Notes under the pieces: generated by a model | The model's input: only the letters and a program-made list of their open reading frames with translations | Database searches by the model: none | Told to the model about the DNA's origin: nothing | Program-made: the position numbers and the translations under genes | Assembly (NCBI GenBank): GCA_964510585.1 | Contig: CAZECW010000072.1 | Span: 29,166-61,165, forward strand | Reading direction: 5' to 3' | DNA length: 32,000 nucleotides | DNA from: an uncultured archaeon | GTDB lineage: Archaea; Asgardarchaeota; Jordiarchaeia; Jordiarchaeales; Jordiarchaeaceae | Shown: piece by piece, positions 1-32,000 of the stretch | Position numbering within the stretch: the first letter of the stretch is position 1 | Layout of the letters: every line of letters starts with the position of its first letter

Positions 1-8
1 TCCTCTGA

Positions 9-1007
<999 letters not shown>

Positions 1008-1063
1008 TCTCTTTTTATTTTGTTGAAATTCACTATTAGCCATTCTCAATACAGACTAAATTT

Positions 1064-3922
1064 TTAACGGTTATCTCTTGATTGGAGTGTTTTATTCCAG
1101 AACTCTCTTGTTCTTACGAATTCCTTCTCCGCATCAATGATTGCTCTGTAAAAATCGCTCTCGGTTTTTAGCTCTTTAGATAGAATGCGATTAGCTGCTA
1201 ATGGTCCTATACCCCTTCCAGCTAGACAAATTATCGCCTTTTTTCCATAATTAATTACTAAGTTAGCAGTTTTAATGCCATTTTGAAAAATTTTTTCTTC
1301 TTCTTTTGAAAGTTTTGCTCCGTTTTTTCTTAGTTTTAAAATTTTGCTAAATTCAGAATCTTCGTAGTGTAATACTGCTAACAAACGCGATTTACATTTT
1401 GGGCATTGCGGGTATTCAGGTAAAGTTTCCACTGTTCTCACGGTTTCCCATCCTTCGCACGAAGCCCATACACAAACGAGCTTAACTCTTTTGTTAAGCA
1501 AGCGTTCCTTAACCACTGTTAATAACTCAGATAGGGGAAGGGGTGGAGAAATAATTTCTTTAGCTCCCCACTGTATTGCCATTTCAGTGAGCGGGCTTGG
1601 TTTTTCACTTTTTAGGAAGCAAACTTGAATTCCTCCCTCTTTTATTGCCTTTAGAATACTTTCTGTCTCTTTTATGTCAAGTTTTTCTGTGAGTAGCTCC
1701 CTTATAGTTTCTTCTGCAATGGGTGTATTATTAAATATAAATGCAAGCTTTCTGGAGTTAATCTGATAGTCTCCACCGTTTTTTTCGATTGTCCCAAATC
1801 TTTTTGCCACCTGTGTGAGCCGCCACCGATACAAATTGGATCTTTTAAGTGTTATTTTCAATATGTTATCAATTAGCTGTGGTTCTAGCTCCCCTAATAC
1901 ATTAACCACTATTTCTGAGTCTACATTCTTGGGCATTTGAAGGAGTATATGGTAGGGTGTGCTCCTCATAGCGACTGAAGTTCCTATTCTCGTAGTTAAA
2001 AGATCAGAGATTATCCTTCCTAAGGTTTCATTAACTTTACTCCCAAAACATGCATGTATAACTACAAAATCGCCAACACCTTCAATTAGGATTCGGTTAT
2101 GAACCGGCACCACACCTACAGCGTCTATTTGTTCCTTAATTTTTTCAACTACAATTCTCATCGATTCTTCATCCATGGGGTAGCCCTCAAATGGATTCTC
2201 ACCACTAGGATCTCTAATCCATCTACAAATACTATCCCTAAGCCTTCCAACTTTTTGGGCTACCTCAAATGAAACAGGTATAAGTTCTCCCTCCCAAGAG
2301 GGCACAGCACCGATTATGTTATCGACTTTCTCGACATTTACTCTGCCCTCCTCAATGCTCACTATTCTCCAAGGTTGTCCATGAATTATGAATTTTAATC
2401 CCTTTTCCGCTTTTGTAGAAACAAACTCCTCATCAAGTGTTCCAATACTTCTTTCAGAAGCTAAATCAAAAACCTCGTAATGTTTAACATCAGGTATCAT
2501 GGAGAGATTTTCATAGTAGTATTTCCATGTTTTAACTCTCCTTCGGAGCTTGCCTCCATCAAGGCTAATCAGCCATAGTTCTTTCATCAAATTTGTAACT
2601 TTATAAATAGTTTCATAATCAATATTTTGATACAGCCAAGATCTTCTAAAAATATTATATAGCTCCTCGATTGTTGTTTCCCCTTTATCCAGAAGTACCC
2701 CAGCAATCTGATGAGCAAGTACGTCAAGTGCCATATTATGCATAACTATGCTTTCTAAATTATCATTAATCGCATCCCTTATTAAAACAGCCGATTCACA
2801 TATATCGTCTATGTCCATCGAAAGTATAGTTCCTCTCGGTGTTTGTCCTACTCGGTGCCCACTCCTGCCAACTCTCTGAACCAAGCGGGTTACTTGCCTA
2901 GGCGAGGAATATTGAATAACATAATCTACAGAACCCACATCTATACCTAGTTCAAGAGACGAAGTGCAAATCACAGCTTTAATCTCCTCCTCTTTAAATC
3001 CCTTTTCGGCATTCATTCTCATCTCTCTAGAAAGCGAGCCATGGTGAACATCAAAATTGAAACGGGGATTAAGAAGACTAAGTCTGGAACCCAAAATTTC
3101 TGCCATTTGGCGTGTGTTAACGAAAATCAGAACTGAGCTGTATCTTTCGATTATTTCTTTGATTCTTCTTAATTTTGCTATAATCTCGCTTGGCACCCTA
3201 AGCTTTTTAGACAAAGCATCATCTTCAGAAGTAGGAGGAATTGTTTCAACACTAACCTGAAAATCTCCCTCCCTGCCCGTTGAAATAATGTTAACTTTTT
3301 CATTTACCCCTCCTAAAAATTTTGCGACCTCTTCAACGCTACCAATCGTAGCCGATAGTCCTATTCTCTGAAAATTATGATCTGTAATCTCGCGAAGCCT
3401 TTCAAGAGCTAATGAAAGTTGAGCGCCCCTCTTATCTGTTACAATCTCATGAATCTCATCTACTACCACAAAACGTAAACACTTCAGCAGCTTCCCCATC
3501 TTCTTTGCAGGTATTATAGCTTGGAGGGTTTCGGGGGTTGTTATTAAAAGTGATGGAGGTTCTAGGAGCTGTTTTCTCCGTTCATAACTAGTTGTATCTC
3601 CATGTCTAACGGACATTCTGATGCCTAGTTCTTGAGCGATATCCTCCATTCGTTTCAAAATGTCACGATTCAAGGCTCGAAGAGGTGTAACATACAATCC
3701 GAAAACGCCTTTTTCCTTTGATTGTAATTCTAATAATTTATGAAATATAGGGAAAAACACGGCTTCCGTTTTGCCGCTTCCTGTGGGAGAAATCAGTAAA
3801 ACATTTTCCCCTTTAAGAATTCGGGGTATTGCCTGATTTTGGGGTGAGGTGGCCTCTAAATAACCCCTTTTTCGAATAACTTCTCTAACTTCACTGGAAA
3901 GTAAATCAAATACTCCCGCCAA
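1064..3922 (-). CDS. lhr: Lhr-family ATP-dependent SF2 helicase
   Basis: SPTGSGKT, DEIH, GLSAT, HHGSLS, TSSLELGID, QRVGRSGH and PSWEGE motifs; C-terminal CPKC zinc motif; 952 aa. Confidence 0.95.
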   Translation of the reverse strand: MAGVFDLLSSEVREVIRKRGYLEATSPQNQAIPRILKGENVLLISPTGSGKTEAVFFPIFHKLLELQSKEKGVFGLYVTPLRALNRDILKRMEDIAQELGIRMSVRHGDTTSYERRKQLLEPPSLLITTPETLQAIIPAKKMGKLLKCLRFVVVDEIHEIVTDKRGAQLSLALERLREITDHNFQRIGLSATIGSVEEVAKFLGGVNEKVNIISTGREGDFQVSVETIPPTSEDDALSKKLRVPSEIIAKLRRIKEIIERYSSVLIFVNTRQMAEILGSRLSLLNPRFNFDVHHGSLSREMRMNAEKGFKEEEIKAVICTSSLELGIDVGSVDYVIQYSSPRQVTRLVQRVGRSGHRVGQTPRGTILSMDIDDICESAVLIRDAINDNLESIVMHNMALDVLAHQIAGVLLDKGETTIEELYNIFRRSWLYQNIDYETIYKVTNLMKELWLISLDGGKLRRRVKTWKYYYENLSMIPDVKHYEVFDLASERSIGTLDEEFVSTKAEKGLKFIIHGQPWRIVSIEEGRVNVEKVDNIIGAVPSWEGELIPVSFEVAQKVGRLRDSICRWIRDPSGENPFEGYPMDEESMRIVVEKIKEQIDAVGVVPVHNRILIEGVGDFVVIHACFGSKVNETLGRIISDLLTTRIGTSVAMRSTPYHILLQMPKNVDSEIVVNVLGELEPQLIDNILKITLKRSNLYRWRLTQVAKRFGTIEKNGGDYQINSRKLAFIFNNTPIAEETIRELLTEKLDIKETESILKAIKEGGIQVCFLKSEKPSPLTEMAIQWGAKEIISPPLPLSELLTVVKERLLNKRVKLVCVWASCEGWETVRTVETLPEYPQCPKCKSRLLAVLHYEDSEFSKILKLRKNGAKLSKEEEKIFQNGIKTANLVINYGKKAIICLAGRGIGPLAANRILSKELKTESDFYRAIIDAEKEFVRTREFWNKTLQSRDNR

Positions 3923-4016
3923 AAATCATACCTCTAAAAGTCAAGAGAATAAAAACTTGGTGAGATTAATATCTTTTGACATCAAACTAGATATAACTGT
4001 ATATTGTTAAATGTAG

Positions 4017-4868
4017 TCATCTATCTTGCTTAACCAGTCTACTACAATTTTCTAAGCTTCCAAGAAAAGTTCCATCCAACAGTTTAACCTTTGCTGTACT
4101 TTTTTCCACAAAGTTTGAAGATAATATGGGCCCAAGAAAGTTTATCTCAGGACGATTAAGCGCAACTCCTCCCAAGAGGGGATTAAACGCCGGCATCACG
4201 ATGATTTTCGGATTTCCAATTTGGACTAATGCACTTTTTGAATCTTCTGAGGAAAAGGAAGCACCTCTTGAACCAAGATTACCAGCAAATGGTGCTACAA
4301 CTTTTTCCTTACTCCATTGAACTTCTAACCATACAGGTTCAAACCATTTTCCTCCCAACCCATCTCTCATTTCGATGATTGGATGATTATGTCCAGTTAT
4401 AATGTAGTCTGCTTGAAGTAAATCCGGTTTAGGCCACGCATGTCCATGAATAAGTCCTACCTTAACGTCATCATCCACAATAAGAAATCCTTTGGAAGAA
4501 TGAACAAGGATATTCTTAGGTAAAAGCAAATTAAGATTCGAATCATGGTTACCTAAAACAATTTGAACTCTGGTTTTTCTAGAAATTTCTTCTAGAAGTT
4601 TTGTGACCCCTCGCCACTCCAATGAGGGAACATTAAAAATATTATGTTTAATATCACCCAAAATGATAAGATCATCTGGATTTGTCAACTCAACAAGATC
4701 TAAAATCTTCGCCTTCATCCCCTCCACCTGGGAGGGAATCACCACTCCCTTCTGTGCCAAAAGAAATTCGTAACCCAAGTGCAAATCCGCTATACACATG
4801 ATTTTTTTATTTGAAAAATTCATAAGAAGTGCTGGCTCATTAACGATAGGAAAAATTGGCTTAACCAA
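4017..4868 (-). CDS. Calcineurin-like metallophosphoesterase (type commonly adjacent to lhr)
   Basis: ADLHLG, GDIKH, GNHD, HGH, GHNHP and MPAFN motifs. The ORF opens at 4928; TTG at 4868 is preferred because GGGGTG lies just upstream. Confidence 0.9.
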   Translation of the reverse strand: MVKPIFPIVNEPALLMNFSNKKIMCIADLHLGYEFLLAQKGVVIPSQVEGMKAKILDLVELTNPDDLIILGDIKHNIFNVPSLEWRGVTKLLEEISRKTRVQIVLGNHDSNLNLLLPKNILVHSSKGFLIVDDDVKVGLIHGHAWPKPDLLQADYIITGHNHPIIEMRDGLGGKWFEPVWLEVQWSKEKVVAPFAGNLGSRGASFSSEDSKSALVQIGNPKIIVMPAFNPLLGGVALNRPEINFLGPILSSNFVEKSTAKVKLLDGTFLGSLENCSRLVKQDR

Positions 4869-5458
4869 GTGCGACACCCCTAAATAAAGGATAAAGCAAT
4901 TAATAAAATTTGAGAGGAACGCGACCACACGCTTTAAGGTGATACATAAACTTCCCCCGATGAAAAACTTTTCTCAGCTAGTACGAATTTAATAAATAGC
5001 CATTTTTAGGAATTAAACAGTATGTTCCCTACACTTAATTCTGACCCCAACCTATGCATCCACCTCCGCCCTAAGAAGCGATTAGTAGGTGGGTAAGTCT
5101 ATCACATCCATAATAGAGGACGAGAAGAAATCAGACTCTTTTTTAGCTAATGCTTTTGCAACTCCATTTGAATATTTATAGAGGGGGAGATCCTTTATGA
5201 TAGATTTCCCAGTGAAGCTGAAGACGCTCATATAGAAGACTCCCCGATTTCGAGAAATAAGATGTCAGAAAGTATTAGGTAACTTAATTTCCAAAAACAC
5301 ATTTATATCACTACACCTTAAGGTAAACTCCATGCCTCGAACAGTTTCGTGGAAACCATCCAAAGGTACAACTTAGTAAATGTAAAATGAGAGAAGAGGT
5401 AACTTTTTATTGTACGTCAGAGAGTTGTTAAAGACAGTTTCCATTGGGTGCTTAACTT

Positions 5459-5866
5459 ATGGAAATAATTGAGCAGATTAACGCCAACAAGTGCATAACT
5501 GGGGAGAACTTGGAAAAACTAGTGTCCCACTTCGGCGAACGCATATGGAAGGCTTTAAGAGCAGTAACAGAGAAGCGAGTAACAAAATATATTTTTAAGC
5601 CCAGCGATAAAGAGATTTGGACAGTTTCTGGTAAAAATAGAGATTACCTCGTAATTTCCGATTTTTATTGTACCTGTGACGACTTCTACATAAATGTGGT
5701 AATAAGGAAAAAGAGTAAGGTCTGCTATCATATTTTAGCCAAAAAACTTGGCGAAGCATTAGACCTATATACAAGCACCTATCAAACAGATGATAATTAC
5801 GAAAAACTTATGCTGAAATTAAAAACAATAGAAATCAGAAATGCAAAAAGGAATATAGAAAAATGA
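5459..5866 (+). CDS. SWIM zinc-finger protein
   Basis: CTCDDF...CYHILA (CxC-Xn-CxH) pattern. Confidence 0.85.
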   Translation: MEIIEQINANKCITGENLEKLVSHFGERIWKALRAVTEKRVTKYIFKPSDKEIWTVSGKNRDYLVISDFYCTCDDFYINVVIRKKSKVCYHILAKKLGEALDLYTSTYQTDDNYEKLMLKLKTIEIRNAKRNIEK

Positions 5867-5887
5867 AGAAATAAACTGGTGTGCACC

Positions 5888-5992
5888 ATGTATATTGACT
5901 TTACCTTTATTCAAATCCTAATAACAATACTCGGTATACTCACACTAATTTTCATAATAGCTTACTCAATAATTGAAACAGAAGAGAAATGA
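5888..5992 (+). CDS. 34-aa single-pass membrane microprotein (not in ORF track)
   Basis: Translates to MYIDFTFIQILITILGILTLIFIIAYSIIETEEK. GGTGTG precedes the ATG, and its TGA overlaps the next ATG (ATGA at 5989-5992). Confidence 0.6.
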   Translation: MYIDFTFIQILITILGILTLIFIIAYSIIETEEK

Positions 5993-6306
5993 CTTCCATC
6001 AACCTAGCACCTATATACATTCTTCTTAACTATAGCACAAGTACTAGAGATCTATCACTACAATTAGTAAAGAGAGGTAGCAGATTGGATGAAGAAACCA
6101 TGAATAAAATATGGGAAGCCTATAGGAAAGCCGCTCCACATTTATGTGAAACCCTTTGGCTAAAAAGCGAGCTAAATAATCTAATCTCAAATACAAAAAA
6201 TTTTGAAGCCTTAATTCACAATCTAAACCAAAAAATGGAAAATGAAAAATCAATATCCCGAAAAACCGACTTAAAAATTCTTATTTTTTATCTAACCTCA
6301 AAATAA
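5989..6306 (+). CDS. Hypothetical protein, 105 aa
   Basis: ATGA overlap with the upstream microprotein; same strand as the SWIM gene; no recognisable motif. Confidence 0.55.
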   Translation: MTSINLAPIYILLNYSTSTRDLSLQLVKRGSRLDEETMNKIWEAYRKAAPHLCETLWLKSELNNLISNTKNFEALIHNLNQKMENEKSISRKTDLKILIFYLTSK

Positions 6307-7342
6307 CCCCAATCAGGTGATGTAGAATTGATCGGCTTTGGTTCTTATTTCGTTGCTCTAAATTGGGAAAGAAACCGTATAAATGCTCCTTTTTCAAAAT
6401 AAAGCTGAACCTTTCTGCATCATCCCCCAATCAGTTAATCAATTTAAAAAACCAAATATGTTAAGTGTTACTCTTTCACCCCACTAAGAATATAGTTGCG
6501 ATTTTGAGGGTATAACCACAATAAAATTGAAAACTGTTCTATCCAGAGCATACACTAAACCTTTCCTAGTATATCAAACTACATAGAGCATTTTTAATCA
6601 GCCTTCATCAACAGTATTTTCGGCAAAATTATGAAAAGGCCCACTTATTTCAAAAGCACAGCTCCACCAAAAAGACGTAGGAAATTACACTTATTGCATT
6701 ATCCATAAAGTTCAAAAGGATTCCCTCTTGAATATTTCACTGGAGCGAAGGTTTTCCTTTTTTTACCTCTCATTTAGTCCTCCTCCCAATATGGAGACCT
6801 TCGCTCCCCAAGATTTCTGGACGCAGACAAACGTTCATACGCTTGCACATTCCAGATAGATATGAAAAACAAGTTTTTCATGCTAACCCCCATACGCTTG
6901 CGCGTTTAAGTATGAAACTAAATTTTTTATGGCAAAATATTAAAATATTTTTTTCAGTAGCGATGATACTTCTCAACCCCTTTTTTATGGTTCGAGTACC
7001 CGTATCTATCCAGTGGACACTTACATCCTCACACCATAATAATTCCTCACTTAGAAACTCAGTTGAACACTTCCCTCCCTTGAGCTGCCCCCAACAAACA
7101 ATTTGACCCCCCAGCTCTTTAAAGTTATACACGTTGAAATACTAACTTTTTTCAAGCTCACAATTTCGATACTTTTATTTACATAAAAAACATCATGTTT
7201 GTTAACAAAACATAAAATTCGAATACTTTCTACATAAAATTTTAGAAAACCTAAAAAGAATTCCAAAAGTATAAAAAAGTAACAGGAAAAAGAGCTAACC
7301 AAAAATAAGGAGTCTCACAATAAACTCTCGTCACGCAGAGGG

Positions 7343-8359
7343 TTGTTAGTGTTAAAAAAGCAAACTCGCAAATTAGTTCGCTGGGGAAGCAGCAACACTC
7401 TGATAATAAGCCTCCCCAGAGAATGGACGAAAAAAAACAATCTCACAAGCGACCAAGAAGTGAGCATCTTGGAGAATCCCGATGGCTCGCTCCTCATACT
7501 CCCCTCGCCCGTGACGCCCGAAAAAAATATACTAACCGCAACCATTGACATTCAGAAATATCCCACAAAAGAATTCTTAGACCAAATAATCCAAACCAAA
7601 TATCTTAGTGGAAACGATCTAATCACTATAACTTCAAAACAAGCTTTCACGCAAACACGATACCAAGAAATAACCCAAATTGCCCAAAACCTTTTAGGCT
7701 TCGAAATAACAAGCAAAACCCCCAACCAAATAACCCTACAAGACGTCATGAGCATACAGCAAACAAACCTCACTCTACTCATACGCATAATTAGCAGAAC
7801 CACCCTTGAACTTCTAGAAAACCTCATTCAAGCCCTAGAAGAAAACAACACAACCCTCGCTGAAGCTATCATCCAAAGCCGCGACAACATATACAAATAC
7901 CACATGAGAATAGTAAGACAACTCCGAAAAGCTCTCCAATACCCCGCCCTCCTCACACAAATGGAACTAACCGCCCAAGACACATTAGACTACACAACTT
8001 ACGTCACAACCATAAACGATATCGCCGAAAACATAGAAACCATGAGCCGAGCCATACTCAAATACCCACACCCACCAAAAAACAAACACCACCAAGCAAC
8101 CGTGGAACTAATTAAAGAAACACTGCAGCTCCTACAACAAGTAACAGGCGCCTTTTTATTCCACAAAGTACAAGACGCCATCGATACCCCAAGCACCATA
8201 TCCAAAATAAAAGAACAAAAAAGAGAAACCGAGATACAGATAGACAAAGAAACAAACCTACCCGGAGCAATCACTCTCCAAATAATACTAGACGCCACAG
8301 AAAAAATCGCTGAAGCCGCACGCCCCATAGCCCAAGCTGCACTAAGACAATCCCTATAA
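7343..8359 (+). CDS. AbrB/PhoU-domain phosphate uptake regulator (archaeal type)
   Basis: N-terminal RKLVRWGSSNTLIISLPREW and ENPDGSLLI AbrB-like signature, followed by helical PhoU-like repeats. Confidence 0.85.
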   Translation: MLVLKKQTRKLVRWGSSNTLIISLPREWTKKNNLTSDQEVSILENPDGSLLILPSPVTPEKNILTATIDIQKYPTKEFLDQIIQTKYLSGNDLITITSKQAFTQTRYQEITQIAQNLLGFEITSKTPNQITLQDVMSIQQTNLTLLIRIISRTTLELLENLIQALEENNTTLAEAIIQSRDNIYKYHMRIVRQLRKALQYPALLTQMELTAQDTLDYTTYVTTINDIAENIETMSRAILKYPHPPKNKHHQATVELIKETLQLLQQVTGAFLFHKVQDAIDTPSTISKIKEQKRETEIQIDKETNLPGAITLQIILDATEKIAEAARPIAQAALRQSL

Positions 8360-8613
8360 CTCACAACAAAAAAGCACGCCAAAACCAAAACAAACCACCA
8401 CAAAACCCTAACTTACTCAAAAACCACCACAACCAAAAATCCCCTCACAAATTAATCAAACACCAAAAAAGAAACACAAAACTTAAAACCAGAAACAACT
8501 AATAACCCCAACAAAAAAGCACACCATCACCCCCCGCTTAAAAATTAAACACCCACAAAAATTAATTAACGCCCAAAACCATTAAAGAATAAAAAATAAA
8601 CGGATGGTTAGGA

Positions 8614-10011
8614 ATGTACACACAAAGAAGATACAGAACAGTCCAAGAAGTAGCTGGTCCCCTAATAATAGTAGAAGGAGTAGAAGGCGTCTCATACAAC
8701 GAAGTAGTAAACATCGATACCCCCAGCGGAGAAAAAAGAAGAGGAACCGTACTAGAAGTAGGACGCGGAAAAGCAATAATACAAGTCTTTGAAGGAACAC
8801 GAGGACTAGACGCCGAACAAACAACAGTCAGATTCACAGGAGAACCCCTCAAAATCCCCCTCTCAACAGACATCCTAGGAAGAATATTCGACGGATCAGC
8901 ACAACCAATAGACGGAGGACCACCAATAATACCCGAAACAGAACTCGATATAAACGGCGCCCCAATAAACCCCTACGCCAGAACATACCCCCGAGAATTC
9001 ATCCAAACAGGAATCAGCGTAATAGACGGAATGAACTCCCTAGTAAGAGGACAAAAATTACCACTATTCTCAGGAGCAGGACTTCCCCACAATAGGATAG
9101 CAGCACAAATAGCAAGACAAGCAAAAGTACTCGGAGAAGAAGAAGAATTCGCAGTAGTATTCACCGCCATGGGAATAACAGAAGAAGAAGCACGATACTT
9201 CAGACAAGACTTCGAAAAAACAGGCGCCCTGGAAAACGTAGTAATGTTCCTAAATCTAGCAGACGACCCCGCAATCGAACGAATAATCACACCAAGATGC
9301 GCGCTAACCGCAGCAGAATACCTAGCCTACGAACTAGACCTACACCTACTAGTAATACTCACAGACATGACAAACTACGCAGAATCACTCCGAGAAATAT
9401 CAGCAGCCCGAGAAGAAGTACCAGGAAGAAGAGGATACCCCGGCTATCTATACACCGACCTAGCAACAATATATGAAAGAGCAGGAAGAATACGCGGAAG
9501 AAAAGGAACCATAACACAAATGCCAGTATTATCCATGCCCAACTACGATATTACTCACCCCATACCCGACCTTACAGGTTATATTACTGAGGGACAGCTT
9601 ATTGTTGATCAGGCTTTGCATCGTAAGGGTATTTATCCTCCAATTGACCCTCGTCCTTCTTTGAGTCGATTGATGAAGGAGGGTATTGGTGAAGAGCATA
9701 CGCGTTTTGATCATCGTGAGGTTAGTGACCAGTTGTACTACGGCTACAGTGAGGGGTGCGATTTGCGTGCTTTGGTGGCTGTGGTGGGTGAAGAAGCCTT
9801 GTTGCCTCGCGACCGGAAGTTTTTGGAGTTCGCTGACCGTTTCGAAAGGGAATTCATTAACCAGGGTGAATATGAAGAACGCAGCATAGAGCAGACCCTT
9901 GACCTCGCCTGGGAATTGTTGAGCATGTTTCCTGAGAGTGAGTTGAAGCGTATAGATCCTGAGACTGTGAACTGGGCGCGGGAAAACAAGAAGTACACAT
10001 TTGCGGCCTGA
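8614..10011 (+). CDS. atpB: A/V-type ATP synthase subunit B
   Basis: [33 protein letters not shown] and [15 protein letters not shown] motifs; 465 aa. Confidence 0.97.
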
Positions 10012-10058
10012 GGTGTGTGATGCCCTTTTTTAATTATTTGGAGTTGCGTGGTTGGAAG

Positions 10059-10119
10059 TCATTCTGCTGTCGCTCCCGATAAGATTCCCGGCATTGAGTC
10101 CAATTAAACCGCAGGCTCC
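10059..10119 (-). pseudogene. Isolated 61-nt fragment of archaeal 16S rRNA (about h30-h32)
   Basis: Minus strand reads GGAGCCTGCGGTTTAATTGGACTCAATGCCGGGAATCTTATCGGGAGCGACAGCAGAATGA, matching the conserved archaeal 16S segment as recalled. Flanks do not continue as rRNA. Confidence 0.85.
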
Positions 10120-10503
10120 TTGAATTAGTGAAAAATAGCTTTTTATTCTCATTTTTTAAAGAGGGGCTGAAAAAAGGGAAGGGAGAGAAAAAAGAAGGGA
10201 AAAAAGTTCGTTCCACCATAAAGATTCATGCATATGACCGGGTTTATGCTTCGTGTGTTTATTTTGGGATTTTGAGAGATTTCTCTATCATTTTTTTGGG
10301 GTTTTGTTGCTCCCTTTTTGTGGTTGTGATAGGTTGGGAGGTTTTAAGAAGAGATTTTGGTGGGTTTGTTTTTTGGTATTTGGAAGATTTAAATATCTAG
10401 AGCGGCTTATTTATAGTTTAGGAATGCAAGTGTTTGAAGGGTTGATTTAAATTTTTCTTGTTGGAGTAATGTTTTGGTTAAGTCTATGCGGTTGGTGTAA
10501 GGT

Positions 10504-10875
10504 ATGTCAGATAAGAATTCAAGAGAGGAGTGTGCTAAGGAATTTCTTCGTGCTACGCGTAAGGCTGTTCCAAAGATGGTGGAAGAGATAGAGAAGCGAG
10601 TAAAAATGGGTGAAACTGAGGCAGAATCGCTGGCTGCTTTTACGAATGAGTTAATTGACATTGCAAAGAAGACGGAAAAGGAAGTTAAAGATGTGCCTGT
10701 TAGTTGTTTTAATTGTCCTTTGGGTAATCAGCATAATGGTAATCCTTGTACTTTCTCTTCGCCGGGTCTCTGCAAAGAGGTGCAAAACGCTATTTGTGAT
10801 TTATTTGAGGGAAAGGCTCAGAATTGGTTTGGGTTCAGATCTAAAGATGTAGAAATGTTTGAGCAAGAAAAATAG
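10504..10875 (+). CDS. Hypothetical protein with Cys cluster (CFNC-x10-C-x7-C)
   Basis: 123-aa ORF with AAGGT upstream and protein-like composition; possible metal binding. Confidence 0.7.
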   Translation: MSDKNSREECAKEFLRATRKAVPKMVEEIEKRVKMGETEAESLAAFTNELIDIAKKTEKEVKDVPVSCFNCPLGNQHNGNPCTFSSPGLCKEVQNAICDLFEGKAQNWFGFRSKDVEMFEQEK

Positions 10876-11430
10876 ATGAGAATACGAATTTGCCTGCCTA
10901 ACTGCGGACCGGGCATTGAGGCAGGGGTGTGGGGGAGAATGTTACTTTTAATTCTTGGTTCAGTATGGGAGTGTCCTGTAGAGAAGTGGATGGCGGTTCT
11001 GGTGTTTGTAGTAATGTGTGGGAGACAGCCTTAGAGCTGCAATGTTCTTTGTTGGAGTCGTACTGCATAATTTTCTCAGTTCCTTCTTTGGCTTTTATCG
11101 GTGGGGGGAATGCCCTCAGGCGTTTATAGCGTGGTTTACACACTCGTGCTGAAGGCTCTTCCCATTTTTACTCACTGATGTAATGAAGGGTAAAAAATTA
11201 AAATACATATTATAGAAATAGTAAAATAGTAATTATTAGAGGGAGCTGTGAGGTGAAGGAAATCTTTGCAAGAATAATTCAGAAAGGTTTTAAACGGGTT
11301 AGCTAAATATTTGTGTTGTTGATATATTTTTTAATCCGATGGTAAAGAATATTTTTCCCAAAAACTAAAGTTTATCGGTAGTAATATTTGTTGAAATGTG
11401 AAGAAAGTTTAATGTTTGGAGAAGTAAAAA

Positions 11431-12201
11431 TTGGCGGAAATAGCGGTAGTAACTAGCAACATGCGATTGTACTATAAGATTATTCATGAGCTGAGAGATG
11501 AAGGTATTCCTTTTATCAGTATGAAGCCGGGCGAAACTATTCCCTCGGAGATAAAGTGCGTCATAACTTCGGATGTTGAGAAAAATTCGACGCATCACCC
11601 AAAAATTTTAACTGTGGACGCTAAGGATACTTCCGCTATTGTGCCGAAGCTACGTTTTCTTTTAAACATGGATGATGATCCTATAACTTTGGTTACTATT
11701 GGAGTGGATCCGGGTAAAACTTATGGTTTAGCTGTGCTTGTTAATGATAATTTGGTTGATGTGTACAAAGCGTTTTCCTCAAAAAGCGCTGCCAAAATTA
11801 TTGAAAACATTTTGAAAGCTTTCCCGGCAGTTAGAAAAATTATTCGTATTGGGACAGGGTCACCGCTTTACTATAGGCAGCTTTTAGAGCTTCTAAATAA
11901 TGTGGATGCTGAGTTAGAACTTGTTAATGAATTCGAAACTTCAAGTGGGCCGCGGGCAACTAAAGACACCAAGGCAGCTTTAGCAATTGCGAAGAAAAAG
12001 GGATTTAAGCCACAGGAATTTGAAAAGTTGCAGGAGATAAAGAAAGGCACAATCAAGCATATCCAGAAAATGAGCCGTCAAGCGTCTCATGGCAGAATAA
12101 CGATTAATGAAGCTAATGCTATGAAGGTAGCGAGAGGAGAAATTAGTCTAGATTTTGCTATCGCATCACAAAAAAAGAAAGGCACGAGGAAAGATTCTTG
12201 A
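11431..12201 (+). CDS. Conserved archaeal protein with RNase H-like fold
   Basis: TIGVDPGKTYGLAV, IRIGTG, LVNEFETS and DTKAALAIA pattern; overlaps the Clp1 start by 4 nt. Confidence 0.7.
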   Translation: MAEIAVVTSNMRLYYKIIHELRDEGIPFISMKPGETIPSEIKCVITSDVEKNSTHHPKILTVDAKDTSAIVPKLRFLLNMDDDPITLVTIGVDPGKTYGLAVLVNDNLVDVYKAFSSKSAAKIIENILKAFPAVRKIIRIGTGSPLYYRQLLELLNNVDAELELVNEFETSSGPRATKDTKAALAIAKKKGFKPQEFEKLQEIKKGTIKHIQKMSRQASHGRITINEANAMKVARGEISLDFAIASQKKKGTRKDS

Positions 12202-13481
12202 AAAAGACAGTTGAGACAGGCCCAAACCAAACATTTCTCATTAAGGGTCCAGCAAAAATTGAGGTTGTTAAGGGAGAGATTTCAATACTTGAGAATATCT
12301 TAGAAAAGGAGAAGAAAATTGTTATCACCAAAGGCAAAGCACTTCCAATTAAAACCATTTCGGAAGCGGTGTTAGATGTTTATATTGATGATGAAGAAGC
12401 TATCCAACCACTTGAAGAAGCGTTTCCGAAGGAATGGACTGAAGCCACCCGCCTCTTGGATAGTTTAAAGGTACCTGCAACAATAATTATATTAGGAACT
12501 GTAGATTCTGGTAAAACATCGCTAACAACTTTTTTGGCGAACAGCGCTTTTAAAAAAGGTTTCAAAGTCGCCATAGTTGATTCGGACGTGGGGCAGAGCA
12601 GTATAGGCTTACCTTGCTTCATCAGTATGGGGATTATGGAAAAAACGGTTTCTATACTCTCTGAAGTTAAATTAAGGGAGGCTTATTTTGTTGGGTCGAA
12701 TACTCCCTCTCGGTTATTGCACAGAACACTTACGGGTATAGCGGTGATGGTGAAAAAGGCGTTAGAGAGTGGTTCAGAGATAGTTTTTATAGACACTTCT
12801 GGCTGGGTATATGGGAGGAGTGCCAGAGAGCTTAAGACATCGCTAATATTAATGTTGCAACCTACGATTCTTATTGCATTACAGAGAGGGGAGGAAATAG
12901 AGCATCTATTAGCTCCGTTCAACGGCTCTTTAAAGATTGTTAGACTCCCCGCTCCTAACACCTACAAAAGAGGGAGGGAGAGTAGAAAATTCATTAGAGA
13001 AATTCTTTATCGAAAAGGATTGGAGGATGGGCGGGATATTACTATGAGTCTGGAACAAATTAGGCTAAGATACACTTTATTTGGTTCTGGTTCTAAAGCG
13101 AGACCAGAAAGATTTGAAGAAATAAAAAAGCTACTAGGGTATACTCCTGTTTATGTTGAGGAATCCGAGGATCTGTTATATATAGTTCTACCGAACGAAG
13201 AAATTAGAATAAATAAGGATATCACAGAGTTTCTAGAGGCGAAATTAGGTAAACCAGAAGTATATCTCGTCCAAAAAAGGGATTTTGAAAACGTCTTAGT
13301 TGCCTTCCAAGACCAGAGCAATGCATTTGTTGGCACAGGCATAATCAGGGAAGTGGACTTTGAGAAACGCGAAATTACCTTCTATACTCCAGCCGAAAAA
13401 GAAAAAATAAGATTTGTACAATTAGGACAGTTAAAAGTTAGCAAAGAGGGGGAAGAGCTAGGATACACAAAAATACTTTGA
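12198..13481 (+). CDS. clp1: Clp1/Grc3/Nol9-family polynucleotide 5'-hydroxyl kinase
   Basis: GTVDSGKT P-loop, DSDVGQSSIG and IDTSGW motifs. Confidence 0.88.
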   Translation: MKKTVETGPNQTFLIKGPAKIEVVKGEISILENILEKEKKIVITKGKALPIKTISEAVLDVYIDDEEAIQPLEEAFPKEWTEATRLLDSLKVPATIIILGTVDSGKTSLTTFLANSAFKKGFKVAIVDSDVGQSSIGLPCFISMGIMEKTVSILSEVKLREAYFVGSNTPSRLLHRTLTGIAVMVKKALESGSEIVFIDTSGWVYGRSARELKTSLILMLQPTILIALQRGEEIEHLLAPFNGSLKIVRLPAPNTYKRGRESRKFIREILYRKGLEDGRDITMSLEQIRLRYTLFGSGSKARPERFEEIKKLLGYTPVYVEESEDLLYIVLPNEEIRINKDITEFLEAKLGKPEVYLVQKRDFENVLVAFQDQSNAFVGTGIIREVDFEKREITFYTPAEKEKIRFVQLGQLKVSKEGEELGYTKIL

Positions 13482-13536
13482 ACCAATCTTAGCCTTTAAA
13501 TTGCTTATGAGATGATGGGAAGAAAATGTTGTCTTT

Positions 13537-14751
13537 CTACTTTCTTCCAATCCATCCTATTTCCTTTATTGTTTCGCCTGTTTCAATAACCTCAATAGCC
13601 TTTTTCAATGCATCCTTCTGATCCTGCACCGTAACATCTCTGCCTCCAAGACCAGCTATGAATTCTAACACGTGTGGCCTTTTATCCTCTATGTATAGAG
13701 CTGCCTTGAGTTCAGATGCTGAAGCACCGCCTTTACCTGGCGAAAGGTTTCTATCTATTACGGAAATAGCTTTAACATTTTTAGCGATTCTGCGAATCTC
13801 CTCGTCTGGAAAGGGCCTAAAAACTCTCAATTTAACTGCTCCGACCCTATAGCCCTCTTCTCTTAACTCATCAACAGCTACTATAGCTTGGTCAGCCAGA
13901 GAGCCCATACATACAATAACTGCGTCTGCATCATTGCACTCATATTCTTCAACCAGGCCTCCGTGATATCTGCCGAATCTCTTTTTGAAATCTGAAGCTA
14001 CCTGTAAAATTTTCTTTTTGGCGTTTTCTTGGGCCAAGTGCATAAGATACTTAAACTCGTAAAACCAATCATCAGGATTTTGTAAATTTCCGTGAGTTAT
14101 CGGGTTATCAATGTCCACTCTTATGTGTGTGGGATTATAAGGTGGCAGGAACACATCAACCTCTTCTTGTTCTGGAATCTCTACTGGCTGAGAAGTGTGG
14201 CTAATAGTAAATCCCTCATAACAGACCATAACGGGCAAAAGAACTTCCTCATCCTCCGCAATTTTATATGCCTGTATTATTGAATCAAACGCGTCTTGAT
14301 GATTAGCACAGTAAATTTGTAACCAGCCAGTATCTCTCTGAGAAACTGAATCACCATGGTCAGCCCAAATGTTCCAAGGCGGTCCCAAAGCCCTGTTAAC
14401 TATAGCCATAACAATGGGTAAACGTGAAGCTGCTGCCCAATGAACCATCTCATGCATATAAGCCAAACCATGAGCAGAGGTCGCAGTAAACGTTCTCACC
14501 CCTGTTAGAGATGCGCCAATACAAGCAGCCAAAGCAGAATGCTCAGACTCTACCCGCACAAATCTAGCATTTAACTCCCCACTCTCAACCAAATCAGATA
14601 ATTTTTCCACAACACCAGTTTGCGGCGTTAATATCCCCAAACAAGAAGATAATCTTGTTCAGATTGGATAAGCCGCAATAACCGCAGGTCTACACAAAGC
14701 AGCCGCATATGCAGCCGCATAATTCCCAGTCGTTATTACAGTCTTCGCCAT
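13537..14751 (-). CDS. porA: 2-oxoacid:ferredoxin oxidoreductase alpha subunit interrupted by a 33-nt intron; join(14751..14664,14630..13537), 393 aa
   Basis: True ATG at 14751 overlaps the upstream stop (TAATG). MAKTVITTGNYAAAYAAALCRPAVIAAYPI is followed by an insertion with in-frame TGA, then TPQT. Downstream are ESEHSA, TATS and GLGGRD motifs. Substrate specificity is not determinable. Confidence 0.9.
14631..14663 (-). other. Candidate bulge-helix-bulge (BHB) mRNA intron, 33 nt
   Basis: Pre-mRNA GCGGC-UU-AUCC-AA^U-CUGAACAAGA-UUAUCU-UCUUGUUUGG-GGAU-AU^U-AA-C-GCCGC has a 4-bp central helix, two 3-nt bulges and flanking helices. Cutting at canonical positions restores CCA AUA ACG CCG (P-I-T-P). 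Confidence 0.88.
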
Positions 14752-15680
14752 TATGCTTCCTCCTTTTCTCTAACCAAACGCATACTTTTCTTAGGACAAA
14801 TAGATACACATATACCACAGCCCTTACAATAGGTATAGTCAATCACAGGATAACCCTCTTCGTCAACCGTCACCACATTCTCAGGGCAGAACATCCAACA
14901 CGAAAGACATTTTGAACAGGTTTCCCGGTCGTAAACTGGTTTGAAGACTCTCCACTCGCCAGTGATTCCCATGCTTGCCTTCTCGGGTTTAGAAATGGGT
15001 ATTGGCGTCAAATCCTTCCAGGTTCGAAACTGGGAAACCCTTTCGCGCCTGGAGACAGGCATGTTGCCATCAAGATACAGTTCCTTAGGCACTACCCGTT
15101 CTACAGTTTTTTCAAAAGCCACCTCGACAGCTCTAAGATTTTTCTCGTCTTGCTTGCCACTAAATGTATCACTTAAAGCCTCTAGGACAGAATCTAAACT
15201 GATTAAACCTGTGGCTTTAGCAAAAGCACCCAGCATGGGAGTGGCAGAAAGTGCTAACCCCGCTACTTCTAAACCGAACTCGATAGAAATACTGGTAGCG
15301 TCTACAGTAAAAACTTTAGCATCCTTGGGAAGTTTACCGATCTTACTGAAAATATCTGAGTTTCCTGGAGTGTTAATTACTAGAGTGCCACCAGCTTTCA
15401 AACCGTCTGTAATGTTGACCAGACCGGACTCAAAAAGACTAAAATCAACTACAATAACAATATCGGGAGTGTACACATTGGAATGAATCCGAACTGGCTC
15501 CTTTGAAAATCTTGTGAATGCCACCACGGGAGCCCCGCGCCGCTCCGCACCGAAAAATGGGAGTGACTGGACGCCCTTAAAGCCTTCGTGGAATGCTGCC
15601 TCAGCCAATATTCTAGCGGCTGTAACTGTTCCAGCGCCGCCTCTTCCATGCCATCGGATCTCGTATACTTTAGCTGGCAT
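14751..15680 (-). CDS. 2-oxoacid:ferredoxin oxidoreductase gamma-delta fusion subunit
   Basis: IRWHGRGGAG and FGAERRGAP gamma motifs, plus a C-terminal 2x[4Fe-4S] domain (CSKCLSCWMFCP, CKGCGICVSICP). GGAGGTG precedes the ATG at 15680. Confidence 0.92.
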   Translation of the reverse strand: MPAKVYEIRWHGRGGAGTVTAARILAEAAFHEGFKGVQSLPFFGAERRGAPVVAFTRFSKEPVRIHSNVYTPDIVIVVDFSLFESGLVNITDGLKAGGTLVINTPGNSDIFSKIGKLPKDAKVFTVDATSISIEFGLEVAGLALSATPMLGAFAKATGLISLDSVLEALSDTFSGKQDEKNLRAVEVAFEKTVERVVPKELYLDGNMPVSRRERVSQFRTWKDLTPIPISKPEKASMGITGEWRVFKPVYDRETCSKCLSCWMFCPENVVTVDEEGYPVIDYTYCKGCGICVSICPKKSMRLVREKEEA

Positions 15681-15816
15681 TTGCGCACCTCCAAAATGAG
15701 GTCTCCTTATCAGATTATTTGATTTACTAGCTTTACACAAACCAGTCCTTAAAACAGTTTTGGGTAATAAAATTTAACTAGTGTGAAAAAATACAAAACA
15801 GTATTACAACTTAAAA

Positions 15817-15862
15817 GTTACGCATATAAACTGCGAAACGGAATATGTAATTATTGTTACGC
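15817..15862. promoter_or_regulatory. Candidate operator between divergent oxidoreductase genes
   Basis: Imperfect palindrome GTTACGCA-N7-TGCGAAAC (15817-15839) and a second GTTACGC at 15856-15862. Confidence 0.3.
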
Positions 15863-15979
15863 ACTAACTTTTTAAGCAAAAACTCTTTTGTTTTTTACAA
15901 CTTTCAAAAATTTTCATACACTTCCGCGTTTTAGAAAGTAGGAAAAAGTTTTTTATAGCAAATAAGAGGGAACAAAAAT

Positions 15980-16891
15980 ATGTCAATAAAAGCATTACGC
16001 TCTGAAGCACCTGAAGAATATTGGTTACCGGGAAATTCTTCGTGTCAAGGCTGCGGCTCAACACTTGCCTTAAGATGGGTCTTGAAGGCATTAGGCAAAA
16101 AAACTGTTATGGTTGTACCCGCATCATGCGCAAATGTTTATGTGGGGTGGTGGCCTCGCTCATCTGCGGGTGTAACCTATTTTGATATGGCATTCGCCGC
16201 CGGCGGATCTGTTGCCTCTGGAATAGTAGCTGCACTGGATTACCTAAACAAAAAGGATATAAATGTAGTCGCATGGGTGGGCGATGGAGGAACAACAGAT
16301 ATTGGAATCCAGGCATTGAGTGGCGCCGCTGAGAGGGGTACTAATTTCATTTATATTTGCTATGATAATGAGGCGTATATGAATACTGGTACTCAGAGAA
16401 GTAGTAGTACTCCCTTGGGTGCTTGGACTACTACAACGCCTTTTGGTAAGGGACAGCAGAAAAAGAATGTTCCTATGATTATGGCAGCGCATAATATTCC
16501 TTATGTTGCAACTGCGTGCTCCAGTTATATAAAAGATCTGTATGAGAAGATAAAGAAGGCTAAGGACATAGAGGGCACTAAGTATATTCACATTTTGGCT
16601 CCCTGCCCCCCTGGTTGGCGTTTTGATACAGATTTAACGGTGGAGATCGGCAAGCTAGCGGTGGAAACTGGCATGTGGGCTCTTTACGAGATTGAGAATG
16701 GCGTATTTAGGTTAAGTAGCCCCAGCAAGCGAGTTATGGATCCATCGAAGAGAAAGCCAATACAAGAATACATTAAGCTTCAAGGTAGGTTCAAGGGAAT
16801 TACAGATGAGCAAATCCGAGAGCTTAAGAATTATGTCGATAGACAGTGGGTAAGATATGGCAAAATGGAGGAGGGCTGCCCCGTATTTTAG
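15980..16891 (+). CDS. porB: 2-oxoacid:ferredoxin oxidoreductase beta subunit
   Basis: CQGCG, GDGGTTDIG, YDNEAYMNTG and APCPPGW motifs. Confidence 0.93.
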   Translation: MSIKALRSEAPEEYWLPGNSSCQGCGSTLALRWVLKALGKKTVMVVPASCANVYVGWWPRSSAGVTYFDMAFAAGGSVASGIVAALDYLNKKDINVVAWVGDGGTTDIGIQALSGAAERGTNFIYICYDNEAYMNTGTQRSSSTPLGAWTTTTPFGKGQQKKNVPMIMAAHNIPYVATACSSYIKDLYEKIKKAKDIEGTKYIHILAPCPPGWRFDTDLTVEIGKLAVETGMWALYEIENGVFRLSSPSKRVMDPSKRKPIQEYIKLQGRFKGITDEQIRELKNYVDRQWVRYGKMEEGCPVF

Positions 16892-17120
16892 TACATCATT
16901 ATTTTTAGTTAATCTAAACTGGGCACATTTTTTGAGGTATATTTATTAATAACAATTATGTATCGGAGTCTTGTAACAAAATTTACAAATCGAACAAGTC
17001 TATCTCTTCAGTTATAATGTAGAGTTACGCCAACATTTGTGAGGTATTTGATCCTCAAATAAATCAGCGTTCCCCATACAAAAGTGAAGAAGGTTATAGT
17101 ATCGTCAGAGGTGAAATATT

Positions 17121-17393
17121 TTGTCAGATGAAAACACAATATTTATTGGAAAAAAAAGTGTTATGAGCTATGTTTTGGCCTGTGTTACACAGTTTAACAG
17201 GGGTAATAATGAAATTGTTTTGAAAGCTAGAGGAAGGTCTATTAGTCGAGCGGTTGACGTTGCAGAAATTTTACGAACCAAATTCATAACCGGTCTTAAA
17301 ATTAAGGACATTAAAATAGGTACAGAACAAATCACAGCCGCCGAAGGTGGAACTGCCAACGTTTCAGCTATAGAAATCACACTAAGCAAGTAA
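17121..17393 (+). CDS. albA: DNA/RNA-binding protein Alba
   Basis: [28 protein letters not shown] and VSAIEITL motifs; GAGGTGA upstream. Confidence 0.96.
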
Positions 17394-17680
17394 AAAAGCA
17401 TACAATCTGCGTTTTCGAATATCTTTTATTTTCTATAATTACTATAATTTAACACTAAATTAGGCTGGATTCAGTTCCCAAGATTACCGAAAAGTAGAAA
17501 AAGTCACTTTGGTTCTCCAAGGGAGGCGCTAGATTAGAGAAAAATAGGTAAAATAAAATTTTTGGAAGAAGAAACTACACGATCCATAACAGTTGATGTA
17601 AAAGAAAAATTGAGTATTATTGTGAATAGACGTTTGATGTTTTTGTTGGAAAAGTGTTAATTTTGGATCTGGATAGATTT

Positions 17681-18619
17681 TTATTCGTTAATGTTTTGGG
17701 TCAATTTTTCTAGAGCAATTAGCTCCTGCCATTTTTTATCCACGTAGTCTTGTATTTCCTGTATCATTTTGTCTTGGCGTTTTGGTTTGAAAAGATGTCT
17801 GAATTTACCCTGATATTTTAGATATTCTTCTACGGGTCTCTTCTTAACAATATTTTTCGTTATTTTGTACTTTCCATTTTCCACTTCGTACAGCGGCCAG
17901 TAGCGAGTGAGCACAGCCTCTCTAGCAATCTCTATTGTTAAGTCCGACTCAGTTCTCCAACCCCTAGGACATGTAGCTAAAATCAAAATGAAGGAAGGAC
18001 CTTCAACCGAAACCGCTTTACGAACCTTTCTTATGAGATCCATTGGATACGCAGGGCTCGCAGTAGCAGCGTAAGGAATTTCGTGCGCCACAACAATTTT
18101 CATAAGATCCTTCTGAAAACGAACCTTACCTGGAACCACCTTGCCAGCTGGGCTAGTCGTCGTCCATCCAAACTTGGGAGTTGCGCCACTCTGCTGGATG
18201 CCTGTATTCATGTAAGCTTCGTTAGAGTAGCAGATATATGTAAACTTATGGCCCCTCTCTAAAGCTCCGGACAGCGCCTGCAACCCAATATCATAGGTAC
18301 CTCCATCGCCTGCGATGGCTATTATGGGGTTATCTGTTTTTGGGATTTTGCCTTTCCTTTGTAAGACTTTGAGTCCTGCTTCTACACCTGCTGCAGTAGC
18401 GGCGGTGCACTCGAATGCAGTGTGTATCCAAGGCACGCTCCAAGCAGTGTAGGGGTAGGGAGTAGTCGCTACTTCAACACAGTTGGTGGCATTGACTATT
18501 ATGGGTGGTTTATCAAGGGCGATAAATACTTGTCTTAGAGCTATTGCAGCTCCACAGCCTGAGCACATTCTGTGACCAGGAGTCAAGTATTCTCGTGTGG
18601 GTAAACTTTTCAGAGACAT
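17681..18619 (-). CDS. porB: Pyruvate/2-oxoacid:ferredoxin oxidoreductase beta subunit
   Basis: GHRMCSGCG, GDGGTYDIG, NEAYMNTG and TCPRGW motifs. Confidence 0.94.
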   Translation of the reverse strand: MSLKSLPTREYLTPGHRMCSGCGAAIALRQVFIALDKPPIIVNATNCVEVATTPYPYTAWSVPWIHTAFECTAATAAGVEAGLKVLQRKGKIPKTDNPIIAIAGDGGTYDIGLQALSGALERGHKFTYICYSNEAYMNTGIQQSGATPKFGWTTTSPAGKVVPGKVRFQKDLMKIVVAHEIPYAATASPAYPMDLIRKVRKAVSVEGPSFILILATCPRGWRTESDLTIEIAREAVLTRYWPLYEVENGKYKITKNIVKKRPVEEYLKYQGKFRHLFKPKRQDKMIQEIQDYVDKKWQELIALEKLTQNINE

Positions 18620-18622
18620 TTT

Positions 18623-19834
18623 TTATCCTCCATCATATGTTACATTTATACATCCAGGCCCTCTACAGCCTACGACTCTGTAAACTGCTTCGATTTTGTC
18701 TTCTCGCACGGCTTTGAGGAGTATTTCGACGACTTTTTCTAAATGTTCAATTCTGGTGTCTCTTCCTCCAAGACCCGTAGGAAATCCCATAACGTGTGGC
18801 CGGTTTTTAAGTTCATATAACGCAGATCTTACTTCCATACTTAGGGCCCCGCCCATTGCTCCAAAACTAATGTTTCGGTCTATAACTCCCACGACTTTTA
18901 TATCTTTTAAGGCCCCTTGGAGGTCATCTTTCGGGAAGGGGCGGAACACGCGGAGTTTTACTAAACCCACCTTTTTTCCACTTTTTCGTAGTTTGTCCAC
19001 TGTTTCTTGAGCTGTTCCCGCCAGCGAACCTATAGCTAGTAATGCGACTTCTGCATCTTCCATTTGATATGATGAAACTGTTTCGTAATTTGTGTTGAAT
19101 CTGTTATTAAAATCATCAAAGACCTCTTTGATAACTTTTAGGGAATTTTGTGTGGCTACTTCTTGTTGCACTTTGATTTCAGGATAGTATTCAGGTACTC
19201 CAACACAACCAACCGTAACTGGTTTTTCCACACTTATTGGAAACTGCATTTTTCTGGGGGGTAGAAAATCGTCTATGTCTTTTTGCTCTAAGAGTTCTAC
19301 TCCCTCGGTTGCGTGGCTTACGACAAAGCCATCGTGACAGGACATTACGGGCAGCTGAACATTTTTGTCCTCTGCTATTTTGAATGCTTGCATAATAGTG
19401 TGATATGATTCTTGGGCGTTTTGGTTGTAGATTTGTATCCACCCCGAGTCTCTGACCCCCATAGTGTCACTCATATCATTCCAGATATTTAGGGGGCTGT
19501 TAAGTGCCCTATTAGATACTGCCATGACTATCGGTAGTCTAAAGGAAGAAGCAACAAATAACATTTCGAACATGAGAGCAATACCTTGGGAGGCCGAGGC
19601 GGTAAATACTCTAGCCCCAGAGAGAGAAGCCCCGATACACGCAGCCATCGCGGAATGTTCGGACTCCGCAGCGATAAGCTCAGCATCGATTTCGCCATCG
19701 GCGTAAAACTGTGCTAGTTCTTCGACAATTTGTGTTTGGGGAGTTATAGGATACATAGCTATTACATCGGGGTTGCACTGTTTTACCGCGTGTGCCACAG
19801 CTTCATTGCCAGTTAATGCGACAAGTTTTCCCAT
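18623..19834 (-). CDS. porA: Pyruvate/2-oxoacid:ferredoxin oxidoreductase alpha subunit (uninterrupted)
   Basis: GNEAVA, YPITPQT, ESEHSA, FRPFP and GLGGRD motifs. Confidence 0.95.
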   Translation of the reverse strand: MGKLVALTGNEAVAHAVKQCNPDVIAMYPITPQTQIVEELAQFYADGEIDAELIAAESEHSAMAACIGASLSGARVFTASASQGIALMFEMLFVASSFRLPIVMAVSNRALNSPLNIWNDMSDTMGVRDSGWIQIYNQNAQESYHTIMQAFKIAEDKNVQLPVMSCHDGFVVSHATEGVELLEQKDIDDFLPPRKMQFPISVEKPVTVGCVGVPEYYPEIKVQQEVATQNSLKVIKEVFDDFNNRFNTNYETVSSYQMEDAEVALLAIGSLAGTAQETVDKLRKSGKKVGLVKLRVFRPFPKDDLQGALKDIKVVGVIDRNISFGAMGGALSMEVRSALYELKNRPHVMGFPTGLGGRDTRIEHLEKVVEILLKAVREDKIEAVYRVVGCRGPGCINVTYDGG

Positions 19835-19835
19835 C

Positions 19836-20126
19836 CTATTCCTCCTCCATTTCTATTGCTTTTGCAGGACACTCTCTTGAGCATATTCCGCACCCTTTAC
19901 AGTAAAAGTAATTAATTTTAACCCCTTTTTCTTCTCTTTCTATTGCTCCTTCAGGGCAGTAAATCCAGCATAGGAGACAGTTGTTGCATTTGTCTTCTTT
20001 TATTACTGGTTTTTTTCCTTCTCTCCAGTCGCCGGTTCTGTATTCTCTAGCGTTGCCCGGTTCTGTAATGTATCCTCCTATGGGAAGCTCATTCCAGGCT
20101 AAGAGTTTCTTTTTGGATTTACTCAA
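19836..20126 (-). CDS. porD: Oxidoreductase delta subunit (2x[4Fe-4S])
   Basis: TGDWR, CNNCLLCWIYCP and CKGCGICSRECP motifs. Confidence 0.94.
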   Translation of the reverse strand: MSKSKKKLLAWNELPIGGYITEPGNAREYRTGDWREGKKPVIKEDKCNNCLLCWIYCPEGAIEREEKGVKINYFYCKGCGICSRECPAKAIEMEEE

Positions 20127-20680
20127 CTTATTTTAACCTCCTTGTATGCTCTCATTATCGCATCTATGTTTTTTTCTGCTAAATCTTGTTCGAACATTTC
20201 TCTAGTTATTTTGTTAATAGTATCTAAACTTACGACTCCGGTTGTTTTTGCTAAGGCTCCCAAGATTGGCGTATTGGTTATAGCTACACCTAGAGTTTCT
20301 AAAGCAATTTTGGTTGCGTTAACTGTTGCCACTTTGTTGTTAACCTTTAACTCAGATTTTAATTCATCGGGGCTTTTATCGATGTTCACAATTATGACTC
20401 CATCCTTCTTTAGCCCTTCTGTAACATTTTCAACCTTTATTAATGTTGGATCTAGTACAACGACAATATCTGGCTCGTAAATCTGAGATCTGCTGAGTAT
20501 TGGTTTGTTACTTATCTTGGCGAATGCCTTTATTGGCGCCCCTTTTCTCTCTGCTCCGAATGCCGGGAATGACTGAACGTTTTTCCCTTCCTTTAAAGCA
20601 GCCTCTGCAACGAGTCTACTGGCGGTCACAACGCCTTGTCCTCCTCTTCCGTGGAATCTAATTTCTACGATATCCTTCAA
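20123..20680 (-). CDS. porG: Oxidoreductase gamma subunit
   Basis: IRFHGRGGQG and FGAERKGAP motifs; canonical gamma-delta-alpha-beta operon order. Confidence 0.95.
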   Translation of the reverse strand: MKDIVEIRFHGRGGQGVVTASRLVAEAALKEGKNVQSFPAFGAERKGAPIKAFAKISNKPILSRSQIYEPDIVVVLDPTLIKVENVTEGLKKDGVIIVNIDKSPDELKSELKVNNKVATVNATKIALETLGVAITNTPILGALAKTTGVVSLDTINKITREMFEQDLAEKNIDAIMRAYKEVKIS

Positions 20681-20790
20681 AGGGAATCCTCCAAAATTCT
20701 TTATGTTCGTTCTTGGTGTTGTTTACTCGATAGTTAATGTTTCCTCGAGATTGCTACTCTCCTCTAAGTGAATTAAAAGTGTGAGTTAAT

Positions 20791-20819
20791 AATTTGTTAT
20801 GCTGAAAATTTGTTATGCT
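20791..20819. repeat. 13-bp direct repeat AATTTGTTATGCT x2 upstream of porG
   Basis: Copies at 20791-20803 and 20807-20819, 16-bp period. Confidence 0.5.
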
Positions 20820-21188
20820 TGGAAAACGTATTTCATCCCTACTTTAAAGCATTTTGCTTTTTTATTTGCTGCGAGGCGCAGAGAAAAACTAGTATCTTAT
20901 AAATCGCAAAACTTCAGTTAGTTTTAAGTTCATTCAACATTTTTATATGAGTATACATTCATAATTTAGAAATGTTGGAGGACGAATTATAGGTTTTCTT
21001 CGGTAAATGCTTCTAAGGAGAAATGGGCTGCAGAAAAATGAGTGTGAAAAAATCTAGGTAACAAATGAACTGCTTCTATCGACGATTTTTTTACAAACCA
21101 TTTCGAAGCAGGAGGGTAAACCGTAGTTAAACAAATATTTTAAGTTTGCTTGGAATCGAGTTGCTGTTTTTGTTTTCGGTTTACTGCT

Positions 21189-23024
21189 TTATAAAATGAA
21201 TAGTAAATATTGGAGTATTATATTCAGTAGGGCGGCTGAGACTAGTATTGTGAGTGATTTTTTTGCGGTTGAGACGGATTTTACTATTTGGGTGGTTAAG
21301 AGGTTCATTTGTTTTTCTCCAACGATTTTTATTTTTTCCACTTTTTTTATATTGTAAGAGATTTTTACTGGTTTGAGGTTTGTAAGTGCTTCTTCTGTCA
21401 TGTTGACTATCATTGTTATCAGTTTTTTGTGGTCTCCAATTTGGCCCACGGCTTGGTAGCCTTTAGGGTCTAGTGATACCGCGTTTACAATGTGGGTGTC
21501 GGTTGTCATTACTTCTGCTTCATCGACTCCAATTTTTTTGACGCTGCCAATTATTTTTTCTCTTAGTCCTGGAATCATGTTGTTTCCATCAATTATAATG
21601 TATGCAGCTTTCTGTCCTTCAACCTCTACAACATGAACTGTAACACCAGCGGGGCCTATACCCTCCCACTTGTGGAAGTCATCCGGCTTTGACTGAACTG
21701 CGCAGGCTTTGATTTCTGTGCTCATTTTTGACTTTGCTTTTTTTACTGCCATTTTGGCGGCGTAAATTATTTTTTTTGCAGTTTCACTATTTGATAAAAT
21801 GGGTGTTAAGACTTCACCGCCACAGTTGTGGGCATCTATTAGAAAAGAATCCTTAATTCCTTCGCTTACGGCCGCTTCTCTCACTTGTTCCCCTAGCTCG
21901 GGACTTATATCATCAAAACTTATGGGGGATAGGGTGACTATTAGCAGTGCAAGGTCTCCGAAAATTTGGCAACTCATTTTTACTTCGTCTTTCTCATAAG
22001 TAACAAATTGGCTTGCTTTTGATACGAAGTTGGATTGGCCTAAGGAATTCTCGATGGTTTTTAAAACCTTTTTAATTTCTTTTGCTGCAACTAAATTTTG
22101 GCCATGTGTTGAAGGTCCATGAGCCACTGAAACTATGGCGCCAGTTTTTTCCTTCATCTCCTTAGCGATTATGTAAGGCATTTCACTACTGCCAACAGTT
22201 TTGAAAGGTCCTGGATGAATGTTAGGAACTACCAATATACTATTCAGGGCATTTGAGTCCTCGAATAATAGTGTAAGCATAGGAAGGGAGGCTTCTTCAC
22301 CGATTTTTTCAAATTTTTCTTCAAGCACATAAGATTTGTTCTCTATCCAATCCAAGAGAAAGCCGTATAGAAAGCCTATTCCACTCACCTTTAAAATTTT
22401 AAGTATAGGTCTATCTACTAACCAGAGGTATACTGATGCTGCCGCACCGAATATAATCGAAGTAATTGTGAACATTATTAAAAGTTCCAGAACTCCCAGT
22501 GGAAAAGTTAATTCCTGAAAGGGCAAAATGGCAATTATACAAAACAGTGGTTGGGTTAGAGCTACCATTGAAGATCTAAAGGTGCTAAACTCGCTCATTG
22601 CACGGATTACTAAAAGCCTTAACATAAATATAAAAGACGCCCCAAAAACAAAAGCAACAGAAACAATGGCGATTTTATTTGCCAAAATAGATGATATAGC
22701 CCCTACGATGTAGGCTATGCCTAAAAACAGCATGCAAATAGTAGATAGTGCGTATAATCTTCTTCTGTCCCACACACTTTTACTCTTCATAATTGGACTC
22801 ACTATTAAGGTCGACAAAACAATTGGAATAAATAGTGCAGATACTCCTTGGATAAATCCCATTATCATGTTATGTATTAAAGGCAGAGAGAAGTAAATAA
22901 TAATCCTAACTGTAAAACCAACGCATAGGGATGCTGCGAAAGAAAATATCAATAACTTTTTCATGGTCGGTAGTTGAAATAGCCACCTGTAAAGCGAAGC
23001 AGTTTTTTCCATTTCAGTGCTCAT
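21189..23024 (-). CDS. DUF2070-family membrane protein
   Basis: N-terminal multi-TM region; HPGPF, DAHN, DGNNM and TTDTH motifs. Confidence 0.85.
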   Translation of the reverse strand: MSTEMEKTASLYRWLFQLPTMKKLLIFSFAASLCVGFTVRIIIYFSLPLIHNMIMGFIQGVSALFIPIVLSTLIVSPIMKSKSVWDRRRLYALSTICMLFLGIAYIVGAISSILANKIAIVSVAFVFGASFIFMLRLLVIRAMSEFSTFRSSMVALTQPLFCIIAILPFQELTFPLGVLELLIMFTITSIIFGAAASVYLWLVDRPILKILKVSGIGFLYGFLLDWIENKSYVLEEKFEKIGEEASLPMLTLLFEDSNALNSILVVPNIHPGPFKTVGSSEMPYIIAKEMKEKTGAIVSVAHGPSTHGQNLVAAKEIKKVLKTIENSLGQSNFVSKASQFVTYEKDEVKMSCQIFGDLALLIVTLSPISFDDISPELGEQVREAAVSEGIKDSFLIDAHNCGGEVLTPILSNSETAKKIIYAAKMAVKKAKSKMSTEIKACAVQSKPDDFHKWEGIGPAGVTVHVVEVEGQKAAYIIIDGNNMIPGLREKIIGSVKKIGVDEAEVMTTDTHIVNAVSLDPKGYQAVGQIGDHKKLITMIVNMTEEALTNLKPVKISYNIKKVEKIKIVGEKQMNLLTTQIVKSVSTAKKSLTILVSAALLNIILQYLLFIL

Positions 23025-23432
23025 TGTTAACCATCCAGAAGGTTAATGACTGAAAGAAGCATGATTTTCTTTGTTCATTGGAATTAAAAGTACTATTAAA
23101 TTTTATCTAGATAATGCTGTGTTGTATAATTTTACTTTTTCTAATGAATTTATTTAATTTTCTTAAATTTTTTCAAATTAACAATTTGAAATTGCAAAAA
23201 ATTCAAAATAATATATAAATAAATTAAAAAAATAAGAATTATGCAACACAGCACTAGATAATGCCTTTTACATAAAAATAGCAATGTGTCTCGGGATGTG
23301 TAAGAGTACCGTCTTTCCTATTGGTAAAAATGGTAAATTTTTGAGGCTGGATAACTTTAAAGCGTCTCTTTTATTAAACTAACTTGGGTTATAAACCATT
23401 ATTTTATGGATAAAAATTTTGGAAGGATTTTG

Positions 23433-23861
23433 ATGGCTGGCTTCTGTTTTCTTGAGCACACAGCAGATATTAAAATAAGAGCTTATGGTAAAACAATAAA
23501 TGAAGCCTTTCAAGAAGCCGCCAGGGCACTTTTCGAAGCAATGACTGACACTTCAAAAATTACTCCAAATATTAAAAGAAAAATTGAAGTGGAAGCAGAA
23601 GATTTGAAAGCATTACTTTATCAGTGGCTAGAAGAATTTATCTATCTATTTGACTCTGAGGGATTAATTTTTTCGGAGTTTAAAGTAGAAAGCATCCAAC
23701 AAAAAGAGGGAATGCTAAAATTAAAGGGCGAAGCCTCAGGTGAAGAATTCGATAGTAAGAAACACACCCAGAGATCTGCGATAAAAGCAGTAACATACCA
23801 TGAAATGAAAATTGATCAGTCTCCCAAAAAAACAATTCTAGAATTTGTATTGGATATCTAA
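23433..23861 (+). CDS. Archease (RtcB cofactor)
   Basis: EHTADI and IKAVTYH motifs. The ORF opens at 23406; ATG at 23433 follows GGAAGGA. Confidence 0.94.
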   Translation: MAGFCFLEHTADIKIRAYGKTINEAFQEAARALFEAMTDTSKITPNIKRKIEVEAEDLKALLYQWLEEFIYLFDSEGLIFSEFKVESIQQKEGMLKLKGEASGEEFDSKKHTQRSAIKAVTYHEMKIDQSPKKTILEFVLDI

Positions 23862-23892
23862 TGCGACCCATTATGACTTCCAAAAAATTTAA

Positions 23893-24063
23893 TGGCGCCG
23901 GGAGTGGGACACTCTAGGAAGCAAGGATTTCTGGCTTCCATTCGAACCCACGCATCCCTTGCGGGATACTGGCTCTCAAGGCTCACGCTTGAAGGGAATA
24001 CTCCATTCAATCAGCGCAGTAATGTGGATTTTTTAGAGGTATTATCCACTTTGCTATCCCGGC
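23893..24063 (-). tRNA. tRNA-Ser(UGA) with three non-canonical introns (24043-24022, 24011-23983, 23940-23910), encoded CCA
   Basis: Removing 22+29+31 nt gives an 89-nt cloverleaf: GCCGGGA/TCCCGGC acceptor stem, G73-CCA, CTGGC-CTTGAGA-GCCAG anticodon arm, ATCCC-GCAA-GGGAT variable arm and GTGGG-TTCGAAT-CCCAC T arm. Confidence 0.93.
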
Positions 24064-24195
24064 TACCTATTATTTGATAAGGGGTTTCAAATATATTTAT
24101 TTCTAACCTTTTTTGATCACTTCATTCGACTTCTAATATTTTTTAATGATATGAACAGATAGCAGAGTTGAGAAGAAGCATGTTTCTAATGGTGT

Positions 24196-25029
24196 TTATT
24201 TTCTGCTAAGCTGGCTGAGTTCATCGAATATTTCGGGTCTTAAATCTCTTAGTACAGGTGCCGCTATTCTTGACGCTTTTAGCTCCGAATAGTCGATTGT
24301 TGCAATTACCAAATCTTCTTCGTCATATTTTGCTTTCTTTATTACTGTGCCGTCTGGACCCACTATGCGGCTTCCGCCCCAAAAAATTAGGCCATCTTCA
24401 ACCCCTACAAGATTTACATATGCTAAAAAAACAGTGTTTTCCATAGCTCTAGAGGATACAAATGTTTCAAAGTATCTTGTACGAGTGCCAGGTGAGGCGG
24501 AAATACATACTATTACTTGCGATCCCTTTATAGTAAGCAAGCGGGCGATTTCTGGGAAGAATATATCGTAGCAGATCATTAACCCTATTTTCCCAATTTC
24601 GGTTTCAAGAACCTGTGTTTCGTATCCTTGCCTAAAATACCTTTTTTCTTCGAAAACTAGATGCGTAGGTAAATATTTTTTTCTGTATTTTCCGATATAT
24701 CCTTTGGGACCTACCATCACCGAGGTGTTATATAGTACACCCTCCTCTGCCTCTTCCGCCATTCCAAAAATTACATATACACCATTTTTGCTAGCGATAC
24801 TCTCTATTTTTCTCACAGAGGGCCCCGGGATACTCTCTGCTAAGGAGTAGTAGTGGTCTCTGCAAGAATAGCCCGTGAGAATAAGTTCTGGAAAGATGAC
24901 TAGTTGTGCTTGTTCACGTGCAGCTTCAGATATAGCCCTGCCCATTTTTTGTAAATTTTTTTCTTTGTCTCCAAGTATAGGAATTATTTGCGCCAAGGCT
25001 AACTTCACTTTCATAATTTTTTCCTCCAA
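24196..25029 (-). CDS. Carbon-nitrogen hydrolase (nitrilase superfamily)
   Basis: FPEL, YRK and ICYD catalytic Glu-Lys-Cys motifs. Confidence 0.93.
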   Translation of the reverse strand: MEEKIMKVKLALAQIIPILGDKEKNLQKMGRAISEAAREQAQLVIFPELILTGYSCRDHYYSLAESIPGPSVRKIESIASKNGVYVIFGMAEEAEEGVLYNTSVMVGPKGYIGKYRKKYLPTHLVFEEKRYFRQGYETQVLETEIGKIGLMICYDIFFPEIARLLTIKGSQVIVCISASPGTRTRYFETFVSSRAMENTVFLAYVNLVGVEDGLIFWGGSRIVGPDGTVIKKAKYDEEDLVIATIDYSELKASRIAAPVLRDLRPEIFDELSQLSRK

Positions 25030-25102
25030 CAGTTTAATATATTTCGAGAAATATAGTAGTTTGATAAACTTTTATTAAGTTATATACTGTGGTGGTTTCG
25101 GA

Positions 25103-25945
25103 GTGAAACTCTCACAAGACTTGCTTCGTGTAGATCCCGAATTCGTTGAGAAGCGCATCGTCAAATTTATTCGCGCTAAAGTCATCGATGCAGGTTTTTC
25201 AGGTGCAGTAATAGGACTAAGTGGCGGTATTGACTCTTCCGTTGTTGCAGCTCTCTGTGTTAGAGCATTAGGTCCTGATAAAGTGTTGGGGCTTATGCTA
25301 CCTGAGAAAGATAGCGAGCCTAGCGATATTAAAGATGCGTTGAAAATAGCGGAACAACTTAATATACCCTACAAGATAATAGATGTGTCTCCAATAATAA
25401 ATGCTTGTAGGGTTACTTATGTAGAAGACGCTACGGATCCTCCCATAATTGTTGGAAATGTGAAGGCTAGAGTACGCATGATAACACTTTATTACTATGC
25501 AAATAAGTTACGCCGTCTAGTGGTTGGTACAAGTAATAAAAGTGAAATATTAATTGGCTACTTCACCAAATTTGGTGACGGAGCCTCCGACATATTGCCG
25601 ATAGGGGATCTCTATAAAACTCAAGTCCGCCAATTGGCAGACTATCTAAATATCCCAAGAGAGATAATTGACAAAATTCCCACCGCAGGACTTTGGAAGG
25701 GCCAAACCGACGAATCTGAAATTGGCGTTCCTTACAGTGTACTTGACCTGATACTTTACGGTCTAGAACATTGGAAGAACGAATCCGAAATTGCCGAAGA
25801 ACTCCAAATACCAATTGAAAAAGTCAACAGAATAGTAGAAATGTGGAGAAGGAGCGAACATAAAAGGAAAGGCCCTGTAATCTTTAAAATAGCATACAGG
25901 ACTCCCAGTTTAGACTGGAGAGTTCCGTTAGATTATTATAGGTAA
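25103..25945 (+). CDS. nadE: NH3-dependent NAD+ synthetase (single domain)
   Basis: GLSGGIDS, NVKARVRM, GYFTKFGDG and PTAGLWKGQTDE motifs. Confidence 0.96.
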   Translation: MKLSQDLLRVDPEFVEKRIVKFIRAKVIDAGFSGAVIGLSGGIDSSVVAALCVRALGPDKVLGLMLPEKDSEPSDIKDALKIAEQLNIPYKIIDVSPIINACRVTYVEDATDPPIIVGNVKARVRMITLYYYANKLRRLVVGTSNKSEILIGYFTKFGDGASDILPIGDLYKTQVRQLADYLNIPREIIDKIPTAGLWKGQTDESEIGVPYSVLDLILYGLEHWKNESEIAEELQIPIEKVNRIVEMWRRSEHKRKGPVIFKIAYRTPSLDWRVPLDYYR

Positions 25946-25968
25946 AATTGTAAAAAGGGGTGAAAAAT

Positions 25969-26229
25969 ATGGGGCGTAGAAGAAGAAAAAAAGTACAAAG
26001 AAGACCTGAAAGGCGAATACCTACCGTTTTTGAATGCCCCTCCTGTGGGGAGAATGCTGTGAAAGTGGAAATCAATAAAGCTGAGGAATTAGCAACGGTG
26101 GGTTGTGGCAATTGCGGACTAACTAAAAAGGTAAAAATAACTAAATTGACAGAAACTGTAGATGCGTATAGCGAATTTGTAGATGCCTTTTATGAGGGGG
26201 AAAAAGCTGTTTCAAATGAGAGAAAATAA
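25969..26229 (+). CDS. elf1: Transcription elongation factor Elf1
   Basis: MGRRRRKK...FECPSC...CGNC...VDAYSEFVD; GGGTGA upstream. Confidence 0.92.
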   Translation: MGRRRRKKVQRRPERRIPTVFECPSCGENAVKVEINKAEELATVGCGNCGLTKKVKITKLTETVDAYSEFVDAFYEGEKAVSNERK

Positions 26230-26250
26230 GAATAATTTTTCATGGTTCAT

Positions 26251-27159
26251 TTAGAAGAGTAACAGGTATATAGCGAATGCACTAATTGCACCAATGGCTG
26301 TTGCGACGAAATTAACGATATTATTGTCAATAGCTTTGTGGCCTCTCAGATGAACTGTGATCTCTCCACAATGAATATCGTGCTCGGTTATTTTTCCACA
26401 GACGGGACATTTGTAGAGTGCTTGAACCGTGGCTCCTATTACGCTATCCGTTGTACTTCCAATGAACCCTGCACCTACAGCAATTATTATCAACTTTACA
26501 CCAGTTGGTAACCCAAAGTTAAATATATCCAACCAGGGAAACAGGCCAATTCCAAGAAGGTTAAAGTTTTGCATAAGAAAAGCTACGCCACCAGTAATTA
26601 GGCCGCCCATAAGTATTGCAAGCTCTCCAAGAGGTGAGACACCTCCTGATGTGCCAGGTACAACCTTCTTAGAGAGGTTCGTGATTAGTCTAGGGGGGTG
26701 AGGATTTAGTAGGCCTACCTCAGTTGCTAATGTATCTGCAGCAGCAGTAGCTACAGCCCCGATAAAACCTGCGAGGAAAATATCGAATCGCCCTATGGGG
26801 ATAAAGAACAGGCATACTCCCTCCATAACAGCCAGAAAAGCTGCAAGTCCCCCATTCGCGATAACATTTGTCCATGCCCTAGCTCCACCTTTTTCTTGCG
26901 CTGCCCCTAGTTTTCTCTTTCTCTCGTACTTAAACTTTGTGAACGCCGCAGAAACAACGAAGAACACCAGTATGATTAGAAACCAAGCCCAATTACCGAA
27001 TATCCACACAGCTAAACCCACAACTAGCCCTGCCAGGAACCCCGAAAAATCTACCACATGCAGTTTAATTGAGACAAATCCAAAGCCAGCCACCACCGCA
27101 ATACCAATTAAGAGAGAAATTATATTTGTGGATCCTGCATTGAACAGTGATTCAAACAT
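26251..27159 (-). CDS. DUF92/TMEM19-family membrane protein
   Basis: KGGARAWTNVIANG, ADTLATEVG, PGTSGGVS, DSVIGATVQ and DNNIVN motifs. Confidence 0.9.
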   Translation of the reverse strand: MFESLFNAGSTNIISLLIGIAVVAGFGFVSIKLHVVDFSGFLAGLVVGLAVWIFGNWAWFLIILVFFVVSAAFTKFKYERKRKLGAAQEKGGARAWTNVIANGGLAAFLAVMEGVCLFFIPIGRFDIFLAGFIGAVATAAADTLATEVGLLNPHPPRLITNLSKKVVPGTSGGVSPLGELAILMGGLITGGVAFLMQNFNLLGIGLFPWLDIFNFGLPTGVKLIIIAVGAGFIGSTTDSVIGATVQALYKCPVCGKITEHDIHCGEITVHLRGHKAIDNNIVNFVATAIGAISAFAIYLLLF

Positions 27160-27376
27160 TTTTCCTTCACACACCTATTGGTCTATAGTGTTAATACTTG
27201 TTGCAAATTATTAGATGGGGAAATATCTCTTTTTAGACGAATATGTAACATAGTTAATGTCTTCTAGTTTTACATACTTTCTAGATAAAAAGTTTTCCCA
27301 AACTTGATACTTTAATTCGTAATATGACGAAATAAAAGAAATTTTTCATAAAAAGTCGAAAAAATAATCGCTTTAC

Positions 27377-27651
27377 AAAACCTTGGCGAGAAAGCTCCCG
27401 ACTTTAGTTGTGGGGATGAATCGCCAAAAAGCTTATTTGAAAGTAGGGTATATAAATAGTCGTTGGTAGCTGAAGGGTTTGGCTTGGGCTTAAGAGGCTA
27501 AACAAGACGCAGCCCCCATGAGGGTGCCAACATAGACGCCGTTCCCCTGAGGGAAGGGCGTGCTAACTGGGTGATGGCACACCCATTGCTTCGAAGGCTC
27601 CCAATGAGCCAGAAGCAAGAATCTCCCGACTTTAGTCGTGGAGAGTGTCAA
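27377..27651 (+). mobile_element. Non-autonomous IS200/IS605 derivative (275 bp), copy 1, with omegaRNA-like scaffold
   Basis: TTAC immediately 5'; AAAG plus left-end hairpin; GAAT plus right-end hairpin; terminal TCAA. No recognisable transposase or TnpB coding. Confidence 0.88.
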
Positions 27652-27680
27652 TCATAACAAAGACGTTTTGAAGGGATTTG

Positions 27681-27824
27681 ATGGGAAAAACATGCGGCGA
27701 ATGTTTCTATCACCGAAATGTGAGACCGGACAGAGTAAACATCTCACGAGATTATGTGTATTGTGAGTACCACGGAGATAACAAACAGAGAAACGGTACA
27801 TGCAGTTACTGGAGACCCGGTTAA
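27681..27824 (+). CDS. 47-aa Cys/His-rich microprotein (not in ORF track)
   Basis: MGKTCGECFYHRNVRPDRVNISRDYVYCEYHGDNKQRNGTCSYWRPG, with AAGGGA upstream. Confidence 0.65.
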   Translation: MGKTCGECFYHRNVRPDRVNISRDYVYCEYHGDNKQRNGTCSYWRPG

Positions 27825-28111
27825 TAATAACTCACGCCACAGCCCATAAAATGTATTAACAGTCACTAATATCTAAAAGGCAACTCAGCCCATAATAACC
27901 AATCCTAACCCCTACTCTTTATCTAACCCCCACTTTTCTATTTTTTCCCCTTGGAGAAGACTACCCCAAAAAAAGCTTCTCAAAGAGTTAGTAAATTTCA
28001 ATGGGAATTGGAGATTCTTCCAAACTTTTTAGGTTCACACAGTTCTCAGAAAGAAAAAAATTAAAGGAATACCCTCGTGTTAGGAGTGATCCCCACCTAG
28101 GGGAAATTTAC

Positions 28112-28386
28112 AAAACCTTGGCGAGAAAGCCCCCGACTTTAGTCGTGGGGATGAATCGCCAGAAAGTTTATTTGAAAGTATGGTATGTAAATAGTTGTTG
28201 GTAGCTGAAGGGTTTGGCTTGGGCTTAAGAGGCTAAACAAGACGCAGCCCCCATGAGGGTGCCAACATAGACGCCGTTCCCCTGAGGGAAGGGCGTGTTA
28301 ACTGGGTGGTGGCACACCCATTGCTTCGAAGGCTCCCGATGAGCCAGAAGCAAGAATCTCCCGACTTTAGTCGCGGAGAGTGTCAA
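28112..28386 (+). mobile_element. Non-autonomous IS200/IS605 derivative, copy 2
   Basis: Same TTAC/TCAA boundaries; about 11 substitutions versus copy 1 by manual comparison. Confidence 0.88.
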
Positions 28387-28504
28387 AATTTGTTGCTATT
28401 AACAGTTTTAAGCGATGATTTCTATAAATATTATATTTTTTATCTTTAAATCCTAACATTTTAAGATTTTTCCGATATTTTTCCTTAATTCCTACGATTT
28501 TTAC

Positions 28505-28553
28505 TGGAACAGTTGGCGAGACAAGTCCCGATTTTAGTTTTGTGGGGTGTCAA
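28505..28553 (+). mobile_element. Degenerate single-hairpin remnant with left-end-like 5' part and right-end terminus
   Basis: TTAC at 28501-28504, then ttggcgagacaagtcccgattttagttttgtgggg, then tgtcaa. Confidence 0.5.
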
Positions 28554-28835
28554 ATTTCATTAAAATTAGAGGGGGTAATGAAAGGGGCTTCAAAAGTGGA
28601 AACTTCTATTCTTTTGCGTAGGAAATATCTGGGTAAGGGTGGCTACGGATTCCAAAATACAGCGAATTGATGATGCCATAATAAGGAATTCTCATGAAAA
28701 CATTTATGTGAATTGTGAGACTTTAAGCTCCTAATGGTTTATAAGAAAAGTGAAAGATTTTTTATATATTTTGAATTATCTATTATCATTAATCGTTCTA
28801 GTAGTGAAATAGGTAATGTTTTGGTGGTGTCTTTT

Positions 28836-29960
28836 ATGGTTGAAGCCGATATTTATGAGAAGCTGAGAAAAATTATGAATGCTGGCACAGCGATTAAACT
28901 TCCAAAGCACAAGGCAACGGGTGAGATGCTCAGAGCTATTTTTAGTGAAGAGGAAGCTCGACTACTTACTGTTTTTGAGAAATCACAGCAACCTTTAAGC
29001 TCCGAAAAAATAGCCCAACTATCAGGGGTTCCAGAAGAAAAGGTGAAAAAAATTTTTGACGACATGGCTTACAAGGGCAAAGTGATTAAGGCAGGCAACT
29101 TTTATGTGCTGATGCCCTTTGTTCCCGGACTTTTTGAAGTATACTTCACCCATAACCGGGACGATCCCGAAAGGATGAGGAAGGCCGCAAAAGCTTACCG
29201 CGAATTATTCTATGCCGGGCACCCCTTCGAGCTAAGTGCAGGTGGCTACCCTCTCTACCGTGTGATTCCCTCTGTGGAGCCCACCGAAAAAATAATAGAA
29301 ATAAACAAACCAATTGAGGTGCAGCACCAGGTTTTGCCCTACGAAGTTTTAAGAGAATACCTCTCAAAAGCTAACCTGTTCGCGGTGGTTCCCTGCAGTT
29401 GTAGAAACGCAGCTAAACTAGCAGGAGAACCCTGTAAACGCACAGATGAAAACTTCTGTGTAACAACAGATTTTCTTGCAAAAAGCGTTTTAGACCAGGG
29501 AGTAGGACGCCAAGTCACCCTTGATGAACTGATGGAAATAATGAAGAAAGCTGAAGAAGCGGGACTAGTACACGAAACCATAAATATTCAGGACACTTCA
29601 GTGTTCATCTGCAACTGCTGTCCTTGCTGCTGTGGCTTTCTAAAATCTGTGAAGGAATTCCACAACTACAATGCAATAACAAAGTCTAATTTTGCTCCAC
29701 GGTGGAATGGTGACTTGTGCCAAAGGTGCGAAAAATGCATGGAAATATGTCCTATGGGAGCAATATTTCACCATTGGCCTCACTCAGAAGACGAATCTGA
29801 CGACATTATTATGATAAGGGAAGATCTCTGCATAGGTTGTGGGGTCTGCGCTTCTAACTGTCCGAATGAGGCTATCACTCTTGTGAAAGTTAGAAATGTT
29901 GTGCCCGTTAAAAGCCAAGCCGAGATGGAGGAAAAGTTTAGAGTGGCGAGGGCTCACTAG
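28836..29960 (+). CDS. 4Fe-4S ferredoxin-domain protein with N-terminal wHTH-like region
   Basis: CSCR, ICNCCPCCC, CQRCEKCMEICP and CIGCGVCASNCP motifs. The ORF opens at 28734; ATG at 28836 follows GGTGGTG. Confidence 0.88.
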   Translation: MVEADIYEKLRKIMNAGTAIKLPKHKATGEMLRAIFSEEEARLLTVFEKSQQPLSSEKIAQLSGVPEEKVKKIFDDMAYKGKVIKAGNFYVLMPFVPGLFEVYFTHNRDDPERMRKAAKAYRELFYAGHPFELSAGGYPLYRVIPSVEPTEKIIEINKPIEVQHQVLPYEVLREYLSKANLFAVVPCSCRNAAKLAGEPCKRTDENFCVTTDFLAKSVLDQGVGRQVTLDELMEIMKKAEEAGLVHETINIQDTSVFICNCCPCCCGFLKSVKEFHNYNAITKSNFAPRWNGDLCQRCEKCMEICPMGAIFHHWPHSEDESDDIIMIREDLCIGCGVCASNCPNEAITLVKVRNVVPVKSQAEMEEKFRVARAH

Positions 29961-29962
29961 TT

Positions 29963-29997
29963 CCCACCTTTTTTTGGTTGGGTGGGCTTCTTTTTTT
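29963..29997 (+). terminator. Hairpin plus T-tract downstream of the 4Fe-4S gene
   Basis: CCCACC/GGTGGG stem followed by T7 at 29991-29997. Confidence 0.4.
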
Positions 29998-30345
29998 GGA
30001 TGTTTTTTGAATCTTGTTGTCTGCTGTTGTATGGACCTTTTTATATAGTTTTAAATTAAATTTTTTTGATAATTTTTTTATGGAAGGACAAAATTTTTAA
30101 GGAGTTAAATAATTCTTTTAATAGACCATTTAATGAGGTTTAGATACTCGAATGTTGGGTTTAGTAGATCGACAACATCGTTTAAAAATTGCACTTTATA
30201 TGTGCAAAAAAAAGGTAAATGAACCAGACTCTTACTCTGGCGGTAAAGCGGCCAAGAAAGAGAAACGATTCAGGTTTAATACCCTTTAAACGTATTTTAA
30301 ATGATACGTTGAACACTACTTTTAACAAACCTTATATTAGGTCAA

Positions 30346-31299
30346 GTGAGGGTGAGAATAATGAAGAAGTTAGTTTCTGAAACATCACTAGAATCCTGCG
30401 CGGCCCAAAACATTGCCAAATCCAGAGAAGCATCTTCCCCCCATCGCACTACAACAAAGAGTAAAAGTGATGTTTGCGGTTTGACTGAAGAAGTCTTGGC
30501 GGAGGAGGAACTTACACTCTATAACTTGCCCAAGTACTATGATATCGCCTTCTCGCGTGACGTTTCAGGTGAAATAAATTTTTACATAAGCTGCTTCAAA
30601 AAGTACTGCAATTTTGAAGTGAAAAGAATTTTAGAACCCGCATGCGGAAGCGGAGTCTTCCTATTAACCTTCCCCAAATATGGCTACTATATAACTGGGT
30701 ATGATCTCAGTCCCAAAATGGTTGAGTATGCCAATGAGAAAATAGAGAAAGCAGGTTTATCCGACAGGGCAAAGGCAATAGTAGGCGACATGTTAACAAT
30801 GAGATTCAATGAAAAGTTTGACGCGGCAATAATTGCCATTAACAGTCTCGGATACCTGCACACAGATCAAGAAATAGTAAGTCACTTCAAAGCTGTTTCT
30901 GAATCCCTCGTTAAGGGTGGACTCTACATTGTGGAAATCTCGTGTGCCTGCCAGAACTTAGAAGGGGAGAAAAAACCGGACGAAACTTGGTTTGTCGAGA
31001 TGAATGGAATAAAAATTGAAGCCACATGGAATCCCTACCACTACGACACAAAAAATAAATTGCGGTGCGTCAAGTTCAGGATGAGAGGCCAAGATAACGG
31101 CAGTGCATTTGAATTCGAGGAGGAACATAAGCTTAGACTTTGGTATTACGAGGATTTCAAAAGATTAGCCCAAGAGGGTGGATTCAAAATAGTTGCAATT
31201 TATAACCAGGAGTACCAGCCAATTCCTATTGACAGTTATATTACAGGTGAACTGGGCGCTCTATACTACGTGCTAGTAAACAAGGGCAACACCCGATAA
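30346..31299 (+). CDS. Class I SAM-dependent methyltransferase
   Basis: ILEPACGSG, GYDLSPKMV and GGLYIVE motifs; the true start may be about 50 codons downstream. Confidence 0.88.
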   Translation: MRVRIMKKLVSETSLESCAAQNIAKSREASSPHRTTTKSKSDVCGLTEEVLAEEELTLYNLPKYYDIAFSRDVSGEINFYISCFKKYCNFEVKRILEPACGSGVFLLTFPKYGYYITGYDLSPKMVEYANEKIEKAGLSDRAKAIVGDMLTMRFNEKFDAAIIAINSLGYLHTDQEIVSHFKAVSESLVKGGLYIVEISCACQNLEGEKKPDETWFVEMNGIKIEATWNPYHYDTKNKLRCVKFRMRGQDNGSAFEFEEEHKLRLWYYEDFKRLAQEGGFKIVAIYNQEYQPIPIDSYITGELGALYYVLVNKGNTR

Positions 31300-31505
31300 T
31301 CAAGAGTTGGTGTCCAACCATATTCATAAAAGAAGCTTGAAAGGCTGCTTGATCGCCCAAACAAGGATTGGCTGAGAATAAGTTTAGCCCACTCAGCAGG
31401 AAAGCAGTCCTAATTCTGCTAGTTACAAGTCGGCTATATTCATTTTAACTTTATCCCTTGACGAATATTTTTTGAGGAAAATTAATTTGTTTTGGGAGCT
31501 TGTAC

Positions 31506-31864
31506 TCAAGGTTTCAAAATTTTTTCAAGGCCCTGCTTGAGCCCCATCTGTTCTTGGTGTGTTTTGCCCTTTAAAAGTTTAGCTAAAGCATGTTCGAGTT
31601 CGTCTGGTTCCCATCTTCCATCCTTTTCTACAGTTGATTCAATTTCCCAAGTCTTATACAAATCGATTTTTCCGCCGATAATTCGGAACACTTTTCCAGT
31701 TATATGCCTCCCCTTATCACTTGCCAAAAAGGCGACCAGAGGTGACGCATTACTGGGGTCTAAGGGGTCAAAGTTTGGTTTCGCTGGAATTAGTTTCATA
31801 AATTCTGCTACCGGTGGGCTGGAGAGTGCAAGTTCCGTCCTTGCCAGTGGACTTATGCAGTTAC
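31506..31864 (-). pseudogene. C-terminal part of an SDR oxidoreductase gene interrupted by element copy 3
   Basis: The frame extends upstream of the annotated ATG as NCISPLARTELALSSPPVAEF, then MKLIP...PSNASPLVAFLASDKGRHITGKVF (SDR C-terminus), and breaks at the TTAC junction. Confidence 0.8.
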
Positions 31865-32000
31865 AAAACCTTGGCGAGAAAGCCCCCGACTTTAGTCGTG
31901 GGGATGAATCGCCAGAAAGTTTATTTGAAAGTATGGTATATAAATAGTTGTTGGTAGCTGAAGGGTTTGGCTTGGGCTTAAGAGGCTAAACAAGACGCAG
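31865..32000 (+). mobile_element. Non-autonomous IS200/IS605 derivative, copy 3 (truncated by window end)
   Basis: TTAC at 31861-31864; one difference from copy 2 over the 136 visible bp. Confidence 0.88.

What the first reader, a model, noticed from the sequence alone, without database searches (positions are those of the whole stretch)
14631..14663. Spliceable BHB intron inside a central-metabolism protein-coding gene (oxidoreductase alpha subunit)
Seen: the gene starts at 14751 (TAATG-coupled) and reads ...AAYPI, then has 33 extra nt with an in-frame UGA, then TPQT. The paralog at 18623-19834 has uninterrupted YPITPQT. The insert forms a strict BHB: central helix AUCC/GGAU, bulges AAU and AUU, an inner 10-bp helix with two G-U pairs, and outer UU/AA plus GCGGC/GCCGC helices built from exon sequence. 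Cutting after the second nucleotide of each bulge restores CCA AUA ACG CCG exactly. Known: archaeal EndA cuts BHB motifs this way and RtcB ligates; mRNA introns are rare in archaea, the best-established case being crenarchaeal cbf5. Inference: this is a tRNA-type spliced mRNA intron, so enzyme production depends on splicing. Annotation pipelines would call a truncated gene, so more such introns may be hidden genome-wide.
Basis: partly seen in the sequence, partly recalled or inferred. Interest (0 to 1): 0.93.

Follow-up and report, generated by a model that had tools for sequence, protein, structure and literature searches.

The report
Spliced tRNA-type intron in enzyme gene
A core metabolic enzyme gene of an Asgard archaeon (Freyarchaeia/Jordarchaeia) looks broken by a stop codon, but the break is a 33-base intron of the kind normally found in tRNAs, and an environmental RNA library holds the message with exactly those 33 bases removed.

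Summary

- **The insert.** On the minus strand, a pyruvate/2-ketoisovalerate:ferredoxin oxidoreductase alpha-subunit gene (ATG at 14751, stop at 13537) reads ...AAYPI. Then come 33 nt (14663-14631) with an in-frame TGA, and then TPQT.
- **The structure.** The insert and its flanks fold into a canonical bulge-helix-bulge: 4-bp helix AUCC/GGAU, bulges AAU and AUU, and a 10-bp inner helix. Cutting after the second bulge nucleotide restores YPITPQT.
- **Relatives.** Five genomes of the same genus carry the insert (33 nt in four, 28 nt in one). All give a 393-codon spliced gene with dN/dS of 0.04-0.08. About 25 genomes outside the genus have uninterrupted YPITPQT.
- **RNA evidence.** One RNA-Seq metatranscriptome contig from a ~96%-identical strain skips exactly these 33 nt. 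DNA-type runs with the same SNPs keep the insert.
- **Machinery.** The genome has an alpha plus beta-like EndA pair and RtcB.
- **Other genes.** rtcB itself, adenosylhomocysteinase and a moaE-like gene carry similar 27-30-nt introns, about 0.7-0.9% of 584 genes compared.

In the papers I could search, only crenarchaeal cbf5 has such an intron. This scan had already noted other mRNA mini-introns in this same genome, and rtcB introns in other genomes. Not shown: cleavage by EndA, ligation by RtcB, or a circular intron.

The parts
14664..14751 (-). Exon 1 of the porA/vorA-like alpha-subunit gene. It is 88 nt: codons 1-29 plus the first base of Ile30. The ATG overlaps the upstream gene's TAA.
   Evidence: dN is about 0 and dS is 0.09-1.7 across five species. 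It supplies the stretch before POR_N profile position 17, where the exon-2 match begins.
14631..14663 (-). The 33-nt BHB intron, with an in-frame UGA at 14661-14659.
   Evidence: An RNA-Seq contig skips 33 nt here, and the joint at 14629/14663 can slide by 1 nt. The site is empty in about 25 genomes outside the genus.
13537..14630 (-). Exon 2, running to the TAA stop. It begins UA|ACG CCG and encodes the rest of the POR_N domain plus the PFOR_II domain.
   Evidence: Pfam POR_N 7.8e-65 and PFOR_II 1.1e-31. NCBIfam PorA_Arch 1.3e-137, below the equivalog cut-off.
14622..14676 (-). The whole bulge-helix-bulge motif: exon-derived outer helices, the 4-bp central helix AUCC/GGAU, bulges AAU (14665-14663) and AUU (14632-14630), a 10-bp inner helix and a 6-nt loop.
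   Evidence: Minimum-free-energy fold, z = -5.7. 98% of pair cells are standard pairs across five species, against 42-54% when the partners are slid.
14751..15740 (-). Upstream gene of the same operon: a gamma-delta fusion subunit (POR domain plus 4Fe-4S dicluster). It is translationally coupled to the alpha gene through TAATG.
   Evidence: The RNA contig runs from this gene across the splice junction into the alpha gene.
15980..16891 (+). Divergently placed beta subunit (TPP-binding). It is the likely partner of the intron-bearing alpha subunit.
   Evidence: Pfam TPP_enzyme_C. NCBIfam PRK11864 (3-methyl-2-oxobutanoate dehydrogenase subunit beta) scores 438.6 bits against a 405 cut-off. Its partnership with this alpha subunit is inferred from position only.
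17681..20680 (-). Paralogous, uninterrupted porGDAB-type cluster (gamma, delta, alpha, beta). It serves as an internal comparison.
   Evidence: Its alpha subunit reads MYPITPQT with no insert.

Best explanation
The 33 nt at 14663-14631 (minus strand) are an archaeal bulge-helix-bulge intron inside the coding region of a pyruvate/2-ketoisovalerate:ferredoxin oxidoreductase alpha-subunit mRNA.

**Shown.**
- The pre-mRNA can fold so that codons 25-30 and 31-33 (exon sequence) pair with each other and with the 3' end of the insert. This gives a 4-bp helix flanked by two 3-nt bulges on opposite strands, capped by a 10-bp intron hairpin.
- RNA lacking exactly these 33 nt exists in nature.
- The spliced reading frame is the one under selection.

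**Inferred from the known mechanism.**
- The heteromeric (alpha-beta)2 splicing endonuclease EndA cuts after the second nucleotide of each bulge, leaving a 2',3'-cyclic phosphate and a 5'-OH.
- RtcB joins the exons to give ...UAUCCAA|UAACGCCG... (YPITPQT), and probably circularises the intron.
- Unspliced mRNA ends at UGA after 30 codons, so full-length alpha subunit can only be made from spliced RNA.
- Half of the BHB is made of translated codons, and the gene is translationally coupled to the upstream ORF. Ribosomes and the endonuclease should therefore compete for the same RNA.

**History.** The intron was gained in the ancestor of one Freyarchaeia/Jordarchaeia genus. That genus has tRNA genes that are almost all intron-laden, and about 1% of its protein genes (rtcB among them) carry similar mini-introns.
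For: **Sequence and fold.** See: z = -5.7, and 0 of 200 shuffles fold as well. The BHB-predicted cut gives a gapless alignment to the intronless orthologue.

**Comparative evidence.**
- Five same-genus genomes have the insert at the same site: 33, 33, 33, 33 and 28 nt.
- Eleven genomes of the same order and 20-odd other Asgard and other genomes read AYPITPQT uninterrupted.
- Substitutions in the inner helix are all one-sided and pair-preserving, apart from one terminal pair. The indel sits in the apical loop. 98% of pair cells are paired.
- The stop is UGA in four copies and UAA in one. The 28-nt copy would shift the frame.
- The spliced CDS is 393 codons in all five. dN/dS is 0.04-0.08, and exon 1 has dN of about 0, while dS reaches 1-1.9.

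**RNA evidence.**
- In run X15 (metatranscriptomic RNA-Seq), a 1386-nt contig at depth 62 lies on 14255-14629 and 14663-15673 and skips 33 nt.
- Contigs of X13 and X18 share the 40 listed SNPs with X15 and keep the insert, minus 3 loop nucleotides. DNA run X3 keeps it too.
- X15 contigs do not run past the operon ends, whereas the DNA contigs do.

**Machinery.**
- There are two EndA genes. One carries a Tyr, a His and Lys residues at the places I take, by eye and from memory, for the catalytic triad. The other lacks the His. An (alpha-beta)2 type is reported for Asgard archaea in PMC5829648.
- RtcB is present.
- Only 5-7 tRNA genes are detectable without intron removal in a 96%-complete genome. 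This agrees with the 92-95% intron-bearing tRNAs reported for Freyarchaeia in PMC11291895.
Against: - No enzymology. EndA cleavage, RtcB ligation, the end chemistry and a circular intron are all inferred.
- The RNA evidence is one assembled contig, from one run, of a strain about 96% identical to this one rather than this exact genome. RNA libraries can contain DNA, so an intronless DNA allele in that sample is not strictly excluded.
- No double compensatory base-pair change was seen among only five sequences.
- The outer helix is short: 2 bp, then a bulged C, then 5 bp.
- BHB-like motifs of this strength arise by chance thousands of times genome-wide. Structure alone would therefore prove nothing.
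Confidence: 0.88

Rival explanations
1. The insert is polymorphic at the DNA level. The RNA-library contig would then come from a strain (or from contaminating DNA) whose gene simply lacks the insert, and the insert-bearing copies would never be spliced.
For: One search's own caveat says an RNA library can hold DNA, and contigs cannot show transcription. The X15 sample comes from a different study than X13 and X18.
Against: - X15 shares all 40 listed SNPs with the insert-bearing X13 and X18 contigs.
- All five genomes of the genus keep the insert. So does each of the three other runs laid, X3, X13 and X18.
- A search of JGI metagenome contigs for the joined 26-mer found only an unrelated organism's porA.
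- Insert-bearing copies show dN/dS of 0.04-0.08, including exon 1. That pattern makes no sense if they were never expressed as full-length protein.
Confidence: 0.06
2. The stop is handled during translation: ribosomal bypass (hopping) over the hairpin, stop-codon readthrough, or selenocysteine insertion at UGA. The RNA would not be spliced.
For: There is a stable hairpin directly after the stop codon. The flanking codons match (CCA AU/AU A), which resembles take-off and landing sites.
Against: - The RNA contig lacks the 33 nt.
- The stop is UAA in one species, which excludes selenocysteine.
- One species has a 28-nt insert, so readthrough would shift the frame.
- The geometry is that of an EndA substrate. 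The same motif, with the same cut rule, restores rtcB, adenosylhomocysteinase and the moaE-like gene.
Confidence: 0.02
3. The gene is a decaying pseudogene made redundant by the intact porGDAB paralogue 3 kb away.
For: There is an in-frame stop after codon 30. An uninterrupted paralogous cluster lies at 17681-20680.
Against: - The spliced CDS keeps the same 393-codon length in five species.
- dN/dS is 0.04-0.08 at dS up to 1.9.
- There are no other stops or frameshifts.
- The insert itself is better conserved than synonymous sites.
- The gene is transcribed and the insert is removed.
Confidence: 0.01
4. The insert is an assembly or binning artefact.
For: The genome is a 217-contig metagenome-assembled genome.
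Against: The same insert is present in five independently assembled genomes, including a closed 3.58-Mb chromosome (CP147778.1). Six public DNA runs from separate studies hold 73-100% of the locus's sampled 31-mers. Each of the three insert-bearing runs laid, X3, X13 and X18, keeps the insert.
Confidence: 0.01

Closest known systems
BHB intron in the cbf5 (aCBF5 pseudouridine synthase) pre-mRNA of Crenarchaeota (Desulfurococcales, Sulfolobales; Yokobori et al. 2009, PMC2738675, and the earlier work it cites)
   Same: Both are short introns inside an archaeal protein-coding region, with a bulge-helix-bulge at the exon-intron junctions. Both occur in lineages with an (alpha-beta)2 EndA. Both have a patchy, lineage-restricted distribution that implies gain or loss.
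   Different: The gene here is a central-metabolism oxidoreductase, not an RNA-modification enzyme. The phylum is different (Asgard, Freyarchaeia/Jordarchaeia). It is one of several such introns in the same genome rather than a lone case. The evidence for splicing here is one metatranscriptome contig, not RT-PCR or in vitro cleavage.
Archaeal pre-tRNA introns, canonical and non-canonical, including the multi-intron tRNAs of Freyarchaeia/Atabeyarchaeia (PMC11291895; bioRxiv 10.64898/2026.10.13.758758)
   Same: The motif is the same (4-bp helix, two 3-nt bulges), as are the predicted cut positions and the size range (about 20-50 nt). The same genome holds both: only 5-7 tRNA genes are detectable without removing introns.
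   Different: The host RNA is a translated mRNA. Half of the recognition structure is built from codons under amino-acid constraint. The splice product is judged by reading frame rather than by a cloverleaf fold.
Unconventional cytoplasmic splicing of HAC1/XBP1 mRNA in eukaryotes (Ire1 cleavage; RtcB ligation in metazoans). This comparison is from my own knowledge.
   Same: Both are spliceosome-independent. A short intron is removed from an mRNA by an endonuclease that recognises stem-loop structures, and the exons are joined by a tRNA-type ligase. In both, translation of the full product depends on the splice.
   Different: The endonuclease (Ire1) and the recognition motif are different. HAC1/XBP1 splicing is a regulated stress response. 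No regulation is shown here.

Membership tests
Archaeal bulge-helix-bulge (EndA/RtcB-type) intron | A 4-bp central helix flanked by two 3-nt bulges on opposite strands | tested here: met
   AUCC/GGAU with bulges AAU and AUU. The helix is invariant and the geometry is kept in five species.
Archaeal bulge-helix-bulge (EndA/RtcB-type) intron | Flanking helices on both sides of the bulges (h and h', at least 2 bp each) | tested here: met
   The inner helix is 10 bp. The outer helix is 2 bp, then a bulged C, then 5 bp.
Archaeal bulge-helix-bulge (EndA/RtcB-type) intron | Cutting at the symmetric bulge positions yields a functional joined RNA | tested here: met
   Cutting after the second bulge nucleotide gives YPITPQT. 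This aligns without gaps to intronless orthologues.
Archaeal bulge-helix-bulge (EndA/RtcB-type) intron | The joined (spliced) RNA exists in vivo | tested here: met
   An RNA-Seq contig skips exactly 33 nt, with the joint at 14629/14663 and 1 nt of slack. DNA-type contigs of the same strain keep them. This rests on a single contig from a strain about 96% identical.
Archaeal bulge-helix-bulge (EndA/RtcB-type) intron | The organism encodes the splicing endonuclease and the RtcB ligase | tested here: met
   There are two PF01974 hits. I read one as a catalytic alpha subunit and the other as beta-like, lacking the His; this is by eye, from memory of the triad. RtcB scores 1.1e-173 but is itself interrupted by a 30-nt insert.
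Archaeal bulge-helix-bulge (EndA/RtcB-type) intron | EndA cleaves the substrate, leaving 2',3'-cyclic phosphate and 5'-OH ends, and the intron is released (often as a circle) | not testable with these tools
   This needs an in vitro cleavage assay or circRNA/5'-OH sequencing.
cbf5 intron lineage of Crenarchaeota | The intron lies in the cbf5 gene at the homologous position | tested here: not met
   The host gene is a POR/VOR-family alpha subunit. This is the same mechanistic class but not the same intron lineage.
Pyruvate/2-ketoisovalerate:ferredoxin oxidoreductase alpha subunit (PorA/VorA) | POR_N plus PFOR_II domains, and a score above an NCBIfam equivalog cut-off | tested here: inconclusive
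   Both Pfam domains are present. PorA_Arch scores 459 bits against a 550 cut-off, and the VOR alpha model scores 416 against 646, using exon 2 only. The family is certain; the substrate (pyruvate or 2-ketoisovalerate) is not.

The most novel reading that the evidence does not exclude
In this Freyarchaeia/Jordarchaeia genus, tRNA-type splicing is a routine step of mRNA maturation. Dozens of protein genes (about 1%), including central metabolism and the splicing ligase rtcB itself, would then carry recently gained BHB mini-introns, often inside highly conserved motifs. Expression of those genes, and of the ligase, would depend on EndA/RtcB activity. That would make this Asgard lineage a living example of intron invasion of protein genes in a relative of the eukaryotic ancestor, with a built-in feedback loop in which the ligase is needed to make the ligase.
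Probability: 0.5. Interest if true: 0.88.

Novelty: new member of a known kind. Interest (0 to 1): 0.8.

Why it matters
- **State of the literature.** For more than twenty years, the only archaeal protein gene I could find documented with a tRNA-type intron is cbf5 (PMC2738675; searches found nothing further). The papers on Freyarchaeia and Asgard introns that I could read describe only tRNA introns.
- **What is new here.** The same splicing pathway acts on the mRNA of a central carbon-metabolism enzyme in an Asgard archaeon, with RNA evidence from the environment. It is one of several such cases in this genome.
- **Practical consequence.** Gene callers will report these genes as truncated or broken. 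Metabolic reconstructions of these much-studied genomes will therefore miss or mis-size genes.
- **Conceptual consequence.** This gives a testable system for three questions: how introns spread into coding regions, how splicing coexists with coupled transcription and translation, and whether splicing capacity gates expression, since rtcB carries such an intron too.

Tried and rejected
1. **Ab initio genome-wide BHB scans.** I added ORF-restoration and codon-usage filters (crashed). At every threshold the real motif count equalled a parallel-pairing decoy (for example 192 against 202). The strict version even missed the known intron, because its outer helix is only 2 bp before a bulge. A window-only relaxed scan also missed it and gave only weak candidates. 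Motifs with a 6-8-bp inner helix gave 2,708 real against 2,371 decoy hits. Structure alone cannot census mRNA introns, so I rejected it as a method.

2. **First local tblastn chaining** returned nothing because of an invalid option. I reran it correctly.

3. **Census events set aside.** Most 'stop aligned' tblastn events turned out to be non-coding leaders of stop-to-stop query ORFs or antisense ORFs, not introns. Events q57, c50 and c207 were rejected, and a212 (C188) was left doubtful.

4. **Mobile-element test.** blastn-short of the intron against the genome found only chance matches of 11-17 nt. It is not a sequence repeat.

5. **Intronless-allele search.** I searched JGI metagenome contigs for the joined 26-mer. 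The single hit is an unrelated organism's porA that shares the 26 nt by codon conservation.

6. **tRNA-Ser recovery.** Brute-force removal of BHB-like segments followed by ARAGORN, around 23893-24063, yields a tRNA-Ser(UGA) on many alternative boundaries. The introns were not resolved.

7. **Shuffle control.** The shuffle control in the count of structure pairs is uninformative with five sequences.

8. **Not run.** I ran no structure prediction and no complex prediction. Nothing in the claim depends on them.

Full report
**1. The observation**

Read on the minus strand, the window holds a gene that starts with an ATG at 14751. This ATG overlaps the TAA of the upstream ORF (TAATG), and a GGAGG precedes it. 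Its translation runs MAKTVITTGNYAAAYAAALCRPAVIAAYPI, hits a UGA, and after 11 codons resumes with TPQTGVVEKL. It then stays open to a stop at 13537. The paralogue at 18623-19834 reads ...AMYPITPQT... without interruption.

The downstream part carries the POR_N domain from profile position 17 onward, plus PFOR_II. The paralogue matches POR_N from position 1. Exon 1 therefore encodes the missing start of the domain. NCBIfam places the protein in the PorA/VorA group without reaching an equivalog cut-off.

The operon consists of a gamma-delta fusion gene (14751-15740), this alpha gene, and a divergent beta gene (15980-16891).

**2. The structure**

The 33 extra nucleotides (14663-14631) and their flanks form these elements:
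- outer helix GCGGC/GCCGC, then UU/AA, with one bulged C;
- central helix AUCC/GGAU;
- two 3-nt bulges on opposite strands, AAU and AUU;
- a 10-bp inner helix with two G-U pairs;
- a 6-nt loop.

The unconstrained minimum-free-energy fold reproduces this (-25.1 kcal/mol, z = -5.7, and no shuffle of 200 folds as well). Cutting after the second nucleotide of each bulge removes exactly 33 nt and joins CCA A|UA ACG, which reads YPITPQT.

A caution is needed. My own genome-wide scans show that BHB-like motifs of this strength occur by chance thousands of times in this genome. The structure counts as evidence only because it sits exactly on a junction fixed independently by homology. The chance of that is about 1e-5.

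**3. Who carries it**

The closest genomes are named Candidatus Jordarchaeia (QZM_A3, RPF2), Jordarchaeum madagascariense, and Freyarchaeota SRVP19_Freyarchaeia-1 (CP147778.1, a closed chromosome). This is an Asgard archaeon from hot springs.

All five genomes of the genus that cover the site carry an insert there, of 33, 33, 33, 33 and 28 nt. A sixth genome's contig ends before the site. About 25 further genomes read AYPITPQT (or CYPITPQT) without interruption. These include five of the sister family in the same order at 68-71% identity, and many other Asgard lineages. The simplest history is one gain at the base of the genus.

**4. Selection**

After removing the predicted intron, all five genes are 393 codons long. 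Pairwise dN/dS is 0.04-0.08 while dS reaches 1.0-1.9. Exon 1, upstream of the apparent stop, has dN of 0-0.03. This rules out a pseudogene.

Within the intron:
- The central helix and bulge positions are fixed.
- Five inner-helix pairs change on one side only, always to another standard pair (A-U to G-U; G-U to A-U or G-C).
- One terminal pair opens in one genome.
- The 5-nt deletion of the 28-nt copy lies in the apical loop.
- 98% of pair cells are paired, against 42-54% when the partners are slid.
- There is no double compensatory change, and with five sequences the shuffle control says nothing.
- The stop is UAA in one species, so this is not selenocysteine.
- The 28-nt copy would shift the frame, so this is not readthrough.

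**5. RNA**

I laid four public runs on the operon.
- In the one run recorded as metatranscriptomic RNA-Seq (X15), a 1386-nt contig at depth 62 covers 14255-14629 and 14663-15673. It skips 33 nt. The joint can slide by one base, which includes the BHB-predicted 14631-14663.
- Contigs from X13 and X18 carry the same 40 listed SNPs as X15, so they come from the same or a near-identical strain, about 96% identical to this genome. They keep the insert, shortened by 3 loop nucleotides.
- DNA run X3 keeps the full insert.
- X15 contigs stay inside the operon, while the DNA contigs run past its ends.

This is direct evidence for removal at the RNA level. The limits are that it is one assembled contig, from a close relative, in a library type that can contain DNA.

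A search of JGI metagenome contigs for the joined 26-mer found only an unrelated organism's porA. No intronless Freyarchaeial DNA allele turned up.

**6. Machinery and genomic setting**

The genome (3.78 Mb, 96% complete) has two EndA genes. I judged the catalytic residues by eye from the ORF translations. One protein has a Tyr, a His and Lys residues at the places I take, from memory, for the catalytic triad. The other lacks the His. That fits the broad-specificity (alpha-beta)2 enzyme reported for Asgard archaea (PMC5829648).

RtcB is present.

ARAGORN and Rfam find only 5-7 tRNA genes, most of them 93-107 nt long. This agrees with the 92-95% intron-bearing tRNAs reported for Freyarchaeia (PMC11291895).

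**7. Is it alone?**

Structure-only censuses failed (see Tried and rejected). I used a homology census instead. I compared the ORFs of a 1.11-Mb contig from an intron-poor genome of the same order with this genome.

Among 584 orthologue pairs, four have a stop-bearing insert with a 4-bp helix and two 3-nt bulges, where the same cut rule restores a gapless alignment:
- this gene (33 nt);
- rtcB (30 nt, LPD|AHQGYG);
- adenosylhomocysteinase (30 nt, TKWE|FDN);
- a moaE-like gene (27 nt, IW|KKE).

A fifth case is doubtful. The rate is roughly 0.7-0.9% of genes. The sampled region was chosen to include this gene, so the unbiased count is 3 of 583. The rtcB insert is also restricted to the genus. 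Earlier notes of this scan list further cases in this genome, and rtcB introns in other archaea. Of those, I re-derived only the adenosylhomocysteinase case independently.

**8. Comparison with what is known**

In mechanism this is the same kind of element as the cbf5 pre-mRNA intron of Crenarchaeota and as archaeal tRNA introns. It is not a member of the cbf5 intron lineage, because the gene and the phylum are different. I found no paper describing BHB introns in Asgard protein-coding genes. My library search cannot see most subscription-journal papers.

**9. Verdict**

It is a new member of a known but very rare kind. The steps still unshown are EndA cleavage, RtcB ligation, the circular intron, and any regulatory role.

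Noticed in passing
L003:1561-1590 (= G000 contig C58:3762-3791, + strand): The RNA-splicing ligase gene rtcB carries a 30-nt insert with an in-frame TGA inside the conserved PDAHQGYG motif. A CCCG/CGGG helix with bulges ACA and AAG is present, and cutting after the second bulge nucleotide restores LPD|AHQGYGFPIGG. The insert interrupts the gene in all five same-genus genomes found and in none of seven genomes outside the genus. So the ligase message probably needs ligase.
   Followed up: partly
L055 (G000 contig C4:20568-20597, + strand) and L054 (G000 contig C140:43123-43149, + strand): Adenosylhomocysteinase (30 nt, TKWE|FDN) and a moaE-like gene (27 nt, ...QIW|KKEY...) each carry a stop-bearing insert with a 4-bp helix and A-rich 3-nt bulges. 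The same cut rule restores a gapless alignment to the intronless orthologue. The moaE name is from my reading of the sequence, not from a family search.
   Followed up: partly
window 12198-13481 (+): A Clp1-type P-loop polynucleotide kinase gene (Pfam CLP1_P, 5e-36) lies convergent to the intron-bearing gene, 56 bp from its stop. Eukaryotic Clp1 works with the tRNA splicing endonuclease. The adjacency holds in the whole order, including the family whose porA-like gene has no intron, so it is probably just conserved gene order.
   Followed up: partly
window about 23893-24063 (-): ARAGORN finds no tRNA in the window. After BHB-like segments are removed here, a tRNA-Ser(UGA) appears. My brute-force approach did not fix the intron boundaries.
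   Followed up: partly
L184:640-665 (JGI contig Ga0079037_100211628): An unrelated organism's intronless porA has the identical 26 nt GCGGCTTATCCAATAACGCCGCAAAC. The exon half of the BHB (GCGGC...GCCGC, from Ala-Ala and Thr-Pro codons) therefore exists as a small hairpin in genes that never had the intron. The intron sits in the loop of that pre-existing hairpin.
   Followed up: no
G000 contig C188, about 4900-4936 (- strand): This is a possible 37-nt, AU-rich, frame-shifting intron in an orthologue of G006 ORF 370524-371306. Removing it gives a gapless alignment, but the helices are weak (AGAA/UUUU centre).
   Followed up: no
window 14751-15740 (-) and 15980-16891 (+): The intron-bearing cluster is unusual in layout. 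The gamma and delta subunits are fused into one 329-aa ORF, and the beta subunit is encoded divergently on the other strand. The paralogous cluster 3 kb away has the standard gamma-delta-alpha-beta order.
   Followed up: no

Follow-up and report, generated by a model that had tools for sequence, protein, structure and literature searches.

A protein-free IS608-like mini-element of an Asgard archaeon that keeps a scaffold of the omegaRNA type, probably for use by TnpB supplied in trans

Analysis of a 32,000-nt stretch of archaeal DNA (the window, G000:C72:29166-61165) reveals three copies of a protein-free IS200/IS605 mini-element, or PATE, that descends from an IS608-like element and retains the 3' end of tnpB joined to the right end of its parent. 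It is likely that the retained segment serves as an omegaRNA scaffold for TnpB supplied in trans and that it aids the selfish homing of the mini-element. The anatomy and boundaries of the element, its parentage, copy number and empty sites, the presence of tnpA and tnpB in the same genome, and the covariation and repeated retention of the scaffold are established by the observations described below. The genome of the window (G000; C-numbers designate its contigs) comprises 3.78 Mb in 217 contigs and has a G+C content of 41.7%; it is compared here with a sister species (G004) and with sister genomes (L059, L058 and L063). Judging from the relatives of one gene in the window (28734-29960), which are 91-92% identical in Candidatus Jordarchaeia and 78-97% identical in Candidatus Freyarchaeota, the host is a hot-spring Asgard archaeon of the Jordarchaeia/Freyarchaeia group. 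Because the host is archaeal, promoters were considered by the logic of archaeal TATA/BRE elements, and a sigma-70 scan was set aside. A literature search found no paper that deals with both TnpB and either Jordarchaeia or Freyarchaeia.

Copies 1 and 2 are 275 nt each, differ at 11 positions, and both end in TGTCAA, whereas copy 3 is cut by the end of the contig. The three copies begin at 27377, 28112 and 31865, as the initial annotation had recorded. It had also placed TTAC before each copy, TCAA at the ends of both complete copies, AAAG and GAAT before the subterminal hairpins, four internal hairpins, and the 3' flanks of both complete copies; all of these were found in those places. The features of the window are as follows.

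27377..27651, + strand: copy 1, 275-nt protein-free IS200/IS605 mini-element (PATE); precise empty site in L059
28112..28386, + strand: copy 2, 96% identical to copy 1
31865..32000, + strand: copy 3, truncated by the contig end to its left 136 nt; right half at G000:C8:16990-17126(-)
27373..27376, + strand: TTAC target and left cleavage tetranucleotide of copy 1, the predicted TAM; TTAC joined to the right flank in L059
28108..28111, + strand: TTAC of copy 2
31861..31864, + strand: TTAC of copy 3; the same TTAC in L059 and L058, then unbroken gene sequence
27391..27415, + strand: left guide tetranucleotide AAAG (27391-27394) and left subterminal hairpin (27395-27415), ~90% identical to tnpA-bearing left ends
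27431..27456, + strand: tnpA-upstream region kept from the parent, with TATA-like boxes at 27431-27439 and 27449-27456, from alignment to the parental left end
27477..27503, + strand: hairpin S1 (GTTTGGC/GCTAAAC), an upstream extension of the scaffold, from folding
27506..27651, + strand: scaffold of the omegaRNA type, from homology to the tnpB 3' end plus right end, per-lineage folds and a covariance model
27506-27510 with 27645-27649, + strand: closing helix of the scaffold
27536-27561, + strand: hairpin S2
27569-27584, + strand: hairpin S3
27586-27618, + strand: hairpin S4
27619-27622, + strand: GAAT before the right hairpin
27623-27643, + strand: right hairpin
27648-27651, + strand: TCAA, right end of copy 1
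27652..27671, + strand: predicted guide of copy 1 (3' flank), assigned by position only; flank unique in the genome, with an orthologous empty site of TTAC plus flank in L059
28387..28406, + strand: predicted guide of copy 2, assigned by position only

The left and right hairpins have the same orientation and a near-identical sequence, and inverted terminal repeats are absent. The GAAT that precedes the right hairpin is the right guide tetranucleotide of IS608. The only coding capacity of the element is a 53-codon antisense stop-to-stop frame, and the part derived from tnpB is a decayed fragment. Two of the 11 differences between copies 1 and 2 (positions 198 and 227) do fall in hairpin loops, as had been noticed earlier; this is no evidence for structure by itself, and across the family the stems are not spared.

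The mini-element belongs to a repeat family far beyond chance. G000 contains 30 full-length BLAST matches, 29 of which passed a stricter filter and formed the set for flank analysis. Element ends are more numerous, with ~81 on the left and 69-71 on the right; when the right 146 nt were turned into a covariance model, 71 copies scored highly. A genome-wide count, one of the checks proposed in the initial annotation, therefore gives about 70-80 copies in G000 as a fair estimate of family size. The family is young, its members being 90-100% identical. TTAC precedes 27 of the 29 full copies, the other two having TCAC in one case and a 1-nt shift in the other; TGTCAA ends all 29, and the flanks are unique and mutually unrelated. 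The earlier description of a protein-free IS605-type element with IS608-like TTAC/TCAA ends is borne out by these termini. The element holds 90 of the 434 contig termini of G000 and is thus a main cause of assembly breaks, accounting for about a fifth of them.

Empty sites in related genomes, the subject of a second proposed check, were found for all three window copies. In L059, the TTAC of copy 1 runs straight into the right flank of that copy. At the site of copy 2, exactly 275 nt are absent in L059, L063 and L058, where TTAG or TTGG replaces TTAC. At the site of copy 3, L059 and L058 have TTAC followed by uninterrupted sequence. Such precise empty sites in sister genomes fix the boundaries of the element and reveal insertion without target duplication.

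Several features of the surrounding DNA were also observed. Copy 3 interrupts a gene for a short-chain dehydrogenase (PF00106) near codon 189/190. Of this gene, the C-terminal part lies on the minus strand of the window (31506-31864) and the N-terminal part on C8 (G000:C8:16422-17126), beside the remaining half of the element; L059 has the gene intact (308 aa), and paralogues in G000 are 51-54% identical. In the sister genomes, the flanks of copy 1 (window 27300-27720) do not adjoin each other. The orthologue of the original left neighbor of copy 1 adjoins another G000 copy (C212:36911-37186; region C212:36911-39406) at a similar TTAC-bearing junction. This arrangement is the pattern expected from recombination between two copies, which is suspected here. 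The reciprocal product would be marked by the sequence that follows the DUF92 gene in sister genome G042, and this sequence has no counterpart in the G000 assembly. A 47-codon ORF containing CxxC (27681-27824) begins 29 nt beyond copy 1 and has the same orientation, and in L059 a TTTATAAA box lies just upstream of TTAC at the empty site, indicating that the insertion of copy 1 moved the ORF off its old upstream region. Read-out from copy 1 may now matter for expression of this ORF. Finally, positions 28501-28553 contain TTAC and a 49-nt terminal-only micro-element with one decayed hairpin, a left-end-like 5' side and a TGTCAA end. The micro-element (28505-28553) resembles a fusion of left and right hairpins, as in the ~52-bp PATEs of Dyall-Smith et al. 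Since decayed counterparts occupy the orthologous site in L059, L058 and L063, it is an old relic. A second terminal-only element is located on G000:C51 near 9942.

The parentage of the mini-element is evident from G000 itself, which encodes Y1 transposases (PF01797) and TnpB (PF07282, PF01385). On C169, C7 and C162, a left end that is ~90% identical over the first ~60 nt of the mini-element is followed by an intact TnpA of 129-145 aa and the start of tnpB; the Y1 protein after the shared left end at these three loci matches PF01797 with E = 9e-35. On C8, C54, C152 and C45, the 3' end of tnpB is followed by a right end matching that of the mini-element. The C8-type tnpB is the closest type; its middle is unassembled in G000, where it is represented by fragments only, and the C7 copy is frameshifted. 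The first ~85 nt of the mini-element align with the parental left end to about 10-15 nt before the tnpA ATG, and element positions ~112-275 align to the end of tnpB, starting at the RuvC-III motif and running past the stop codon through the right end. The remnant derived from tnpB thus comprises the last ~165 nt of the gene and the right end. In agreement with the initial annotation, these alignments document an origin by deletion of tnpA and most of tnpB in which the region upstream of the tnpA start was kept, and the cognate parent genes, for which it had recommended a search, are both present in G000 with matching ends.

A related second element (C81:5075-6840) has a decayed tnpA, an intact 424-aa TnpB (PF01385 and PF07282) and an almost identical right end. 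Its TnpB gene (G000:C81:5075-6346; L034:1318-2589, minus strand) is the sole fully assembled TnpB gene with matching ends. In C81 TnpB, a glycine is aligned to the RuvC-II glutamate of a solved TnpB (IVLGRL versus INVEFL), and the RuvC-I Asp, the zinc-finger cysteines and the RuvC-III Asp are all present. TnpB clades described as 'RuvC-II rearranged' are predicted to stay active (Altae-Tran et al. 2023, PMC10691335). The glycine of C81 TnpB matches these clades; like the fragmentary state of the C8-type tnpB and the frameshift on C7, it counts against the use proposed for the scaffold. Protein-free scaffolds of the C81 type were also matched at C107:7045-7233, C58:28383-28557, C21:210-398 and C32:13043-13225. 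In total, the G000 assembly contains five matches to the zinc-ribbon domain of TnpB versus about 75 orphan scaffolds.

The same relationships bear on the possibility that the repeat is not a transposon derivative at all, but a structured DNA repeat of the REP/BIME kind that has a host function and depends on a domesticated RAYT-type Y1 enzyme. The family shares with such repeats a high copy number, an abundance of hairpins and the presence of Y1 transposase relatives in the genome. However, its ends share about 90% identity with the ends of genuine tnpA-tnpB elements and its interior is decayed tnpB, its insertions are polymorphic between sister species and one of them splits a gene, and the Y1 proteins are located inside IS elements instead of being encoded by a single-copy host gene. 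A REP/BIME-like origin is therefore highly improbable.

The scaffold is the part of the mini-element for which a function is proposed, and its helices are real. A covariance model (R1) built from 15 G000 copies matches relatives in 9 of 11 genomes of the class, where scaffold-like matches both adjoin full tnpB genes and occur in protein-free contexts. Base pairs were counted in 33 distinct sequences from 9 genomes. In this alignment, which was fitted to the model and hence leans toward structure, standard pairs fill 90.2% of cells, compared to 69.9% after shuffling (none of 500 shuffles reaches the observed value) and 40-51% with slid partners; the covariation score is 0.385, compared to 0.143 after shuffling and at most 0.082 with slid partners; and 43 of 47 pairs have changes on both sides. 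A covariance model had also been among the checks first proposed, and the covariation across these 33 relatives answers it in favor of structure. In the closing helix, GACGC (27506-27510) pairs with GTGTC, which only the last two letters of the element, AA, follow; pairing in this helix reaches 89% over the same sequences. Folds made separately for each lineage (the G000 mini-element, the C8-type parents, the C81 type and several G004 sequences) place S2, S3, S4 and the right hairpin at the same positions, despite the fact that the sequences of S2 and S4 are unrelated between lineages. Since these folds were made independently, they are free of the bias of the model-fitted alignment, and support across lineages is strong. 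A cross-lineage MAFFT alignment (A1) was dropped for pair counts because it misaligned the arms of S2 and S4; it was replaced by the folds and the covariance-model alignment. The stem of S1, outside the scaffold proper, is kept with changed pairs in one related G004 sequence (L070) and is absent from the shorter G004 mini-elements. Rfam families at gathering thresholds are absent from the window, and a permissive scan of 27350-27700 gave only chance-level matches (E = 2.5 and 7.6).

A structure that is conserved between lineages need not be in use in each copy, and the mini-element may be a passive relic: a PATE mobilized by TnpA in which the 3' segment of tnpB is a mere leftover of the deletion, neither transcribed nor used by TnpB and irrelevant to the success of the family. 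The mutations within the G000 family are in line with this explanation. Among ~75 copies, private mutations number 17 in 112 paired positions versus 7 in 68 unpaired positions, at a family identity of 90-100%, and are thus not depleted in stems; shared variants in stems are only about 2-fold depleted. In a family this young, such counts say little either way. Individual copies show no sign of purifying selection since insertion. In addition, the putative TATA box is degenerate in half of the copies, and the stems of S2, S3 or S4 are weakened in several G004 mini-elements.

The pattern of deletion argues against a passive relic. G004 has its own mini-element families of the same IS group, of about 206, 266 and 350 nt, which have different deletion end points (examples among loci L066-L080 are L067:195-401, L066:165-430 and L080:193-540), and in all of them at least ~111 nt, running from S2 to the right end, are preserved. 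G004 also has a complete tnpB-only element (C141:27312-29037). The TnpA of IS608 requires only a subterminal hairpin, a guide tetranucleotide and a cleavage site (PMC3201880), about 40 nt of the block from S2 to the right end. At least four independently deleted families nevertheless retain this block whole, and the retention of an extra ~70-130 nt beyond the termini that TnpA needs indicates a use for the scaffold. Elements reduced to their termini are rare, with two scaffold-less micro-elements versus about 75 scaffold-bearing copies in G000. Furthermore, in the G000 family, which is free of coding constraint, S2 and S4 exceed their counterparts in the coding parent in stability, and U-G pairs of the parental closing helix are replaced by C-G. 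Given these observations, it is unlikely that the scaffold is a passive leftover, and its use as an omegaRNA by TnpB remains the preferred explanation.

Such use would require that the scaffold be transcribed, and the mini-element retains a candidate promoter region. The TATA-like box at 27449-27456 of copy 1 is TATATAAA, and its counterpart in copy 2 is TATGTAAA. The box is homologous to the parental TATATTGA, which is centered 26 nt before the tnpA ATG, the spacing expected of a leaderless archaeal mRNA. This supports the view that the old tnpA promoter region would now face the scaffold. The box is also the most variable stretch of the family: only 14 of 29 copies have it in perfect form, the two most diverged ones lack it, and in the ~206-nt G004 mini-elements its homologue lies too near S2 for a complete scaffold. 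The second TATA-like box (27431-27439), 16 nt upstream, is better conserved. The region upstream of tnpA may thus act as a promoter, with either box as the candidate. Two hot-spring runs, labelled metatranscriptomic but probably DNA, shared 5% of the sampled words; they contained only C81-type right ends, with a 59-nt insertion and from other organisms, and have no bearing on expression of the window copies.

Taken together, the data suggest the following series of events. Internal deletion of an IS608-like tnpA-tnpB element generated a mini-element that kept the left end with its guide tetranucleotide and hairpin, the tnpA-upstream region, and the last ~165 nt of tnpB with the right end. TnpA, the Y1 transposase made by the few autonomous copies, would move the mini-element as single-stranded DNA and insert it 3' of TTAC without target duplication. 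A transcript that begins in the retained tnpA promoter region may traverse the scaffold and extend into the flank by about 16-20 nt, and the resulting omegaRNA could be loaded by TnpB made elsewhere in the genome. Its sole target would be TTAC followed by the flank, that is, the scarless donor joint left after excision. A cut by TnpB at this joint would be repaired by recombination from a filled sister copy, so that the mini-element is kept or spread by homing in trans, in line with the model of Meers et al. (PMC10055086). Transcription, the identity of the promoter, loading of TnpB, the role of TTAC as TAM, and cleavage are the steps that are predicted from sequence.

The guides themselves provide information on what such a system would target. 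Each predicted guide is the 3' flank of its own element, and its TTAC-adjacent match is the site vacated by that element, as is seen in the sister genomes. The initial annotation had proposed a dispersed guide library for a trans-encoded TnpB. Such a library would arm the nuclease against many targets, in defense or in the control of host genes, rather than promote self-retention. About 75 different 3' flanks would indeed amount to about 75 different guides. When 75 flanks of 20 nt were scanned against G000, however, most second matches were of 16-17 nt and of the chance level. Two were 20/20, one in a paralogous or strain-variant segment (C154) and one in a 52-nt repeat (C75), and only one of them directly abuts TTAC. 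This match, which favors a library as far as it goes, belongs to the copy at C12:8680-8955 (region to 8975), the guide of which is found 20/20 directly after TTAC at C154:2120-2143. The C154 match (C154:2116-2321) continues for 198 nt at 98% identity to C12, and its left side is different; the C154 site could be a paralogous segment or a strain variant, and as such a potential unfilled target in the same assembly. The geometry is that of homing (PMC10055086) and not that of acquired spacers, and neither acquisition machinery nor an array is involved. With no systematic second targets among the 75 flanks and with guides that match their own empty sites, a guide library is very unlikely. In published work, such guides serve the homing and retention of their element (PMC10055086), and the same role is proposed here.

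It is conceivable, although rather doubtful, that the mini-element has gone further and is a hyperparasite of its parent, with a re-tuned scaffold that competes for TnpB and TnpA and with copies that reshape the genome as recombination substrates and outward promoters. The hyperparasite reading draws on the stronger S2 and S4, on the Watson-Crick closing helix compared to the parental wobble, and on about 75 copies versus five TnpB-domain matches. For the reshaping of the genome, it draws on the non-syntenic flanks of copy 1, the gene split by copy 3, the position of copy 1 29 nt upstream of a small ORF, and the displacement of the ancestral TATA box.

The concept of a stand-alone omegaRNA element is already published (Meers et al., PMC10055086; Altae-Tran et al., PMC10691335), and no new principle is involved. 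What is notable is the host lineage, the copy number and the clean natural controls. The family appears to provide a well-delimited stand-alone omegaRNA element in an archaeon of the Asgard group, with empty sites, identified parents and independent families in a sister species. It would be a convenient system for asking whether a TnpB with glycine at the RuvC-II position can use guides in trans, how small a working scaffold can be (about 111 nt are kept in the shortest family), and whether guide-only elements gain an advantage in retention. In practical terms, the family is behind about a fifth of the contig breaks in G000 and interrupts genes.

PATEs are protein-free derivatives of IS200/IS605 elements and were first named in Haloquadratum walsbyi (PMC3119063). 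Like those of H. walsbyi, the mini-element has near-terminal palindromes, lacks inverted terminal repeats, causes no target duplication, arose by internal deletion of an IS605-type element, forms a homogeneous high-copy family, and has terminal-only versions of ~50 nt, here the relic at 28505-28553. Unlike those PATEs, it resides in a hot-spring Asgard archaeon instead of a haloarchaeon and has IS608-like TTAC/TCAA ends. The 2011 paper (PMC3119063) predates the omegaRNA, and the 3' segment of tnpB was not read there as a guide-RNA scaffold. The mini-element displays every sequence-level feature of a PATE as well as of an omegaRNA-bearing IS608-like element.

PATEs 'often encode omegaRNAs' that require TnpB in trans (PMC10055086), and stand-alone omegaRNAs have been shown to work in trans (PMC10691335, citing Altae-Tran 2021). 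The closest likeness is to the PATE-like elements of Geobacillus stearothermophilus (Meers et al., PMC10055086), which are also mobilized, protein-free and with the omegaRNA kept, share a genome with effector-bearing copies that have the same ends, take the guide from the flank, and have an expected role in homing and retention with TnpB in trans. The cases in PMC10055086 and PMC10691335 are bacterial and have RNA-seq or biochemical support, whereas the archaeal family is known from sequence alone; it also differs in its large excess of copies and in a likely effector TnpB with glycine at the position of the RuvC-II glutamate.

The termini are those of IS608 of Helicobacter pylori (PMC3201880) in having TTAC as the left cleavage site and target, TCAA as the right cleavage site, AAAG 5' of the left hairpin and a left hairpin foot 19 nt from TTAC, and the autonomous parent likewise has tnpA followed by tnpB. 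In contrast to IS608, the window copies are gene-less, the foot of the right hairpin lies 8 nt from the cleavage point, compared to 10 nt in IS608, and the host is an archaeon. The Halobacterium sotRNAs (PMC4615843) provide an archaeal precedent for a non-coding RNA region at the 3' end of tnpB. The sotRNAs are sense-overlapping transcripts within an intact tnpB of the IS1341 type, while in the mini-element this region stands alone and is recognized in DNA.
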